This document shows positions 1-64,000 of a DNA stretch of 64,000 nt, one piece after another. The position numbers were made by a program, and so were the translations under genes. Origin of the DNA: an uncultured Bacilli bacterium (GTDB lineage Bacteria; Bacillota_I; Bacilli_A; RF39; UBA660); the NCBI GenBank assembly GCA_934130005.1, contig CAKOXD010000001.1, positions 78,897 through 142,896 on the forward strand, given 5' to 3'. The notes below the pieces were generated by a model, which worked only from the letters and a program-made list of their open reading frames with translations, searched no databases and was not told the origin of the DNA. How positions within the stretch are numbered: position 1 is the stretch's first letter; each line of letters begins with the position of its first letter.

Positions 1-546
1 TTTGTTTAATATTCTTTCTTCTACTCTTACAATATATTTTGTTCCTTTTTCTTCAATCTCTATCCATTCTAATTTTTCTTTATATTTGTTTAATATTTCT
101 TCTTTTATTTTTTCTTTTTCTTTATATGATTTTTTTATATTATATTTTTTTATATCATATTTTTTTAGTTCTTCCTTTATAAATTTTCTCATATTATAAT
201 CATTATGAATTACTTCTACATCAAATATTACATTAGATAATATATATATAGTAATAATTCCAATTATAATAAATAAAAGTAAGAATTTATTTTTTTTTAT
301 TATTTCTTCTAGATGTTTTAATCCATAACATCTTTTTATATCAACTTCATATATTGTTTTAATTTCTTCTATTTTTTCTATATCTTTACTATAAATTATT
401 ATTTCTATTTCATTATATTTATTTTTTTTTAAATCAAGTATTTCTATTCTGTTTTTTATTAATCTTCTAATAAATCTTTCTATATTTTTTCCGTTAATAT
501 TTAATTTTGTTTTATTTTTAAAAATATATATAAAACTATTCTTCAA
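1..546 (-). CDS. yqfD: Sporulation protein YqfD-like, N-terminal part; the gene runs off the window start
   Basis: The minus-strand frame is open from a TTG at 544-546 to position 1. The translation LKNSFIYIFKNKTKLNINGKNIERFIRRLIKNRIEILDL... resembles the YqfD N-terminus. It sits directly downstream of a yqfC-like gene, as in Bacillus. An AGGTGA ribosome-binding site overlaps the yqfC stop. Confidence 0.5.
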   Translation of the reverse strand, partial: MKNSFIYIFKNKTKLNINGKNIERFIRRLIKNRIEILDLKKNKYNEIEIIIYSKDIEKIEEIKTIYEVDIKRCYGLKHLEEIIKKNKFLLLFIIIGIITIYILSNVIFDVEVIHNDYNMRKFIKEELKKYDIKKYNIKKSYKEKEKIKEEILNKYKEKLEWIEIEEKGTKYIVRVEERILNK

Positions 547-550
547 TTTA

Positions 551-787
551 TCACCTAAGTTCTATATTATTAATATTTCCTTTTATTAAAATAGAATCAT
601 TCATTAGTTTTGATATTATTAAATTATCACCTTTAACTATTACTTCTCCATTATCATATTTTACTATTATTTTATTATTATCAAAATGTCCAATTTCTGT
701 ATAGTTTTCTATTTTTATCTTGTTTTTTAAAACATTCATAGAAAAATAATCTTCAAGTAAATAGCTTCTAAATTTATGAATGTTCAT
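551..787 (-). CDS. yqfC: YqfC/YabP-family sporulation protein
   Basis: The 78-aa ORF contains the YabP-like motif NGEVIVKGDNLIISKL...ILIKGNINNIE. A yqfD-like gene follows it. Confidence 0.6.
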   Translation of the reverse strand: MNIHKFRSYLLEDYFSMNVLKNKIKIENYTEIGHFDNNKIIVKYDNGEVIVKGDNLIISKLMNDSILIKGNINNIELR

Positions 788-851
788 ACTATCACCTATA
801 TAATAATATTAATTTTAAATTAAAATATGAAAAAAAGTAGTAAATCTACTT

Positions 852-2618
852 TTAATAATTTTTTAAAAATTCTTTTAATTTCATTGATATATTAGAAGGT
901 AATATTTTATTTAAATCATCAATGCTAGCTTCTTTTATATTCGAAATCGTTTTATATTTTTTTAGTAATTCTTTTTTTCTTTTTTCACCTATTCCATCTA
1001 CATTATCTAAAATACTTGAAAGTGCTCCTTTACTTCTTATATTTTTATGATAACTTATAGTAAAATTATGTACTTCATCTTGCATTCTTTCTAAATAATA
1101 GAATAAATTACTTTTCTTATCTACTTTTATTTCCTCTATCGGTTCATTAGCAAGTAATGCTTCTGTAGTATGTTTATTATCTTTTTTTAATCCTACTACT
1201 TTTATATTTAAGTTAAGACTTTTAATAACTTCACGTGCTACATTTATCTGCCCTATACCACCATCTACAATAATTAAATCTGGTCTTTCTAAATCATCTC
1301 TTAAAACTCTAAAATATCTTCTATATATAACTTCTCTCATTGTTCCATAATCATCATTTTTATCAGTTGTTATTTTATATTTTCTATATTCATTTTTAGC
1401 TTTTTCACCATTTTTAAATACAACCATACCAGATACATTAAAAGTTCCAAATAAATTAGAGTTATCAAATAATTCAATTCTATCTAATTTATCTAATTTT
1501 AAAACTTTCATTAATTCTTGATTAGCTAAATATGTTCTATTTTCATCTTTTTCTATTAATTCATAATCATTTTCTATTTTTATTTTAGCATTCTTATTTG
1601 CCATTTCTATCAATTTATTTTTAACACCTTTAATTGGTATTTTAACACTTGTATTTAAGTATTCTTCAAGTATTTTAGCATCAACTATATCTGGTACTAA
1701 TATTTCTTTTGGTACTAAAATATTTTTAGTATAAAAGCTTGCGATAAATCTTGTTAATTCTTCATTTATTTCATCTATCAATGGTATAGTCTTAGATATT
1801 CTTTCTTGAATTTTACCACTTCTTATAAAAAATATTTGTATACTTAAATATCCTTTAAATTCATAATATCCAATCACATCTCTATCTATACTATCATTTA
1901 TTTCTACTTTTTGTCTTGTAAGTGTTATTTCTATATAATCAAGCATTTCTTTTATTTCTAATGCTTTTTCATATTCCATCTTCTCACTATAATCATTCAT
2001 TTGTTTTTTTAATAATTCTTTTACATAATCATGGTTTCCTTTTAAAAATTCTATTATTTCTTTTTCCATTTGTCTTATTTTTTCTTCGTTATTTTTATAT
2101 TTACAATAACCTAAGCATTGTCCTATATGATAATATAAACATGGTTTTTTTTCATATGTTTTACATTTTCTTAAAGGATATATTCTATTAAGTAAATTTA
2201 CTGTAGAACGTGCAGCTGTTACATTAGGATATGGTCCATATAATCTATCTGTTTTTTTCTTTTTACCTAAATGTCTTACTATCATAAGCCTTGGTACTTC
2301 TTCATTTGTAAGTTCAATATATGGATAGCTTTTATCATCTCTAAGTAATATATTATATTTTGGATCATATTTTTTTATTAAATTTATTTCTAATATTAAT
2401 GATTCTGTTTCAGATTCTACTACTATAAATTCAAAATTTGTTATTTCACTTACTAATTTAGCTGTTTTTCCAGTATGAGTTCTATTAAAATATGAAGATA
2501 CTCTTCTTTTTAATTTTTTTGCCTTTCCAACATATATGACAACATTATCTTTATTCTTCATTAAGTAGCATCCTGGTTTATCAGGTAATAATTCTAATTT
2601 TTTCTTTATAAAATCCAT
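852..2618 (-). CDS. uvrC: Excinuclease ABC subunit C
   Basis: 588 aa. The N-terminal GIY-YIG motifs are present (PGCYLMKN...VIYVGKAKKLKRRVSSYF). Overall UvrC architecture with a C-terminal HhH region. Confidence 0.95.
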   Translation of the reverse strand: MDFIKKKLELLPDKPGCYLMKNKDNVVIYVGKAKKLKRRVSSYFNRTHTGKTAKLVSEITNFEFIVVESETESLILEINLIKKYDPKYNILLRDDKSYPYIELTNEEVPRLMIVRHLGKKKKTDRLYGPYPNVTAARSTVNLLNRIYPLRKCKTYEKKPCLYYHIGQCLGYCKYKNNEEKIRQMEKEIIEFLKGNHDYVKELLKKQMNDYSEKMEYEKALEIKEMLDYIEITLTRQKVEINDSIDRDVIGYYEFKGYLSIQIFFIRSGKIQERISKTIPLIDEINEELTRFIASFYTKNILVPKEILVPDIVDAKILEEYLNTSVKIPIKGVKNKLIEMANKNAKIKIENDYELIEKDENRTYLANQELMKVLKLDKLDRIELFDNSNLFGTFNVSGMVVFKNGEKAKNEYRKYKITTDKNDDYGTMREVIYRRYFRVLRDDLERPDLIIVDGGIGQINVAREVIKSLNLNIKVVGLKKDNKHTTEALLANEPIEEIKVDKKSNLFYYLERMQDEVHNFTISYHKNIRSKGALSSILDNVDGIGEKRKKELLKKYKTISNIKEASIDDLNKILPSNISMKLKEFLKNY

Positions 2619-2658
2619 AATATCACCTCTTAAATTATAACAAAAAAAAGATATTTTT

Positions 2659-2871
2659 TTATCTTATTTTTGAATTTTTCTTAATTTTCGTTTTAACACA
2701 TTCTAATATTTCTAATTTTTCTTCATTTGAAAGTATCTTTAATTCTTTATTATTTTCAGATATTTCTACAAGTCTTAACAAATTATTTATCTCTATTTGT
2801 TCTGATAAACTTGGAAATTCACGTTTTATTGCTATTTTTAAATTTTGTATTTGTTCTGCTTCAAAACTCAT
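2659..2871 (-). CDS. Small hypothetical protein
   Basis: 70-aa ORF on the same strand directly upstream of uvrC. No recognisable motif. Confidence 0.35.
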   Translation of the reverse strand: MSFEAEQIQNLKIAIKREFPSLSEQIEINNLLRLVEISENNKELKILSNEEKLEILECVKTKIKKNSKIR

Positions 2872-2951
2872 ATTATTTTTCCTTTCTTGACCAAATATTA
2901 TACATTTTTTTTATTTTTTGTCAATTATGTTATAATATATTTGGTGATTAA

Positions 2952-3536
2952 ATGAATACTATAAATAACAATGTAAATAATGAGTATTTAATAAACAAAT
3001 CTAAATTTATATGTTACCTAATTAAAGTAGATAATATAAGTGATATTGATTATAATTTAAATTATTTAAAACAAAAATATAATGACGCTACTCATATATG
3101 TTATGCCTATATTATTTCAAACATAAAAAGATTCAATGATGATAATGAACCATCTGGTACAGCAGGAATGCCTATTTTAAATGTATTGGAAAATAATAAT
3201 TTAAATTATGTTTTAGCTGTAGTAATAAGATATTTTGGTGGTATTAAATTAGGTGCTGGTGGTCTTGTTAGAGCTTATACTAAAAGTGTTACATTAGCTC
3301 TAGATAAGACAAGCATAAAAAAAATAAATAAATGTCTAAGGATAAGTATATGTTTTAATTATAATGAAACAAAATTAATTGATAACTTATTAAAAGATAT
3401 TAATATTATAGATAAAAAATATGATGATAATATAATATATACTTTTATTATTTTAAAAGAAGATTTTGATAAAATTAATAATTTATTATTACTAAATAAT
3501 ATTAAAATAATAAAAAAGGAAGAAATTTTATTTTGA
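2952..3536 (+). CDS. yigZ: YigZ/IMPACT family protein (UPF0029)
   Basis: Conserved block PSGTAGMPILNVL...VVIRYFGGIKLGAGGLVRAYT typical of the IMPACT/YigZ N-domain. Confidence 0.8.
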   Translation: MNTINNNVNNEYLINKSKFICYLIKVDNISDIDYNLNYLKQKYNDATHICYAYIISNIKRFNDDNEPSGTAGMPILNVLENNNLNYVLAVVIRYFGGIKLGAGGLVRAYTKSVTLALDKTSIKKINKCLRISICFNYNETKLIDNLLKDINIIDKKYDDNIIYTFIILKEDFDKINNLLLLNNIKIIKKEEILF

Positions 3537-3674
3537 TTCTTCCTTTTTTTGTATCTTTTGTTCTTTTGTTTCTTCTTTTTTATTTAAATCTGGTAAAATT
3601 ATTTCTATTCCATTAAGATCACATAATTCATTTAAGTATTCTAAATTATTTTTTGTATCTGCTTTTAGTGCCAT
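3528..3674 (-). CDS. Small ORF (48 aa) translationally coupled to miaB
   Basis: GGAGGA lies 6 nt before an ATG at 3672-3674, and that Shine-Dalgarno sequence is inside the last miaB codons. The product is MALKADTKNNLEYLNELCDLNGIEIILPDLNKKEETKEQKIQKKEESK. It is below the 60-aa threshold of the ORF track. Confidence 0.35.
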   Translation of the reverse strand: MALKADTKNNLEYLNELCDLNGIEIILPDLNKKEETKEQKIQKKEESK

Positions 3675-3675
3675 A

Positions 3676-5103
3676 TTAATCCTCCTTAATTACACCATCC
3701 ATACTCCATGTTTTAACTTCTTTTATCAAAATATTTTGAATTGTACCTATATATTTTTTATCAGCTTTAATGTTAACAAGTTTCATAGTATCTGTGTAAC
3801 CCATTAATGTATCATTTCCTTTTTCACTATACCCTTCAATTAAAACTGGAACAACTTTATTTAAATACTTCATATTTGCTTCCTTCGAATATTTATTAAC
3901 TGCTTCATTTAAACGTGCTAATCTCTCTTGTTTTATTTCTAATGGAATATCATCATTCATTTTTGCAGCAGGTGTTCCAACTCTAGGTGAAAATATAAAA
4001 GTAAATGCTCCATCATACTTACATGTATTTACAACATCTAAAGTTTCTATAAAATCTTCTTCTGTTTCTCCGGGAAAACCAACTATAATATCAGTTGTTA
4101 TTGAACTATATGGTAATGCTTCTTTTAATTTTTTATAAAGTTCTAAATAAGATTCTTTAGTATATCTTCTACCCATAAGTTTTAATATTTTATTAGATCC
4201 TGATTGAAGTGGTAAATGAATATATGGCATTATATTATCATATTTTTTTATTACGTTTATCATTTCATCTGTAAAATCCCATGGATGACTTGTTACAAAT
4301 CTTATTCTTTTAATTCCTGTTTTTGCTACATCTTCAAGAAGATTTTCCATTTTATAATCTTCTTCTAAATCTTTCCCATATGCATTAACATTTTGACCTA
4401 AAAGTGTAACTTCAAGATATCCGTCTTTTACTAATTCTTCTACTTCTTTTAATATATATTCTTTTTTTCTACTTCTTTGTTTTCCTCTAGTATATGGAAC
4501 AATACAATATGTACAAAATTTATCACAGCCATACATAATATTTATCCAAGCTTTATATTTAGAATCTCTTTTTACGGGAATATCTTCTACTATATTTCCT
4601 TCACAACTAAATACTTCAACTTCAAGTTTTTTTTCGTCAAGTGATTTTTTTAATATATGTGGTAAATTATGAATATTGTGTGTTCCAAAAACTATATCCA
4701 TCCATTTATATTCACTAATAATTTTGTTTACAACAACCTCTTCTTGTGCCATACAACCACATATACCAACTACTACACTAGGTTTTCTCATTTTTAAATT
4801 TTTAGCTCTACCTAAATATCCAAATACTTTATTATGTGCATTTTCCCTAATAGCACATGTATTAAGTAAAATTAAATCTGCTTCTTCCATATCTTGTGTT
4901 TCTCTATATGACATTTTTTCTAATATTGCCTTTATATTTTCAGAATCATGTTCATTCATTTGACAACCATAAGTTTTCAAAAAATATTTTTTATTTTTAC
5001 CTAATTCCTTTAAAGATTCATCTACTTCATATTTATCTATTTCTATTTTGTTTCTTGTTCTGATTTTTGCCTTATTTAAATTTGGTATTAACATACATAT
5101 CAC
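3676..5103 (-). CDS. miaB: tRNA-i6A37 methylthiotransferase MiaB (radical SAM)
   Basis: N-terminal UPF0004 motif FLKTYGCQMNEHDSE (MiaB-type, not MtaB or RimO). A radical-SAM CxxxCxxC motif (CTYC) and a C-terminal TRAM-like region are present. Confidence 0.9.
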   Translation of the reverse strand: MICMLIPNLNKAKIRTRNKIEIDKYEVDESLKELGKNKKYFLKTYGCQMNEHDSENIKAILEKMSYRETQDMEEADLILLNTCAIRENAHNKVFGYLGRAKNLKMRKPSVVVGICGCMAQEEVVVNKIISEYKWMDIVFGTHNIHNLPHILKKSLDEKKLEVEVFSCEGNIVEDIPVKRDSKYKAWINIMYGCDKFCTYCIVPYTRGKQRSRKKEYILKEVEELVKDGYLEVTLLGQNVNAYGKDLEEDYKMENLLEDVAKTGIKRIRFVTSHPWDFTDEMINVIKKYDNIMPYIHLPLQSGSNKILKLMGRRYTKESYLELYKKLKEALPYSSITTDIIVGFPGETEEDFIETLDVVNTCKYDGAFTFIFSPRVGTPAAKMNDDIPLEIKQERLARLNEAVNKYSKEANMKYLNKVVPVLIEGYSEKGNDTLMGYTDTMKLVNIKADKKYIGTIQNILIKEVKTWSMDGVIKED

Positions 5104-5158
5104 CTAAGTAATTATAACAAAAAAAAACTAACTATACAATTACTTATTTTATTCTTAG

Positions 5159-5575
5159 TTAATTTTTTTTAGTAATTACTTTTATCTTAATTTTTTGATT
5201 TATATAATTAATCATATAATTTACAATTTTATCAACTTCTAAAACATTTACTGGTTTTGAATTTTCTATTATTTTTTTTATTTTTTCTTCAGTTAAATTA
5301 ATTATTATAATTTCTGATTTTAAATCTATATATGAATACTTTGGATTTTCAGTAGCTATAAGTATTAAATTTATAAATCTATCATAATTGTTATCCTCAG
5401 ATATTTCAAATAATTTATTAATATCTTGATATTTTTTTAGCATATCAAAAGATTCCATTATTTTTTTCAATTCATGCATATAACCTTTCAAGTATTCAAA
5501 ACTAACATCATGATAACAATAACCATATTTATATAATAATGTAATATATAACTTAGTAAATTCTATTTCTTCCAC
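5159..5575 (-). CDS. Hypothetical protein
   Basis: 138-aa ORF between miaB and dnaJ. No motif recognised. Confidence 0.45.
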   Translation of the reverse strand: MEEIEFTKLYITLLYKYGYCYHDVSFEYLKGYMHELKKIMESFDMLKKYQDINKLFEISEDNNYDRFINLILIATENPKYSYIDLKSEIIIINLTEEKIKKIIENSKPVNVLEVDKIVNYMINYINQKIKIKVITKKN

Positions 5576-5656
5576 TTAAATCACCTTTATCATTATATGT
5601 TTTATTATATGAAATTTTTATCGAATTTTGTAAAAAAAAGATAATTTTAATTATCT

Positions 5657-6766
5657 TTATAAATATTTATTTATTTTATTTATTTCATTATTTGGATCTA
5701 AGTTAGTACTATTCAATTCTTCAAATAATTTTTTTTGTTCTTTTGTAATTTTTTTAGGAATTATTATATTTAAAATTACATACATATCTCCTTTATTATT
5801 AGAGTTTACATTAGTAATTCCTTTTCCTTTTAACCTATGTCTATCACCTGATAAACTTCCTGCTGGTATTGTTAGTTTTACATTTCCATATAATGTAGGT
5901 ATATCTTTTTTACAGCCTAAAACTGCTTCTGTTATCGTAATTGGAAGCTCTATATAAACATCATTTTCTTCTCTTTTAAATAGAGGATGTTCTTTTACAA
6001 CAAATTCTAAATAAACATCTCCATTTTCTCCTCCATTGCTTCCCATTTCTCCTTTACCTTTTAGTCTAAGTCTATTTCCAGTATCAACACCAGCTGGTAT
6101 CTTAACTTCAATTGTTTTATTTTCTTTTATTTTACCTAAACCGCGACATTTAGGACATTTTCTATCAAAGGTATAACCATCTCCACCACATGTATGACAT
6201 GTAGTTCTTGATTGAAAAACGCCAAACATAGTTCTTTGTTCTACAACTTCCATTCCACTACCATTACAAGTTGGACATGTTTTTTTAGAATGACCACCAA
6301 GTCCATTACATTCCGTACATTCTGTATAAACGTCCATTTTTATGTCTTTTTCACAACCAAAAACTGCTTCCTCAAATGTTAGATTTATTCTCATAAGTGA
6401 ATCATTACCACGTCTTGCTCTATTTGATGATTTTCTAGAACCACCAAATCCAAAACTACTACCAAATAAATCTCCAAATATATCGGAAAAATCAAAATCT
6501 CCGAAATCAAATCCAGAAGCACCTGCACTACCATTTTGAAATGCAGCATGTCCATATCTATCATATTGACTTCTTTTTTCTTTATCAGAAAGCACAGCAT
6601 ATGCTTCTTGTATTTCTTTAAATTTTGCTTCAGCATCCGGTTCTTTTGAAACATCAGGGTGATATTTTTTAGCTAATTTACGAAATGCTGATTTTATATC
6701 TGCATCGCTAGCATTTTTATCAACACCTAAAACTTCATAATAATCTTTTTTATTCACATACTTCAC
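5657..6766 (-). CDS. dnaJ: Chaperone DnaJ
   Basis: J-domain start KDYYEVLGV with HPD. A G/F-rich region and four CxxCxGxG zinc-finger repeats are present. Confidence 0.95.
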
Positions 6767-8571
6767 CTTCTTTTTGTTTTATATAAATTTTTAAATTCAT
6801 CAATTGTCTCATCAAACATTTTAATAGCACTTTCTATTACATCACTTTTAGTAACATCAACACCAGCTACTTTAAGTTCATTAACAGGGGTATCACTACC
6901 ACCTAATGTTAAAAACTTCAAATATTTTTCTAAGGCATTTTCTTTTTTATTTACAATACCATCTACAATGTAGCATGCACAAGATAATCCAATAGCGTAT
7001 TTATAAACATAAAAATCATAATAGAAATGAGGAACTCTCATCCATTCATATCTAATTAAATCATCAACGACTACATTATCCCCAAAATATTTTTTATTTA
7101 ATTTATAATATTCATTCGATAATAATTCATTAGTTAAAACTTTGCCTTGTTCTTTTATAGCATGCATATCACGTTCAAACTCAGCAAACATAACTTGTCT
7201 ATAAATTGTTGTTCTAAAAAGTTCCATCATATTATTTAATATATATAATTTTTCTTCTTTATCTTCACTATTTTCAAGTAAATAATGATTTAACAACATT
7301 TCATTAACAGTAGAAGCAACTTCTGCTACAAATAATCTATAACTTGAATTATTATATGTATTATTTTTACATGAATAATATGTATGCATTGAATGTCCTA
7401 ATTCATGAGCAAGGGTTGAAACATCATTTAATTTTCCTTCAAAGTTTAAGAGTACGAATGGGTTTGTATCATAAAATCCACTAGAATAAGCTCCGCCTCT
7501 TTTTCCAACATTGTTATAGACATCTATCCATCTTTCATCAAATGCTCTATTTATATTTTTAATATAATCTTCACCTAAAATACTTAATGCTTTTATAACA
7601 GTATTTTTTGCATCTTCAAATGTATATTCTTTATCATATTTTTTTATTAATTCAACATAATTATCATATAAATGTAATTCTTCTAAATTTAATATTTCCT
7701 TTTTTACATCAAAATATTTATACACTATGTCCATATTTTTATTTATTGTATCAACTAGATTATTATATACATCAGGTGTTATATTATCTCTAAACAAAGA
7801 AGCTTCTAAACTACTATTAAAGTTTTTCATTTTAGCTATACTTGTTAAATATTCTACATTTCCTTTAAAAGTGGTTGAAATAGTATTTTTAAAATTAGAG
7901 TATGTACTAAATAAAAGTTCAAATGCATTTTTTCTAACTTTTCTATCTTCTGATTGTAAAAATACTGTATAATTACTTTCTGTAAGTTCAACATCTTTTC
8001 CTGTTTCATCTTTAACAATGCCAAATTTCATATCAGAATCTGTTAATGCTTCATATGCCTCTTCAGGTATATCAAGTACTTTGGATAAAATAGATAACAT
8101 CTTTTCTTGGTCTTCTGTTAATTTATGATTTTGGTGTCTATAAAATTGTTGTAAATTAAATCTATATTTTTCTAATTCTTTATTTTGTTTTATATATTCT
8201 TCTACAGTTTCGTATGATTTTTCATACATTTCTGAATCTACAAATGAAGACTCTTCACTATATTTTGTAAGTAAATCATCTATTAATCCTTTATATTCTT
8301 GATATTTTGTATTTGTTGTATCTGAATCAAAATTCAAATGAGCATAATAATATAACTTATATAATTTTCTTGTTAAATCATCATCAAATTCTAAATATTC
8401 TAATAGAGAATCTGCACTATCTAGCAATTTTCCTTTGAAATTTTTTACTTTTTCCATTTCTTTACTTACAATTTTTATATTTTCAAAGAATTCTTTTTCA
8501 GTTTTAAATATTGTAGTTAAATCCCATTTATATCTTTCATCTATTTCATTTCTTGTTTTTTGTTTTTCCAT
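6763..8571 (-). CDS. pepF: Oligoendopeptidase F (M3B family)
   Basis: 602 aa. HELGHSMH zinc motif and M3-type architecture. It overlaps the dnaJ start by 4 nt. Confidence 0.85.
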
Positions 8572-8628
8572 TTTTTTCTCCTTTAATAGTGATAAAGTTC
8601 TAGATAACTAGAACTTCACCATAAATTA

Positions 8629-10458
8629 TTATTTTTCTTCAAATTCAGCATCTACTACTGTATCATCTTTTTTATCATTATTAGTTGAATCATTAGATTC
8701 ATTATTTTCATTTGCTTCTTTTGCTTTTGCAGCTTCTTCATATACTTTAGTTGCAAATGCCATAGCTGTTTCTTGTAATGCATCTTTTTTAGATTTAATA
8801 TCTTCAATGTTATCTTTTTCCATTGCATCTTTTAATTCTTTTATTTGTTTTTCAGCTTTTTCTTTATCTTCACTACTAATTTTATCTCCTAAATCTTTAA
8901 TTGATTTTTCAGTTTGGAATACTAATTGTTCTGCTTCATTTTTAACTTCTGCTTCATTTTTTTTCTTTTCGTCTGCTTCACGATTAGCTTCGGCTTCTTT
9001 TACCATTTTATCAATTTCATCATCTGATAAATTAGTAGAAGATGTTATAGTAATTGATTGTTCTTTTCCAGTACCTAAATCTTTTGCTTTAACGTTTACT
9101 ATACCATTAGCATCTATATCAAAAGTAACTTCAATTTGTGGTACTCCTCTTGGTGCAGCAGGTATATTTGTAAGTTGGAATCTACCTAAAGTTTTATTAT
9201 CACTTGCCATTGGTCTTTCACCTTGTAAAACATGTATATCAACAGCTGGTTGATTATCTGCAGCAGTTGAGAATACTTGACTCTTACTAGTTGGAATTGT
9301 TGTATTTCTTGGAATTAATACTGTACATACATTTCCCATTGTTTCAATACCAAGTGAAAGTGGTGTAACGTCTAATAATACTATGTCATCTACTTCTCCT
9401 TGAAGTACTCCACCTTGAATTGCAGCTCCCATAGCAACTACTTCATCTGGGTTAACTCCTTTTGATGGTTCTTTTCCTAATTCATTTTTAATTAAATCAA
9501 CGACTTTTGGTATACGAGTAGAACCACCAACTAATAATATTTTATCTATGTCATTTTTAGTTAAATTAGCATCTTTTAAAGCTTTTCTTACTGGTTCTAA
9601 AGTAGAATCTAATAAATCACCTATTAAATCTTCAAATTTTGCTTTTGTTAAATTTACTGATAAATGAAGTGGTCCATTTTCACCTTGAGTAATAAATGGA
9701 ATAGAGATTTCAGTTGAAGACATTCCACTTAAATCTTTTTTAGCCTTTTCAGCTGCATCTTTAACTCTTTGCATAGCCATTTTATCATTAGTTAAATCAA
9801 TACCATTTTCACGTTTAAATTCACTAACTAAATAATCCATAATTCTTTGATCGAAGTCATCTCCACCTAAATGGTTATTACCACTTGTTGATAATACTTC
9901 AAATACACCATCACCTAATTCAAGAATTGAAACGTCAAATGTTCCTCCTCCTAAATCGTAAACTAATACTTTTTCATTTTTATCTTGTTTATCAAGTCCA
10001 TAAGCAAGTGCTGCAGCAGTTGGTTCATTAATAATTCTTTCAACTTCTAATCCTGCAATTTTACCAGCATTTTTAGTTGCTTGTCTTTGTGAATCATTAA
10101 AATATGCTGGAACAGTTATAACTGCTTTTGTAACTTTTTCACCAAGATATGCTTCAGCTGTATTTTTAAGATCAGTTAAAATCATAGCAGATATTTCTTC
10201 TGGAGTATAATCTTTTCCATTTACATGAACTTTTTCACTAGTTCCCATTTTTCTTTTAATTGAATATACTACATCTGGATTTGTAATCATTTGGTTTTTA
10301 GCTTTTATACCAACGATTGTTTCTCCATTTTTAAATGCTACTACTGATGGAGTAGTACGACTTCCTTCTGGATTAGCTATTACTTTAGCTTCTCCACCTT
10401 CATATACACATACACAACTATTTGTTGTACCTAAATCTATACCTATTGTTTTACTCAT
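8629..10458 (-). CDS. dnaK: Chaperone DnaK (Hsp70)
   Basis: [10 protein letters not shown] and DLGGGTFD motifs, with a C-terminal EEK tail. The start is probably the MSK at 10458. The ORF could extend to 10467. Confidence 0.95.
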
Positions 10459-10473
10459 AAATATCACCTTTCC

Positions 10474-11142
10474 TTATTCACTAACTTTAACCATTGCTGG
10501 TCTAATTACTTTATCTTTTAAAATATATCCTTTTCTTAAAACATCAACAACAGTTCCTGATTCTTTATCTGATTTTTCAGTCATAACTGCTTGATGATAA
10601 GCAGGATCAAATGGTTTATTAACACCATCAATTGGTTTAATATCAAATTTTTCTAAAACAGTAATTAAATTTCCATATACCATTTTAAATCCTTGTAAAA
10701 ATTTTGATACTTCATCTTCTAAATTATCATCATCCATCTTGATTGCACTTTCGAAATTATCAATAATTGGAAGCATTTCAAGAATTAAATCTTCATTTGC
10801 ATATTTAAGCATTTTTGATACTTCATCATCTTTACGACGACGATAATTTATCACTTCTGCTTTTTCTCTTAATAATTTATCATTTAATTCATTTATTTCT
10901 TTTAAAGCAGAATCTAATTTTTCTTTTAATTCTTTTTCTTCTTTTTTACCTTTGTGTTTTTCTTTTGAATCATGTTTTTTTGAATCATCAGAATGTTTAA
11001 CATCTTCTGTTTTGCATTCGCATTTATCATTACATGTGCATTCATCTTTTTTACATTCACATGTTTCATCACATGTTACTTCAGCATTTTGATTAGAGTC
11101 ACTATTTTGATTACATGTACAATTTTTTAAATCTTTTTCCAT
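10474..11142 (-). CDS. grpE: Nucleotide exchange factor GrpE with a Cys-rich N-terminal extension
   Basis: The core GrpE region (LKEKLDSALKEINELNDKLLREKAEVINYRRR...) is preceded by about 45 residues containing nine Cys in CxC-type spacings. Confidence 0.9.
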   Translation of the reverse strand: MEKDLKNCTCNQNSDSNQNAEVTCDETCECKKDECTCNDKCECKTEDVKHSDDSKKHDSKEKHKGKKEEKELKEKLDSALKEINELNDKLLREKAEVINYRRRKDDEVSKMLKYANEDLILEMLPIIDNFESAIKMDDDNLEDEVSKFLQGFKMVYGNLITVLEKFDIKPIDGVNKPFDPAYHQAVMTEKSDKESGTVVDVLRKGYILKDKVIRPAMVKVSE

Positions 11143-11144
11143 GT

Positions 11145-12134
11145 TTACTTCCTTTCTATGTTTTCTTTTATATATTCTAAAAGCATTGTTGCTCTATCAT
11201 ATTCCATTCTCTTTGGCCCTATAATTGCTATAGTTCCTAAAACGCCATCAACATCATATTTAGTTTTAATTATTGTTACATCATCATCAAATTCATTTTC
11301 ACTACCTATATAAATGTTTATGCCATTTTCTTCTTCTTTTATATTACTTATAAAATCTTTATCTTCAAATTTAGAAATGATTTTTTTTATTTTATCAGCA
11401 TCACTAAATTCAGGCTGTTTTAATATATTTGCTCTTCCTTTCATTTTTATATTTGATTCAGTTGTTACATCATTTATAAAATTACAGAAAGCATCAAATA
11501 ATTGTTTTTGAGAATTTACATTATCTTTTATTATTGGTTTTACTTCAAATTCAAGTTTTTCTACTACCTCATCTATTGGAGTACCAACAATATGCTTATT
11601 TATTATATCAATTGTTTGTTTTATTTCTAAAGCAGATATTTCTTCATCTAAAACAACATTTCTATTTTCAACATGTCCTTTATCTGTAACAATAATTGCT
11701 ACTAAGTTATTTTCATTTATAGGTATTACTTCAACTTTACTTATTTTGTTTTCACTTGACGTATTACCCAAAGATATTAATGTACAATTTGTAAGTTCAG
11801 ATACAATTTCTAAACTTTTTTCAATTGTATCACTTAATACAAGTGAACTATTATTAAATACAGTTTGAAGTTTCAACATATCATTTTTATTTATTTTTGT
11901 TGTTTCCATAATGTTATCAACATAATATCTATATCCTGCTTCACTAGGAATTCTACCTGAAGATGTGTGGGTTTTTTCTAAATACCCTAAATCCTCTAAA
12001 TAACTCATTTCATTTCTTATTGTTGCACTTGAACAGTTTAAATTTTGTTCTAATGATTTAGAACCAATAGGTTTGGCTGTTTTGATATATTCTTCAACAA
12101 TTAGCTTTAATAACTTTATCTGTCTACTATTCAC
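11145..12134 (-). CDS. hrcA: Heat-inducible transcription repressor HrcA
   Basis: 329 aa. An N-terminal winged-helix region (KTAKPIGSKSL) matches HrcA. GTG start, preceded by AGGAGGTG. Confidence 0.95.
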   Translation of the reverse strand: MNSRQIKLLKLIVEEYIKTAKPIGSKSLEQNLNCSSATIRNEMSYLEDLGYLEKTHTSSGRIPSEAGYRYYVDNIMETTKINKNDMLKLQTVFNNSSLVLSDTIEKSLEIVSELTNCTLISLGNTSSENKISKVEVIPINENNLVAIIVTDKGHVENRNVVLDEEISALEIKQTIDIINKHIVGTPIDEVVEKLEFEVKPIIKDNVNSQKQLFDAFCNFINDVTTESNIKMKGRANILKQPEFSDADKIKKIISKFEDKDFISNIKEEENGINIYIGSENEFDDDVTIIKTKYDVDGVLGTIAIIGPKRMEYDRATMLLEYIKENIERK

Positions 12135-12178
12135 AAAACACCTCCTTTAGCACTCTCTAACCCTTACTGCCTATTTCA

Positions 12179-12207
12179 TTATACTATTATATGTTAGCAT
12201 TGTCAAT
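12179..12207 (-). promoter_or_regulatory. Sigma-A-type promoter of the hrcA operon
   Basis: On the minus strand, TTGACA (12202-12207) is followed by a 17-nt spacer and then TATAAT (12179-12184). It overlaps the CIRCE element. Confidence 0.55.
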
Positions 12208-12221
12208 ATATGAGTGCTAAT
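12195..12221 (-). promoter_or_regulatory. CIRCE-like operator (HrcA binding site)
   Basis: The minus strand reads TTAGCACTC-N9-CAATGCTAA. The left arm is perfect and the right arm has 2 mismatches. An additional perfect GAGTGCTAA half-site lies at 12148-12156 next to the ribosome-binding site. Confidence 0.6.
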
Positions 12222-12285
12222 TTTTAATATATTTATATTTTTTTATGAACATATTTTTGAATATTATACAAAATAAAAAGGATTT

Positions 12286-12975
12286 TTATGATCCTACTAT
12301 ATTTTTTAATCTTTTAATTACTTTTTTTTCTATTCTAGATATATATGATTGACTTATACCCAACATTTTAGCAACATCTTTTTGAGTCATTTCTTCATTA
12401 TTAAAAAGTCCATATCTAAGTATCATTATTTGTCTATCTCTTTTATTTAATTTATTTATTTCTTTTTGAAGAATTTTCTTATCATTTTCCTCTTCTATTC
12501 CTTTTGTTACTATATCAGCATCTGTTCCTAATATATCTTCTAAATGAAGTTCATTTCCCTCTGCATCATAACTTAAACTATCTTCAAATGAAACTTCTGT
12601 CTTTCTCTTTTTATTTTTTCTTAAATACATTAATATTTCATTATCTATACATCTTGATGCATAAGTAGCAAGTTTTATATTTTTATCTAATTTATATGTG
12701 TTAACACCTTTTATAAGTCCTATTGTTCCTATACTTACTAAATCTTCTAAATCTACTTTAGTGTTCTCATATTTTTTTGATAAATATACTACTAGTCTTA
12801 AGTTATGTTCTATTAACTTTTCTCTAGCATGTATATCTCCATTCATTGATTTTTCTACATATTTAATTTCTTCTTCTTTAGAAAGAGGTTCTGGTAATTT
12901 GTCAGTACTACCTATAAAAAATATATTATTTTTTATTAATACTTCCTTTATTTTTTTTATTAATTTTTTTATCAT
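12286..12975 (-). CDS. sigE: Sporulation sigma factor (pro-sigma-E-like)
   Basis: Sigma-70 regions 2-4 are present. The N-terminal pro-sequence (FFIGSTDKLPEPLS) is as in SigE/SigK. Its start abuts the stop of a spoIIGA-like gene. Confidence 0.8.
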   Translation of the reverse strand: MIKKLIKKIKEVLIKNNIFFIGSTDKLPEPLSKEEEIKYVEKSMNGDIHAREKLIEHNLRLVVYLSKKYENTKVDLEDLVSIGTIGLIKGVNTYKLDKNIKLATYASRCIDNEILMYLRKNKKRKTEVSFEDSLSYDAEGNELHLEDILGTDADIVTKGIEEENDKKILQKEINKLNKRDRQIMILRYGLFNNEEMTQKDVAKMLGISQSYISRIEKKVIKRLKNIVGS

Positions 12976-13761
12976 TTATTTTTCCAATATAGTTTGCCCT
13001 ATTATGCAATCTATTCCTTCCATTTTAATTTTTAAAGGTGATAATCCTATTAAAATATTCTTTTTTAATTCTATCCCATCTATATTTACTTTATCTGGTT
13101 TTATACATTTAATTAAACTATTATTATTTATAGTATTTATTGGAACTAATATATAATTATCTATATCTTTTTCTTTTATAATATTTTTATTAATTATTAT
13201 TATTGGTAAATTTAAATATGGATCTTTTAATTTATTTCCTGTATCTAAATAAGAATTTAAATTTAATATTCTATCTTTATAATATATGTCTATTTTATGA
13301 TAATAAGAATAATTATTTTTTAATTCCTTATTTTGTTTTATATATAAATATAATATTAAAGGTGATATTATTAATAATAAAATAAAGTTTATACTAAGAC
13401 CATTATGATAAAAAACAATTCCTTCCTTTTTATATGAAAATTCTATATTAAGTAAATATAAAAATCCCCCTAATATAATACTTGAAATATATAAATATGA
13501 AAGATTTTTTATTGTATATTTTAAATTTTTATATCCAAATGTTATCAAAATCATAATAATACTTATAAATATTTTAAAAACAAATAATTCAATACTATTT
13601 ATTTTTATAAATAATAAAAGTACACTAAGTGATCCTATTAAACTTCCAATTATAAGTCTTATAATTTTAATATTTCTCTTTAAGGTGAGTGCCACTGTTA
13701 ACAATAATATTAAATCAAAAGAAAAATTAATAAATAATACTAAATCAAGATATATTTTCAT
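12976..13761 (-). CDS. spoIIGA: Sigma-E processing peptidase SpoIIGA-like
   Basis: The N-terminus is polytopic and membrane-spanning. The C-terminal domain carries an LDTGN aspartic-protease-like motif. It sits immediately upstream of the pro-sigma gene. Confidence 0.7.
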   Translation of the reverse strand: MKIYLDLVLFINFSFDLILLLTVALTLKRNIKIIRLIIGSLIGSLSVLLLFIKINSIELFVFKIFISIIMILITFGYKNLKYTIKNLSYLYISSIILGGFLYLLNIEFSYKKEGIVFYHNGLSINFILLLIISPLILYLYIKQNKELKNNYSYYHKIDIYYKDRILNLNSYLDTGNKLKDPYLNLPIIIINKNIIKEKDIDNYILVPINTINNNSLIKCIKPDKVNIDGIELKKNILIGLSPLKIKMEGIDCIIGQTILEK

Positions 13762-13781
13762 ATTATCACCTAGTTTATTAT

Positions 13782-13814
13782 AAAAAAAAAGACATAATAT
13801 TTATGTCGTTTTTT
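13782..13814 (-). terminator. Rho-independent terminator after lepA (bidirectional shape)
   Basis: Perfect palindrome GACATAA-TAT-TTATGTC flanked by an A9 run and a T6 run. Confidence 0.6.
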
Positions 13815-13815
13815 G

Positions 13816-15612
13816 TTAATTATCTTCCATTTTAAGTACTGATAAAAATGCTTCTTGAGGGATTTCTACATTTCCTACCATTTTCATTCTTTTTTTACCT
13901 TCTTTTTGTTTTTCAAGTAATTTTCTTTTTCTTGATACATCTCCACCATAACATTTAGCAAGTACATTTTTTCTTACAGCTTTTATTGTTTCACGAGCTA
14001 TTACTTTACTTCCTATACAAGCTTGAATTGGTACTTCAAATTGTTGTCTTGGAATTATTTCTTTTAATGTAGAAACTACTTGTTTTCCTCTATTGTATGC
14101 AAAATCTTTATGAACTATAATACTTAATGCATCAACTATATTTCCATTTAATAAAATATCCATTTTTACTAAATTTGATTCTTTATATCCTATAATTTCA
14201 TAATCAAATGAAGCATATCCTTTTGTATAAGATTTTAATTTATCAAAAAAATCATATACTATCTCTGAAAGTGGAATTTCATAATGAATATTTACTCTTG
14301 TTTTATCTAAATATTCAAGTGAAACATAATTACCTCTTTTATTTTGACAAAGTTCCATTATAGGTCCAATATACTCACTTGGAACAAATATATTTGTTTT
14401 TATATATGGTTCTTTTATATTATTTATTTTTACTTTTTCTGGCATTTTTGATGGACTATCAACCATTATATGTGTTTTATCTGTAAGTTCTACATCATAA
14501 ATAACAGAAGGAGATGTTGCAATTAAATCTATATTAAATTCTCTCTCAATTCTTTCTTCAATTATTTCCATATGTAATAGACCTAAAAAACCACATCTAA
14601 ATCCAAAACCTAATGCTTCAGAGGTTTCAGGAGAAAACTCTAAAGATGCATCATTTAATTTTAATTTTTCTAGTGCTTCTTTTAAATCTTCAAATTTGCT
14701 TGATTCGATTGGATATATCCCACAGAAAACCATAGGTTTCATTGGTTTATATCCTTCTATAGGTTCTATATTTTCATTAGCTTTAGTTATTGTATCCCCT
14801 ACTTTTACATCTTCTATACTTTTAATACTAGCAGCTAAAAATCCTACTTCTCCTGTTAAAAGTTCATCACATTTTTGTTCATATGGATTATGTACACCAA
14901 GTGATGTCACTTCATAAGTAGCTCCAGTTGCTATCATTTTAATTTTATCACCTATTTTAATTTTTCCATCCATTATTCTTATAGAAGTTACAATTCCCCT
15001 ATATGCATCAAAATAGCTATCAAATATTAATGCTTTAAGTGGATTTTCTATATTTCCTTTAGGAGCAGGTATTTTTTTTATTATTTCTTCTACTAATTCT
15101 TTTATTCCAATTCCGCATTTAGCACTTACAAGTAATATATCTTCTTCTTTAAATCCAAGTGTATCCATTAATTCTTTTTTTACCTTATCTATATCTGCAT
15201 TTGGTAAATCAATTTTATTTATTACTGGTATTATCTCTAAATTATTTTCAAGTGCTAAATATAAATTAGCAAGTGTTTGTGCTTCTATACCCTGAGCAGC
15301 ATCAACAACAAGTATAGCTCCTTCGCATGCCTTTAAACTTCTTGATACTTCATACGAAAAATCTACATGTCCTGGCGTATCTATTAAATGTAAATAATAT
15401 TCTTCATTGTTATATTTATATTTTAATTGAACTGCATTAAGTTTTATTGTTATACCGCGTTCTCTTTCTATATCCATATTATCTAATAATTGTTCTTTTT
15501 TTTCTCTTTCACTTACAGCTCCTGTTATATCAAGTATTCTATCTGCTAATGTACTTTTACCATGATCTATATGAGCTATTATTGAAAAATTTCTTATGTT
15601 TTGTTGTTTCAT
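13816..15612 (-). CDS. lepA: Elongation factor 4 (LepA)
   Basis: 598 aa. GTP-binding motifs AHIDHGKST and DTPGH are present, together with the LepA C-terminal domain. Confidence 0.95.
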
Positions 15613-15658
15613 GATATCACCTAATTCATTATATCACGGATATTTTTTTATGTAAATT

Positions 15659-15686
15659 AAAAAGAAAAATACCATTAAGGTATTTT
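15659..15686 (-). terminator. Terminator hairpin downstream of the pilin gene
   Basis: AAAAATACC-ATTAA-GGTATTTTT stem-loop directly after the pilin stop codon. Confidence 0.5.
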
Positions 15687-15689
15687 TTA

Positions 15690-16758
15690 CTAATTGATTT
15701 CCCATTCAGAAAAGAAGACGTAAGTCGCCTCTGGTCTTAACACATAGTTTCCTGGCTCAAAAGATATAGTTTTATAATTTTTAGTATTACCTGTACTGAA
15801 CTTTATATAAACTTCTTCAGAATTATCATCATTTACAGTACTAATTATAGCCGTATTTCCACTACTACCACCACTATCAGAGTAACGTGATCCAGAAAAC
15901 GATATTGTAATTGGTGTTTTAACTGTAAAGTATACATAGCAATTAACCATTTTATAAACAGAAAAGGCCTTTGTAAAAGAAATAAAATTAGTAGTATAAT
16001 CGCCATCAGTCAATCCTTCATATAACTTATTCATTAAATCTTTATCAGAAGATTCGACCTTTCCAGTACTTGCCTTTCCACCAAATGTTCCCTTAGTAAA
16101 TACAAGTGGCGCATCATCTATATTTACGGTTATAGCTACTTTTTTTATTGGCACATTATCTTTTGATATAATTATTTTTACTTTTCCACTCTTCTTAGCA
16201 ATAACAAGTCCATTTGAATCTACTGTAGCAATATTTTCATCACTACTTATATATGTATATCCATCCTCATGTTCTAATTGCAACCTTTTATACATTGACT
16301 TTTTTTGCACTGTTAATTTATTAGTTGAACATGTTCCAATTACATTTGATTTATTACTACTATATTCTATTTCATACCCATTTATACATAATGATGCATT
16401 TTCTACCTTTTTTTTACTTATTGTTACTGTTCCACTACTTGGTCTAGTTCCTTTAACATTGATACTATCTTCTATATCCAACACATCAATATCTTCGCCA
16501 TTTTCTATTAGTGGATATTTGTCTTTATTTATCATATTCATTGAATTATTATATTCAATCGCCTCTATATATCCATATGCACTATCTACTGCGGCACTTT
16601 TTCTTGCATCATTTATCATGTTTAATATTATTGGTGTTGCGATTAATGCAATGATTGCTAATATCACTATAACTGCAAGTAACTCTATAAGTGTAAATCC
16701 TTTCTTTAGGTTATCTAAATAACCCCCCCCCGAATTTTCTATTTGCTAACATAATCAT
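15690..16758 (-). CDS. Type IV pilin-like protein, out of frame at a homopolymer: an ATG and leader (MIMLANRKFGGG) lie in a different frame from the pilin body
   Basis: The pilin frame reads ...YLDNLKKG|FTLIELLAVIVILAIIALIATPII..., a canonical prepilin-peptidase site with the N-terminal hydrophobic helix. There is no in-frame start upstream of KKGF. The only nearby start is the ATG at 16756-16758, which lies upstream of the C9 run at 16723-16731 and is in frame only if the run were 8 or 11. The ORF-track CDS 15690..16667 starts at a GTG inside the helix. Confidence 0.7.
16723..16731 (-). repeat. Homopolymeric C9 tract (G9 in gene sense) in the pilin leader
   Basis: Nine consecutive C in a genome of roughly 25% GC, exactly between the ATG and the prepilin cleavage site. 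Confidence 0.9.
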
Positions 16759-16784
16759 ACCTACTTTCTATTTTCTACATATTA

Positions 16785-16813
16785 ATAATACAACAAAAAA
16801 TATCTTTTTGCAA
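16785..16813 (-). promoter_or_regulatory. Sigma-A-like promoter of the pilin gene
   Basis: On the minus strand, TTGCAA is followed by a 17-nt spacer and then TATTAT, about 25 nt upstream of the ribosome-binding site and ATG. Confidence 0.45.
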
Positions 16814-16820
16814 GTTAAAT

Positions 16821-17177
16821 TTACCCTAACATATTATTAAGAAAATTAAATGTTGCCTCTAATCCTTTTGAAACAGTATTTCCTATTTTATCAGATATTT
16901 TATTTCCTATTTTTGATAATTTTGATTCATAATTATTACTTTCTTTTACAACATAATCATTAATATCTATATTTTTCCCTTCATCTACATCTTTTTCAAA
17001 TTGTTTTATTTTTTCCTCTGTTAGTACCTTTTTATTATGTTGTTCAAATTCATAATAACCAGTTGCTTCTGATATATAAAGAGCTGTAAATCCTACTAAT
17101 AATATTAAAAAGAATTTCCAAAATATTTTACTTATTATTTTTTTTACTTTTTCATTTTCCATTTTAACCCTCCACAT
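16821..17177 (-). CDS. yqxA: YqxA-like small membrane protein
   Basis: 118 aa with one N-terminal transmembrane segment. It overlaps the end of spoIIP by 14 nt, and its position between spoIIP and lepA matches Bacillus synteny. Confidence 0.45.
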   Translation of the reverse strand: MWRVKMENEKVKKIISKIFWKFFLILLVGFTALYISEATGYYEFEQHNKKVLTEEKIKQFEKDVDEGKNIDINDYVVKESNNYESKLSKIGNKISDKIGNTVSKGLEATFNFLNNMLG

Positions 17178-18138
17178 ATTCTTTTATTATATCTGACATT
17201 GCAATTGATGTATTCATAACTTCTTCAATAGTATTCTCTACTCCTCCAAATTCTATTAAAACAATATTTTTATTTAAATCTTGATTATAAATCCCATTTA
17301 CATATTTTCCTTCTTTTTTTAATATTCCTCTTGATAAGTTTGGATATTTTTTATTTATTATACTATTAAGTTTATTTGCCGTTTCTAAATTTTGTTTATA
17401 ATTCTTATGTTCTAATCCTACTACAAATAAAACTTTAGCATACTTTTTATTATTTATAACAACTGTTGTTGCTTTTTTACTTACAGAATCTCTGTGCAAA
17501 TCAATTATTAATTTTAAATTTGGGTATTTTTTTAATGTATCTTTTATATAATATCTACTTGCTTTATAACTATTACTATAATCCCATCCATTTGTATTTA
17601 AAAAATCTTTTATATTACCAGTCTCTACTATAGTATTTATTTTTTTATTATTAAGATTTTCTCTTAATATATATGATGCCATCATAACATTTGGTGTTAT
17701 ATTATAATCTTCATATATTTTTTTATTATAACTTTCAAGTTGATGTGTATTATATATATACACTAAAGGATTATCAACTTCCTCTTTTTTTGGATCTTCT
17801 ATATATTTACTATTTTCATTTTTTTCTTGTTTATTATCTGATGCCGTAGTACTATACATCACTTTTATAGAATCATCAGTTTTATAATTAAAATTATTTT
17901 CTAATATATTAACAGGATCTTTTAAATCTAAATTCAATACTAATTTTATGGTTTTGTTTAATATACTATTATAATCTTTGATATATAATTCATAATATTT
18001 TTTGTCATTTAATAATAACTTAATAAATTCTTCATTGTTATTAGTAAGTTTTATTTTTATATATATACTATTTACAACTTCAAGAATTAAAAATATTATT
18101 ATAATATAACTTGTATATTTAAATATTCTTTTTTTCAT
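17164..18138 (-). CDS. spoIIP: Stage II sporulation protein P
   Basis: An N-terminal signal anchor is present. Conserved SpoIIP blocks include VYIYNTHQLESY, LIIDLHRDS and VLIEFGGVENT. Confidence 0.8.
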   Translation of the reverse strand: MKKRIFKYTSYIIIIFLILEVVNSIYIKIKLTNNNEEFIKLLLNDKKYYELYIKDYNSILNKTIKLVLNLDLKDPVNILENNFNYKTDDSIKVMYSTTASDNKQEKNENSKYIEDPKKEEVDNPLVYIYNTHQLESYNKKIYEDYNITPNVMMASYILRENLNNKKINTIVETGNIKDFLNTNGWDYSNSYKASRYYIKDTLKKYPNLKLIIDLHRDSVSKKATTVVINNKKYAKVLFVVGLEHKNYKQNLETANKLNSIINKKYPNLSRGILKKEGKYVNGIYNQDLNKNIVLIEFGGVENTIEEVMNTSIAMSDIIKEYVEG

Positions 18139-18204
18139 AGAATCACCCTTTTTAATGATTATATGATTTTTTTTATAAATATATTGTCAAAAAAAAGATA
18201 CATT

Positions 18205-18648
18205 TTAGTATCTTTTTATTTTTTTTAATAATTTATTCTGAATTTCAATATTATCTTCTCTAAATATGTTATATATACTATAATATACTTCATTTATTTC
18301 TTCTTTTCCTTGCATTATATTTATATAATAATCTAATATTTTTATTTTATTTTCATCTATCAATTCTAAATATTCTTTACTAATAATTATATTATCAAAT
18401 AAAAGTAAAGATTTATCTGTTAATACAAGTTCATATACATTTTCATTTATTTGGAAAAAATAAATATCTAAAATTACTTCAGAATTATAATGATGTTTTA
18501 TTTGTTCTTTTATTTTTTCTTTATTTTCTAATAATAAAGTATTAACAGGTTCTTTTTTATATTTTGTTGCATTATTTACAATGAATGATTTTTCTAAATA
18601 AGAACCTTTTTTACTTAAATAACCAAAATTAAGCATATTTACCCCCAT
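18205..18648 (-). CDS. Hypothetical protein
   Basis: 147-aa ORF with no recognisable motif. Confidence 0.45.
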   Translation of the reverse strand: MGVNMLNFGYLSKKGSYLEKSFIVNNATKYKKEPVNTLLLENKEKIKEQIKHHYNSEVILDIYFFQINENVYELVLTDKSLLLFDNIIISKEYLELIDENKIKILDYYINIMQGKEEINEVYYSIYNIFREDNIEIQNKLLKKIKRY

Positions 18649-18657
18649 ACAATTTTT

Positions 18658-18867
18658 CTAAAATCCTTGTATAAAACACAATACAAAGAATACTACACCT
18701 AGGAGAATTGTTAATCTTGTTATAAATAATTCTCCTCCTCTTTCTTTTCTATTTTGAAATAATTGACTACTTCCGCCTGATATTATATTTGATTCATCTA
18801 CTTTTCCAGCTTGTAATAAAACAACAGCTATAAGTAATATTGATACAATTATTAGTGCTATTTTCAT
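18658..18867 (-). CDS. secG: Preprotein translocase subunit SecG
   Basis: 69 aa with two transmembrane segments. The motif LIAVVLLQAGK...GG...LF is typical of SecG. Confidence 0.75.
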   Translation of the reverse strand: MKIALIIVSILLIAVVLLQAGKVDESNIISGGSSQLFQNRKERGGELFITRLTILLGVVFFVLCFIQGF

Positions 18868-18919
18868 AATTTCCTCCCAACATACTATAATTTATCATAA
18901 TTTATTATTTTTATCAAGT

Positions 18920-19894
18920 TTATTCTAGTATTTTTCCTATTATACTTGTTTTATCTTGTAAACCATTTAAATATTCTATTGTTTTCATTTTCTTTTTGCC
19001 TTCTATTTGCAATTCAGTAATAACAATTTCACCATTACTTACTTTTACCCCAATTCCGTCTTCATAAATATTTAAAATTTGTCCATTGATTTTAAAAGGA
19101 TCAGCATAACTAGATATTCTAGAAGACCATATTTTCATTCTTTTACCTTCAAATATAGCATATGCACCTGGCCATGAATTAAGTCCTCTTATTTGATTAT
19201 ATACTTGTTTTGTAGTTTTATTAAAATCAATCTTTTCGTCTTCTTTACTTATGTTTTTAGCATATGTTGCTTCATCATTATTTTGAGGTGTTCTCTTAGC
19301 TGTACCATTTATTATACTAGGTAATACTTCAAGTAATAAATCAGTTCCTAAAGCACTTAATTTATCATGTAATGTAGAAGCAGTATCAGTGTCTTCTATT
19401 TCTATTTCTCTTTCTTCAATTATATCTCCTTCATCCATTCTAGGATTCATATGCATAATTGTAATTCCTGTTTTTTTATACCCGTCTATAATAGCATGGT
19501 GTATAGGTGCTCCTCCTCTTAATTTTGGAAGAAGTGATGCATGTACATTAATACATCCATATTTAGGATATACTAAAAGTTCTCTTGGTATTATTTGACC
19601 ATATGCACATGTAATTATCAAATTTGGATGTAATGAAACTACATCTTGCCATTCTTCCTTTATTTTTTCTGGCTGTAACACTAAGATAAGATTATCGTTT
19701 GCAAATTTTTTTACTGGAGATGCTGTTAAAACACCATTTCTACCAACTTTTTTATCTGGTTGTGTAACAACAGCCCTTACATTATAGTTTTTAGTTAATG
19801 CTTCAAGTATTGGTACACTAAATTCTGGTGTTCCCATAAAAACAATTCTAACTTCTTCATCTACATTAATTTTATCTATATCATAATTTTCCAT
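18920..19894 (-). CDS. fmt: Methionyl-tRNA formyltransferase
   Basis: N-terminal RIVFMGTPEFSVPIL. A formyltransferase core with HASLLP is present, plus the Fmt C-terminal domain. Confidence 0.9.
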   Translation of the reverse strand: MENYDIDKINVDEEVRIVFMGTPEFSVPILEALTKNYNVRAVVTQPDKKVGRNGVLTASPVKKFANDNLILVLQPEKIKEEWQDVVSLHPNLIITCAYGQIIPRELLVYPKYGCINVHASLLPKLRGGAPIHHAIIDGYKKTGITIMHMNPRMDEGDIIEEREIEIEDTDTASTLHDKLSALGTDLLLEVLPSIINGTAKRTPQNNDEATYAKNISKEDEKIDFNKTTKQVYNQIRGLNSWPGAYAIFEGKRMKIWSSRISSYADPFKINGQILNIYEDGIGVKVSNGEIVITELQIEGKKKMKTIEYLNGLQDKTSIIGKILE

Positions 19895-19986
19895 TTTATC
19901 ACCATATATATTCTATCATAAAACACAAAAAAACAAAAGGGAGACTTTTGTTTAATCGAGAATATTACTCGAGGGTATATTTATAT

Positions 19987-20063
19987 TGGTGACCAGTACG
20001 AGATTCGAACTCGTGAATGCTGCCGTGAAAGGGCAGTGTGTTAAGCCACTTCACCAACTGGCC
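19987..20063 (-). tRNA. tRNA-Glu (anticodon UUC)
   Basis: Cloverleaf GGCCAGTTGGTGAAGTGGC...CTGCC-CTTTCAC-GGCAG...TTCGAATC...ACTGGTCACCA. CCA is encoded. It resembles Bacillus tRNA-Glu. Confidence 0.85.
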
Positions 20064-20073
20064 AAAAAAAATA

Positions 20074-20149
20074 TGGCGCCTAATGTAGGACTCGAACCTA
20101 CGACCTGTCGGTTAACAGCCGAATGCTCTACCAACTGAGCTAATTAGGC
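20074..20149 (-). tRNA. tRNA-Asn (anticodon GUU)
   Basis: GCCTAATTAGCTCAGTTGGTAGAGC...anticodon loop CTGTTAA...GGTTCGAGTCC...ATTAGGCGCCA. Confidence 0.85.
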
Positions 20150-20268
20150 AACCCCATATCAGTTTGTCTTAATCACTAAGACTATTTCATTATATACTAG
20201 ATTAAAGCATTTGGCAATACCTTTTTTAAAATTTTTTTATTTTTTTTATTTTATAGAAAAAGTACATA

Positions 20269-22014
20269 CTAATTTCTTATTTTAATATGTACTTCTCTTA
20301 ATTGTTTTTCATCAATAATGCTTGGAGAACCCATCATTTTATCTTCTCCACTAGCTAATGCTGGGAATGTAATTACTTCTCTTAAATTTGTTTCATCTTT
20401 TAAAAGCATTAACATTCTCTCAATTCCAGGAGCCATTCCTGCATGTGGTGGTGCTCCAAATTGGAAAGCATTATATAAAGCTCCAAATCTTTCTTTTACT
20501 ACTTCTTTATCATATCCTACTAAGCTAAATGCTTTTTCTAGGCACTCTACATCATGATTACGAACAGCTCCACTTGCCATTTCATATCCATTACATACAA
20601 AGTCAAATTGATATGCTTTAATATCATCTAAATTATCACTTTCTAAAGCCTTAATTCCACCTTGTGGCATACTAAATGGATTATGTCCAAAATCATATTT
20701 CTTTTCTTCTTCATTATATTCAAACATAGGGAAATCATTAACTATGCAGAATTCATATCTGTTTTTATCTATTAAATCTAATTTATTTCCTAAATGAGTT
20801 CTAATTAACCCTGCATTTTTAATAGCAACATTTTTATCTCTATCAGCTATAAAGAAGATAACTGAATTTTCTTTTAATGAAGCTTTTTCAATTAAATCTT
20901 TTTTATTTTCTTCTGTTAAGAATTTATCAATGGGTCCTTTAAATGTATTATCTTCTAATAGTGATAAATATCCAATACCAGGCATTCCGATTGTTTTAGC
21001 ATAATCTACTATTTCATTAAACCAACTATTTGATTTTAAAGCAATATCATCTACCTTAATACCTTTTACATTAACTCCTCTAAATGGTTTAAATTCAGAT
21101 TCTTTAAAGATTTCACTTAAATCTATTATTGTAAGTGGATTTCTTAAATCAGGTTTATCAGTTCCATATTTTTCCATAGCTTCACTATAAGGTATTCTTC
21201 TAAATGGTCTTTTTGAAACTTCTTTTTTGCTAAAGTGAGTAAATGTATCATAGAAAATTTCTTCACCTACATTATACACATCATCTTCTTCAACAAAACT
21301 CATTTCAAAATCTAATTGATAAAATTCTAGTGCTCTATCAGCTCTTGTATCTTCATCTCTAAAACAAGGTGCGATTTGATAGTATTTTGAGAAACCTGAA
21401 CACATTAATAATTGTTTAAATTGTTGAGGTGCTTGTGGTAATGCATAAAATTTTCCTTTGAATTTACGTGATGGAATTATAAAATCTCTTGCTCCTTCTG
21501 GACTTGATGCTGTCATAATTGGTGTTTGAACTTCAGTAAATTCTAGTGAATCCATTTTGTTTCTTAGATATTTTAAAAGTTCTGCTCTAAATTTAGTCAT
21601 ATTATGTACTTTTTCATTTCTAAGATCTAAGTATCTATATTTTAATCTAACTTCTTCATTTACATCTTTAGATGTCATAATTTCAAATGGAAGATTATGT
21701 TTTGCTTTTCCAAGTACTTCTAGACTATCTACAAGTATTTCTATTTTTCCAGTTTTAATTCTTTCATTATAATCATCTTCACTTCTTTTTCTTACAGTTC
21801 CACTAAGAGTTATTGCTGATTCTTTTGTAAGTCCTTCAAATATAGAATCATCATTACTTACTACTTGAACTGTTCCATATTCATCTCTAACATCTACAAA
21901 TATAACTCCACCATGATCTCTTATATTTTCAATCCATCCAGCAATTCTAACTTTTTTACTGTCCATTTCTTCAGTTATTTGACCACAATATATTGTACGA
22001 TATTTATTTTCCAT
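20269..22014 (-). CDS. aspS: Aspartate--tRNA ligase, bacterial type with GAD insertion
   Basis: 581 aa. An N-terminal OB fold is present. Class II motifs FRDEDTRADR and GAPPHAGMAPGIERM are present. Confidence 0.95.
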   Translation of the reverse strand: MENKYRTIYCGQITEEMDSKKVRIAGWIENIRDHGGVIFVDVRDEYGTVQVVSNDDSIFEGLTKESAITLSGTVRKRSEDDYNERIKTGKIEILVDSLEVLGKAKHNLPFEIMTSKDVNEEVRLKYRYLDLRNEKVHNMTKFRAELLKYLRNKMDSLEFTEVQTPIMTASSPEGARDFIIPSRKFKGKFYALPQAPQQFKQLLMCSGFSKYYQIAPCFRDEDTRADRALEFYQLDFEMSFVEEDDVYNVGEEIFYDTFTHFSKKEVSKRPFRRIPYSEAMEKYGTDKPDLRNPLTIIDLSEIFKESEFKPFRGVNVKGIKVDDIALKSNSWFNEIVDYAKTIGMPGIGYLSLLEDNTFKGPIDKFLTEENKKDLIEKASLKENSVIFFIADRDKNVAIKNAGLIRTHLGNKLDLIDKNRYEFCIVNDFPMFEYNEEEKKYDFGHNPFSMPQGGIKALESDNLDDIKAYQFDFVCNGYEMASGAVRNHDVECLEKAFSLVGYDKEVVKERFGALYNAFQFGAPPHAGMAPGIERMLMLLKDETNLREVITFPALASGEDKMMGSPSIIDEKQLREVHIKIRN

Positions 22015-22016
22015 AA

Positions 22017-23480
22017 TTACCTCTTTTCTATTTCTTCTATGATCATACTTCTTGTCATAGCAGGATTTGCTTGTCCTCTTGTTTTTTTCATTACTTGACC
22101 TACTAAGAAATCAACTATATTTGTTCTACCATTTTTATATTGTTCTATAGAAGCTGGTTGTTCAGTTAATACTTCATTAATAACACTTAATATAGCACCT
22201 TCATCACTATTTTGTTTTAAACCTTTTTCTTCTACTATTTTAGTTGGTTCTTTTTCTTCAGTTAATGCAATATATAATACCTCTTTTGCTTGTTTGCTTG
22301 AAATATCTTTATTATCTACTAATTTGATTAAATCAACTAACATATTTGGTCTTAAAAATATATCATTTATATTTAAATCAAATTTATTTAAATGACCTAG
22401 TATTACACTTGTAATCCAGTTTGAACTTGCTTTTGGATTTGCACCTAATTTAATTGTTTCTTCATAATAATCAGCTACATCTTTTTCTTTTACAAGTATT
22501 TTAGCATCATATTCACTTATTCCATAACTATTTATATATTTTTCTTTTCTTTCATTTGCAAGTTCAGGAATAGATTTTCTAATTTCATCTAACCATTCTT
22601 TTGTTATTTTATATTTTGGAATATTTGGTTCTACAAAGTATTTATAATCAATAGCATCTACTTTACTTCTCATACGTATTGTAGTACCAGATTCTTCATC
22701 CCATCTTCTTGTTTCTTGAACTACAACTTCGTCATAATTTCCATCTTCTTTTGCATCCATTTGTCTTTCTATTTCAAAATTAATTGCATCTCTTACTCCA
22801 CCAAATGAATTGACATTTTTTATTTCAACTTTTGTTCCCCAATTATTAATATCTTCTGGATCTAAATTTTTATCCATTATTGAAACATTAACATCACATC
22901 TTATTTGACCTTTTTTGCTATCAGCTTCACTTATTCCAGCATATTGATAAATACTTCTCATAGTCTCTAAAAAAGATACTGCTTCATCTGCTGAATGAAA
23001 GCATGGTTCAGTAACAAGTTCAAGAAGTGGAACACCAGCTCTATTATAGTTAATTAATGTAGATGAACCTATATGTTCACTTGCTGCTGCATCTTCTTCT
23101 AGATGAAGATTATTAATCAAAGCAGTTTTCATCTCTCCATTACATTCATATTCAAGTTTTCCATATATACCAACTGGTGCTGGTTTAGTTTCTTGAGTAA
23201 TCTGAAATCCTTTTGGAAGATCTGGATAATAGTAATTTTTTCTTTCAAAATACATATATTCTGGTTGTTTACAATTTAAAATCATAGATGCCATAAGAGA
23301 TTTTTTTACTGCTTCTTTATTAACAACTGGAAGTGTTCCAGGAAACGCCATATCAACTGGTCTTATATTTGAGTTAGGAAGTTCTGTATACCCATTTCTA
23401 GCACTTGAAAATACTTTTGATTTAGTTTCACTAATCTCACAGTGCATTTCAAGTCCAATCATTACTAAATAGTTATCCAT
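22017..23480 (-). CDS. gatB: Asp/Glu-tRNA amidotransferase subunit B
   Basis: 487 aa. GatB motifs IGLEMHCE and NRAGVPLLE are present. Confidence 0.95.
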   Translation of the reverse strand: MDNYLVMIGLEMHCEISETKSKVFSSARNGYTELPNSNIRPVDMAFPGTLPVVNKEAVKKSLMASMILNCKQPEYMYFERKNYYYPDLPKGFQITQETKPAPVGIYGKLEYECNGEMKTALINNLHLEEDAAASEHIGSSTLINYNRAGVPLLELVTEPCFHSADEAVSFLETMRSIYQYAGISEADSKKGQIRCDVNVSIMDKNLDPEDINNWGTKVEIKNVNSFGGVRDAINFEIERQMDAKEDGNYDEVVVQETRRWDEESGTTIRMRSKVDAIDYKYFVEPNIPKYKITKEWLDEIRKSIPELANERKEKYINSYGISEYDAKILVKEKDVADYYEETIKLGANPKASSNWITSVILGHLNKFDLNINDIFLRPNMLVDLIKLVDNKDISSKQAKEVLYIALTEEKEPTKIVEEKGLKQNSDEGAILSVINEVLTEQPASIEQYKNGRTNIVDFLVGQVMKKTRGQANPAMTRSMIIEEIEKR

Positions 23481-24934
23481 TATTTAACCTCCTTTGCTAT
23501 TTGGTTTTTATAGTTCATTTTACTTTCTAGTGCATACGCAATATTAAGTACTGTTTGATCATTATAACAATTACCAGTAATATTTAAAGCAACTGGAAGA
23601 TTATCTATAAATCCATCTGGTATTGTAATTGATGGAAATCCACCAAAGTTTCCAACTTGTAAATGTTCTTCTAGGGCTGCTGTATTATCATCTAGTATAT
23701 CTTTTGATCCATCTAAATGTTTTGCAGGTCCACTACCAACTGGTAATATTACAGCATCATATTTTTGATAAAGCTTCTTCCATTCATCAACTAATAATCT
23801 TCTAACCCTTTGTGCATTATAGAAATATCTATCTTTATTTTGCTTTTGAAGTACATATGAACCAATTACAAATCTTCTTTTAATAAGTGGTGAAAATCCT
23901 TTTGTTCTATGATTTTTCATTTGTTCAATATATGTATTTCCTTCTCCCCTTGGACCAAAAATAAATCCTGTTAAATTAGACATATTGCTTGTAGCTTCAG
24001 CACATGAAATAACTACATAAACACTAGGTAGTGCATTAAGAAGTGTTTTATCAACAGATACTGCGTCAACTTCCATTCCAAGTTCTTTGCAAAGTTCTAA
24101 TTTCTCTTTGAAATTTTCTAAATGTTCTTTAAGCTCCTTACTTGCATTTGGATAATTTTCTATATCACATATTTCTTTTATATAACATAATTTTTTACCT
24201 TTAACATCTTTATTTAAATCTTTATATAAATTTATTTTGCTTGAATCCCAACTAGTCATATCATATTTGTCGATTCCTTTCATATTATCAACAACAATTG
24301 CAGCATCTTCTACACATCTTGATAATACACCTAAATGATCTAGGCTTGATGCAAAAGCAAATAATCCATATCTAGAAATCATTCCATATGTTGGTTTATA
24401 TCCGACAATTCCACAATATGCAGCCGGTTTTCTAATAGAGTCACCTGTATCTGATCCTGTTGCATAAGGATAGACTCCAGCAGCTACAGCACAAGCAGAT
24501 CCAGCACTTGATCCAGCACACATACGAGTTTTATCCCATGGGTTTCTAACAATACCAGTATGACCAGTTGTTCCAGTTCCTCCCATTCCAAATTCATCCA
24601 TTACAGTTTTATTAACCATAACAGCATTTGCACGTTTTAAATTTTCTATTGCAGTTGCATCAAAAAATGGTACATAATCTTTTAATGTATTTGATGAACC
24701 TGTAGATAAAATACCTTTGGTTGAATAATTATCTTTAACTCCATAAGGAATTCCGGATAATAAGTTATCTGTGACAATATCACCTTTAGCATCATCTAAA
24801 ATAGTAACAAATGCATTATATTTATCTTGTACTTCATGAGATTTTTTAAGTGATTCTTTTACAAGTTCATCACTAGTTACTTTTTTATTTACTAAATCTT
24901 CATGTAATTCTTTAATTGTTTTTTCCATATACAT
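23480..24934 (-). CDS. gatA: Asp/Glu-tRNA amidotransferase subunit A (amidase)
   Basis: Amidase signature GGSSAGSA and the GxSxG region are present. The start is likely the ATG at 24932-24934, 1 nt after the gatC stop and with an AAGGTGGTGGG ribosome-binding site. The ORF track extends to 24985. Confidence 0.9.
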   Translation of the reverse strand: MYMEKTIKELHEDLVNKKVTSDELVKESLKKSHEVQDKYNAFVTILDDAKGDIVTDNLLSGIPYGVKDNYSTKGILSTGSSNTLKDYVPFFDATAIENLKRANAVMVNKTVMDEFGMGGTGTTGHTGIVRNPWDKTRMCAGSSAGSACAVAAGVYPYATGSDTGDSIRKPAAYCGIVGYKPTYGMISRYGLFAFASSLDHLGVLSRCVEDAAIVVDNMKGIDKYDMTSWDSSKINLYKDLNKDVKGKKLCYIKEICDIENYPNASKELKEHLENFKEKLELCKELGMEVDAVSVDKTLLNALPSVYVVISCAEATSNMSNLTGFIFGPRGEGNTYIEQMKNHRTKGFSPLIKRRFVIGSYVLQKQNKDRYFYNAQRVRRLLVDEWKKLYQKYDAVILPVGSGPAKHLDGSKDILDDNTAALEEHLQVGNFGGFPSITIPDGFIDNLPVALNITGNCYNDQTVLNIAYALESKMNYKNQIAKEVK

Positions 24935-24935
24935 A

Positions 24936-25229
24936 TTATCCCACCACCTTTGGTACTTCAACTTCTCTATCTGTACAAACATCACAGTTAGAAAGTAAAT
25001 CTTCTATATCAATTGATTCTTCTACTTCATCTTCTCTAAGTTCAAACTCAAAATCATCTAAACAATGTGTCATTGGTTCTACTTGACTTATATTTGGTAT
25101 CTCGTTTATTAAATCGATATTTTTATCAATTATTTCAAATTCATCTAATACCATTTGATTTTCTTCTTCTGTTAAACCGATTAAAAGCTTTTCTGCATAA
25201 TCGTCTACCATTTCTTTAGTAAATTTCAT
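24936..25229 (-). CDS. gatC: Asp/Glu-tRNA amidotransferase subunit C
   Basis: 97 aa, acidic. It is first in a gatCAB arrangement. Confidence 0.8.
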   Translation of the reverse strand: MKFTKEMVDDYAEKLLIGLTEEENQMVLDEFEIIDKNIDLINEIPNISQVEPMTHCLDDFEFELREDEVEESIDIEDLLSNCDVCTDREVEVPKVVG

Positions 25230-25245
25230 ATAATCACCCTTTCAA

Positions 25246-25457
25246 TATAAAAAAGGATAGTACCTAAGGAGTGCTTATGCACGGTACCATCCTTTTATTT
25301 TCTTAATTAAATAACGGTATCAACCGAATATTCCTACTAATTTCAGAATATCAACTCCATGGTGTTTTTCATATTAAGCTTTTCTGTTAGTTCTCACTAT
25401 CCTAACTCACTTTTAGACAGTTTTTAATATTACTCTCCACTTCCCTGTTTTTAAAAC
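25246..25457 (-). ncRNA. T-box riboswitch leader of the gatCAB-aspS operon
   Basis: On the minus strand, the T-box sequence AAAAGGATGGTACCGTG (25280-25296) overlaps a 10-bp terminator helix, GGATGGTACC...GGTACTATCC, followed by a T-run. Stem I is upstream and carries AGUGAG motifs. Candidate specifier triplets AAC or GAU lie in the GUGAGAACUAACAG segment. Confidence 0.65.
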
Positions 25458-25463
25458 ATAATT

Positions 25464-25492
25464 ATTGTATCAATTTTATTATAAAATGTCAA
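25464..25492 (-). promoter_or_regulatory. Consensus sigma-A promoter for the T-box/gatCAB transcript
   Basis: On the minus strand, TTGACA (25487-25492) is followed by a 17-nt spacer and then TACAAT (25464-25469). Confidence 0.6.
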
Positions 25493-25493
25493 T

Positions 25494-26549
25494 TTATTTT
25501 AGATTTATTGTTTTCAAAATATTATTATAATAATTTGTACAAATTTTATTATTGTCTTCACTTACTACTCTATATTCAAAAACATAAACTTTATTATCTT
25601 TTGTAGTTGTTAAAACATAATTTGTTCCAAATGAATTTTGATATATAAAATTATCCCATTGGATATTATTTATAGTATCAACTTTTACATCATTTACTTT
25701 ATAGTATTCTGCCATTTCCTTTATTAGTTTATTAGAATTCGTATACTGAAGAACACTATTTAATGAAAATTTACAATCATTTATTCCATCATTATATTCA
25801 TATTCAAGACCTGAATTATCATTCATAAATCCTTCTTTAAAATTATTGGGAATTGTAATACTTAATTTATCTAATATGTTTATACTTGTATCATACGTTA
25901 GACTACCATCATATTTTTTTGAAGTATTATATTCTATATTAATATTATTTGTATTTTCTATATTATTATTAATATCATTTTTATTTAAGTTATCTTTAAT
26001 TACTTTAAATACTGACATATTTATAGCACTAACTAATATAGAAATTAAAATAATCATTAAAATCATTTTTATAAAACTCGTTCCACCTTTTTTATGACAT
26101 ATTTTTATTAACTCTTCTTCACTTTTATTAATTTTTTTTATTTTCATTATCTCTTTATAACTTTTTTCTAAGTAATATTTATTTATAAATATTCCAAGTA
26201 GTACTGATATTATAAATGTTATAAAAATTGTTATATAAATAATTATATTATTATTAAAACAATTATAAGCAGTTAAAAGTAAAGTTATTATAAAACATAT
26301 TATAAATCCTAGTCCATACATTTTTCTATATAATAAATAATATCCATTAAATAAAAAAGCTGGTATTGAAAATTTTCCTTTTAATATTTTTTCTTGATTC
26401 TTTTTTATATATGCAATTAATAAATTTGTATCTGATACTTCATATTTAACTATATTATTATTTGTATCTATATTACTTTGAACATTTATATTTTCTATAT
26501 TATTTTGATCATTTTTAATATTTACATCATTATTTATACTGTTATTCAT
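25494..26549 (-). CDS. Hypothetical membrane protein (DUF2628-like region)
   Basis: 351 aa. An Asn-rich low-complexity N-terminus is followed by a PAFLFNGYYLLYRKMY motif, then 3-4 transmembrane segments and a C-terminal domain. Confidence 0.45.
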   Translation of the reverse strand: MNNSINNDVNIKNDQNNIENINVQSNIDTNNNIVKYEVSDTNLLIAYIKKNQEKILKGKFSIPAFLFNGYYLLYRKMYGLGFIICFIITLLLTAYNCFNNNIIIYITIFITFIISVLLGIFINKYYLEKSYKEIMKIKKINKSEEELIKICHKKGGTSFIKMILMIILISILVSAINMSVFKVIKDNLNKNDINNNIENTNNINIEYNTSKKYDGSLTYDTSINILDKLSITIPNNFKEGFMNDNSGLEYEYNDGINDCKFSLNSVLQYTNSNKLIKEMAEYYKVNDVKVDTINNIQWDNFIYQNSFGTNYVLTTTKDNKVYVFEYRVVSEDNNKICTNYYNNILKTINLK

Positions 26550-26623
26550 AATAACCTCCTATTATTCTATAATTATATAATACTATTTTTTTTAATTTCA
26601 GTAAAGTAAAAATTAAAAACAAA

Positions 26624-27232
26624 TCAAAAGATTTGTTTCATTCTATATTTATTTATTATTCTTTGTTCTTTTTTAAGAATTTTTTCTTTGTTACTTTTCA
26701 ATTCTTGAAAAGCTTTTTTCTCATTAAGTGTTAAAATACTTTCTAACATGGTATCTTGTTCTATTTTTTCTAAATCTCTAAATATATCAAATTGAGACTC
26801 ATTTTTTTCTTCTTTTGTTATATTATATTTTTCTTTTATAATATCATAATATTTATCTATTTCTATTATATTGTCATCTATTTTTATTAAATTTATTTTG
26901 CTTAATGCATTATACATTTGTGAAGCTAATATAATTTTTTTAGGTAAAAATTCTATAAATTCACTTCTTAATGATACTATATCAAATCCATCTTTTAATA
27001 TATAATATTTTTTACCATTTTCATCTTTACTTAAAAAATATATTGCATTACTTTCATTTACTTCAAATGAAAAATCAATTGTATTATTTAATCTTTCTAA
27101 ATTATAGTCAATTGCTTCTATAAATTTATAAATACTATTTGCTGTTAATACCATATTTGATTCACTACTATATATATAATTATATAAAAGAGCTAATGAA
27201 ATAATATCTTTATTAATTAGTTTACTTTTCAT
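26624..27232 (-). CDS. Hypothetical protein
   Basis: 202-aa ORF with no motif recognised. Confidence 0.4.
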   Translation of the reverse strand: MKSKLINKDIISLALLYNYIYSSESNMVLTANSIYKFIEAIDYNLERLNNTIDFSFEVNESNAIYFLSKDENGKKYYILKDGFDIVSLRSEFIEFLPKKIILASQMYNALSKINLIKIDDNIIEIDKYYDIIKEKYNITKEEKNESQFDIFRDLEKIEQDTMLESILTLNEKKAFQELKSNKEKILKKEQRIINKYRMKQIF

Positions 27233-27261
27233 AAATTTACTCCTTTATTAATACTCAATTT

Positions 27262-27338
27262 TGGTGATCCGTATGGGATTCGGACCCATGAATGTAGCCT
27301 TGAGAGGGCTATGTGTTAAACCACTTCACCAACGGACC
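27262..27338 (-). tRNA. tRNA-Glu (anticodon CUC)
   Basis: GGTCCGTTGGTGAAGTGGTTTAACAC...TAGCC-CTCTCAA-GGCTA...GGTCCGAATCC...ACGGATCACCA. It lies directly downstream of gltX. Confidence 0.8.
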
Positions 27339-27423
27339 ATAAATCACATATCAATATTATCATTAATATGTGAATTTTTCAATATATTTTTTATATTTAT
27401 AATTTCTAAATATTTAGGTTATT

Positions 27424-29076
27424 TTAAATTAAACTTATTCTCTTCTTTATTCTTTCTTTTCCTAGTAATTTTAATATTTCATATAAATCAGGAGTCATAC
27501 TTGAAGTTGTAACAGCAACTCTAATTACTGTTGAGACATCCGCAACATTTCCTTTAAATTTATTGGGATTTTCTTTGTATTCTTTCATATTTGATGCATA
27601 GCCTAATTCTTCCGATAGTTCTTTTACCTTATTAAACCAAGTATCTTTATCATCATCGTCACTATAATATTTATTTATATATGTATTTAATATCAATTTT
27701 ATTTCTTCTTTATCTTTTATATTTAAAAAATCATATTCTTTTTCTTCTTTTTCAAATAATTCATCATACATATACCATATTTGTGGTTTTATGGCTTTAT
27801 AATTTTCATAATCTTTTCTAGGCTTTTTTTGTTCTCTTTCTATATTTAAAATGTTTGTTGTATATTCTTCATATTTAGAGATTAAATCAAAGAATTCTTT
27901 ATCATATTTTTTTGACCAATTATACAAATCACTATATACTTCTTTAGCACTCATTTTGCTTATAATATTTTTAGATATATTATTTAGTTTTTCTATATCA
28001 TATAAAGCCCCACCGCTAGATGACATTTTTTTTGGTGAAAAAGGAAATTCTAGATATGATTTTTCTGGATTTTTATCATGCCATTCTTCATAATTAGAAT
28101 TAATTATTGTCATTAATGATTCAATAACGGCTAAAGTTGGATATCCATTTTCTTCATAATAACTCATTGTTGCTTCTGGATCTTTTCTTTTACTTAATTT
28201 TCTTACACTATTTCCTTCTTTTTTAACAATTAATGGTGTATGAATGTATTTAGGAGGCTTTGCATCAAATGCTTTAAAAAGTTCTATATGAATTGGTACT
28301 GATGGTAACCATTCTTCCCCTCTTACAACATGTGTTGTTCCCATTAAATAGTCATCTACAAAATGAGCAAAATGATATGTTGGAAGTCTATCACTTGATT
28401 TCATTATTACTATGTCTTGATCATTTTCTGGAAGTGATAATGTACCTCTTACTAAATCTTCAAGAAAAAATCTTTTTTCATTATCCCCAAGTGATTTAAA
28501 TCTAATAACATATTCTTCTCCATTTTTTATTTTTTCTATTTTTTCTTCTATACTTAAATTTCTACATTTAGCATATCTTCCATAATATCCAATTCTTGCT
28601 TTATACTTTTCTTGTTTTTTTCTTATTTCTTCTACTTCTTCTTTTGTACAAAAACAAGGATAGGCTCTATCAATTTCGATTAAATATTTAATAAATGTAT
28701 GATATATTTCTTTTCTTTCACTTTGAATATATGGACCATAATTTCCTACTATTTTACCTTCATATTCGTATTCATCAGGTTTTACACCATAATGATTTAA
28801 TGTTTTCATTATAAGTTCAACAGCTTCTTTTACTTCTCTTTTTTGATCTGTATCTTCATTTCTTAAATAAAATATACCATTACTATTTTTAGCTAAAACG
28901 TAATCAATTATTGCTTGATAAAATCCACCTAAATGCATAAAACCTGTTGGGGATGGAGCAAAACGAGTTACTTTTTCTCCTTCATTTAAATTTCTTTTTG
29001 GATAAATATTTTTATAATCTTCTATTGTTTTTGTAACGTCTGGAAATATTATATTAGCTAAATCTTTATTTGTCAT
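27424..29076 (-). CDS. gltX: Glutamate--tRNA ligase
   Basis: Class I HIGH-region motif RFAPSPTGFMHLGG and a KLSKRK (KMSKS) motif are present. 550 aa. Confidence 0.85.
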   Translation of the reverse strand: MTNKDLANIIFPDVTKTIEDYKNIYPKRNLNEGEKVTRFAPSPTGFMHLGGFYQAIIDYVLAKNSNGIFYLRNEDTDQKREVKEAVELIMKTLNHYGVKPDEYEYEGKIVGNYGPYIQSERKEIYHTFIKYLIEIDRAYPCFCTKEEVEEIRKKQEKYKARIGYYGRYAKCRNLSIEEKIEKIKNGEEYVIRFKSLGDNEKRFFLEDLVRGTLSLPENDQDIVIMKSSDRLPTYHFAHFVDDYLMGTTHVVRGEEWLPSVPIHIELFKAFDAKPPKYIHTPLIVKKEGNSVRKLSKRKDPEATMSYYEENGYPTLAVIESLMTIINSNYEEWHDKNPEKSYLEFPFSPKKMSSSGGALYDIEKLNNISKNIISKMSAKEVYSDLYNWSKKYDKEFFDLISKYEEYTTNILNIEREQKKPRKDYENYKAIKPQIWYMYDELFEKEEKEYDFLNIKDKEEIKLILNTYINKYYSDDDDKDTWFNKVKELSEELGYASNMKEYKENPNKFKGNVADVSTVIRVAVTTSSMTPDLYEILKLLGKERIKKRISLI

Positions 29077-29182
29077 AATTTCACATCCTTAATAAACCTA
29101 ATTAATTATAACATTTTTTTTATATTTTGTATATTATAAAGTTGACAAAAAATAAACATATTTAAATAAATTTTTGTTAATT

Positions 29183-29221
29183 AAAAAAGGATACATTTGA
29201 CTTATAAATCAGATGTATTCC
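29183..29221 (-). terminator. Rho-independent terminator after the alcohol dehydrogenase gene
   Basis: On the minus strand, GGAATACATCTGA-loop-TCAAATGTATCC is followed by TTTTTT. Confidence 0.55.
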
Positions 29222-29239
29222 TCTACTAGATATGATTTT

Positions 29240-30262
29240 TTATTTATTTGGATCTACTATTACTTTTATTAATTCACTTTTTCCACTTGATAATTCTTCA
29301 TACACTTCTTGTACTTCTTCAAGAGTTATAGTTTTAGATAAAAATTTCAACACATCTATTTGTTTATTACTCATAAGTTCTATACAAGTTTCGAATTCTT
29401 CTTTAGTATATGCGATTGCCCCTTTTATAGTTATTTCTCTTAATACAGCAACTACACTTGGTATTGTTATTGGCATTGGTGATACACCAACCAATATAAT
29501 TGTTCCACCAGGTTTTACAGCCATTAAAGATGTTGATACCGCACTAGAATTACCACAACACTCTATAATTATATCAAATCCATCTTTTATTTTTTTATTA
29601 ATATTAGTTATTATATTTTGGTCAGCTTTAAAATACTCATCGCATACACCAAGCTTTATAGCATTTTTTCCTCTTTTATCATTTGCTTCAGAAATAGCTA
29701 CATAACTTGCTCCTTCTAACTTTGCAAACATAGCAGCTCCTAATCCTATTATTCCGCCACCTATTATCAAAACTTTATCTCCAACTTTTATATTTGCTAG
29801 ATGTATTGCATGAAGTGATACTGCAGTTGGTTCTACCATAGCAACTTCTTCATCAGTTACATTTGTTGGTACCTTTATTACCATATCACTTCTTACATTT
29901 ATTTTACTAGTTAATCCACCAGGATTATTAATTGAAAGTCCTAATGCTTGATTCCAAGTTTCACTACAATATTGACTATTACCATTTAAACATGCATAAC
30001 AGTGACCACATGGACTTATAGGAAGAGCTGTTACTCTATCACCTTTTTTTAAATCACTTCTATCAGCTGGTTCTATTACTGTTCCACAAAACTCATGTCC
30101 CATTACTAATCCTTTTGGATTACCTAAATCAAAATTATGAATATCAGAGCCACATATTCCAGTTTTCTTTACAGCTATCATTACTTTATTTTTTTCTACT
30201 TGAGGTTCTTCTATATCTTTTATTTCAAATTTCTTTACATCTTTTATTGCAACACATTTCAT
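29240..30262 (-). CDS. Zn-dependent alcohol dehydrogenase (MDR family, threonine/sorbitol-DH-like)
   Basis: GHEFCGTV catalytic-zinc motif, CGHCYAC structural-zinc motif and GGGIIGLGAA Rossmann motif are present. Confidence 0.85.
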   Translation of the reverse strand: MKCVAIKDVKKFEIKDIEEPQVEKNKVMIAVKKTGICGSDIHNFDLGNPKGLVMGHEFCGTVIEPADRSDLKKGDRVTALPISPCGHCYACLNGNSQYCSETWNQALGLSINNPGGLTSKINVRSDMVIKVPTNVTDEEVAMVEPTAVSLHAIHLANIKVGDKVLIIGGGIIGLGAAMFAKLEGASYVAISEANDKRGKNAIKLGVCDEYFKADQNIITNINKKIKDGFDIIIECCGNSSAVSTSLMAVKPGGTIILVGVSPMPITIPSVVAVLREITIKGAIAYTKEEFETCIELMSNKQIDVLKFLSKTITLEEVQEVYEELSSGKSELIKVIVDPNK

Positions 30263-30355
30263 ATTATCCCTACTTTCTAATTTATTATATCACGTATAAC
30301 ATTAAACATAAAGTTTTAATATTAACTATTAAAAAAAAGTGAAAAAATTCACTTT

Positions 30356-32713
30356 TTATTCATTACTTTTTAAACTTGAAACCATATCTATTTTATTAAC
30401 TTTTTTAGAAAGTATATGAGATGAAATGACTGAAACTACTAATGTTCCTATAATAGCATATATATATGAGAATATTTTTATATATGCTTGCATATCATAA
30501 TTTTCTTCTAATGCCATTTTAAATATAAAATCTGTCATAAAATATCCAAATGGTAATCCTATTATAATTGCAACTATAGTTATCCAATTATTTTGTTTTA
30601 CATATATTTTCTTTATTTGTCTATCTTTAAATCCTAATACTTTCAATGTAGCAAATTGATATTGTTTTTCTGTAAATGATAATATACCTAAATTATATAT
30701 TATAACTGTTCCTAATATAGCCGCTATAGATATAAGTAAAATAATCATTGATTTCATTGTATTAAGCATATTATTCATACCATCTTTTATATTATCTTTA
30801 TTTTGAATAAGTTCTACTCCATCAATTTCTTTTACATGGGTTAAATCTTTATTTGTATATATTGTATCTGGTTTATATTCAATACCTATTTTTTCTAAAT
30901 ATTTTTTTGTCATTTTAATATTTTGATTTTGTGGATTTCTATCTAAACCTACTATTTTAGTTTCATAGTATTTTTTATCACCGTATATATGCCATTTAAT
31001 AGTATCTCCTACTTTTAGATTTTCATTTTTAGCCATTTTTTCTGTTATATAAATTCCATCATCTTTTAATTTAATATATTTACCATTTTTATCTGTAAAT
31101 CTTACATAATCATTTGCATCTGTTACAAATATTGTATTTGCTTCAATTTTATCTATTTTTGTTTCTATTCCAATTGTATATGAAGTATTATCTGAATATT
31201 CACTTATCAATTTATTATATTGATTTTCTGTTATATTTTCTTTCAAAGTTAATTTATATTTAAAATTATATAAATCTTCAAATTGCCAAGATATAAAATT
31301 ATTCATCGTATCTAAAAGACCAAATGCACATACAAGAATCATTGTACATCCACTTATTCCGGCAATTCCCATAAATGTACGAGCTTTATTTCTCAATATA
31401 TCTCTAAGATTCCATTTGCTTTCAAGCTTCATTTTTTTAAATATTCCTTTTGATGTAATAGATAAACTTTTGTTTTTCACATTAGGCATTTTTGCTCTTA
31501 AAGTTTCTGCTGGTTTCTCTTTTAATACTGATTTTGTTGTAAAATAAGTTACTAAAGAGATAATCATTACAACAATTATTGCAATTAAGAAACTACTTAA
31601 ATCTACTACTGCACGACCATTTGGAACTTCAAAATATTTCATTTCCATTCCAATAAAGAATTTTCCTATTAAAAGTGGTCCTGCTATTAAAGCTGCTATA
31701 GATGCTAGAAGTGATACATAAAATCCATAACCTATATAATGTTTAGCTATTTTTGATTTTCTAAATCCTAATGCTTTTAGTGTACCTATTTGAATTCTTT
31801 GTTTTTTTACTACTCTTGTCATAGTTGTTATTACAGATAGTATTGCTATAAATAGAAACAAACATGAAAATACTCCAACATAAGTTTCTCCTTCATCTAT
31901 TTCACCTTGATATGTTGAATATGAAGGTGTATCTTTTATATCAATAACTGCTAATGGATTAATTTCATTTTCTATTTTTTCTTTTATTTCATCTATATCT
32001 TCTTCATTATTTAAATCTACCATAAGATAATTATAAACAATATAATCTTTATAGTTATAATCAGGTAACATTTGATTTAATGTTTCTAAATCTATATTCA
32101 TTTCTGTTATTACATTTTTTGTTATTATCTCTTCTGGTATATATTTACTTGATATATATGAGAATCCATAATTTTCATGATTTGGAAATAATTCTGATTC
32201 ATCTTTTACATCATATACATGATCTGGAACATTTATAAGTCCTTTTATTTCTTTTTTAAAAGTATAACCATTATATTTTAATTCAATTTTATCGCCTACT
32301 TTTAATTTATTTTCTTTAGCATAAAAATTATCTAACCAAATTCCATCTACATCACTTTTAAATTCTTCACCATCTACTATATAAAATTTAGAAATTTGAT
32401 TACTTTCAATAAAATTTATTTGTAGTGTTTTTTCTTCACTTATATTAGCAAGTAAAGAAAGTTTTCTTTCAGCATTCTTAACACCATCTATTTTTTTTAC
32501 TTTTTCTAAATCATCTTGACTTATATTATTACTTAAAACATTTAAATCTTGTAAATTATTATTTTTATAAAATTTATTTGCAGTTATCTGCATTCCATCC
32601 ATATATGATCTAACACCGCTATAGACTAATACTCCTAAAAATACCATTAGAAAGATTGTTACAAATTGTGATTTGTTATTTTTTATATCACGAAATAGTT
32701 TTTTATTTAACAT
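30356..32713 (-). CDS. ABC transporter permease, FtsX-type, two FtsX modules with large extracytoplasmic domains
   Basis: 785 aa. An N-terminal transmembrane segment is followed by an extracellular domain and four transmembrane segments, and this unit is repeated. Typical of MacB/FtsX-like permeases. Confidence 0.8.
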   Translation of the reverse strand: MLNKKLFRDIKNNKSQFVTIFLMVFLGVLVYSGVRSYMDGMQITANKFYKNNNLQDLNVLSNNISQDDLEKVKKIDGVKNAERKLSLLANISEEKTLQINFIESNQISKFYIVDGEEFKSDVDGIWLDNFYAKENKLKVGDKIELKYNGYTFKKEIKGLINVPDHVYDVKDESELFPNHENYGFSYISSKYIPEEIITKNVITEMNIDLETLNQMLPDYNYKDYIVYNYLMVDLNNEEDIDEIKEKIENEINPLAVIDIKDTPSYSTYQGEIDEGETYVGVFSCLFLFIAILSVITTMTRVVKKQRIQIGTLKALGFRKSKIAKHYIGYGFYVSLLASIAALIAGPLLIGKFFIGMEMKYFEVPNGRAVVDLSSFLIAIIVVMIISLVTYFTTKSVLKEKPAETLRAKMPNVKNKSLSITSKGIFKKMKLESKWNLRDILRNKARTFMGIAGISGCTMILVCAFGLLDTMNNFISWQFEDLYNFKYKLTLKENITENQYNKLISEYSDNTSYTIGIETKIDKIEANTIFVTDANDYVRFTDKNGKYIKLKDDGIYITEKMAKNENLKVGDTIKWHIYGDKKYYETKIVGLDRNPQNQNIKMTKKYLEKIGIEYKPDTIYTNKDLTHVKEIDGVELIQNKDNIKDGMNNMLNTMKSMIILLISIAAILGTVIIYNLGILSFTEKQYQFATLKVLGFKDRQIKKIYVKQNNWITIVAIIIGLPFGYFMTDFIFKMALEENYDMQAYIKIFSYIYAIIGTLVVSVISSHILSKKVNKIDMVSSLKSNE

Positions 32714-32716
32714 ATA

Positions 32717-33427
32717 TTACCACACAACCTCGTCTATATCTTTAGGTTTTTTATTTAACTCATTACTTTCTACTTTTCCATTTTTTAGTCTTATTACTCT
32801 ATCTGCTACTTCTGCTATTAAAGCATTATGAGTAACTATAATTACTGTATTTTCTCCATTATTAGCATCACATTGTTTTTTTAATAATTTTAATACTTCT
32901 ACTCCAGTTTTTGAATCAAGAGCTCCTGTTGGTTCATCACATAGAAGTAATAATGGATCCTTTGCTATTGCTCTTGCTATAGAAACTCTTTGTTGTTCTC
33001 CACCAGATAATTGATTTGGAAATTTATTATAATGTTTTTCTAACCCAACTTCTTTTAATATTTTTTTTGCATTTTTTGGCTTTTTTACAATATCATTAAC
33101 AATTTGTACGTTTTCTAAAACTGTAAGTGTAGGTAATATATTATAAAATTGAAAAATAAAACCTATATTTTCAGCACGATATTCAGTTAATTCTTTATCA
33201 TTATAACTAGATATAATATCATCCATTACTTTTATTGTCCCACTAGTTGCTTTATCCATTCCGCCAAGTAAATTTAATAAAGTTGATTTTCCTGCTCCAC
33301 TAGGTCCTAATATTACAACAAATTCACCCTTATTTATTGTAAAATCTACTCCATCTAGAGCATTAAATTTCTTTTCTCCAATTGTATATGTCTTTTTTAC
33401 GTTTTTAAAACTAATTAATTCTTTCAT
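32717..33427 (-). CDS. ABC transporter ATP-binding protein (MacB/LolD-like)
   Basis: Walker [10 protein letters not shown], signature [14 protein letters not shown] and Walker B LLLCDEPT are present. Confidence 0.9.
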
Positions 33428-33572
33428 ACATTCTCCCTTCTTAATATGAATTATATTTCACATTTCATAATAATTATACCATTTATTTTAATTAAGTCAA
33501 TAAAAGTTGAAATATTTTTCACATTTACTTTTTTTAGTTTTTATAGTATAATTAATCTCAGGAAGTGGTTTT

Positions 33573-34172
33573 ATGACAAGAATACCTACACAAAAAAGAA
33601 GTATTGAAAAAAAGAACAAAATAATAGAAAAAGGTTTTTACCTAATGTGTAATAATGGTTATTTCAAAACAACTACATATGATATAGCTAAAGAAGCTAA
33701 CGTTTCTACTGGTATTATATATCAGTATTTCAATGATAAAAAGGATATTTTTATGGTTGGAATTAAGAATTATTCTGATAAAATTATGTTTCCTACTATT
33801 AATATTTTAAAAAAAGCTGATTTAAAAAATAAAAATATTGAAAACATGATTAGTAATATAATTGATTCATTTATAAAAACACATACTCTTTCTAAAAAAG
33901 AACATGAAGAAATTATGGCATTATCTCATTTAGATGATGATATAGAAAAAATATTTCTTGAAAAAGAAATAAATACTACAAATAGAATTGTTGAAGAGCT
34001 TAATAATAATGGTTTTATTCTTGAAAATGCCTATGAAAAAGTTCATATTATAATGGGTATTATTGAAAACTTTTGTCATGAAGTTGTATATCATAAACAT
34101 AGTTCAATAAATTATGAAAATATGAAAAAAGAAGTTATTAAAATTGTTGATAATATTTTAAAAGAAGATTAA
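33573..34172 (+). CDS. TetR/AcrR family transcriptional regulator
   Basis: The N-terminal HTH region TTYDIAKEANVSTGIIYQYF is typical of TetR_N. It is divergent from the ABC operon. Confidence 0.8.
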   Translation: MTRIPTQKRSIEKKNKIIEKGFYLMCNNGYFKTTTYDIAKEANVSTGIIYQYFNDKKDIFMVGIKNYSDKIMFPTINILKKADLKNKNIENMISNIIDSFIKTHTLSKKEHEEIMALSHLDDDIEKIFLEKEINTTNRIVEELNNNGFILENAYEKVHIIMGIIENFCHEVVYHKHSSINYENMKKEVIKIVDNILKED

Positions 34173-34225
34173 TAGTCTTTTTTTTTATAAAAAAAACTAA
34201 TTCATATGAATTAGTTAAATATCAA

Positions 34226-34302
34226 TGGTAGCGAGAAAGAGATTCGAACTCTTGACCTATCGGGTATGAACCGATTGCTCTAGCCAGCTGAGCTATCTCG
34301 CC
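34226..34302 (-). tRNA. Elongator tRNA-Met (anticodon CAU)
   Basis: GGCGAGATAGCTCAGCTGGCTAGAGC...anticodon loop TTCATAC...GGTTCGAATC...TCGCTACCA. Very similar to Bacillus elongator tRNA-Met. Confidence 0.85.
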
Positions 34303-34366
34303 ATTTAAAGAACAAATTAATTATAACAAATTTGTTCTAATTTGACAATACTATTTTAATATTTTT

Positions 34367-34747
34367 TTACTTTAATCTATTATCTAATATTTTTCTTAAA
34401 TGTTCTACTTTATCAAATTCCATGTTATGTGTTACTTTTATTATATTTTTATACATTAAATAAAATCTAATCATAACTACTATAAATGTCAATAGTATTA
34501 CAAAAGTCCCTAATAAATATAAATCTAATATAAGAAAATATATACCTACTCCAAATCCTATCATTGCACCTACAAGTAAAAATAATGATATCATTTTATT
34601 TCTCATTTCAGTTTCTAATAAAGTTACTTTTGCTTTTAAATATTTTACTTGTTCATCTTTATCAAGTTCTTTCATTATATTATTATATATAATTTCACTT
34701 TTACTATTCTCATTTCCATTAATTGCTATATCTATTTTTTCATTCAT
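34367..34747 (-). CDS. Hypothetical small membrane protein
   Basis: 126 aa with two predicted transmembrane helices. Confidence 0.4.
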   Translation of the reverse strand: MNEKIDIAINGNENSKSEIIYNNIMKELDKDEQVKYLKAKVTLLETEMRNKMISLFLLVGAMIGFGVGIYFLILDLYLLGTFVILLTFIVVMIRFYLMYKNIIKVTHNMEFDKVEHLRKILDNRLK

Positions 34748-34779
34748 ACCTAATCCCCCACAACATAATTATATCATAA

Positions 34780-35292
34780 CTATTTAATTTTACCAAACTT
34801 GTTTAAAGGAAAAATTGCTACTTTTACTTTTCCTTCTATTTGATCTTTACTTATAAAACCTATAATTCTACTATCTGTTGAATTATTTCTATTATCACCT
34901 AATACCAAATAATAATTATCTGGTATTTTTATAGTTTCTCCTTCATCAAATAAAACAGATATATCGAAATCATTAGTTTTACTATTTTTTTTGAAGTTTT
35001 CTTTTACCTCTTTATTATTTACATATAACTTATTATCTACATATTTTATATGTTCGCCTGGAAGTCCTATTATTCTTTTAATTAGTTTCTCATTTTGATA
35101 TTTTAAAACAACAATGTCAAATCGTTTATAGTTTTTATCATATTTTTTTAACATTAATATTTCATTATCATTAAGTGTTGGATACATTGATAATCCATCT
35201 ACTTGAACAGGTGTAATTATAAAAGTTCTTATTATAATTACTACAAAAATTATTACAATATAAGGAATTATTTCTTTAATTATTTTTTTCAT
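34780..35292 (-). CDS. lepB: Signal peptidase I
   Basis: N-terminal transmembrane segment. The catalytic Ser motif GLSMYPTL and the box-E-like motif VLGDNRNNSTDSR are present. Confidence 0.85.
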   Translation of the reverse strand: MKKIIKEIIPYIVIIFVVIIIRTFIITPVQVDGLSMYPTLNDNEILMLKKYDKNYKRFDIVVLKYQNEKLIKRIIGLPGEHIKYVDNKLYVNNKEVKENFKKNSKTNDFDISVLFDEGETIKIPDNYYLVLGDNRNNSTDSRIIGFISKDQIEGKVKVAIFPLNKFGKIK

Positions 35293-35313
35293 TTTTATAA
35301 AAAAAGAAAGTGG

Positions 35314-35664
35314 TTAGGCCACTTTATCTCTTCTTTCTTTGATTTTTGGTTGACTAACTAAAGATCTAATATAACCAAGTTTAGCACGTCTAACTTTACC
35401 TTTTCTTACAACTTCTATTGAATCAATAAGTGGTGTATTCATTGGGAAAGTTCTTTCAACTCCAATACTTTGTGATTTTTTTCTTACTATAAAGTTTTTT
35501 GATATTCCAGATCCTTGAATAGACATTACAATTCCTTCAAAAGCTTGGATTCTTTCTTTATTTCCTTCTTTGATTTTGTAATTAACTCTTACAGTATCAC
35601 CAACACGGAATTCTGGTAAATCAGTTCTTATTTGACTTTTAGTTATTTGTTCAATTTTATTCAT
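35314..35664 (-). CDS. rplS: 50S ribosomal protein L19
   Basis: [27 protein letters not shown] matches the L19 N-terminus. The start is at the ATG at 35664 with a GAGAGGAAG ribosome-binding site. The ORF track extends to 35703. Confidence 0.9.
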
Positions 35665-35766
35665 AATACGCTTCCTCTCTATTTTTGTTTTTATATTGAT
35701 CATAAGTTAACATTCCTAGCGGATCAACTACTTAATTTTAACATATTTTTTTTTAAAAATCAACTA

Positions 35767-36225
35767 TTATCTTGATTTTCCTTTTTCTTCTACTTCATAT
35801 ATTTCTTCTTGTTTGTAAATTAATTTAGATTTTATTTCATTTTCTAATATACTTATTTTTTTTAACAATAAATTTATATATTTTTGATCAAGATATTTTC
35901 TATATTTATATTCAACTATTGATTTATAACGAGCTAAATCATTAAGAGCAAGTTTTAAATCTGTTGAGCTTTCTCCTTCATCATTATCCATTAATGATAT
36001 TATATATTGTAAATAAAAATCTAATTTTCTTTTTACCTTTTTCTTTAACAATTTTTGTATAAATGAAGGTTTTACTATTATTAGAGAATTAACTTTAACA
36101 CCGTTATATTTTATATTATTTTTAGGTTTTACTTTAAAGCCATTTAATTTTGAATAATCAATGTATATTTTATCACCATTGTATTGTTCTTTTACTATTG
36201 TGTAAGTCTTTTCCATATTAATCAT
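35767..36225 (-). CDS. Hypothetical protein
   Basis: 152-aa ORF between trmD and rplS. It overlaps the trmD stop. Confidence 0.45.
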   Translation of the reverse strand: MINMEKTYTIVKEQYNGDKIYIDYSKLNGFKVKPKNNIKYNGVKVNSLIIVKPSFIQKLLKKKVKRKLDFYLQYIISLMDNDEGESSTDLKLALNDLARYKSIVEYKYRKYLDQKYINLLLKKISILENEIKSKLIYKQEEIYEVEEKGKSR

Positions 36226-36889
36226 CCTCTTTTAATAAATCTGGTCTTCTAATCTTTGTCCTTTTTATACTTTCATTTAAACGCCATTTATTTATATTTT
36301 CATGATGTCCAGATAGTAATACTTCTGGAACTTTTAAACCTCTAAATTCTTGTGGTCTAGTATATACAGGATAATCTAATAAATTGTTATTAAATGATTC
36401 ATTCTCATATGATTCTTTTTCTATAACTCCATCTATTAATCTTGTTATACTATCCGTTATTACCATAGCAGGTAACTCACCACCTGTAAGTATGTAATCT
36501 CCTATACTTATTTCCATATCAACAAAATTTCTTATTCTTTCATCATATCCCTCATAATGTCCACACACTAATATAATATGCTTTTTTAAGCTTAAATCAA
36601 ATGCTTTTTTTTCAGTATATTTTTCACCTTGTGGGCACATTAGTATTACTGTTGTATCTATTGTTTTATATTCTTCTATTGCTCTTACTACTGGTTCTGG
36701 CATAAGTACCATTCCTTTACCTCCACCATAACCATAATCATCAACTTTTTTATTTTTATCTAAGGTAAAATTTCTAATATCATGTACATTTATTTCAACT
36801 AATTTTCTTTCACGTGCTCTTTTAATAATTGATTCGTTTAAAAATCCTTCGAACATTGCTGGAAAAAGCGTAAGAATATCAATTTTCAT
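36218..36889 (-). CDS. trmD: tRNA (guanine37-N1)-methyltransferase
   Basis: MKIDILTLFPAMFEGFLNESIIKRA. A SPOUT-fold core with GGYEGYDERI is present. Confidence 0.9.
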   Translation of the reverse strand: MKIDILTLFPAMFEGFLNESIIKRARERKLVEINVHDIRNFTLDKNKKVDDYGYGGGKGMVLMPEPVVRAIEEYKTIDTTVILMCPQGEKYTEKKAFDLSLKKHIILVCGHYEGYDERIRNFVDMEISIGDYILTGGELPAMVITDSITRLIDGVIEKESYENESFNNNLLDYPVYTRPQEFRGLKVPEVLLSGHHENINKWRLNESIKRTKIRRPDLLKEDD

Positions 36890-37373
36890 CCAACAATCCC
36901 TCTATTTCTTTTATATATATTTTTTTATTATCTAATTCTATTTTATCTATAAACTCATTTATATATGGTATTAAATATTTTTTTTCATTATTTTTTACTA
37001 CTAATATATCATGTGCTTTACTTTTTATTATTTCTTTTAATTTACCTATTTTCTTATTATTTGAATATACATCTAATCCAATAATATCTTCATCTAATAT
37101 TCCATCAATTTTTAAATCTTCTCTTTTTATATAAACGTTAGAACCTTTATACTCTAAAACATCATTTATATCAATTATATTTTTAAATGTTACCATATCA
37201 TATATTTTATGTACACGATATGTATTTATTACTTCTTCTTTTTTTTCTTTTCCTATATAAACTTTAAAATCTTTTTTTAATACTTCTTTTTTATATTTAA
37301 AATCCGAGATGATTCTTACTTCTCCTTTTATGCCGTGAGTATTTACTATTTCACCTATACATATAAAATTCAT
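36879..37373 (-). CDS. rimM: 16S rRNA processing protein RimM
   Basis: IGEIVNTHGIKGEVRI N-terminal motif and a PRC-barrel C-terminus are present. Confidence 0.85.
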   Translation of the reverse strand: MNFICIGEIVNTHGIKGEVRIISDFKYKKEVLKKDFKVYIGKEKKEEVINTYRVHKIYDMVTFKNIIDINDVLEYKGSNVYIKREDLKIDGILDEDIIGLDVYSNNKKIGKLKEIIKSKAHDILVVKNNEKKYLIPYINEFIDKIELDNKKIYIKEIEGLLDEN

Positions 37374-37381
37374 AAAACCAC

Positions 37382-38110
37382 CTACTTATCTAATTCATAA
37401 AGTATTATACTAGTTGCAACCCCTACATTTAAACTTTCACACGCTTCATTCATATCTATATAAATGAATTGGTCACACAAGTTTTGAACATCTTCACTTA
37501 TTCCATTTCCTTCATTGCCCATTATTATAACAAATTTTTCAAATTTTGCAATACTTTTTAAACTATTTCCATGAGTTACTTTTGTACCGATTATTTGATA
37601 ATTGTTTTCTTTTAATTTTGGAATTGTCTCAAGTAAATTTTTTCTTATTATATTTATATGAAATAATAATCCTTGACTTGCCCTAATTACTTTTGAATTA
37701 TATAAATCAACTGTATCATCACTTAAAATTATAGTATCTATGTTAAATGCAACCGCACTTCTTATTATAGTTCCTAAATTACCGGGATCTTGAATTTCAT
37801 CAAGTGCCAATATTCTATTACCATAATTTTCTTGTTCTAATAGCTTATTACAAACTGCTAAAACAGGTTGTGGTGATTCAAGCTCACTTATATAATTAAT
37901 AACATCATTTGTTACATATATAGTTGGTACATCTAATGGGAAAATTTCATTTTGTTCCAAAATTAATTCTTTTATCATTCCCTTTTTATATGCCTCTAAT
38001 ACTAAATGTTCTCCTTCAACTATAAATAAATTTTCTTTATCTCTATATTTTTTTTGATTTAATTTTTTTATATTTTTTATTTTTTCATTTTTTATATTAC
38101 TATATAACAT
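37382..38110 (-). CDS. TrmH/SpoU-family RNA 2'-O-methyltransferase (RlmB-like)
   Basis: SpoU motifs LDEIQDPGNLGTIIRSA and MGNEGNGI are present. Confidence 0.8.
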   Translation of the reverse strand: MLYSNIKNEKIKNIKKLNQKKYRDKENLFIVEGEHLVLEAYKKGMIKELILEQNEIFPLDVPTIYVTNDVINYISELESPQPVLAVCNKLLEQENYGNRILALDEIQDPGNLGTIIRSAVAFNIDTIILSDDTVDLYNSKVIRASQGLLFHINIIRKNLLETIPKLKENNYQIIGTKVTHGNSLKSIAKFEKFVIIMGNEGNGISEDVQNLCDQFIYIDMNEACESLNVGVATSIILYELDK

Positions 38111-38185
38111 AAAATCACCTAATATTATTTTATCATTTTTAGAAAATTAAGTCTATAAAAAAAGATATAGTGTTTTTTCTATACC

Positions 38186-39049
38186 TTAACTTAATTTAAC
38201 ATATTTTTTATTAATCTTTATAACAGGTCTTATATAATGACTATCAGTTGTTACTGATGATGTAGCTAACGTATTATTATTTACATAATATGCTGAAGTA
38301 GTACCATATGTAGTACTTGTCCAATATTCACCATTTATCCATGTTTTATCTGCATCATTTACTATTGTTTTTATAACATTTTCGAATTCATCTTTTGTGA
38401 TTAACCTTTTTTCTGTTGCATAATTCCATGTATAATTTTCATTTAAAAATGTATCAATAGCATCTGGATTATCATTATTAGTACATGAAGTACACCAAGC
38501 TATTTTATTACTATTACTACTTGCTAATATACCAATTATGTAATTATCTCTTTCATCACTTTTTTCTATTACATAAAATTCACTAGTTTTTTTATCACCA
38601 ACAGTTACTAATACTTTATCTCCTATTTCATATTTTGTAAATTCTTGATCAATAACTTGATATTCTAATTTATTATTTTGTTTTTCTATTACAATTTCCA
38701 TTGTATCACTAAAAGCTTTCTTTGTTCTTACATTTTTTAAATCAGAATCTATATATCCACCATCTTGAAGATCTTTTAATGTAATAATTAATCTAGAATA
38801 GTTTTGACTACATTTGTCTATATCAGAATATAAGCACTCTACTTTTGTGTTACTAGAATTCGGAAGTATAGCTAAATTGTCAGAACCCCAGATTTTTGCT
38901 GCCGATTCAATATTTTTTATTTGATCATTATATAAATTTGTTTTATATTTTTTTAGCGATCCAGTTATTCCAGGAACTGTTACTAAAGCAATTAAAGCTA
39001 ATACAGTTAAAACAGCTAAAAGTTCTATCAATGTAAATCCTTTTTTCAT
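38186..39049 (-). CDS. Type IV pilin-like protein with a large C-terminal domain
   Basis: MKKG|FTLIELLAVLTVLALIALVTVP is a class III signal peptide with the N-terminal pilin helix. The start is the second ATG, with an AGGTGA ribosome-binding site. The ORF track begins 6 codons upstream. Confidence 0.75.
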   Translation of the reverse strand: MKKGFTLIELLAVLTVLALIALVTVPGITGSLKKYKTNLYNDQIKNIESAAKIWGSDNLAILPNSSNTKVECLYSDIDKCSQNYSRLIITLKDLQDGGYIDSDLKNVRTKKAFSDTMEIVIEKQNNKLEYQVIDQEFTKYEIGDKVLVTVGDKKTSEFYVIEKSDERDNYIIGILASSNSNKIAWCTSCTNNDNPDAIDTFLNENYTWNYATEKRLITKDEFENVIKTIVNDADKTWINGEYWTSTTYGTTSAYYVNNNTLATSSVTTDSHYIRPVIKINKKYVKLS

Positions 39050-39118
39050 ATTATCACCTATATACATAATATCAAAATAAATTTATATTTTCAAATATTT
39101 AAGTAAATATAATGTAAA

Positions 39119-40399
39119 TTATTCTTGTGGTTCTACATTTAAAATGGTTTTATTTTCAAAACTTATTTTATTAATAAATTTTGAAAAATCATCATAATTT
39201 AAATTTTTATAATGTTCATATACATTCATATCTATTTTATTATCTCTAATTATTGAATTCATAATAAATGAATTTAAACTATATATATTATCACTCATAT
39301 ATATACAAGAACTTAATAATATTTTTTTCTTTCTTAAAAATTCTTTTTCTTCTACTTTTTTATTTCTTATTTCTTTATCTATTTCTTTTAACAGTTCCTC
39401 ACTTCTATCAGTAGAAGCTTCTATAATTAAAACTAAATGTTTATCAGTTTTTAATGTACTATATAAAATATCTTTTGTAACAGTTTTATTTTCTTTTAAT
39501 TTTTCTAAAACTTTTGATGTTGAACCTATTTTAATATCAGCATATATACCAATATAATTTAATATTGTAATCTCATCCATATTTATGTCTTCTATATTTA
39601 TTTTATATGCTACTAATATTTTAGGAATTGTAACATTCATATAACATATATCATTTTTTTTAGAAACTGTATCTGGTTCTAAATATTCTTTTACTTTTAT
39701 TTCTTCAAGTGTTTTAAATTTTTTATTTTTTTGATTTTGTTTTACAACATCAATTATATTTTGGGGATCAACATTTCCAGTTACAACTACAAACATATTA
39801 GATGGATTATAAAAGGTATTATAACATGTATATAAATCTTCTTTTGTTATTTTTCTTATACTTTCAACAGTTCCACCAACTGGTATCTTAATAGGATGTT
39901 CAACAAACGTATTATAGATAATCTTTTCATTAGGATTACTATCAGGATCATCTTGATACATTTTTAACTCTTGTTCTATTATTCCTTTCTCTTTTTCTAC
40001 ATTTTCATATGTAAAATAAGGTTCTTGAACAAAGTCCAATAAATAATTTAAATTTTCATTTATTTTTTCCTGTGTTACAAACAAATATGTTGTTTTAAAA
40101 TTAGATGTATTTGCATTACAATCTGATCCAGTTTTACTAAAAAAATTGAAAGGATCTTCACCATCTTTTTGTTCAAATACTTTATGTTCTAAAAAATGAG
40201 CTATTCCATCAGGAAATTTCTTCATGTTTTTTTCTCCTATTGGAATAAATTCATTTTGAATAGATCCATAATTAGTTGAAAAAGTAACATAAACATTATT
40301 TACATCTTTTTTAGGTACTACAAACACTCTAAGCCCATTAGATAATACTTCTTCAAAAATATCAACATCCAAATTATAAAGTTGAATCTTCTTCATCAT
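39119..40399 (-). CDS. M16-family zinc peptidase (insulinase-like, active subunit)
   Basis: The inverted zinc motif HFLEH (HxxEH) lies near the N-terminus. Confidence 0.8.
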   Translation of the reverse strand: MMKKIQLYNLDVDIFEEVLSNGLRVFVVPKKDVNNVYVTFSTNYGSIQNEFIPIGEKNMKKFPDGIAHFLEHKVFEQKDGEDPFNFFSKTGSDCNANTSNFKTTYLFVTQEKINENLNYLLDFVQEPYFTYENVEKEKGIIEQELKMYQDDPDSNPNEKIIYNTFVEHPIKIPVGGTVESIRKITKEDLYTCYNTFYNPSNMFVVVTGNVDPQNIIDVVKQNQKNKKFKTLEEIKVKEYLEPDTVSKKNDICYMNVTIPKILVAYKINIEDINMDEITILNYIGIYADIKIGSTSKVLEKLKENKTVTKDILYSTLKTDKHLVLIIEASTDRSEELLKEIDKEIRNKKVEEKEFLRKKKILLSSCIYMSDNIYSLNSFIMNSIIRDNKIDMNVYEHYKNLNYDDFSKFINKISFENKTILNVEPQE

Positions 40400-41645
40400 T
40401 ATCTATCCCTTCTAATAAAAATATTTTATCTATTTCTACTTTGTTTGCAAAAGATATAATATCTTCTTTTGTTACTTTTTTTATTTGTTTTATTCTAGTA
40501 TCAACTAAGTCTAAATTAGCATATTCATGTGATAAATAATTAGATATTATTAAATTTTGATTATCATAAATTTCTTTGCAACTACTTGTATATATTTTTT
40601 TAGCTTCAGTTATATCTTTGTTACTAACTTTACCATTTTTTATTTTCTCTAATTCTCTTTTAATTAAATCAATTGTTTTTTCATAATTTTTTCTATTTAT
40701 GCCAGCAACTATAGTCATAGTTTTGGATAAAACAGATACATTAGAATTTATATAATAACATAGTGAATTTTTTTCACGAACCACTTGAAATAATTTTGAG
40801 TTTGGACTTCCACCTAATATCAAAGAATATAAACTTGATACATATTTTAATTCGAAGTCTGAAACATTAAAGAACTTTAATCCGATAGCTAATTTGCTTT
40901 GATTAATATTTAGTTTTTCTTTTATTTCTTTTTCTTCTGCTTTATCTAAGGTTAAATAATGTTCTAAATTTTCATTTAATCTAATCGTATTTGGAACGTA
41001 TTTATTAAATATCTCTTCATATGTGTTTTCTATATTACCAATTATAAATATATCTATTATGTCGTTTTCAATTACTGTTTTATAATAATCATATAAATTA
41101 GTAGATGTAATTTTATCCAAATCTTCCAAATAACCACATGATCTATAAGAAAATGGTCCATCAGACATTTCTTCATATAATCTAATCAAACTATATTTTT
41201 TAGTATCATCTTTTAAACTTTTTATATCTTCTTCTAATGTTTTCTTTATTAAATCAAAATATTCTTTTTCAAATTTATTTTCATTTATATTTGGATTAAA
41301 TATAAGTTCAAGTAAGAAAATTATTGATTTTTTTATCATATCTTGTTCTGTGTATTTCTCATTTAAAAATGTTTCTTTAAATGAAATAATATGATAATTA
41401 CCAGATTTATATGGAGATGAACTTATACCAACTCCATATAATTCTTCTGTTTCTATTTCTATATCTCTTGAAGTTTTATATTTTTTACTAGAATTAATAA
41501 GCATATCATTTAAGAAATTTCTAATTGTTATTTCATCTTTTTTTATTTTTCTTTTAAAGTTAATTCTAAGATTAATAGTTTTAAATTTATCAGTTTTAAT
41601 TATATGTAAATTATAATTATCTTTTTTTATTTTTTGATATTCCAT
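40374..41645 (-). CDS. M16-family peptidase-like protein (no HxxEH; probable non-catalytic partner)
   Basis: 423 aa with insulinase-like architecture but no zinc motif. It overlaps the adjacent M16 gene. Confidence 0.7.
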   Translation of the reverse strand: MEYQKIKKDNYNLHIIKTDKFKTINLRINFKRKIKKDEITIRNFLNDMLINSSKKYKTSRDIEIETEELYGVGISSSPYKSGNYHIISFKETFLNEKYTEQDMIKKSIIFLLELIFNPNINENKFEKEYFDLIKKTLEEDIKSLKDDTKKYSLIRLYEEMSDGPFSYRSCGYLEDLDKITSTNLYDYYKTVIENDIIDIFIIGNIENTYEEIFNKYVPNTIRLNENLEHYLTLDKAEEKEIKEKLNINQSKLAIGLKFFNVSDFELKYVSSLYSLILGGSPNSKLFQVVREKNSLCYYINSNVSVLSKTMTIVAGINRKNYEKTIDLIKRELEKIKNGKVSNKDITEAKKIYTSSCKEIYDNQNLIISNYLSHEYANLDLVDTRIKQIKKVTKEDIISFANKVEIDKIFLLEGIDNDEEDSTL

Positions 41646-41685
41646 TTTATCACCTCTTTTTATTATGTACTAATATATTTTTTTA

Positions 41686-42393
41686 TTACATATAAAGAGT
41701 CGATTCTAAAGCAATTTCTATCATATTATTAAAAGAGTTTTGTCTTTCTAAGCTTGTTGTTTCTTCTTTTGTTATAAAGCTATCAGAAATTGTAAGTAAA
41801 CATGCAGCTTTTTTATTTAATACTTTTGCATTATGAAATAGCGCGAAGGATTCCATTTCAACTGCTTGGCATCCATATTTTTTATTTAACTCTTCATAGT
41901 TATTATTTTCTTTATAAAATACATCACTGCTATGAATATTACCATAATATATTTTTTTATTTAAGTTATTTGCAACATTTTTTATTATGTCATTTAATTC
42001 TTTAGATCCTCCTTGTAGTTCATTTAAATCATTATTTTGTGTTTTGGCAAAACTTGATTCAGAGTAACATTTATCAACTAATAAAACATCATATAAATTT
42101 AAATCTTTTGTATAGGAACCTGCTGAACCAACTCTTATTATGTTATCTACATCATAAAATTTATATAATTCATATGAATATATACCAATACTTGGCATTC
42201 CCATTCCACTTGCCATTACAGTTACTTCTTTATCTTTATATAATCCTGTATAAGCAAACATACCTCTAACACTATTAACTAATTTATAATTTTCTAAATA
42301 TTTTTCCGCTATCATCTTTGCTCTTAATGGATCTCCTGGCATTATTACAGTTTTTGCTATTTCTTCTTTTTTTGCTTCTATATGTGGTGTCAT
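41686..42393 (-). CDS. deoD: Purine nucleoside phosphorylase DeoD-type
   Basis: MTPHIEAKKEEIAKTVIMPGDPLRAKMIAE... matches the PNP/UDP-1 family. Confidence 0.9.
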   Translation of the reverse strand: MTPHIEAKKEEIAKTVIMPGDPLRAKMIAEKYLENYKLVNSVRGMFAYTGLYKDKEVTVMASGMGMPSIGIYSYELYKFYDVDNIIRVGSAGSYTKDLNLYDVLLVDKCYSESSFAKTQNNDLNELQGGSKELNDIIKNVANNLNKKIYYGNIHSSDVFYKENNNYEELNKKYGCQAVEMESFALFHNAKVLNKKAACLLTISDSFITKEETTSLERQNSFNNMIEIALESTLYM

Positions 42394-43277
42394 ATTATTC
42401 CTCCTATATATCTTTCTATTTCTTTTATTGTATTATTAAAATTTTCATAATCAGTATTAAACCATTTAACATTCATTTGATTATTAAACCAAGTATATTG
42501 TCTTTTTGCATACCTTCTACTTTTTTGTTTAATAAGTTCAATTGAAACATTTAAAGTTTCATTTCCTTCAAAATATGGAAATAATTCTTTATAACCTATT
42601 GGTGTTAATACGGCTTTGGTTCTAATATTAGAATCATATATTTTTTTTGCCTCTTCTATTAAACCTTTTTTTAACATCTGATCTACTCTATTATCAATCA
42701 TAGAATATAATTTTTTTCTATCTGTTGTAAGTCCTATAAATATAGTATCATATAACAATTCAGTTGTTTTTTCTTTTTCACTTATTTTATTACCTGTTGA
42801 ATAATAATAATCAAGTGCTCTTTCTACTCTTTTTCTATTGTTAATATGTATTTCTGTATTAGGATCAATTTTTAATAATTCTTTATATAATTCTTCATTT
42901 GTATATTTTGAATAATCTTTTTTTACACTTTCAATATTAAATTTATAATCATATAAACAGGCTTTTATATATAATCCAGTTCCTCCTACTATAATTGGTG
43001 TTTTTCCTTTATCAAATATTTCATCGATAGCTTTTCTAGAATCTCTTTGATAGTCAAACACACTATAATCGTCAGTTATATTTTTAATACTTAAAAGATG
43101 ATGATTTATATTTTTCATTTCTTCTTTTGTTACTTTAGCAGTTGCAATATCCATTCCGTAAAATATCTGAGTTGAATCTGCATTTATAATTTCACCATTA
43201 TATTTTAAAGCAAGTTCTATACTTAATTTAGTCTTGCCAACAGCAGTCGGACCTACTATACATATTATTTTTCTCAT
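42390..43277 (-). CDS. miaA: tRNA dimethylallyltransferase
   Basis: P-loop IVGPTAVGKTKLSIELA and an IPT-family core are present. Confidence 0.9.
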   Translation of the reverse strand: MRKIICIVGPTAVGKTKLSIELALKYNGEIINADSTQIFYGMDIATAKVTKEEMKNINHHLLSIKNITDDYSVFDYQRDSRKAIDEIFDKGKTPIIVGGTGLYIKACLYDYKFNIESVKKDYSKYTNEELYKELLKIDPNTEIHINNRKRVERALDYYYSTGNKISEKEKTTELLYDTIFIGLTTDRKKLYSMIDNRVDQMLKKGLIEEAKKIYDSNIRTKAVLTPIGYKELFPYFEGNETLNVSIELIKQKSRRYAKRQYTWFNNQMNVKWFNTDYENFNNTIKEIERYIGGII

Positions 43278-43285
43278 TTTATCAC

Positions 43286-44245
43286 CTATTTATAATTTCT
43301 TTTTAACACTTTTTTATAACATTCAGTAAAAATTTCATAAGTATTTTTTGATAAATCATCAGTATCATAGTCTAAATTTAAATAATCAAGCACTTGAGAA
43401 AATTTATATTCTTTTAATTTATCATTTAATTCAAAAAATTCATTAATATTTTTTTTATTGTTTTTAATTCTATAATACATATAACAACCTATAAAACATC
43501 CCAATATATATTGTTGTTCATTATCTAACGTTAATTTTTCATCTTCTTCTATTTTTTTAAAAACCGTTACCAAATCATAGACATATTCATTTTTTGTATC
43601 ATTTATAACATTCATTATTTTTCCAAAATCAATGTACATATCATCTAAATATTCTGATAATAATCTTAAATTAATATCAATTTCTATTGCTTTAGATTTT
43701 ATAGCGAAAAGTGTTAAATTATTAGGTATTCTAGAATCTTTAATACCTTTTTCTATTAAAAAATCTTCAAATAGTAATTCTCCTAAAAAGGATAGTCCTT
43801 CTGTATAAAAATATCTAGTAAAGCTTTCACAGTTTATATCAATATTTAAATCATGTATAAATTCGTGTACAATTGAAAAAGCATCTTCTATTGTTCCTTT
43901 TAAAGGAATAAAAATAATTCTTTTTTTATAAATATCATCGTATTCACTATATGCAGTTAATACATTAGCATAGTCATTTTCAAATATAAATGTTCCATCA
44001 TTTAATCTTTCAATTAAAATATCATAGTAATCTTTATTCATTTTAAAGAAAAATTCTTTTGCTAATTTTATATTTTCATCTTTACTTACTTTTTTTGTAA
44101 ACTTAAAATCATAATCTCTGTCTTCAAATGATAAAACTATATTATTTAATTTTTGTATTAATAAATAATCAGTTTTATCACTACTCTCTGTTAATTTTAT
44201 ATAATTTTTAGTAGCATCACATATTATTTCAAATTCATTTTTCAT
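43286..44245 (-). CDS. Hypothetical protein with an HExxH motif
   Basis: 319 aa. It contains SIVHEFIHD. No other assignable features. Confidence 0.45.
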
Positions 44246-45267
44246 TTTATAAACATCGCATCTCCAAAAGAGAAAAATCTATATTTATGATTAACAGCTT
44301 CTTTGTAAGCATTTAATATGTTGTCTTTTCCAGCTAATGCACTTACAAGCATAACAAGAGTAGATTTTGGAAGATGAAAATTAGTAATTAAAGCATCAAT
44401 AGCTTTAAATTTATACCCAGGATATATAAATATATCTGTCCAACCAGAACATTCTCTAAATTCACCATATAAGTTCATTATAGTTTCAAGTGTTCTAGTA
44501 GAAGTAGTACCTACACTAATTATTCTTCTATTATTTTTTTTAGCTTCATTTAAAACATTAGCTGTTTCTTTACTCATCATGTAATATTCAGAATGCATTT
44601 TATGATCATTTATATTTTCAACATTAACAGGTCTAAAAGTTCCAAGTCCAACATGTAAAGTAACATATTCTATTAAAATACCTTTTTCTTTTATTTTATT
44701 TAATAAATCTATTGTAAAATGTAATCCTGCTGTTGGAGCAGCTGCTGAACCTATATTTTTAGCATATACTGTTTGATATCTATCTTTATCATTTAGTTTT
44801 TCATGAATATAAGGTGGCAATGGCATTTCTCCTAATTTATCTAATATTTCATAAAATATTCCATTATATTTAAATTCAAAAACTCTAATTCCTTCTTCTT
44901 TAATATCAACACATTCAGCACTAAGTAATCCATCACCAAATATTACTCTTGTACCTATTTTTATTCTTTTAGCTGGTTTAGATAAACATTCCCATTTATT
45001 ATTTTCTAGTTCTTTTAACATTAAAACTTCTATTACTGCTTTTGTATCTTCTTTTTCTCCTATAAGTCTTGCTGGTATTACTTTTGTATCATTTAAAACA
45101 AGTACATCACCCTGATTTAAATAATCAATAATATTATTAAAATGTTTATGTTCTAATTCACCTGTTTGTTTATCTAAAACTAACATTTTAGATGAATCTC
45201 TTTTTTCTAGAGGAGTTTGCGCTATTAACTCTTCTGGTAAATAATAATCAAAATCTTCTGTTTTCAT
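44242..45267 (-). CDS. queA: S-adenosylmethionine:tRNA ribosyltransferase-isomerase
   Basis: [31 protein letters not shown] is a canonical QueA N-terminus. Confidence 0.9.
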
Positions 45268-45284
45268 TTTATCACTTCTTCTAT

Positions 45285-46280
45285 TTAATTTTCTTTCTTA
45301 ATGTTTAAATGTTTATATGCTTTTTCTGTTACCATTCTACCTCTACTAGTTCTTTTTAATAAGCCGATTTGAAGTAAATATGGTTCATAAACATCTTCAA
45401 TTGTTGATTGCTCTTCACCTATACTTGATGCGATTGCTTCAATTCCAACTGGACCACCATTAAATTTTTCTATAATAGATTTTAATAAATTATAATCAGT
45501 ATCATCAAGTCCTAGCGAATCAACCTTTAATCTATCTAAGGCTGTTTTTGTAATTTCTAAATCAATAATACCATTATTCATTACATAAGCAAAGTCTCTT
45601 ACACGTTTAAATAATCTATTAGCGATTCTTGGAGTACCTCTACTTCTTCTTGCAAGTTCATAAGCAGCATCTTCATCAATTTGAGTATTTAAAACTCTTC
45701 CTGTTCTTTTTACAATTTCTTTTAACTCATCTTCTGTATAAAATTTTAATTTTGAAATTATTCCAAATCTATCTCTAAGTGGACTTGAAAGATCACCAGC
45801 TCTAGTAGTTGCACCAACTAAAGTAAAAGGTGGTAAATCAATTCTAATATTTCTACTAGTAGAGTCACTTCCTACAATTATATCTAGTTTAAAATCTTCC
45901 ATTGCAGGATATAAAATTTCTTCTATATATTTAGGAATTCTATGAATCTCATCAATAAATAAAACATCCCCTTCTTCTAATGTTGACAAAATAGCTGCTA
46001 AATCGCCTGTTTTTTCTATAGAAGGTCCACTTGCAGTCTTTATATTACTTCCAAGTTCATTAGCAATTATATAAGCAAGGGTTGTTTTACCAAGTCCGGG
46101 AGGTCCATACAAAAGAACATGGTCTAATGATTCATCTCTCATCTTTGCTGCTTTTATATAAATATCTAAGTTTTCTTTTACTTCAGTTTGACCAATATAT
46201 TCATCTATACTATCAGGTCGTATTGTTTCTTCAAAAGTATCCTCAACTAATTCATGATTAGTTATCACTCTCTCATCCAT
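45285..46280 (-). CDS. ruvB: Holliday junction helicase RuvB
   Basis: AAA+ Walker [10 protein letters not shown] and Walker B DEIHR are present. Confidence 0.95.
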
Positions 46281-46289
46281 TTAATCACC

Positions 46290-46841
46290 TCATTTTAACA
46301 GCATTTTTAAAGCTTCTTTAATTTGAACTTCTATTTTTTGCTTATTATCAATATTTGGTATAATTTTCTTTATATCTTGTTTTTTATAACCAAGTGCTTC
46401 TAATGCTTCTATTAACTCATCATTTAATAAAGTATTTGAATCTTCTTTTACAACTAATTTTCCTTTTAAATCCAGAATTATTTGTCTAGCAACTTTATCA
46501 CCAATCTTTGGAAATTTTTTTAAGTAATTAACATTTCCATTTTCTATTGCACTAACAACTTCATCAATTGAACCACTCGCAATTATTGGTAATGCCATTT
46601 TAGGTCCTAAACCTTTTACATTTATAAGTTTCAAAAATAAGTCTTTTTCACTTTTCTCTTTAAATCCATATAAAGAAATATCATCTTCTGAAACTTTTTG
46701 ATACAAATATATTTTATATTCTTTATTCAATGTATATGAATAAGGATTAGAAGTAAAAATAATATATCCTATTTTATTATTTTCTAAAATAATATAATTA
46801 CTATCAATCTCAGTAACTACTCCATTTATATAACCATACAT
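46290..46841 (-). CDS. ruvA: Holliday junction DNA helicase RuvA
   Basis: MYGYINGVV... An OB domain, HhH motifs (GLGPKMA) and a C-terminal domain are present. Confidence 0.9.
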   Translation of the reverse strand: MYGYINGVVTEIDSNYIILENNKIGYIIFTSNPYSYTLNKEYKIYLYQKVSEDDISLYGFKEKSEKDLFLKLINVKGLGPKMALPIIASGSIDEVVSAIENGNVNYLKKFPKIGDKVARQIILDLKGKLVVKEDSNTLLNDELIEALEALGYKKQDIKKIIPNIDNKQKIEVQIKEALKMLLK

Positions 46842-46941
46842 ATAATTTAATCACCTTCTATATTATAACATAAGCTTCATTTAAATGATACCATACATTT
46901 GTTTGTAATTCAAGTAAAAATTAAAATAGTATCAATAAATA

Positions 46942-48333
46942 CTATTTTAATTCAAATATTGTACCTTCTCTTGTATCTTTAATTATTATTCCATCATTTT
47001 CCAAATCATTTCTTATCTTGTCTGCTAATGCATAATCCTTATTTTCTTTTGCTTGTTTTCTTTTTTCTATCATATCATTTATATATATTAATTTTGATTC
47101 ATCTATATTTTCTTTAGAAATTAAATTTAAAGATAGTACTTTATCAAAGTTTTTTATTAATTCAATTTTTGTTTTCCCATTTATTAATTCATCTTTAATA
47201 ACATCATAGATAACTGTAATAGCATTTGATGTATTTAAATCATTTTCTAAAGCTTTAATAAATTCATTGTTATACATACTAAATTTAACTTCATCTAATA
47301 TTCCTTCATCTTTTATATTTTTTATTTTCGACAATAATTTATCATAGGATTTTTTTGCTTGATCTAATGCATCATAACTAAAAACTAAAACTTTTCTATA
47401 AGATGAATTTAAACACATAAATCTATAATCAAGTGGACTATATCCTTTAGATTCTAATAATGAAATGGTTAAAAAATCGCCTTTACTCTTACTCATTTTT
47501 CCAGTTTTATCATTTAAATGTTCACCATGAATCCAATAATTACACCATTTATGTCCAAGATATGCTTCAGACTGAGCTATTTCGTTTGTATGATGTGGAA
47601 AAATATTATCAACTCCACCACAATGTATATCTAGATTTTCTCCTAAATTTTTTATACTTATTCCAGAACATTCTATATGCCATCCTGGATATCCAACACC
47701 CCATGGACTATTCCATTTTAACTCTTGATCACTAAATTTTGATTTTGTAAACCATAAAACAAAATCAGCTTGATTTTTTTTGTTACTATCTTCTTCTACA
47801 CTCTCTCTTACACCAACAACCATTTCATCTATTTTATGATTTGTAAGCTTATAATAATCATTTAATTTAGATGTATCAAAATAAACATTACCACCACTTA
47901 TATATGCATAATCTAAACTTAAAAGTTTAGTAATAATTTCAATATACATATCAATATTATCGGTTGCTTTTGATACAATTTCTGGCCATTTAACATTTAA
48001 TTTTTCTAAATCCCTTTTAAATTCTTTTGTATAAAAATCAGCTATTTCTAATACTGTTTTATGTTCTCTTAAAGCACCTTTTAACATTTTATCTTCGCCA
48101 CTATCAGAGTCACTTGTTAAATGTCCAACATCAGTGATATTCATACATCTCTTAACATTGTATCCAATATAATTTAAAGTTTTTTCAAGTATATCTTCAA
48201 ATATATAAGTTCTAAGATTACCTATATGTGCATAATGATATACTGTAGGTCCACAAGTATACATAGTTACCATTTCTTTATCATATGGTATAAATTCTTC
48301 TATTTGTCTTGATAAAGTATTATAAATTTTCAT
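46942..48333 (-). CDS. cysS: Cysteine--tRNA ligase
   Basis: HIGH motif CGPTVYHYAHIGN and KMSKS motif are present. 463 aa. Confidence 0.95.
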   Translation of the reverse strand: MKIYNTLSRQIEEFIPYDKEMVTMYTCGPTVYHYAHIGNLRTYIFEDILEKTLNYIGYNVKRCMNITDVGHLTSDSDSGEDKMLKGALREHKTVLEIADFYTKEFKRDLEKLNVKWPEIVSKATDNIDMYIEIITKLLSLDYAYISGGNVYFDTSKLNDYYKLTNHKIDEMVVGVRESVEEDSNKKNQADFVLWFTKSKFSDQELKWNSPWGVGYPGWHIECSGISIKNLGENLDIHCGGVDNIFPHHTNEIAQSEAYLGHKWCNYWIHGEHLNDKTGKMSKSKGDFLTISLLESKGYSPLDYRFMCLNSSYRKVLVFSYDALDQAKKSYDKLLSKIKNIKDEGILDEVKFSMYNNEFIKALENDLNTSNAITVIYDVIKDELINGKTKIELIKNFDKVLSLNLISKENIDESKLIYINDMIEKRKQAKENKDYALADKIRNDLENDGIIIKDTREGTIFELK

Positions 48334-48418
48334 GTTATCACTTCCTAATTAATTATAACATAGTTATCTAATTATATACAATTATTTAAAGAAATTTAAA
48401 TTTTTTTATAATAAGGTA

Positions 48419-48447
48419 TTGCACTATTTTAACAAATATGTTATTAT
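48419..48447 (+). promoter_or_regulatory. Candidate promoter of the tRNA cluster
   Basis: TTGCAC is followed by a 17-nt spacer and TATTAT, about 18 nt upstream of the first tRNA. Confidence 0.4.
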
Positions 48448-48464
48448 TATGGAGTAATGCGTAT

Positions 48465-48541
48465 GGACCTTTAGCTCAGTTGGTTAGAGCATCCGGCTCA
48501 TAACCGGACGGTCGTAGGTTCGAGTCCTACAAGGTCCACCA
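48465..48541 (+). tRNA. tRNA with CAU anticodon, probably tRNA-Ile2 (lysidine); not an initiator
   Basis: GGACCTTTAGCTCAGTTGGTTAGAGC...CTCATAA...GGTTCGAGTCC...AAGGTCCACCA. The 1:72 pair is fully matched, so it is not an initiator. The sequence is close to Bacillus tRNA-Ile(CAU). Confidence 0.7.
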
Positions 48542-48548
48542 TTTTAAT

Positions 48549-48632
48549 GCAGGTGTGGCGAAATTGGCAGACGCGCTAGACTTAGGATCTAGTGGTTAAT
48601 CCGTGGGGGTTCAAGTCCCTTCACCTGCACCA
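48549..48632 (+). tRNA. tRNA-Leu (anticodon UAG)
   Basis: GCAGGTGTGGCGAAATTGGCAGACGC...CTTAGGA...a long variable arm...GGTTCAAGTCC...CACCTGCACCA. Confidence 0.85.
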
Positions 48633-48645
48633 TTCATAAAAAAAT

Positions 48646-48670
48646 TAACCGGAAAGACGGTTTTTTATTT
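48646..48670 (+). terminator. Weak hairpin plus T-run between tRNA-Leu and tRNA-Gln
   Basis: AACCG-GAAAGA-CGGTT followed by TTTTTTATTTT. Confidence 0.3.
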
Positions 48671-48684
48671 TATCCTTTTTAAAT

Positions 48685-48758
48685 TGTCCTATAGCCAAGT
48701 GGTAAGGCAGTGGGCTCTGACCCCATCATCGTTAGTTCGAATCTAACTAGGACAACCA
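48685..48758 (+). tRNA. tRNA-Gln (anticodon CUG)
   Basis: TGTCCTATAGCCAAGTGGTAAGGC...anticodon loop CTCTGAC...GTTCGAATC...TAGGACAACCA. Confidence 0.75.
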
Positions 48759-48759
48759 C

Positions 48760-48833
48760 GCCGATTTAGTTTAATGGTAAAACAAATCCCTCGTAATGAT
48801 TAGATGTAAGTTCGATTCTTACATTCGGCACCA
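48760..48833 (+). tRNA. tRNA-Thr (anticodon CGU)
   Basis: GCCGATTTAGTTTAATGGTAAAAC...loop CTCGTAA...GTAAGTTCGATTCTTAC-ATTCGGCACCA. There is one acceptor mismatch and one anticodon-stem mismatch. Confidence 0.6.
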
Positions 48834-48834
48834 G

Positions 48835-48909
48835 ATTGATTAACACTCGAACTTTTTCGAGATAAATATAAAAACTACTCTCAAATTAAATTGAAAGTAG
48901 TTTTATTTT
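48835..48909 (+). repeat. Direct repeat copy 1 (75 bp, contains a terminator-like hairpin)
   Basis: ATTGATTAACACTCGAACTTTTTCGAGATAAATATAAAAACTACTCTCAAATTAAATTGAAAGTAGTTTTATTTT is nearly identical to 49891-49965. Internal hairpins are CTCGAA-CTTTT-TCGAG and AAAACTACT...AGTAGTTTT followed by a T-run. Confidence 0.85.
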
Positions 48910-48976
48910 GTAAATTTAATAACACACATGAAAATTGACATAATCATTATTTGTATATGATAAATATTATATATTT

Positions 48977-49642
48977 TTAATCATTTACCTTATTAAATAA
49001 ACTATTCTTTATGTATAATATGTCTTCTATGGATTTTCCTATATTAAATGTTCCATTTCCTACTGGGTAAAAAACTGAATAACATTTATATTTTTTATTA
49101 TTAATAATTTTTTCAAATTGTTTTTTTCTACACTGAGAAACAGATATTTTTTCATTTAGTACAATCGAACTAACTTGATTACCAAACAATACTATTACTT
49201 TTGGATCAATAATTTCAATTTCTTTTTCTAATAAATGTAGATATTCTTTGTAAATATTATCTGGTAATGGTCTTGCGTCTATTTGCGTGCACTTTCCTAA
49301 ATTAGTTATAAAATATTTATGTTTTTTTACATTCTCATACACAATACTTGCAAACTCTTCAGTCCAATCAGCACCTTTAATATTTTTAATTTTATTATAT
49401 ATATCTTTATCAAGCATTCCGAGTTCATAAAAAAAACTCCAAATGTTTTTAGTTCCTATCCAAGGAGATTTTAATCCTTTCCAATTCTTGGAAGATGCAA
49501 TATTTCTTCTTGTTGGATTCATAAATACAAAGCAAATATCGGGATTTTTATCACATCCGCCATTATAGATAGAATCTAATTCTTTAGCTCCATACTTTTG
49601 TTGCAATTTATCATACTCTTTAGTTAAATTATTTAAAGTCAT
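48977..49642 (-). CDS. Uracil-DNA glycosylase superfamily protein (family 4/5-like fold)
   Basis: Its motifs line up with family-4 UDG blocks. FVFMNPTRRN aligns with the (V)GEAPG block. KYFITNLGKCTQIDARPLPD aligns with VYITNIVKCRPP...PLP. VIVLFGNQVSS aligns with IIVPLGAVA. The likely start is the ATG at 49642, with GAGGAG 6 nt upstream. The ORF track uses a TTG at 49648. Confidence 0.7.
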   Translation of the reverse strand: MTLNNLTKEYDKLQQKYGAKELDSIYNGGCDKNPDICFVFMNPTRRNIASSKNWKGLKSPWIGTKNIWSFFYELGMLDKDIYNKIKNIKGADWTEEFASIVYENVKKHKYFITNLGKCTQIDARPLPDNIYKEYLHLLEKEIEIIDPKVIVLFGNQVSSIVLNEKISVSQCRKKQFEKIINNKKYKCYSVFYPVGNGTFNIGKSIEDILYIKNSLFNKVND

Positions 49643-49727
49643 ATACAACTCCTCTGTTACCTTTTTCTTTTAATTTTCTTTCATAATATCTGATTTTTGC
49701 TCTGTTTGTTGTTGTTAATAAATACAT
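49629..49727 (-). CDS. Small basic ORF (32 aa) with a strong Shine-Dalgarno sequence, overlapping the UDG-like start
   Basis: GGAGG lies 10 nt upstream of the ATG at 49725-49727. The product is MYLLTTTNRAKIRYYERKLKEKGNRGVVYDFK. Its stop overlaps the UDG-like start region. Confidence 0.3.
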   Translation of the reverse strand: MYLLTTTNRAKIRYYERKLKEKGNRGVVYDFK

Positions 49728-49890
49728 AATTTTTATACCTCCATTCTGTATTTAATTATACTATATTCTGACCACGTTTACTAGTTAATTATTTTTTAAT
49801 TTATATTTTTCTGATATACTTGTAACAGTTAATTTTATTACTAAATCTTTCTTTTGTTCAAAGAGTTTACTTCTTCCTTTAAGGCATCAA

Positions 49891-49965
49891 ATTGATTAAC
49901 ACTCGAACTTTTTCGAGATAATATAAAAACTACTCTCAAAATTAAATTGAAAGTAGTTTTATTTT
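49891..49965 (+). repeat. Direct repeat copy 2 (75 bp)
   Basis: Matches 48835-48909 except for two single-base indels. Confidence 0.85.
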
Positions 49966-50111
49966 TACAGCAAACTTATATCTACTATAATCAATAAACT
50001 CATCATTAAAAACTTTAACAAGAATTAATTCAAGTATTAGTGAATTGTTTTAAATTATAAAATATGATATTATATATTCATTAATTATTACAAGTAAAGG
50101 AAAGATTATTT

Positions 50112-51038
50112 ATGAAAATTGATTATTTTTGTTTTAGTATTCCAAGTCTATATCAAAATGATTATATTTTAAATAAAAAAGATGATGAAAATGATATTTG
50201 GATAAAAAATAAAGAAAAAGAATTAATGGACTCAGCTAGAGAAAATAATATGCTGATAGTATTTGATAGAACAACTAAAAAATTTTATATGAATAATAAA
50301 GAATTTGATGTCAAAGGCAAGGTTATATTTCCTAGAAGTTTTATTCTTTATGAAGAAGAACTTTTAAAAAAATTAGAAGAGAATGGTGCAATATCTATTC
50401 AAACAATGAAAGATATTGAAAACATAGAAAATTGGCCTCAAAAAATTCAACCTATTTATAGAAAAGTAATTGAAACAACATATAAAGATTTCAAACTCAA
50501 TAATGAATATTATAAATCTCTTTTTAAAAACATATTTTTTAAAACTGCTAAAAAAACTAATACTCATTGTACTTTAAAATCCTTTGGATTTATAGATATA
50601 TGCGGTGAAAAAATCTTTTTTACAAAACCAACATTATGGGATGTATCTTCAGATGACAATATTTTTCTTTCTGAAACATTTGAATCTATTATAGATATAG
50701 AAAATGACATGGATTGCAAAGAATATAGAGCCTTTGTTATAAATAATAATTTATTAAGCATTTCTAGATCATATATTGATTATCCAACAGAAATACCTAA
50801 TGAAGTTAAAACATTTATTAAAGAACAAATAGAAAAAACCTCTTCTATAAATGATTTCCCTAACAGTTATGTTTTAGATGTGGGACAAATGATTATAGAT
50901 AATAAAGAAGTAATTGACATTATAGAATATAATCAAATAACTTCATCTGGATTAGAAGTATGTAATCTTTTAGTTGATAACTTAATAAATTATAATAAAT
51001 CTAAAAGAAAAGAAAAAATATTAATTAAAAAAAATTAA
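50112..51038 (+). CDS. ATP-grasp fold protein of unknown substrate
   Basis: 308 aa with ATP-grasp-like spacing. There is a Lys block (IFFKTAKK), an E/R block (EYRAFVINNNLLSISRSY) and an acidic Mg block (YVLDVGQMIIDNKEVIDIIEYN). A terminator hairpin (AAACATAT-AAT-ATGTTT plus T-run) follows at 51075-51100. Confidence 0.55.
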   Translation: MKIDYFCFSIPSLYQNDYILNKKDDENDIWIKNKEKELMDSARENNMLIVFDRTTKKFYMNNKEFDVKGKVIFPRSFILYEEELLKKLEENGAISIQTMKDIENIENWPQKIQPIYRKVIETTYKDFKLNNEYYKSLFKNIFFKTAKKTNTHCTLKSFGFIDICGEKIFFTKPTLWDVSSDDNIFLSETFESIIDIENDMDCKEYRAFVINNNLLSISRSYIDYPTEIPNEVKTFIKEQIEKTSSINDFPNSYVLDVGQMIIDNKEVIDIIEYNQITSSGLEVCNLLVDNLINYNKSKRKEKILIKKN

Positions 51039-51125
51039 CTTTCAAATTTTTAAATTTAAAAACATATAATATGTTTTTTTATTATAAAAAAGAATATTAT
51101 TTATAAATGAAACATATAATTTACC

Positions 51126-51623
51126 ATGAAAACAATTATACACGATTTAGATAATGTTAAAACAAAAGAAAATTCAAATAATATCACAATATTAGAAGAT
51201 AAATTAGTAAATAATTGTATTGGATGTTTTAATTGTTGGACAAAAACACCAATGAATTGTATACATAATGATAATTTAAAAAAAACATCTAAAAAATTAT
51301 TAGAATCTGATACATTAATAATTGTAAGTAAAAACACAAATGGTACTTATAGTTCACATGTAAAAAAAATACTAGAAAGGAATATTGGATTTGTATATCC
51401 CTACTTTGTAATAAGAAAAAATGAAATACATCATAAATTAAGAAAAAATGAAACAAAAAATTTTATATTGATAATTTATGGAAAAACAACAAATAATGAA
51501 AAAAAACTATTACAAGATTTAGCACTTAGAAATTCCTATAATTTTAACTTAGAAATTAAAAATATCATATTTTGTAAAAATCAAAGTGAAGCTAGGAGAA
51601 AACTATATGAACACATATATTAA
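51126..51623 (+). CDS. Iron-sulfur-flavoprotein-like protein (Isf/NADPH-FMN-reductase-like, divergent N-terminus)
   Basis: CIGCFNCWTKTPMNC Cys cluster followed by an SDTLIIVSKNTNGTYSSHVKKILER block, as in Isf-type flavoproteins. The usual N-terminal SGSPR phosphate-binding loop is not evident. Confidence 0.5.
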   Translation: MKTIIHDLDNVKTKENSNNITILEDKLVNNCIGCFNCWTKTPMNCIHNDNLKKTSKKLLESDTLIIVSKNTNGTYSSHVKKILERNIGFVYPYFVIRKNEIHHKLRKNETKNFILIIYGKTTNNEKKLLQDLALRNSYNFNLEIKNIIFCKNQSEARRKLYEHIY

Positions 51624-52173
51624 CTGTAGTCCAAAATTAAAAAATAGTAATTCTGAATACTTTATTAATTTGATTAAAAATAATAAAGATACAATAAATT
51701 ATATTTATAAAGATAACATTAAAAATATAAAAGAAAATATAAAAAATAGTAACAATATAATATTTGTATATCCCCTATATATAGATACAATTCCATCAAA
51801 ATTAATTGAGATAATAGAAAATTTAGATAGTAATTTACTCAATAAAAAAAATTGTTATATTATATGTAATTGTGGATTTTTAGAACCATCTCATAATAAT
51901 CTTTCTATAAAAACAATGGAAAATTGGATTGCAAAAAATAATGGTATTTTTATGGGATATTTAAGTATAGGAAGCGGAGAAATAATTGGAATAACAAAAA
52001 GAAATAAATTATTAAAATTTTTCTGTAAAGATTTTTTAAAAAAAATAAATAAATTTAAAAAGAATTTAGATAACAATAATAAAGTTTATCTAACAACAAA
52101 TATAAAATGGCTAAATAAAAAATTTTTTTGTATTATATGTAATAAATTCTTTAAAAAAAGAATACAAAATTGA
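51607..52173 (+). CDS. Flavodoxin-like NAD(P)H-dependent FMN reductase family protein
   Basis: N-terminal INCSPKLKNSNSEYF (phosphate-binding SPK motif). IIFVYPLYIDTIPSKLIEIIENL is typical of the FMN_red/flavodoxin-like fold. The start is taken at the ATG at 51607 after AGGAGAAAACTAT. The ORF track begins at 51586. The reading frame overlaps the preceding gene by 17 nt. Confidence 0.6.
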   Translation: MNTYINCSPKLKNSNSEYFINLIKNNKDTINYIYKDNIKNIKENIKNSNNIIFVYPLYIDTIPSKLIEIIENLDSNLLNKKNCYIICNCGFLEPSHNNLSIKTMENWIAKNNGIFMGYLSIGSGEIIGITKRNKLLKFFCKDFLKKINKFKKNLDNNNKVYLTTNIKWLNKKFFCIICNKFFKKRIQN

Positions 52174-52215
52174 TAAATATAACAAAATATGATAAAATTT
52201 TCTTAGGAGGTTTTT

Positions 52216-52695
52216 ATGAACAAAAGAGATGATTATATTGATTGGGATACATATTTTATGTTAGTTGCTAAAGTATCTGCACTAAGAAGTAAAGATCCAA
52301 ATACTCAAGTTGGAGCATGTATAATAAACGATGAAAAAAAAATAATCAGTTGTGGATATAACGGTGCGCCTAATGGATTTAGTGATGAAATCATGCCATG
52401 GAATCGTGATGGTGATTTTACAAATTCAAAATATGCATATGTATGCCATGCGGAATTAAATGCTATATTAAATTCAAATGCTGATTTAAGAGGTACAACT
52501 ATATATGTTGATTTGTTTCCATGTAATGAATGTGCTAAAGCAATCATTCAATGTGGAATAAAGAAAGTAATATATCTATCAGATAAATACAATGGTACTG
52601 ATGGTAATGTGGTTGCAAAGAAAATGTTTGATGAATGTGGTGTTATATATGAAAAGTTCAAAGAGCAAAATAAAACATATCAAATAAAATTATAA
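52216..52695 (+). CDS. comEB: dCMP deaminase (ComEB family)
   Basis: Zinc-binding motifs CHAELNAI and PCNECAK are present. 159 aa, as expected for deoxycytidylate deaminase. Confidence 0.9.
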   Translation: MNKRDDYIDWDTYFMLVAKVSALRSKDPNTQVGACIINDEKKIISCGYNGAPNGFSDEIMPWNRDGDFTNSKYAYVCHAELNAILNSNADLRGTTIYVDLFPCNECAKAIIQCGIKKVIYLSDKYNGTDGNVVAKKMFDECGVIYEKFKEQNKTYQIKL

Positions 52696-52696
52696 A

Positions 52697-52722
52697 AAAA
52701 ATGCTAAAAAGCATTTTTTATT
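52697..52722 (+). terminator. Bidirectional terminator between convergent genes
   Basis: A-run, then AATGCT-AAAA-AGCATT, then T-run. Confidence 0.6.
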
Positions 52723-53137
52723 TATTTATCATATTTAACAAATTAATTTTGAACAAATCTTTATCCGAATGTTCTTTGGATACCATAACACCTTTATATG
52801 TAACAAGTTCAGATTGATGTCCTTCACTTAAAATATCTTCGGGAGTCAATTTATTTAACATAACTATCTTTTCATTCTCATACACAACATAATGTAATTT
52901 AATTTCACCATGAACTTTAGCAAATAAAGTATCTGTAGGCAATTTTAATTCATAACTTTTAGTATTATTTTTTTTATTTGTTGAAATTAATTCTCCTAAA
53001 AAATTACCTTCTTTTAATTTTTGATAATAATCAAAACGTAATTTTTTATAAGCTAACATATTATATTTTTTTAGTGAACGTTCAAGTTTATGAAATTCAT
53101 TTTCATTTACATAATCAAATAGATATGTTTCTTTCAT
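52718..53137 (-). CDS. Hypothetical protein; weak resemblance to RelE/ParE-type toxin beta-core
   Basis: 139 aa. A KVHGEIKLHYVVYENEKIVMLNKL segment resembles the RelE-family strand pattern. No antitoxin partner is evident. Confidence 0.4.
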   Translation of the reverse strand: MKETYLFDYVNENEFHKLERSLKKYNMLAYKKLRFDYYQKLKEGNFLGELISTNKKNNTKSYELKLPTDTLFAKVHGEIKLHYVVYENEKIVMLNKLTPEDILSEGHQSELVTYKGVMVSKEHSDKDLFKINLLNMINK

Positions 53138-53202
53138 AATGTTGCCCTCCCTTATTATTAGGTATTCTCTCTATTATAGATAATATCATATTTATATTTT
53201 AA

Positions 53203-53238
53203 AGTCAATAAAAGAAAAAGAGTGTTTATTAACACTCT
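53203..53238 (-). terminator. Rho-independent terminator of the surface-protein operon
   Basis: On the minus strand, AGAGTGTT-AATA-AACACTCT is followed by TTTTTCTTTTATT. It overlaps the stop codon. Confidence 0.55.
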
Positions 53239-54844
53239 ACATTTTTTTTACATCATTAGATGCAACTTCATATGATTCTGAATATGTCATAATAGCTTCT
53301 TTTAATTGTTTTAAACTGTTTAAAGACATTTCAAGTGAACTATTATATACTAAATCATCATATGTACTATTGTAACCAGCTATATATCCATTATTGAATG
53401 CATCTGATTCTCCATCAACTCTTGGATTAGTATTTCTAATACCCATTCCATAGTCTGTTCTAGCTTGATTACTTCCAGCTACATTTCCTCTTTTGAAATC
53501 TTGTTCAAATTTAACAAAGCCATCATATGTAGCATTATAACTTTTACTATATACTTCATTCCATTTTGCACTTTTACCAGCAACTGAAGGTCTATCAGTT
53601 CTAGTTCTAGCATTATAATCAGCTGTTGCTTGTGCATCTCCTGCATTCCAAGCTTCTATATATTCTTCTTCTGTTAATTCTACAACTTTACCATCATTAT
53701 CTGTTACAGTTTCAGTAGTTCCTTCTTTTTTATCTTCAGGTACTTGATCTGGAGATACAGTTGTTGTAGTTGTTCCAATTCTTTTTGAACTTTCACTATC
53801 AACTATTTGTTGTTGTCTTGCATTTTCTTGTTCTACATATTCTTCACTAACTGTTTTACCTTTATATTTTGATAAATCTAATTGACTAGATATACGTGAG
53901 ATAATCATACTATAAGAATAGTTACTATCACAATTTTCTACAAAGGAATTAGCTTGAAGAAATTTAGCAACTAATATATCTTCAGTTATAGATTCAAATC
54001 TACTTTCATAACTTCCTTGTGAAGCATCTTGATTCATTGTATTATCTACTTCACCTGTTGTTACTACTTTATCTGTACAAGCTTCTTCTATAGAGTTTAC
54101 TAATTGTATTTTTGTATCTTCATCAGTTACAACATTATCTAATAATATCATACTATCAGCTACCATAAATAATGTTTGTGGATTAATATCTTGAACAACA
54201 TTTTGATCTGTAATAATTGCTTCTTTTATACCAATTAATTCATCTAAATATTGCTTTGTTAATTCAGCATTACCATCCTTAATAGCTTGATTGTAATTTG
54301 CTACTAAATCAACATATTGTTTTAAATATTCATAATCATTTTTATCCTTAATTTCACCATTTTCATCTTTAGCAAATAATGATTCAACTTCGATTTTATT
54401 TTCATTATCTGATACAGCTATTCCATCTGACATAGTTGCAACAAATGTTACAAAATCTTTAGTCATAGTAGCTGAATCTAATTCACCATTTTGATTAATA
54501 GTTCCTAGAGTTCTAGAATCAATATCACCTAGGTTAAATGTAATATATGAATTTGTAATAAATTCTACTTTATCGTTTTTATTTTCTTCAGTAATTTCTA
54601 CTACACCATTTGGTAAAAGTTGATTATTAGTTAATTCAACAATATTTTTTTCAATATCATTAATATTATTAATAACATTTTGATTTGCATCATTGATTTC
54701 ATTAGCTTCAGTTGTTACTTCAGATGTTAATTCTACTGTAGGTTCTGCATCTTTACTACAAGCAGTAGTTGTACCAGCAAGAGCTAATGCCCCTGCTAGT
54801 ATTAATGCTTTTGCTCTACTAGATAAATATTTTATATTTTTCAT
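53237..54844 (-). CDS. Putative lipoprotein, large secreted protein of unknown function
   Basis: The signal peptide KALILAGALALAGTTTAC|SKD is lipobox-like. The rest is acidic and Thr-rich. GC content is visibly above the local average. Confidence 0.55.
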   Translation of the reverse strand: MKNIKYLSSRAKALILAGALALAGTTTACSKDAEPTVELTSEVTTEANEINDANQNVINNINDIEKNIVELTNNQLLPNGVVEITEENKNDKVEFITNSYITFNLGDIDSRTLGTINQNGELDSATMTKDFVTFVATMSDGIAVSDNENKIEVESLFAKDENGEIKDKNDYEYLKQYVDLVANYNQAIKDGNAELTKQYLDELIGIKEAIITDQNVVQDINPQTLFMVADSMILLDNVVTDEDTKIQLVNSIEEACTDKVVTTGEVDNTMNQDASQGSYESRFESITEDILVAKFLQANSFVENCDSNYSYSMIISRISSQLDLSKYKGKTVSEEYVEQENARQQQIVDSESSKRIGTTTTTVSPDQVPEDKKEGTTETVTDNDGKVVELTEEEYIEAWNAGDAQATADYNARTRTDRPSVAGKSAKWNEVYSKSYNATYDGFVKFEQDFKRGNVAGSNQARTDYGMGIRNTNPRVDGESDAFNNGYIAGYNSTYDDLVYNSSLEMSLNSLKQLKEAIMTYSESYEVASNDVKKM

Positions 54845-54868
54845 TTTAATCTCCCCTTTTATTAGTTA

Positions 54869-56383
54869 TTATTTTACACGAACTGTTTTAGTGTTTCCTG
54901 TATATTTATATCCTGCATTTAATAATTTTTTATCGTTATAAGTACTCCATTTTAAATCTACAGTTCCAGGTGTTACTATTTTCTTTCTAAATCTATAGAA
55001 AGTAGTTTTTTCACCTTTAGTAATTAAATCTCTATATCTATAATAAGTTGTAATTGTTGTTTTTGTTTCTAATTTTCTATATCTATAATAAGTTGTTGTT
55101 ACATCTTCATATACTGGAGTTGTTACTGTTTTTGTTTCATATCCTGTTAAAATAGTTCTATTTCCTAAGATAACTGTTTTTACAGTATTACGTTTAGCAC
55201 AACTATATGATGTAGATGTAATTGGTGTTCTTTGGTAAACTTTATAAACAAATGTTTTACCTGCTGTACAATTACCATCACAATACCAATTATATGTACC
55301 AACTAATTCATATCTTATTAATGCTGAACTTGTTTGTTTTGATGAGAATTTTTGCATACCAATATATGTTTCATTAAATCCAGATACAGTAGATGTTACA
55401 TTATATTGTGTACATGTTGTTACATTTTTTGAACCTATTGGTACTTTAATTGTTTCATATTTTGGTTTTGAGTAATCAGTTGTTGTTGTTTTAGTATTAC
55501 CTTTTAATACTTTTTTAGTTTCTGTTTTTGTTTCTACATCAACAGTATCAGATTCTTTTACTTCATTTGTTGACCATTCTGACCAGTTAGAATAAGTCTT
55601 AGTTGTTTTTTTATCTTCTTTTGTTTGAACTTGTCTTTTATCTGTTGCTTTTACTTCATTTGTTGACCATTCTGACCATGCAGTATAATATGATTCTTCA
55701 CTTGTTTCAGTTTTTGATTGAACTTCAACAGTATCAGATTCTTTTACTTCATTTGTTGACCATTCTGACCAATCTGTATATCTTGTAGTACCTGCTGTTG
55801 TTTTTTTGTATTCGTATAATGTATTGTATTTTGGAGTTACTTTTGTAGTTGTTTTTTTAGTTTCTGATTTATATATTTTAGAAGTTGTTCCTTTTTTCTC
55901 ACATAATTCTCCAGAACAATAATTATAACATCCTAAATGAACTAATAAGTAATTCTCTTCTTCACCACATTTTAAATTAACTTTCATAAGATATTCTTTA
56001 TCATTACTTTTAGTAATTTCAACATATGAAGAATCTAAATCACATTGTTTTCCATTTTTATCTGTAAATGGTAAGATTATTTTTTTATCAAGCATTTCTC
56101 TTAATGTTATTTTAGCAGTTGCTCCTACTTTTTGAGGTAATCTTTCATTTGTAAAATAACTTTGTGCTGCATCTTTCATATCATAGATGTTTTCATTAAA
56201 TATACGATCCGTTAATACTGATAAACCATCAGAATTATTTTTTGAATTATCAATTGATGAAACAGCTTTCTTTAAATCACTTTTCATTGGAAATAACCAA
56301 ATTAAGATAAATATAAATAAAGCTACGAATAAGAATTGTAAAATTACATTTCTCATTGAAAAATTGTTTGTTTCGGTATACAT
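54869..56383 (-). CDS. Membrane-anchored Thr/Lys-rich repeat protein
   Basis: An N-terminal transmembrane anchor is present. There are three tandem ~32-aa repeats of the form Y(T/S)xWSEWSTNEVK(E/A)(S/T)D..., plus Cys-rich segments. A G7 ribosome-binding site and two consensus promoters lie upstream. Confidence 0.55.
   Translation of the reverse strand: MYTETNNFSMRNVILQFLFVALFIFILIWLFPMKSDLKKAVSSIDNSKNNSDGLSVLTDRIFNENIYDMKDAAQSYFTNERLPQKVGATAKITLREMLDKKIILPFTDKNGKQCDLDSSYVEITKSNDKEYLMKVNLKCGEEENYLLVHLGCYNYCSGELCEKKGTTSKIYKSETKKTTTKVTPKYNTLYEYKKTTAGTTRYTDWSEWSTNEVKESDTVEVQSKTETSEESYYTAWSEWSTNEVKATDKRQVQTKEDKKTTKTYSNWSEWSTNEVKESDTVDVETKTETKKVLKGNTKTTTTDYSKPKYETIKVPIGSKNVTTCTQYNVTSTVSGFNETYIGMQKFSSKQTSSALIRYELVGTYNWYCDGNCTAGKTFVYKVYQRTPITSTSYSCAKRNTVKTVILGNRTILTGYETKTVTTPVYEDVTTTYYRYRKLETKTTITTYYRYRDLITKGEKTTFYRFRKKIVTPGTVDLKWSTYNDKKLLNAGYKYTGNTKTVRVK
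55520..55800 (-). repeat. Three tandem ~96-nt repeats inside the surface-protein gene
   Basis: ACTTCATTTGTTGACCATTCTGACCA recurs at about 55560, 55654 and 55746 with conserved flanks. Confidence 0.8.
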
Positions 56384-56388
56384 AAATA

Positions 56389-56395
56389 CCCCCCC
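56389..56395 (-). repeat. Homopolymeric G7 (gene sense) forming the ribosome-binding site of the repeat-protein gene
   Basis: AAAGGGGGGGTATTT-ATG. Seven G in an AT-rich 5' UTR. Confidence 0.8.
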
Positions 56396-56409
56396 TTTAA
56401 AAATTTTAT

Positions 56410-56545
56410 GTTCCCTATACTATCACAGAAACTTTGTTCTGTCAACAATTTTCACACATTTTTGTAAAAAAGTTTCAAAAGTCAATTTTGATATTGATTT
56501 CTAAAGCTTTTCTTTTCTTTGTTGTGATTAAATTCTACCACATTT
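56410..56545 (-). promoter_or_regulatory. Tandem consensus sigma-A promoters upstream of the surface-protein operon
   Basis: On the minus strand, the distal promoter is TTGACA-N17-TAGAAT with an extended -10 (TGgTAGAAT). The proximal promoter is TTGACA-N17-TAGTAT. Confidence 0.5.
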
Positions 56546-56556
56546 TAGGGATTTTG

Positions 56557-56823
56557 TCAAATTTTAATACGAACAATCGTACTGCCTACATTGTTGTAAC
56601 AGATCATATATTCTAGAACATTTTTATTTTTTTTCAAAGTTTCATGTGTAGCACTTTTTAATATTCCACTACCTATTCCATGAATAATAATGAATTTTTC
56701 ATTTTTTAATTTAATATTTTCTTTTATAAAATCATTGATTGCTAAAATTGCAGACATTCTATCATATCCATGTAAGTCAATTTTAGGTAAATTATCAACA
56801 AACAATGTACTACTTAAATTCAT
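56557..56823 (-). CDS. Smr (small MutS-related) domain protein
   Basis: IDLHGYDRMSAILAINDFI...IIHGIGSGILK matches the Smr domain. The start is taken at the ATG at 56823, preceded by GGAAGAGG. The ORF track extends to 56910. Confidence 0.65.
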   Translation of the reverse strand: MNLSSTLFVDNLPKIDLHGYDRMSAILAINDFIKENIKLKNEKFIIIHGIGSGILKSATHETLKKNKNVLEYMICYNNVGSTIVRIKI

Positions 56824-56964
56824 ATTCTTTCCTCTTCCATTATATGTCACAGTTAATATTATAAAACAAAAAACATTATTAAACAACAAATATTTAAAAT
56901 ATTGTATCAAAAAAGTAAATAGCTTTTCTCTATTTACTTTTTGTCTAAATTTCTAATAATTATA

Positions 56965-59595
56965 TTAGTTATTACCTTTTTCTTTAATTGCAGCTTGTGC
57001 AGCAGCAAGTCTTGCTATTGGTACTCTAAATGGTGAACATGAAACATAAGTTAAACCAATATTATGACAAAATTCAACACTAGAAGGGTCCCCTCCATGT
57101 TCTCCGCAAATACCTAATTTAATATCTGATCTTACTTTTTTTCCAAGCTCAACTGCCATTTTTACAAGTTTTCCAACACCTTTTTGATCAATTCTTGCAA
57201 ATGGATCTTGTTCATAAATTTTATTTTCATAATAAGAATCTAAGAATTTTCCAGCATCATCTCTTGAAAATCCAAATGTCATTTGTGTTAAGTCATTTGT
57301 TCCAAATGAGAAAAATTCAGCTTCTTTTGCTATCTCATCTGCTGTTAATGCTGCTCTTGGAATTTCAATCATTGTACCAATATGATATTCCATATTAGAA
57401 TTTTTTTCTTTTTTTACTAATTCAGCTGTAGAAACGACTATATCCTTAACAAATTTTAATTCTTTTACTTCTCCTACTAATGGAATCATAATTTCTGGTA
57501 CAATATCAAATCCATCTTCTTCTTTTACCTCTATTGCAGCTTCCATTAATGCCCTAGTTTGCATTCTAGCAATTTCTGGATATGTAACGTCAAGTCTACA
57601 TCCTCTATGTCCCATCATAGGATTAAATTCATGAAGTTCACTACATTTTGCTTTTAAATGTTCTACTGTAACATTCATATCTTTAGCAAGTGCTACTATA
57701 TCAGACTCTTCTTTAGGTAAAAATTCATGAAGAGGTGGATCTAAATAACGAACAGTCATTGGAAGGCCTTTTAACTCTTTATACATTTCTTTAAAGTCGC
57801 CTTTTTGGTATGGAATTAATAATGATAAAGCTTTTTCTCTTTCTTCTAATGTTTCAGATAAGATCATTTTTCTAATAGCAAAGATTCTTTCTTCATCAAA
57901 GAACATATGCTCTGTACGACAAAGTCCTATTCCTTCTGCACCTAATTCAATGGCTTTTTTAGTATCTCTTGGTGTATCAGCATTCGTTCTTACACCTAAT
58001 TTTCTATATTTATCCGCCCACTCCATAACGCGTTTAAATTCTCCTACTACTTTAGCGTCTACTGTTTCAATTTTACCATCATAAATATATCCTGTTGTAC
58101 CATCAATAGAAATAATATCACCTTCATGATATGTCTTTCCATCCAAAGTGAATTCTTTATTTTCTTCATCCATTTGAATTTCTCCACATCCTGATACACA
58201 ACAAGTTCCCATTCCACGAGCCACTACTGCAGCATGACTAGTCATTCCACCACGTACTGTCAAAATACCTTGACTTGCTTTCATTCCTGTAATATCCTCT
58301 GGTGAAGTTTCAAGTCTAACAAGAATTACTTTTTCTCCATTTTTATTCCAAGCTTCTGCATCTTCTGCTGTAAATACTACCTTACCACATGCAGCACCTG
58401 GACTAGCTCCTAATCCTTTACCAACAGGTTTTGATTTTTTTAAGGAATCAACATCAAATTGTGGATGTAACAATGTATCTAAATTTCTTGGATCAATCAT
58501 TAAAACTGCTTCTTCTTCAGTACGCATTCCCTCATCTACTAAATCACATGCAATTTTCAAAGCAGCTTGTGCTGTTCTTTTTCCATTTCTAGTTTGTAAC
58601 ATATATAATTTGCCATGTTCAACAGTAAATTCCATATCTTGCATATCTCTATAATGAGATTCTAATATTTTACAAACTTTTTTAAATTCTATAAATGCTT
58701 CTGGAAATTTGGTTTCCATTTCATTGATTTTCATAGGAGTACGAACACCAGCTACTACATCTTCTCCTTGTGCATTTGTTAAAAATTCTCCAAATAATCC
58801 TTTTTCACCTGTTGCTGGATCTCTAGTAAATGCAACTCCTGTTCCACAGTCATCACCCATGTTACCAAATGCCATAGATTGAACATTTACTGCAGTTCCC
58901 CATGAATATGGAATATCATTATCTCTTCTATAAACATTAGCTCTTGGATTATCCCATGAGCGAAATACTGCTTTTATAGCACCCATTAATTGTTCTTTTG
59001 GGTCATCAGGAAAATCTTTTCCTATCTTTTCTTTATATTCTTCTTTAAATTCTCTAGCTAATTCTTTTAAATCTTCAGAATCTAATTCAATATCTTGAGT
59101 TACTCCTTTTTCTTGTTTCATTTTATCTATAAGTTGTTCAAAATATTTTTTTCCAACTTCCATAACTACATCTGAATACATTTGAATAAACCTTCTATAA
59201 CAATCCCATGCCCATCTTGGATTATTTGATTTTTCTGCTATTACATTAACAACTTCTTCATTTAATCCTAAATTAAGAATTGTATCCATCATACCTGGCA
59301 TTGAAGCTCTAGCACCACTTCTTACTGATACTAATAATGGATTTTCCATATCTCCAAACTTCTTACCAGTTATTTTTTCCAATTTTTCAATATACTCATT
59401 TATTTGAAATTGGATTTCATCACTTATTTCTTTTCCATCTTCATAATATTTTGTGCAAGCTTCTGTTGTAATTGTAAATCCTTGTGGAACAGGAAGACCT
59501 ATATTTGTCATCTCAGCTAAATTAGCTCCTTTTCCACCTAGTAAGTTTCTCATACTAGCATTACCCTCACTAAATAGGTAAACGAATTTTGTCAT
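56965..59595 (-). CDS. ppdK: Pyruvate, phosphate dikinase
   Basis: 876 aa. A PEP-utilising enzyme mobile domain with the GGMTSHAAVVARG catalytic-His loop is present. N-terminal ATP-grasp and C-terminal TIM-barrel domains are present. Confidence 0.95.
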   Translation of the reverse strand: MTKFVYLFSEGNASMRNLLGGKGANLAEMTNIGLPVPQGFTITTEACTKYYEDGKEISDEIQFQINEYIEKLEKITGKKFGDMENPLLVSVRSGARASMPGMMDTILNLGLNEEVVNVIAEKSNNPRWAWDCYRRFIQMYSDVVMEVGKKYFEQLIDKMKQEKGVTQDIELDSEDLKELAREFKEEYKEKIGKDFPDDPKEQLMGAIKAVFRSWDNPRANVYRRDNDIPYSWGTAVNVQSMAFGNMGDDCGTGVAFTRDPATGEKGLFGEFLTNAQGEDVVAGVRTPMKINEMETKFPEAFIEFKKVCKILESHYRDMQDMEFTVEHGKLYMLQTRNGKRTAQAALKIACDLVDEGMRTEEEAVLMIDPRNLDTLLHPQFDVDSLKKSKPVGKGLGASPGAACGKVVFTAEDAEAWNKNGEKVILVRLETSPEDITGMKASQGILTVRGGMTSHAAVVARGMGTCCVSGCGEIQMDEENKEFTLDGKTYHEGDIISIDGTTGYIYDGKIETVDAKVVGEFKRVMEWADKYRKLGVRTNADTPRDTKKAIELGAEGIGLCRTEHMFFDEERIFAIRKMILSETLEEREKALSLLIPYQKGDFKEMYKELKGLPMTVRYLDPPLHEFLPKEESDIVALAKDMNVTVEHLKAKCSELHEFNPMMGHRGCRLDVTYPEIARMQTRALMEAAIEVKEEDGFDIVPEIMIPLVGEVKELKFVKDIVVSTAELVKKEKNSNMEYHIGTMIEIPRAALTADEIAKEAEFFSFGTNDLTQMTFGFSRDDAGKFLDSYYENKIYEQDPFARIDQKGVGKLVKMAVELGKKVRSDIKLGICGEHGGDPSSVEFCHNIGLTYVSCSPFRVPIARLAAAQAAIKEKGNN

Positions 59596-59695
59596 AAATC
59601 TCCTCCTATCTTGACAATATAATTATAACAAATCAAATTATTTTATTCAATAAATTTTATTTTATTATATAAAAGTTATTTTTATTAAAAATATA

Positions 59696-59750
59696 TAAAA
59701 AAAGATTTTCTAAAATTGCAATTAAATGCAACAAAGAAAATCTTTTGGAT
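59696..59750 (-). terminator. Terminator after the DUF4163/DUF3298-like gene
   Basis: AAGATTTTCT...AGAAAATCTT 10-bp stem with an internal TTGCA/TGCAA stem, followed by a T7 run on the minus strand. Confidence 0.5.
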
Positions 59751-59757
59751 AGACTTA

Positions 59758-60582
59758 CTAATCAACTTTAATTATTGTATCAAATTCACCTGTACCTGCA
59801 GGAATAATTAGTTTTACAACAACATTTAATTTTCCATCTTCTGAAATAAAATATATTAATGAATTATCATTTACAGAATTTTTATAATTATTTATACTCT
59901 TTGTATTGTATTCCTTTATTTCATCATCACTAAAATTTTTTAATTTTTCTTTCATAGTATTTGTAATTGCTGTTTCAACTTTTGAATCAATATTTGAAGA
60001 ATTAAATCCTAAAGTTTCATAGACTTCTTTATATGATAATTTATTACCTGTTTTTAAATCAATATTATATGCATAGTATTTTGGATGAACAACATCAGTT
60101 GCCCCAATTCCATATGATAAAATAACTGAAGCGTAATTTGATGTAATATATTTTTTATAATTACATGGGTCAACATATGTTAATTTATCTTTTATTCCTT
60201 CATTATATTTATTAATTGCATCATCAAAGACTTTTTTTATTTCATTATTTGCTGATGTAGCATAATCTGATTTAATATTAATATATGGAACTATTATATC
60301 TTTTGCATAATATGTACCAGACTGTGTTTTATATGAGGAAGCATTTACTGTTTTAGTATATTCAGCATCATATATCCACTCTTTATCATTATTAATTTTT
60401 GAAACTGTATTATCAGTTTTAGGAATATCTTCTTTAATAGTATTGCCATTATTATTGTTATTATTGTTTTTATTATTATCTTTTATAAATGATTCATAGA
60501 CAATATATCCTCCCATTAATACTACTAATACTGACAGTAATGTAATTACAATATAAATTTTTCCACTTTTATTATTTTCCAT
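59758..60582 (-). CDS. Membrane-anchored protein, DUF4163/DUF3298-like (RsiV-like fold)
   Basis: N-terminal transmembrane segment, then an N-rich linker. The C-terminal LIYFISEDGKLNVVVKLIIPAGTGEFDTIIKV resembles DUF3298. Confidence 0.45.
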   Translation of the reverse strand: MENNKSGKIYIVITLLSVLVVLMGGYIVYESFIKDNNKNNNNNNNGNTIKEDIPKTDNTVSKINNDKEWIYDAEYTKTVNASSYKTQSGTYYAKDIIVPYINIKSDYATSANNEIKKVFDDAINKYNEGIKDKLTYVDPCNYKKYITSNYASVILSYGIGATDVVHPKYYAYNIDLKTGNKLSYKEVYETLGFNSSNIDSKVETAITNTMKEKLKNFSDDEIKEYNTKSINNYKNSVNDNSLIYFISEDGKLNVVVKLIIPAGTGEFDTIIKVD

Positions 60583-60630
60583 ACATATTCCCCTCGCTAT
60601 TATAATTATAACATAAATTTGATATTTTTT

Positions 60631-61218
60631 TCAAAGTTTTATTTTTTTTACTTTTTCTAAATAACATTTACCACATAATGGAACATATTCTATATTTTTA
60701 TTTTTACCATCTATCTCTATTTCATTTCCATCTAAAGTATATTTGTTATCAACTTTTCTTCCAACAAATCTAGCTATTTCCATACATTTACATAATGTTT
60801 TTAATTCTTCTAGTTCCTCTGCTATTTCAAGTAATCTTTTAGATCCTTCAAATGATTCCATTTTAAAATTTGTTCTAAGACCATAACATATAACTGGAAT
60901 ATCTAACTTTTTTGTAATTAAAAATAATTCATCTACTTGTTTTTTATTTAAAAATTGTGCTTCATCTACAAAGATACAAGCTAAATTATCAGTTATTTTA
61001 TTTTTAATTAGTTCTAATATTGATTCATCGCCTATTAATATATCAACATCTCTTTTTAATCCTATTCTAGAATCAAGTTTATTACTTCCTTTTGTATCAA
61101 TAATAGGTTTCATTACTATTACATCATACCCACATTCCTCATAATTATGGGCTGTTCTTATTAAATCAATACTTTTACCACTATTCATTGATCCATATTT
61201 AAAATGTAACTTTGCCAT
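60631..61218 (-). CDS. tdk: Thymidine kinase
   Basis: P-loop GSMNSGKS and a C-terminal zinc ribbon (CxxC...CGKC) are present. Confidence 0.9.
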   Translation of the reverse strand: MAKLHFKYGSMNSGKSIDLIRTAHNYEECGYDVIVMKPIIDTKGSNKLDSRIGLKRDVDILIGDESILELIKNKITDNLACIFVDEAQFLNKKQVDELFLITKKLDIPVICYGLRTNFKMESFEGSKRLLEIAEELEELKTLCKCMEIARFVGRKVDNKYTLDGNEIEIDGKNKNIEYVPLCGKCYLEKVKKIKL

Positions 61219-61219
61219 T

Positions 61220-61576
61220 TTATACCTCTTTTCTAATCCATCTCATTATAACTTCTACTATATAATCTATCTCTTCTTTAGTTAAATTTTTATTTTTATC
61301 TATATGATGAATTTTCATCAAACATCCTCTACAACATGTTCCAGTAGCATGTTGAGCTATAAATACAGGATGTGAATTTTGTTTCATTGGTGTCTGTCTT
61401 CCGTCATTTAAAATATTTTTAGGAGCTAATCTTTTTTCTATAAAAAAATATGCATCTTCTTTTATCTTATCAAAACCTTTATCTAAAACATATTTTTTCA
61501 TATTATTATTTAAATGAAAAGAACCTCTAAACTTAGTTTTAGATAAGCTATCTAATAAAAAATCTATTTTGTTCAT
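61220..61576 (-). CDS. DUF4186-family protein
   Basis: The conserved HATGTCCRGCLMKIH block is characteristic of DUF4186. Confidence 0.55.
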   Translation of the reverse strand: MNKIDFLLDSLSKTKFRGSFHLNNNMKKYVLDKGFDKIKEDAYFFIEKRLAPKNILNDGRQTPMKQNSHPVFIAQHATGTCCRGCLMKIHHIDKNKNLTKEEIDYIVEVIMRWIRKEV

Positions 61577-61577
61577 A

Positions 61578-62465
61578 TTATTTTTCCCTCGCTCTTGGAT
61601 GAGTTTTTAAGTATACATTTCTTAATCTTTCATTTGTTATATGTGTATATATTTGTGTTGTTGACATACTAGAATGTCCAAGTAATTCTTGTACACTTTT
61701 TAAATCTGCACCATTTTCTAGCATATGTGTAGCAAATGTATGTCTTAATGTATGAGGACTAACATGATAATCAAGTTCACCTTTTTTTAGAATTTTATTA
61801 ATTATTAGTCTAATACCTCTATCAGTTATTTTTTCTCCATTTTTATTTAATACTAAATATTCACTATTTTTATTTAATACTTCTCTACTATTTTTTAAAT
61901 ATAATTCTAATAATTCTTGCAGCGTATTTCCATATAACACATATCTTTCTTTATTTCCTTTTCCTAATATTAAAATTCTTTTTTCATTAAAATTAATATC
62001 TTTCATTTTTATATTTACAAGTTCACTTACCCTTACCCCTGTTGAATATAAAAGTTCTAATATTAATGAATCTCTTAATCCTAGAATATTTTCTTTGTCC
62101 GGAATATTTAATAAAATTTCAAGTTCATCATAGTATAGAAAATTAGGAAGTTTTTTATCTAATTTAGGATTTGATATTAAGAGCATAGGATTATTTTTTA
62201 TAATTTTTTCTTCTTTTAAATATTTATAAAAACTTCTTAATGTACTTATATGTCTAGATATAGTTTTTTTAGAATAATTTTTATCAAACATATATGTTAA
62301 ATATTTTCTTACAAGTTTATAATTCGTTTTTGTTATATCAATATTTTCTTTATTTAAATATTCTTGATATTCTAATAAATCTTTTTCATAATTTTTATAA
62401 GTATTATCAGAATAATTTTTTTCTATCTTTAAATATTTTAAAAATTTTACTATATCTTGTTTCAT
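61578..62465 (-). CDS. xerC: Tyrosine recombinase, XerC/XerD family
   Basis: 295 aa. The C-terminal catalytic region HTLRHTFATHMLENGADLKSVQELLGHSSMSTTQIYTHI contains the R...HxxR...Y residues. Confidence 0.85.
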   Translation of the reverse strand: MKQDIVKFLKYLKIEKNYSDNTYKNYEKDLLEYQEYLNKENIDITKTNYKLVRKYLTYMFDKNYSKKTISRHISTLRSFYKYLKEEKIIKNNPMLLISNPKLDKKLPNFLYYDELEILLNIPDKENILGLRDSLILELLYSTGVRVSELVNIKMKDINFNEKRILILGKGNKERYVLYGNTLQELLELYLKNSREVLNKNSEYLVLNKNGEKITDRGIRLIINKILKKGELDYHVSPHTLRHTFATHMLENGADLKSVQELLGHSSMSTTQIYTHITNERLRNVYLKTHPRAREK

Positions 62466-62467
62466 AA

Positions 62468-64000
62468 TTATTTAACCTTGCCATTTAAATTATTTAAAAC
62501 ATTGATATATTCTTCTAAAGATATATAATTTAATACTTCTTCTTTATTATCAATTATGTAATTCTTTTTTATATATAACTGATACATATATAAAACTTTA
62601 ACTTCTCCATTATCGTTATAAGTTATAGGTTCTTGGTATTCAATTTTTATATTTTCATTTGGAATATCAATTTTTTCACTACAAGCTTCTGTTTTAACTA
62701 AAATCCAAGAATTAAAATCATTAGCTTCATCTATAGTCAAATTATATTTATTTAAGTATTCCTCTAAATTGTCAATTTTTCTTTTTTCAAAGATTTCTTC
62801 TAGTTCACTAATTACTTCTTTTTCCATATCAATTCTAGAATAACTTTCTTCCATATCATCTTCTTTTAAATAGACATTTTGCTTTTTTAGTAAGATTTCA
62901 AATTGATCACAGTTTTCTATATAATTTGAATATTTAACAATATAATCAAATTCAGTACTAGTATTTAATTTATTTTTTTCATTTTGTAAAAAATAATTCA
63001 TTAAAATTAATCTTATTTCTTTTTTACTTTCTTTTGAATATGTTATGTTATTATTTTCACTTTTTAATTCATCATCCATAAGCATTATAAGTCTTATAGC
63101 ATCTTCTTTAGTACCACTAATTTCTTCTAATGCATTTATAAGTGAATTTAAATCTCCATTATCTTCATATTCTTTTATTTTTTCTTCTCCTAATATCATC
63201 ATAAGCATTTCTACATAATTTTTTTGTGTTGCATATGATGGACTAGTATATTTGGCATTTATTCCTTCTAGTACAGAACTTCCTATTTCTATATCATTTT
63301 CATTTTTCATTGTAAAACTAACATATATTATTTTTTCATCTAAGCTTATACTTGCACATTTACTAGCATGTCTAAATTCATGAAAAATTGTATCTTTATT
63401 TTCTTCTAATACTATATTTTTATTAAAAACCATTTTATGATTTATATAATCAAAATAGGCAATAGCAGATGGGTTATCAGAATTATTTTTTATATCTTCA
63501 CTATCTAATTCTTCTATCTTTATATTACTCATATTATAGTAAAATAAAGTTAAATCTTCACCATTATGCTTTTCTATATATTCTTCTATAAATGGTTTAT
63601 ATTTATCACTTATATTTGGATTAATTTCATAAATATAATTTATATCACAATTAACATCTATATAATTTATAAAATCCTCTTTTTTTACTTGTTCATAACA
63701 TAAATTTTCATTTGTTTCTATTATTATGTTATTATATCCATCTCTAGTTAAACTAATATCATGAAGTTTTAAAGCAAATAATGAAACAAATAAAATCTCT
63801 GTACCTAATAAAACAACATATTTAGTATTTTTTTTGTCATAGCAAATTCCTTCAAATTTTGATTCATATATTCTTTTTAATTGAATTAGTTCCTTTAATG
63901 ATACATATTCATATCTTTTACCATTAATTTTTAAGAAATATCTTTTACCGGTCTCATCTGCAAATATTTGATACCATTCATTTTTATATTTTATTTTACT
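62468..64000 (-). CDS. Hypothetical HExxH-motif protein, partial; the N-terminus lies beyond the window end
   Basis: The minus-strand frame is open from 64000 through the 354-aa ORF listed in the track. It contains IFHEFRHAS. Confidence 0.45.
   Translation of the reverse strand, partial: SKIKYKNEWYQIFADETGKRYFLKINGKRYEYVSLKELIQLKRIYESKFEGICYDKKNTKYVVLLGTEILFVSLFALKLHDISLTRDGYNNIIIETNENLCYEQVKKEDFINYIDVNCDINYIYEINPNISDKYKPFIEEYIEKHNGEDLTLFYYNMSNIKIEELDSEDIKNNSDNPSAIAYFDYINHKMVFNKNIVLEENKDTIFHEFRHASKCASISLDEKIIYVSFTMKNENDIEIGSSVLEGINAKYTSPSYATQKNYVEMLMMILGEEKIKEYEDNGDLNSLINALEEISGTKEDAIRLIMLMDDELKSENNNITYSKESKKEIRLILMNYFLQNEKNKLNTSTEFDYIVKYSNYIENCDQFEILLKKQNVYLKEDDMEESYSRIDMEKEVISELEEIFEKRKIDNLEEYLNKYNLTIDEANDFNSWILVKTEACSEKIDIPNENIKIEYQEPITYNDNGEVKVLYMYQLYIKKNYIIDNKEEVLNYISLEEYINVLNNLNGKVK

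Follow-up and report, generated by a model that had tools for sequence, protein, structure and literature searches.

A glycosylase gene between direct repeats beside a tRNA-Thr gene of an uncultured gut Bacilli bacterium: probably a decaying, non-autonomous cassette from a family of serine recombinase elements

How did a single gene of the uracil-DNA glycosylase (UDG) superfamily come to lie between two long direct repeats, directly downstream of a tRNA cluster and with no integrase nearby? This is the question raised by the 64-kb stretch of DNA from an uncultured Bacilli bacterium that we analysed as a whole (hereafter, the window). Our answer is that the segment at 48834-49890 is probably a non-autonomous cassette from a family of small integrative mobilizable elements (IMEs) with a large serine recombinase (LSR), that an LSR acting in trans would have moved it, and that it is now a decaying relic. 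The setting itself was largely as described in the initial annotation. The cluster of four tRNA genes directly upstream, Met(CAT)-Leu(TAG)-Gln(CTG)-Thr(CGT), was found by ARAGORN at 48465-48833 on the + strand (Rfam tRNA scores of 56-76 bits), and its last member, tRNA-Thr(CGT) at 48760-48833 (+; ARAGORN, Rfam), is the anchor of the array discussed below. Relatives with 79% identical CysS have only the Met and Leu tRNAs at the corresponding place, and other genes between the tRNA cluster and a conserved dCMP deaminase. The near-perfect 75-bp repeat, in which the copies differ by only two 1-nt indels, turned out to be real and somewhat longer than stated: the direct repeats that enclose the UDG gene span 48827-48909 and 49883-49965, align first over 39 nt at 95% identity (48827-48865 vs 49883-49921) and then over 48865-48890 / 49920-49945 and 48883-48909 / 49939-49965, and reach 8 nt back into the 3' end of tRNA-Thr (GGCACCAG at the tRNA vs GGCATCAA before the right copy). 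The terminator-like hairpin seen earlier in both copies resolves into a small hairpin (CUCGAA..UUCGAG) and a 14-bp terminator hairpin in each (z = -4.4 and -4.1). The terminator scan called both terminators on the - strand, and since a T-run also follows each stem on the + strand, they look bidirectional. The claimed absence of an integrase was borne out as well, a tblastn search of the 64-kb window having found neither an LSR nor a relaxase of the family.

A strong bidirectional terminator in a repeat is what one would expect of a dispersed, REP-like element that occurs at many unrelated intergenic sites and flanks the UDG gene by chance, a possibility that the initial annotation itself had raised. 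However, the 31-nt repeat core occurs exactly twice in the 64-kb window (0 occurrences in 100 shuffles), and the other seven tRNA genes of the window lack the motif. In 20 genomes the exact core is present in one or two copies per genome, all at the CCA end of tRNA or tmRNA (t(m)RNA) genes or at pseudo-tRNA ends, and a degenerate core pattern gave the same picture, with 1-2 copies per genome, each directly after a tRNA/tmRNA CCA or a pseudo-tRNA end. At the depth of the window and these 20 genomes, such confinement refutes the idea of a generic terminator element, which we consider barely credible. A simple tandem duplication was likewise considered and rejected.

The repeat core, CCA/G-ATTGATTGATACTCGAACTTTTCGAG (the slash marking the junction), together with its terminator, is instead the conserved left end of a family of ~4.5-kb IMEs. 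A complete element consists, in order, of the left end (a 27-nt motif with a TCGAAC hairpin, then the terminator), a ~90-aa ORF, an LSR of ~615 aa, a MobV relaxase, 1-4 further ORFs (cargo) and the right end, in which an extended -10 promoter facing outward is followed by a hairpin and then by a pseudo-tRNA 3' end with gCACCAG as its last bases. Two elements with their own recombinase and relaxase between the two ends, L040 (5128-9740) and L057 (5689-10097), contain a small ORF, the LSR, a Mob_Pre relaxase and one ORF between motif and pseudo-tRNA end; further examples of complete LSR elements come from L074-L086. In L040, L057, L074-76, L078-80 and L082-86, the motif runs on without a break into terminator, small ORF and LSR, and in L019, L024 and L039 it adjoins decayed or partial copies of this arrangement. 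Pfam domains of the L040 LSR are Resolvase, Recombinase and Zn_ribbon_recom, and that of its relaxase is Mob_Pre; apart from the LSR, no recombinase-like ORF was found in L040 or L057. The cargo genes met in the family encode UDG, DUF488, AbiEii, PycTM and NUDIX proteins.

A survey of 50 other loci from low-GC gut Bacilli (21 stretches from 20 GTDB genomes and 29 metagenome stretches) placed the motif right 3' of the CCA in eight kinds of t(m)RNA genes, namely Leu(CAA), Leu(TAG), Thr(CGT), Thr(GGT), Arg(CCG), Cys(GCA), Gly(GCC, as a variant) and tmRNA, and otherwise after a pseudo-tRNA end. The tRNA-Cys (L028) and one pseudo-end (L062) have CTCCAG in place of CACCAG. All three LSR homologues that were sampled (80, 71 and 61% identity) reside in tandem arrays at junctions between a right end (P) and a left end (P'); two of the three arrays begin directly after a tRNA gene, and the third begins beyond the fetched stretch. 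Elements of the family thus appear to build tandem arrays at tRNA/tmRNA CCA ends in uncultured gut Bacilli. A motif scan of a viral collection returned zero matches, which gives a phage origin no support.

Read against this family, the window contains, from the tRNA outward, tRNA-Thr(CGT), the UDG cassette (48834-49890, from left end to pseudo-tRNA end) and a solo left end. The left end of the cassette (P', the left repeat; 48834-48909, +), delineated by repeat alignment, terminator scan and folding, comprises the 27-nt motif (48835-48861, +; small hairpin stems at 48846-48851/48856-48861) and the bidirectional terminator (48871-48904, entered on the + strand; terminator scan, folding). A promoter-like block, TTGACA..TGATAAAT (48910-48976, +), is part of this left-end type and points into the 3' end of the UDG gene; the block, '..aatttaRaaacacacttgcaaattgacat..', follows the same terminator in L016, L018, L027, L030, L033, L045 and L060, and is also present inside the LSR element L074 (8100-8140). 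The cargo gene, encoding a divergent UDG-superfamily glycosylase of 221 aa, occupies 48977-49642 on the - strand, the 32-aa orf32 occupies 49629-49727 (-), and both have upstream of them a promoter-like site, TTAACT-17-TATAGT (49760-49788, -), which comes from a consensus scan only. The right end (P; 49810-49890, +), overlooked in the initial annotation, is a pseudo-tRNA 3' end that precedes the right repeat. It is partly decayed and is made up of an extended -10-like TGATATACT, hairpin 1, a T-arm-like hairpin and the acceptor-like end GGCATCAA; in nhmmer it scored E = 0.24, the sole + strand match of such rank in the window. It is homologous to the right ends of L027, L035, L020 and the LSR-bearing L040 element, and falls into one subfamily with the last of these.

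The right repeat is the solo left end (P'; 49891-49965, +; motif 49891-49917, terminator 49926-49960) of an older element. A search of the window downstream of 49965 with the pseudo-tRNA-end profile found no second right end (P), and the stretch at 49964-52173 (+) may only tentatively be counted as cargo of that element or as a variable region. On the evidence of promoter matches and Pfam, it contains a promoter (49964-49991, 11/12 matches), an R2K-type ATP-grasp gene (50112-51038) and two flavodoxin-like genes (51126-52173). Of the two origins first suggested for the segment, an inserted cassette or a site-specific duplication, the cassette stands, and the notion of an insertion scar or target duplication does not: the repeats are left ends, one from each of two elements that adjoin in a tandem array. 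Because complete relatives with the same two ends encode an LSR and a MobV relaxase, the recombinase-free cassette of the window is best seen as a non-autonomous derivative. Its ends enclose nothing but the UDG gene and a Ham1 stub and, lacking both LSR and relaxase, the unit is filed as a derivative, not as an IME. As in CIME-type derivatives, both ends of the parent family are kept (48834-48909 and 49810-49890 match LSR-element ends), and the genes for recombination and transfer are lost.

Since t(m)RNA genes are the classic targets of tyrosine integrases, a more conventional island deserves consideration. It would have integrated within tRNA-Thr bringing a copy of the 3' part, so that the right repeat would be the displaced original 3' end with its trailer, and the integrase would have been deleted later. 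Some weak similarity does extend back through the T-arm (GTTCGATTCTTACATTCGGCACCA vs GTTTACTTCTTCCTTTAAGGCATCA), and such events exist in these genomes, as our positive control, L065, has a true displaced tRNA-Leu 3' half from the anticodon loop. In the window, however, no displaced tRNA part beyond GCACCA is found at the distal boundary: the sequence before the right repeat is far nearer the right ends at other tRNAs (L027, L035, L040) than tRNA-Thr, and in the pseudo-ends that flank recent insertions in the same-species contig L066 the resemblance to the 3' half of tRNA-Thr stops at GCACCAG. Moreover, the complete elements yielded no tyrosine recombinase. We regard this reading as very improbable and largely refuted.

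The tRNA-like character of the right end could also be taken at face value. The right repeat would then belong to a transcription unit of its own (promoter, ~75-nt tRNA-like RNA, 27-nt trailer and terminator), a small-RNA gene paralogous to the tRNA-Thr 3' region, the repeat being the shared trailer and terminator. Across all subfamilies, nearly every pseudo-end does have an extended -10 promoter ~70-80 nt ahead of its CCA-like end, and the L040 unit folds well (z = -3.65), whereas the window unit folds no better than its shuffles (z = -1.8) and shows decay among strains of the species. Between subfamilies there is covariation in the T-arm-like stem (AAAGTT/AACTTT, AGAAGT/ACTTCT, GTGG/CCAC, CGTG/CACG), but this could have been inherited from different tRNA T-arms. 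An Rfam search of the repeat and the pseudo-tRNA unit matched no family, and the polar insertions described below would be left unexplained. A dedicated small-RNA gene is improbable in our estimation; the idea is nevertheless compatible with a mobile cassette, whose att site might be regulated by such an RNA or give rise to it as a by-product.

As to the cargo, the UDG-superfamily gene noticed on the opposite strand proved genuine: its product passes the Pfam gathering threshold for PF03167 (37.2 bits vs a cutoff of 24.3), and the AF2 model is a confident UDG fold (pLDDT 95.9) whose best PDB matches in Foldseek are family-4 UDG, TDG/MUG and UdgX (TM 0.6-0.7, probability 1.0). The protein shares the alpha/beta fold of families 4 (Fe-S UDGa), 2 (MUG/TDG) and UdgX, and its C-terminal half aligns to family-4 UDGs, but identity is just 11-19%. 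It falls outside family 4, with 36.4 bits vs 125.3 for TIGR00758 and 32.6 vs 250 for NF040953. The alignment of its own family, a small one of 346 representative clusters, agrees with the reported lack of family-4 Fe-S cysteines, as three of the four Cys positions are missing and only the KC cysteine is retained; distant members have CxxC..KC..PC. Motif 1 reads F(M/I)NPT, with an Asn-Pro as in MUG/TDG/SMUG, and motif 2 reads (Y/F)PVG(N/R)G. The 32-aa ORF does exist at 49629-49727; comparison with L008 showed that it is not a gene in its own right but what a deletion has left of the 5' part of a Ham1p_like gene (a non-canonical NTP pyrophosphatase). In L008, a 211-aa Ham1-like protein is encoded directly upstream of UDG; its residues 3-24 match residues 2-23 of orf32 at 82% identity, the DNA of the two loci aligns on both sides of a ~540-bp gap, and the promoter and RBS of orf32 now lead into the UDG gene. 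Searches with PHROGs and PADLOC gave no match for the UDG protein, orf32 or the neighbouring genes, save weak ones to R2K and one flavodoxin-like protein (PHROGs) and to DUF488 (PADLOC); with no match for the UDG protein, we claim no defence role.

Support for mobility comes from comparisons between strains and species. In L066, a contig of the same species (CysS 99%, flanks 98% identical), two extra recombinase-less cassettes, 1.6 kb in total, sit exactly between tRNA-Thr and the UDG cassette, and one of them is 88% identical at the nucleotide level to a cassette in a tmRNA-linked array. The polymorphism among relatives that had been called for is thus present at this very site. In another species, the UDG cassette follows tRNA-Leu(CAA), with 90% nucleotide identity over 1028 bp. 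The two loci have no housekeeping gene in common, so the gap in CysS identity has to serve as an indirect argument: the nearest CysS outside the species of the window is only 80% identical at the amino-acid level, identities jumping from 98-100% to 80% or less. Breakpoints map to CACCAG/ATTGAT. In same-species contigs, homology begins 6-7 nt before ATTGATT (L049/L055 vs L014; L066 vs the window), and left-end variants diverge from about +7. In L049/L053 the UDG cassette directly adjoins tRNA-Leu; L014 shares 98.6% identity starting 6 nt ahead of the motif, with a 2.3-kb element interposed, and L055, with tRNA-Leu upstream, matches this 2.3-kb element from 7 nt before its motif. Taken together, the L066 polymorphism, the presence of the UDG cassette at two tRNAs and the CACCAG/ATTGAT breakpoints support mobility, as far as sequence comparison can tell. 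The junction core of the window, GCACCAG/ATTGAT (48828-48840, +; same-species contig comparison), joins the last bases of tRNA-Thr to the first of the element. As in LSR att sites, there is no long target duplication and the exchange is limited to a few bp; from the 12-bp stretch common to the junctions, we infer that the crossover region would lie within CACCAGATTGAT (48829-48840).

Cassette exchange through homologous recombination at conserved ends would leave the same footprints. The motif-terminator and pseudo-tRNA modules might be nothing but portable homology, shuffled by RecA-dependent swaps after DNA uptake or conjugation, or by unequal crossing-over, with no site-specific recombinase involved. 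Cassettes devoid of a recombinase fit such shuffling, and so does the tRNA-Leu(CAA) locus, where a DUF488 gene takes the place of UDG between the same conserved ends (L053 vs L034). The AAC and T5 variants, lineage-specific and absent from other genomes, that the two repeat copies of the window have in common would likewise be expected of gene conversion or local duplication. However, shuffling does not account for breakpoints that fall within the same 6-12 bp at every junction despite 80-100 bp of homology on offer, for insertions that are always polar and beside the tRNA, or for identical ends on LSR-bearing elements of organisms whose housekeeping proteins are only 51-66% identical to those of the window. 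We therefore judge it unlikely.

The window cassette itself shows the marks of age. All eight same-species contigs carry it, and neither an empty site nor an excised circle was seen for it; the same-species contigs found through the CysS variants P0274 and P0275 are uninformative, as they break off at the tRNA cluster, and a search for the exact CysS of the window gave no match. Degeneration has set in at both the right end and the right repeat (CATCAA; other strains have deletions and substitutions): the right end has a 7-nt deletion in L001/L007, and the solo left end is degrading in L003-L005 (ACTTGAACTTTTCCAA). Given this degeneration, the cassette is probably immobile now.

How, then, might a cassette without a recombinase have arrived? 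In the mechanism that we favour, the LSR of a complete element would move the cassette in trans as a circle with a pseudo-tRNA/motif junction (attP), which would cross over with the target within CACCAGATTGAT; this action in trans is something that we infer. Elements sit left end first, right after the t(m)RNA CCA, and newcomers would enter beside the tRNA, shifting older ones outward and so giving rise to arrays with internal boundaries between a pseudo-tRNA end and a motif. Both arms of the proposed attP contain AAAAGTT, and the distance from the junction to the T-loop-like GTT is 29 nt in pseudo-ends vs 25 nt in real tRNAs. In a global test of dyad symmetry, the proposed attP gave 9.96/26 matches vs 9.70 +/- 0.61 for shuffled queries, which is not significant, and attP symmetry is but a weak lead. 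Canonical LSRs recombine attP only with attB, so stacking beside a tRNA that already bears a left end would need a hybrid site; stacking at hybrid sites is known for SCC elements. A bolder generalization, which we put forward as possible but doubtful, is a tRNA-anchored, integron-like gene capture by LSRs in uncultured low-GC gut Bacilli. Single-gene, recombinase-less cassettes would each carry a complete attP that mimics the end of a tRNA gene (promoter, pseudo-tRNA, inverted T-loop motif and terminator); a multi-tRNA LSR from compact LSR-MobV elements would capture, stack and exchange them in trans at the CCA end, the leftover left end serving as the next landing pad.

Several known systems resemble these arrays in part. 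Integron cassettes are an analogy only: both would be arrays of mostly single-gene, recombinase-less units with one recombination site each and a preferred anchor, but in the loci read here no IntI tyrosine recombinase, attI or attC was seen, the anchor is a tRNA gene and the cassettes have their own promoters and terminators, and we do not claim membership. SCCmec and psiSCC elements of staphylococci are mobilised by the CcrAB LSRs and insert at the 3' end of one conserved gene, rlmH/orfX. Their arrays include recombinase-less units, marked off by repeats of the integration-site sequence, that could be mobilised in trans; the repeats are ~15-20 bp, the elements are tens of kb long, and there is no pseudo-target with its own promoter and terminator. 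By analogy, the present arrays would be alike in combining LSRs with recombinase-less units and unlike in their target, t(m)RNA genes instead of rlmH/orfX. Tycheposons of Prochlorococcus are likewise cargo elements at several tRNA/tmRNA genes, where newcomers shift older elements outward, degenerate remnants form the island and variability peaks beside the tRNA (Hackl et al., bioRxiv 10.1101/2020.12.28.424599). However, 474 of 501 tycheposons use tyrosine recombinases and they are flanked by partial tRNA copies, whereas here an LSR is found, no tRNA half is duplicated and the units are far smaller. The closest precedent is the accretion of CIMEs and tandem IMEs/ICEs in Firmicutes (Guedon et al. 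2017, PMC5704250), also in tandem with related elements at a tRNA 3' end and with complete relatives that encode a recombinase and a relaxase. In that account, IMEs with serine recombinases insert inside dispensable genes with very short repeats, and tRNA 3' ends are left to tyrosine integrases. Here, by contrast, the LSR is the only recombinase of complete members, the site is the CCA end of many t(m)RNA genes, and many units are ~1-kb single-gene cassettes. We rate the cassette array as a variation on this known IME/CIME accretion. Among islands with large serine integrases (S-Int), 14 of 297 were mapped to t(m)RNA genes (Mageeney et al. 2020, PMC7192596), with no family, att anatomy or cassette derivatives described, unlike here.

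For the window itself, the practical message is modest: judging from the sequence, its cassette is probably a fixed, decaying relic, whose repeated ends now provide terminators and promoters for neighbouring genes. The family has wider implications. That large serine integrases use t(m)RNA genes has been described as unreported and unproven (PMC7192596), and yet, in at least eight different t(m)RNA genes, the CCA end appears to be the precise insertion site of a compact LSR-MobV family, which leaves the gene unsplit and appears to have given rise to recombinase-less cassettes of 0.7-1.1 kb that differ between strains of one species. If the LSR indeed acts on these ends, it would be a serine integrase with a near-universal RNA-gene end as its natural target, which is of interest for genome engineering. 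The same activity would supply an annotation rule for delimiting such islands without an integrase, and would explain how accessory genes are exchanged in the very small, streamlined genomes of gut Bacilli.

The window is a bacterial chromosome segment with 19-30% GC and most genes on the minus strand. After the minus-strand genes queA-ruvB-ruvA-cysS, a plus-strand cluster of genes for tRNA-Met, Leu(TAG), Gln(CTG) and Thr(CGT) occupies positions 48465-48833, and the initial annotation had described a 75-bp direct repeat behind it, each copy with a terminator-like hairpin. The repeat holds up, its copies differing by two 1-nt indels over those 75 nt, and it reaches 8 nt further into the 3' end of tRNA-Thr (GGCACCAG vs. 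GGCATCAA; 48827-48909 vs. 49883-49965). Exact matches to a 31-nt core number two in the window and none in 100 shuffles. Both copies also fold (z = -4.4 and -4.1), each into a small hairpin (CUCGAA/UUCGAG) and a 14-bp hairpin with A- and T-runs at its sides, the latter being a bidirectional terminator. The UDG cassette consists of a left end (48834-48909), a promoter-like block (48910-48976), the UDG-superfamily gene (48977-49642, minus strand), a 32-codon ORF, orf32, overlapping the start of that gene (49629-49727, minus strand), the promoter of both (~49760-49788) and a right end (49810-49890). It is followed by a solo left end (49891-49965) and by a strong promoter (49964-49991) ahead of an R2K ATP-grasp gene and two flavodoxin-like genes.

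Scanning with the degenerate 27-nt core of the left end, ATTGATTRAYACTCGAACTTTT(N)CGAG, retrieved 21 stretches in 20 species-representative genomes and 29 metagenome stretches, with no match in the viral collection. The genomic stretches belong to MAGs labelled uncultured Bacilli, Bacillales, Tenericutes or Mycoplasmatota and to two probably mis-binned contigs. The motif invariably begins one base past ...CCA, contributed either by a real gene (tRNA-Leu(CAA), Leu(TAG), Thr(CGT), Thr(GGT), Arg(CCG), Cys(GCA) or tmRNA) or by a conserved pseudo-tRNA 3' end; tRNA-Gly(GCC) joins these targets with a variant motif. About 10 nt past the motif lies a terminator of one of a few types. That of the window is 'class 1' (aaaactactctcaaattaaattgaaagtagtttt), a type usually followed by a promoter-like block (..acacacttgcaaattgacat..). 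The alternative that the repeat is a generic REP-like terminator, raised in the initial annotation, fails because there are only 1-2 copies per genome, always at t(m)RNA or pseudo-tRNA ends, and because the seven other tRNA genes of the window lack the motif. The trailer of tRNA-Glu(TTC) (19880-19986, minus strand; CCA|atataaatataccCTCGAGtaatattCTCGAttaaac, then a terminator) resembles the motif faintly, with CTCGA at an equal distance from CCA; this may be chance or the trace of a very old left end.

Motif and pseudo-tRNA are the two ends, left and right respectively, of an element with a serine recombinase. Where a 'class 2' terminator succeeds the motif, it is followed in turn by an RBS, a ~90-aa ORF (..ICRFAC..), the gene of a 592-648-aa protein and that of a relaxase. 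The large protein of one such stretch, L040, combines the Pfam domains Resolvase, Recombinase and Zn_ribbon_recom, identifying it as a large serine recombinase (LSR), and the neighboring protein matches Mob_Pre; no other recombinase-like ORF was found in the elements of L040 and L057. LSR units are 4.4-4.6 kb long and terminate in an extended -10 promoter (TGnTATAAT or TGnTATACT), a hairpin and a T-arm-like hairpin carrying an acceptor-like tail (..gCACCAG), immediately after which the next motif begins. All three LSR homologs sampled (80, 71 and 61% identity) sit in tandem arrays of units bounded by motif and pseudo-tRNA: tRNA-Thr(CGT) followed by three units (L078), tRNA-Gly(GCC) followed by at least two (L082-86), and unit next to unit (L074-76). 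At each boundary, a pseudo-tRNA end is followed by a motif variant. The extended -10 promoter and hairpin precede nearly every pseudo-tRNA end (e.g. window 49810-49890, L040 9655-9740, L027 400-482), so that each junction resembles a complete small transcription unit made of promoter, ~75-nt tRNA-like RNA, trailer and terminator. Such a unit might have a regulatory function spanning the junction of the circle, or serve to mimic a tRNA gene. Cargo in the arrays of L078, L074, L046, L034 and L016 includes AbiEii toxin, PycTM, NUDIX hydrolases, a thymidylate-kinase-like protein, DUF488-N3a, an EamA transporter and HTH regulators, a set that resembles a defence or nucleotide-metabolism island.

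The right end in the window has its nearest matches in the right ends of L027, of L035 and of L040, whose element bears the LSR. It is damaged, reading CATCAA and showing a gap of 3 nt in the T-arm-like hairpin. Decay of this end and of the right repeat is also visible among members of the species, as a 7-nt deletion in L001 and L007 and as ACTTGAACTTTTCCAA in L003-5. As the initial annotation had stated, no integrase accompanies the cassette: no LSR was found within the 64-kb window. The UDG cassette, present in 8/8 same-species contigs, is a fixed, decaying relic in its window copy. The variants AAC and T5, common to both window repeat copies and absent elsewhere, point to sibling ends or gene conversion.

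Comparison of related loci defines the breakpoints. At the tRNA-Leu(CAA)-dapF locus, L049 and L053 have tRNA-Leu, the UDG cassette and dapF. L014 is 98.6% identical from 6 nt ahead of the motif onward, with a pseudo-tRNA end and a 2.3-kb unit upstream; L055 matches that unit from 7 nt ahead of the unit's motif, with tRNA-Leu upstream. These alignments indicate that the 2.3-kb unit was gained or lost exactly at CACCAG|ATTGATT. Between L053 and L034, with flanks 97-99% identical, the sole difference is UDG plus stub (880 bp) vs. a DUF488-N3a gene (723 bp); the terminator and the decayed right end that enclose these genes are shared. Homologous recombination between conserved ends is a live alternative explanation of such cassette exchange.

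Turnover of cassettes can also be followed within the species. The initial annotation had proposed a comparison with related genomes; one contig, L066, belongs to the window's species (CysS 99%, flanks 98.1-98.5% identical) and carries two extra recombinase-less cassettes, 1.6 kb together, exactly between tRNA-Thr and the UDG cassette (reverse complement 7893-9493, the site of window 48834). One holds a 79-aa ORF, the other a 153-aa Cys-rich ORF; the latter cassette has a variant left end (TGAAGAATCTGTTCTAAC) and 88% nucleotide identity to a cassette in a tmRNA-linked array elsewhere. A site lacking the UDG cassette was found in none of the eight species contigs. The nearest relatives from another species, at 79% CysS identity (L067-L070), have only tRNA-Met and Leu(TAG), then a native terminator and, with no motif, other genes up to a conserved dCMP deaminase. 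In the window, tRNA-Gln and tRNA-Thr (48685-48833) come after that terminator with no clear promoter; the two genes may therefore be acquisitions themselves. The R2K-clade ATP-grasp and two flavodoxin/FMN-reductase-like genes (49966-52173) run against the local strand bias, GC skew being positive at 50-52 kb, and may be the cargo of an older element, of which the right repeat would be the solo left end.

The pseudo-ends beside the recent L066 insertions have only GCACCAG in common with tRNA-Thr, which excludes classical duplication of a tRNA 3' half. Since, in addition, left-end variants part from about position +7, the exchange, judged from these junctions, must lie within CACCAGATTGAT. A true case of displacement looks different: in L065 (reverse complement of the stored locus, 6227-6620), an element of another type interrupts tRNA-Leu(CAA) at its anticodon loop. 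It supplies a tRNA-Leu(CAA) gene of its own that differs in sequence, with the motif and then the UDG-cassette flank coming after the 3' half that it displaced.

A mechanism can be proposed on the observed anatomy, target range, breakpoints, insertion polarity beside tRNA, reappearance of cassettes behind different t(m)RNA genes and within-species turnover. The LSR would act on a circular element and carry out recombination between its pseudo-tRNA/motif junction (attP) and the 3' end of a t(m)RNA; cassettes that lack a recombinase but keep both ends would move in trans, like CIMEs or psiSCC units, and the leftover left end of an earlier element may contribute to the site used by the next. Three observations serve as supporting leads. 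The T-loop sequence GTTCGAGT is present in the reverse complement of the motif. Pseudo-ends place AAGTTGT at constant spacing from the junction. The distance from the T-loop-like GTT to the junction, 29 nt in pseudo-ends vs. 25 nt in real tRNAs, recalls serine integrases, whose attP half-sites are longer and attB half-sites shorter. A global symmetry test of the proposed attP was not significant, and the proposal does not lean on symmetry.

The initial annotation described orf32 as a basic 32-aa ORF with a strong Shine-Dalgarno sequence; orf32 is not a gene but what a deletion left of the 5' part of a Ham1p_like (ITPase-type) gene. Residues 2-23 match the N-terminus of a 211-aa Ham1p_like protein of L008 at 82% identity. 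There the intact gene lies directly upstream of UDG; ~540 bp are deleted in the window. The ancestral module was thus a Ham1-like and UDG pair with its own promoter. In L008 (5353-10073), this pair lies just upstream of a 151-aa ORF, a SocA_Panacea-domain protein and a 526-aa LSR 27% identical to that of L040, the whole block sitting between two penicillin-binding-protein gene fragments. The UDG gene is therefore cargo of an unrelated serine-recombinase element as well; in L011, it lies among RhuM-domain genes.

The 221-aa product was correctly placed in the UDG superfamily, on the opposite strand (PF03167). Its family is small (346 representative clusters), with conserved motifs F(M/I)NPT, PWIGT, YITN..KC and (Y/F)PVG(N/R)G. 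The confident structure model (pLDDT 95.9) is nearest to family-4 UDGs, TDG/MUG and UdgX (TM 0.6-0.7, 11-19% identity), and family-4 HMM scores are far under cutoffs. Distant members (alignment A2) have four conserved cysteines, CxxC near the N-terminus, KC after YITN and PC before YFPVGRG, in a spacing unlike that of family 4. The window clade keeps one, so the earlier remark on missing Fe-S cysteines was right, and has lost the other three.

The structure in the window works like psiSCC units, which adjoin SCCmec. It works equally like a CIME in a tandem accretion array (PMC5704250) and like tRNA-seeded tycheposon islands (bioRxiv 10.1101/2020.12.28.424599). It differs in its recombinase, an LSR, in insertion at the CCA end without tRNA-half duplication, in having at least eight t(m)RNA targets, and in combining an attP like a complete miniature tRNA transcription unit with many single-gene cassettes. 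Serine-recombinase IMEs normally insert within genes (PMC5704250), and a large survey says of serine integrases at t(m)RNA genes that such use 'has not been reported previously' (PMC7192596). The picture at the level of the family, with an inferred enzymology, is both unexpected and testable.
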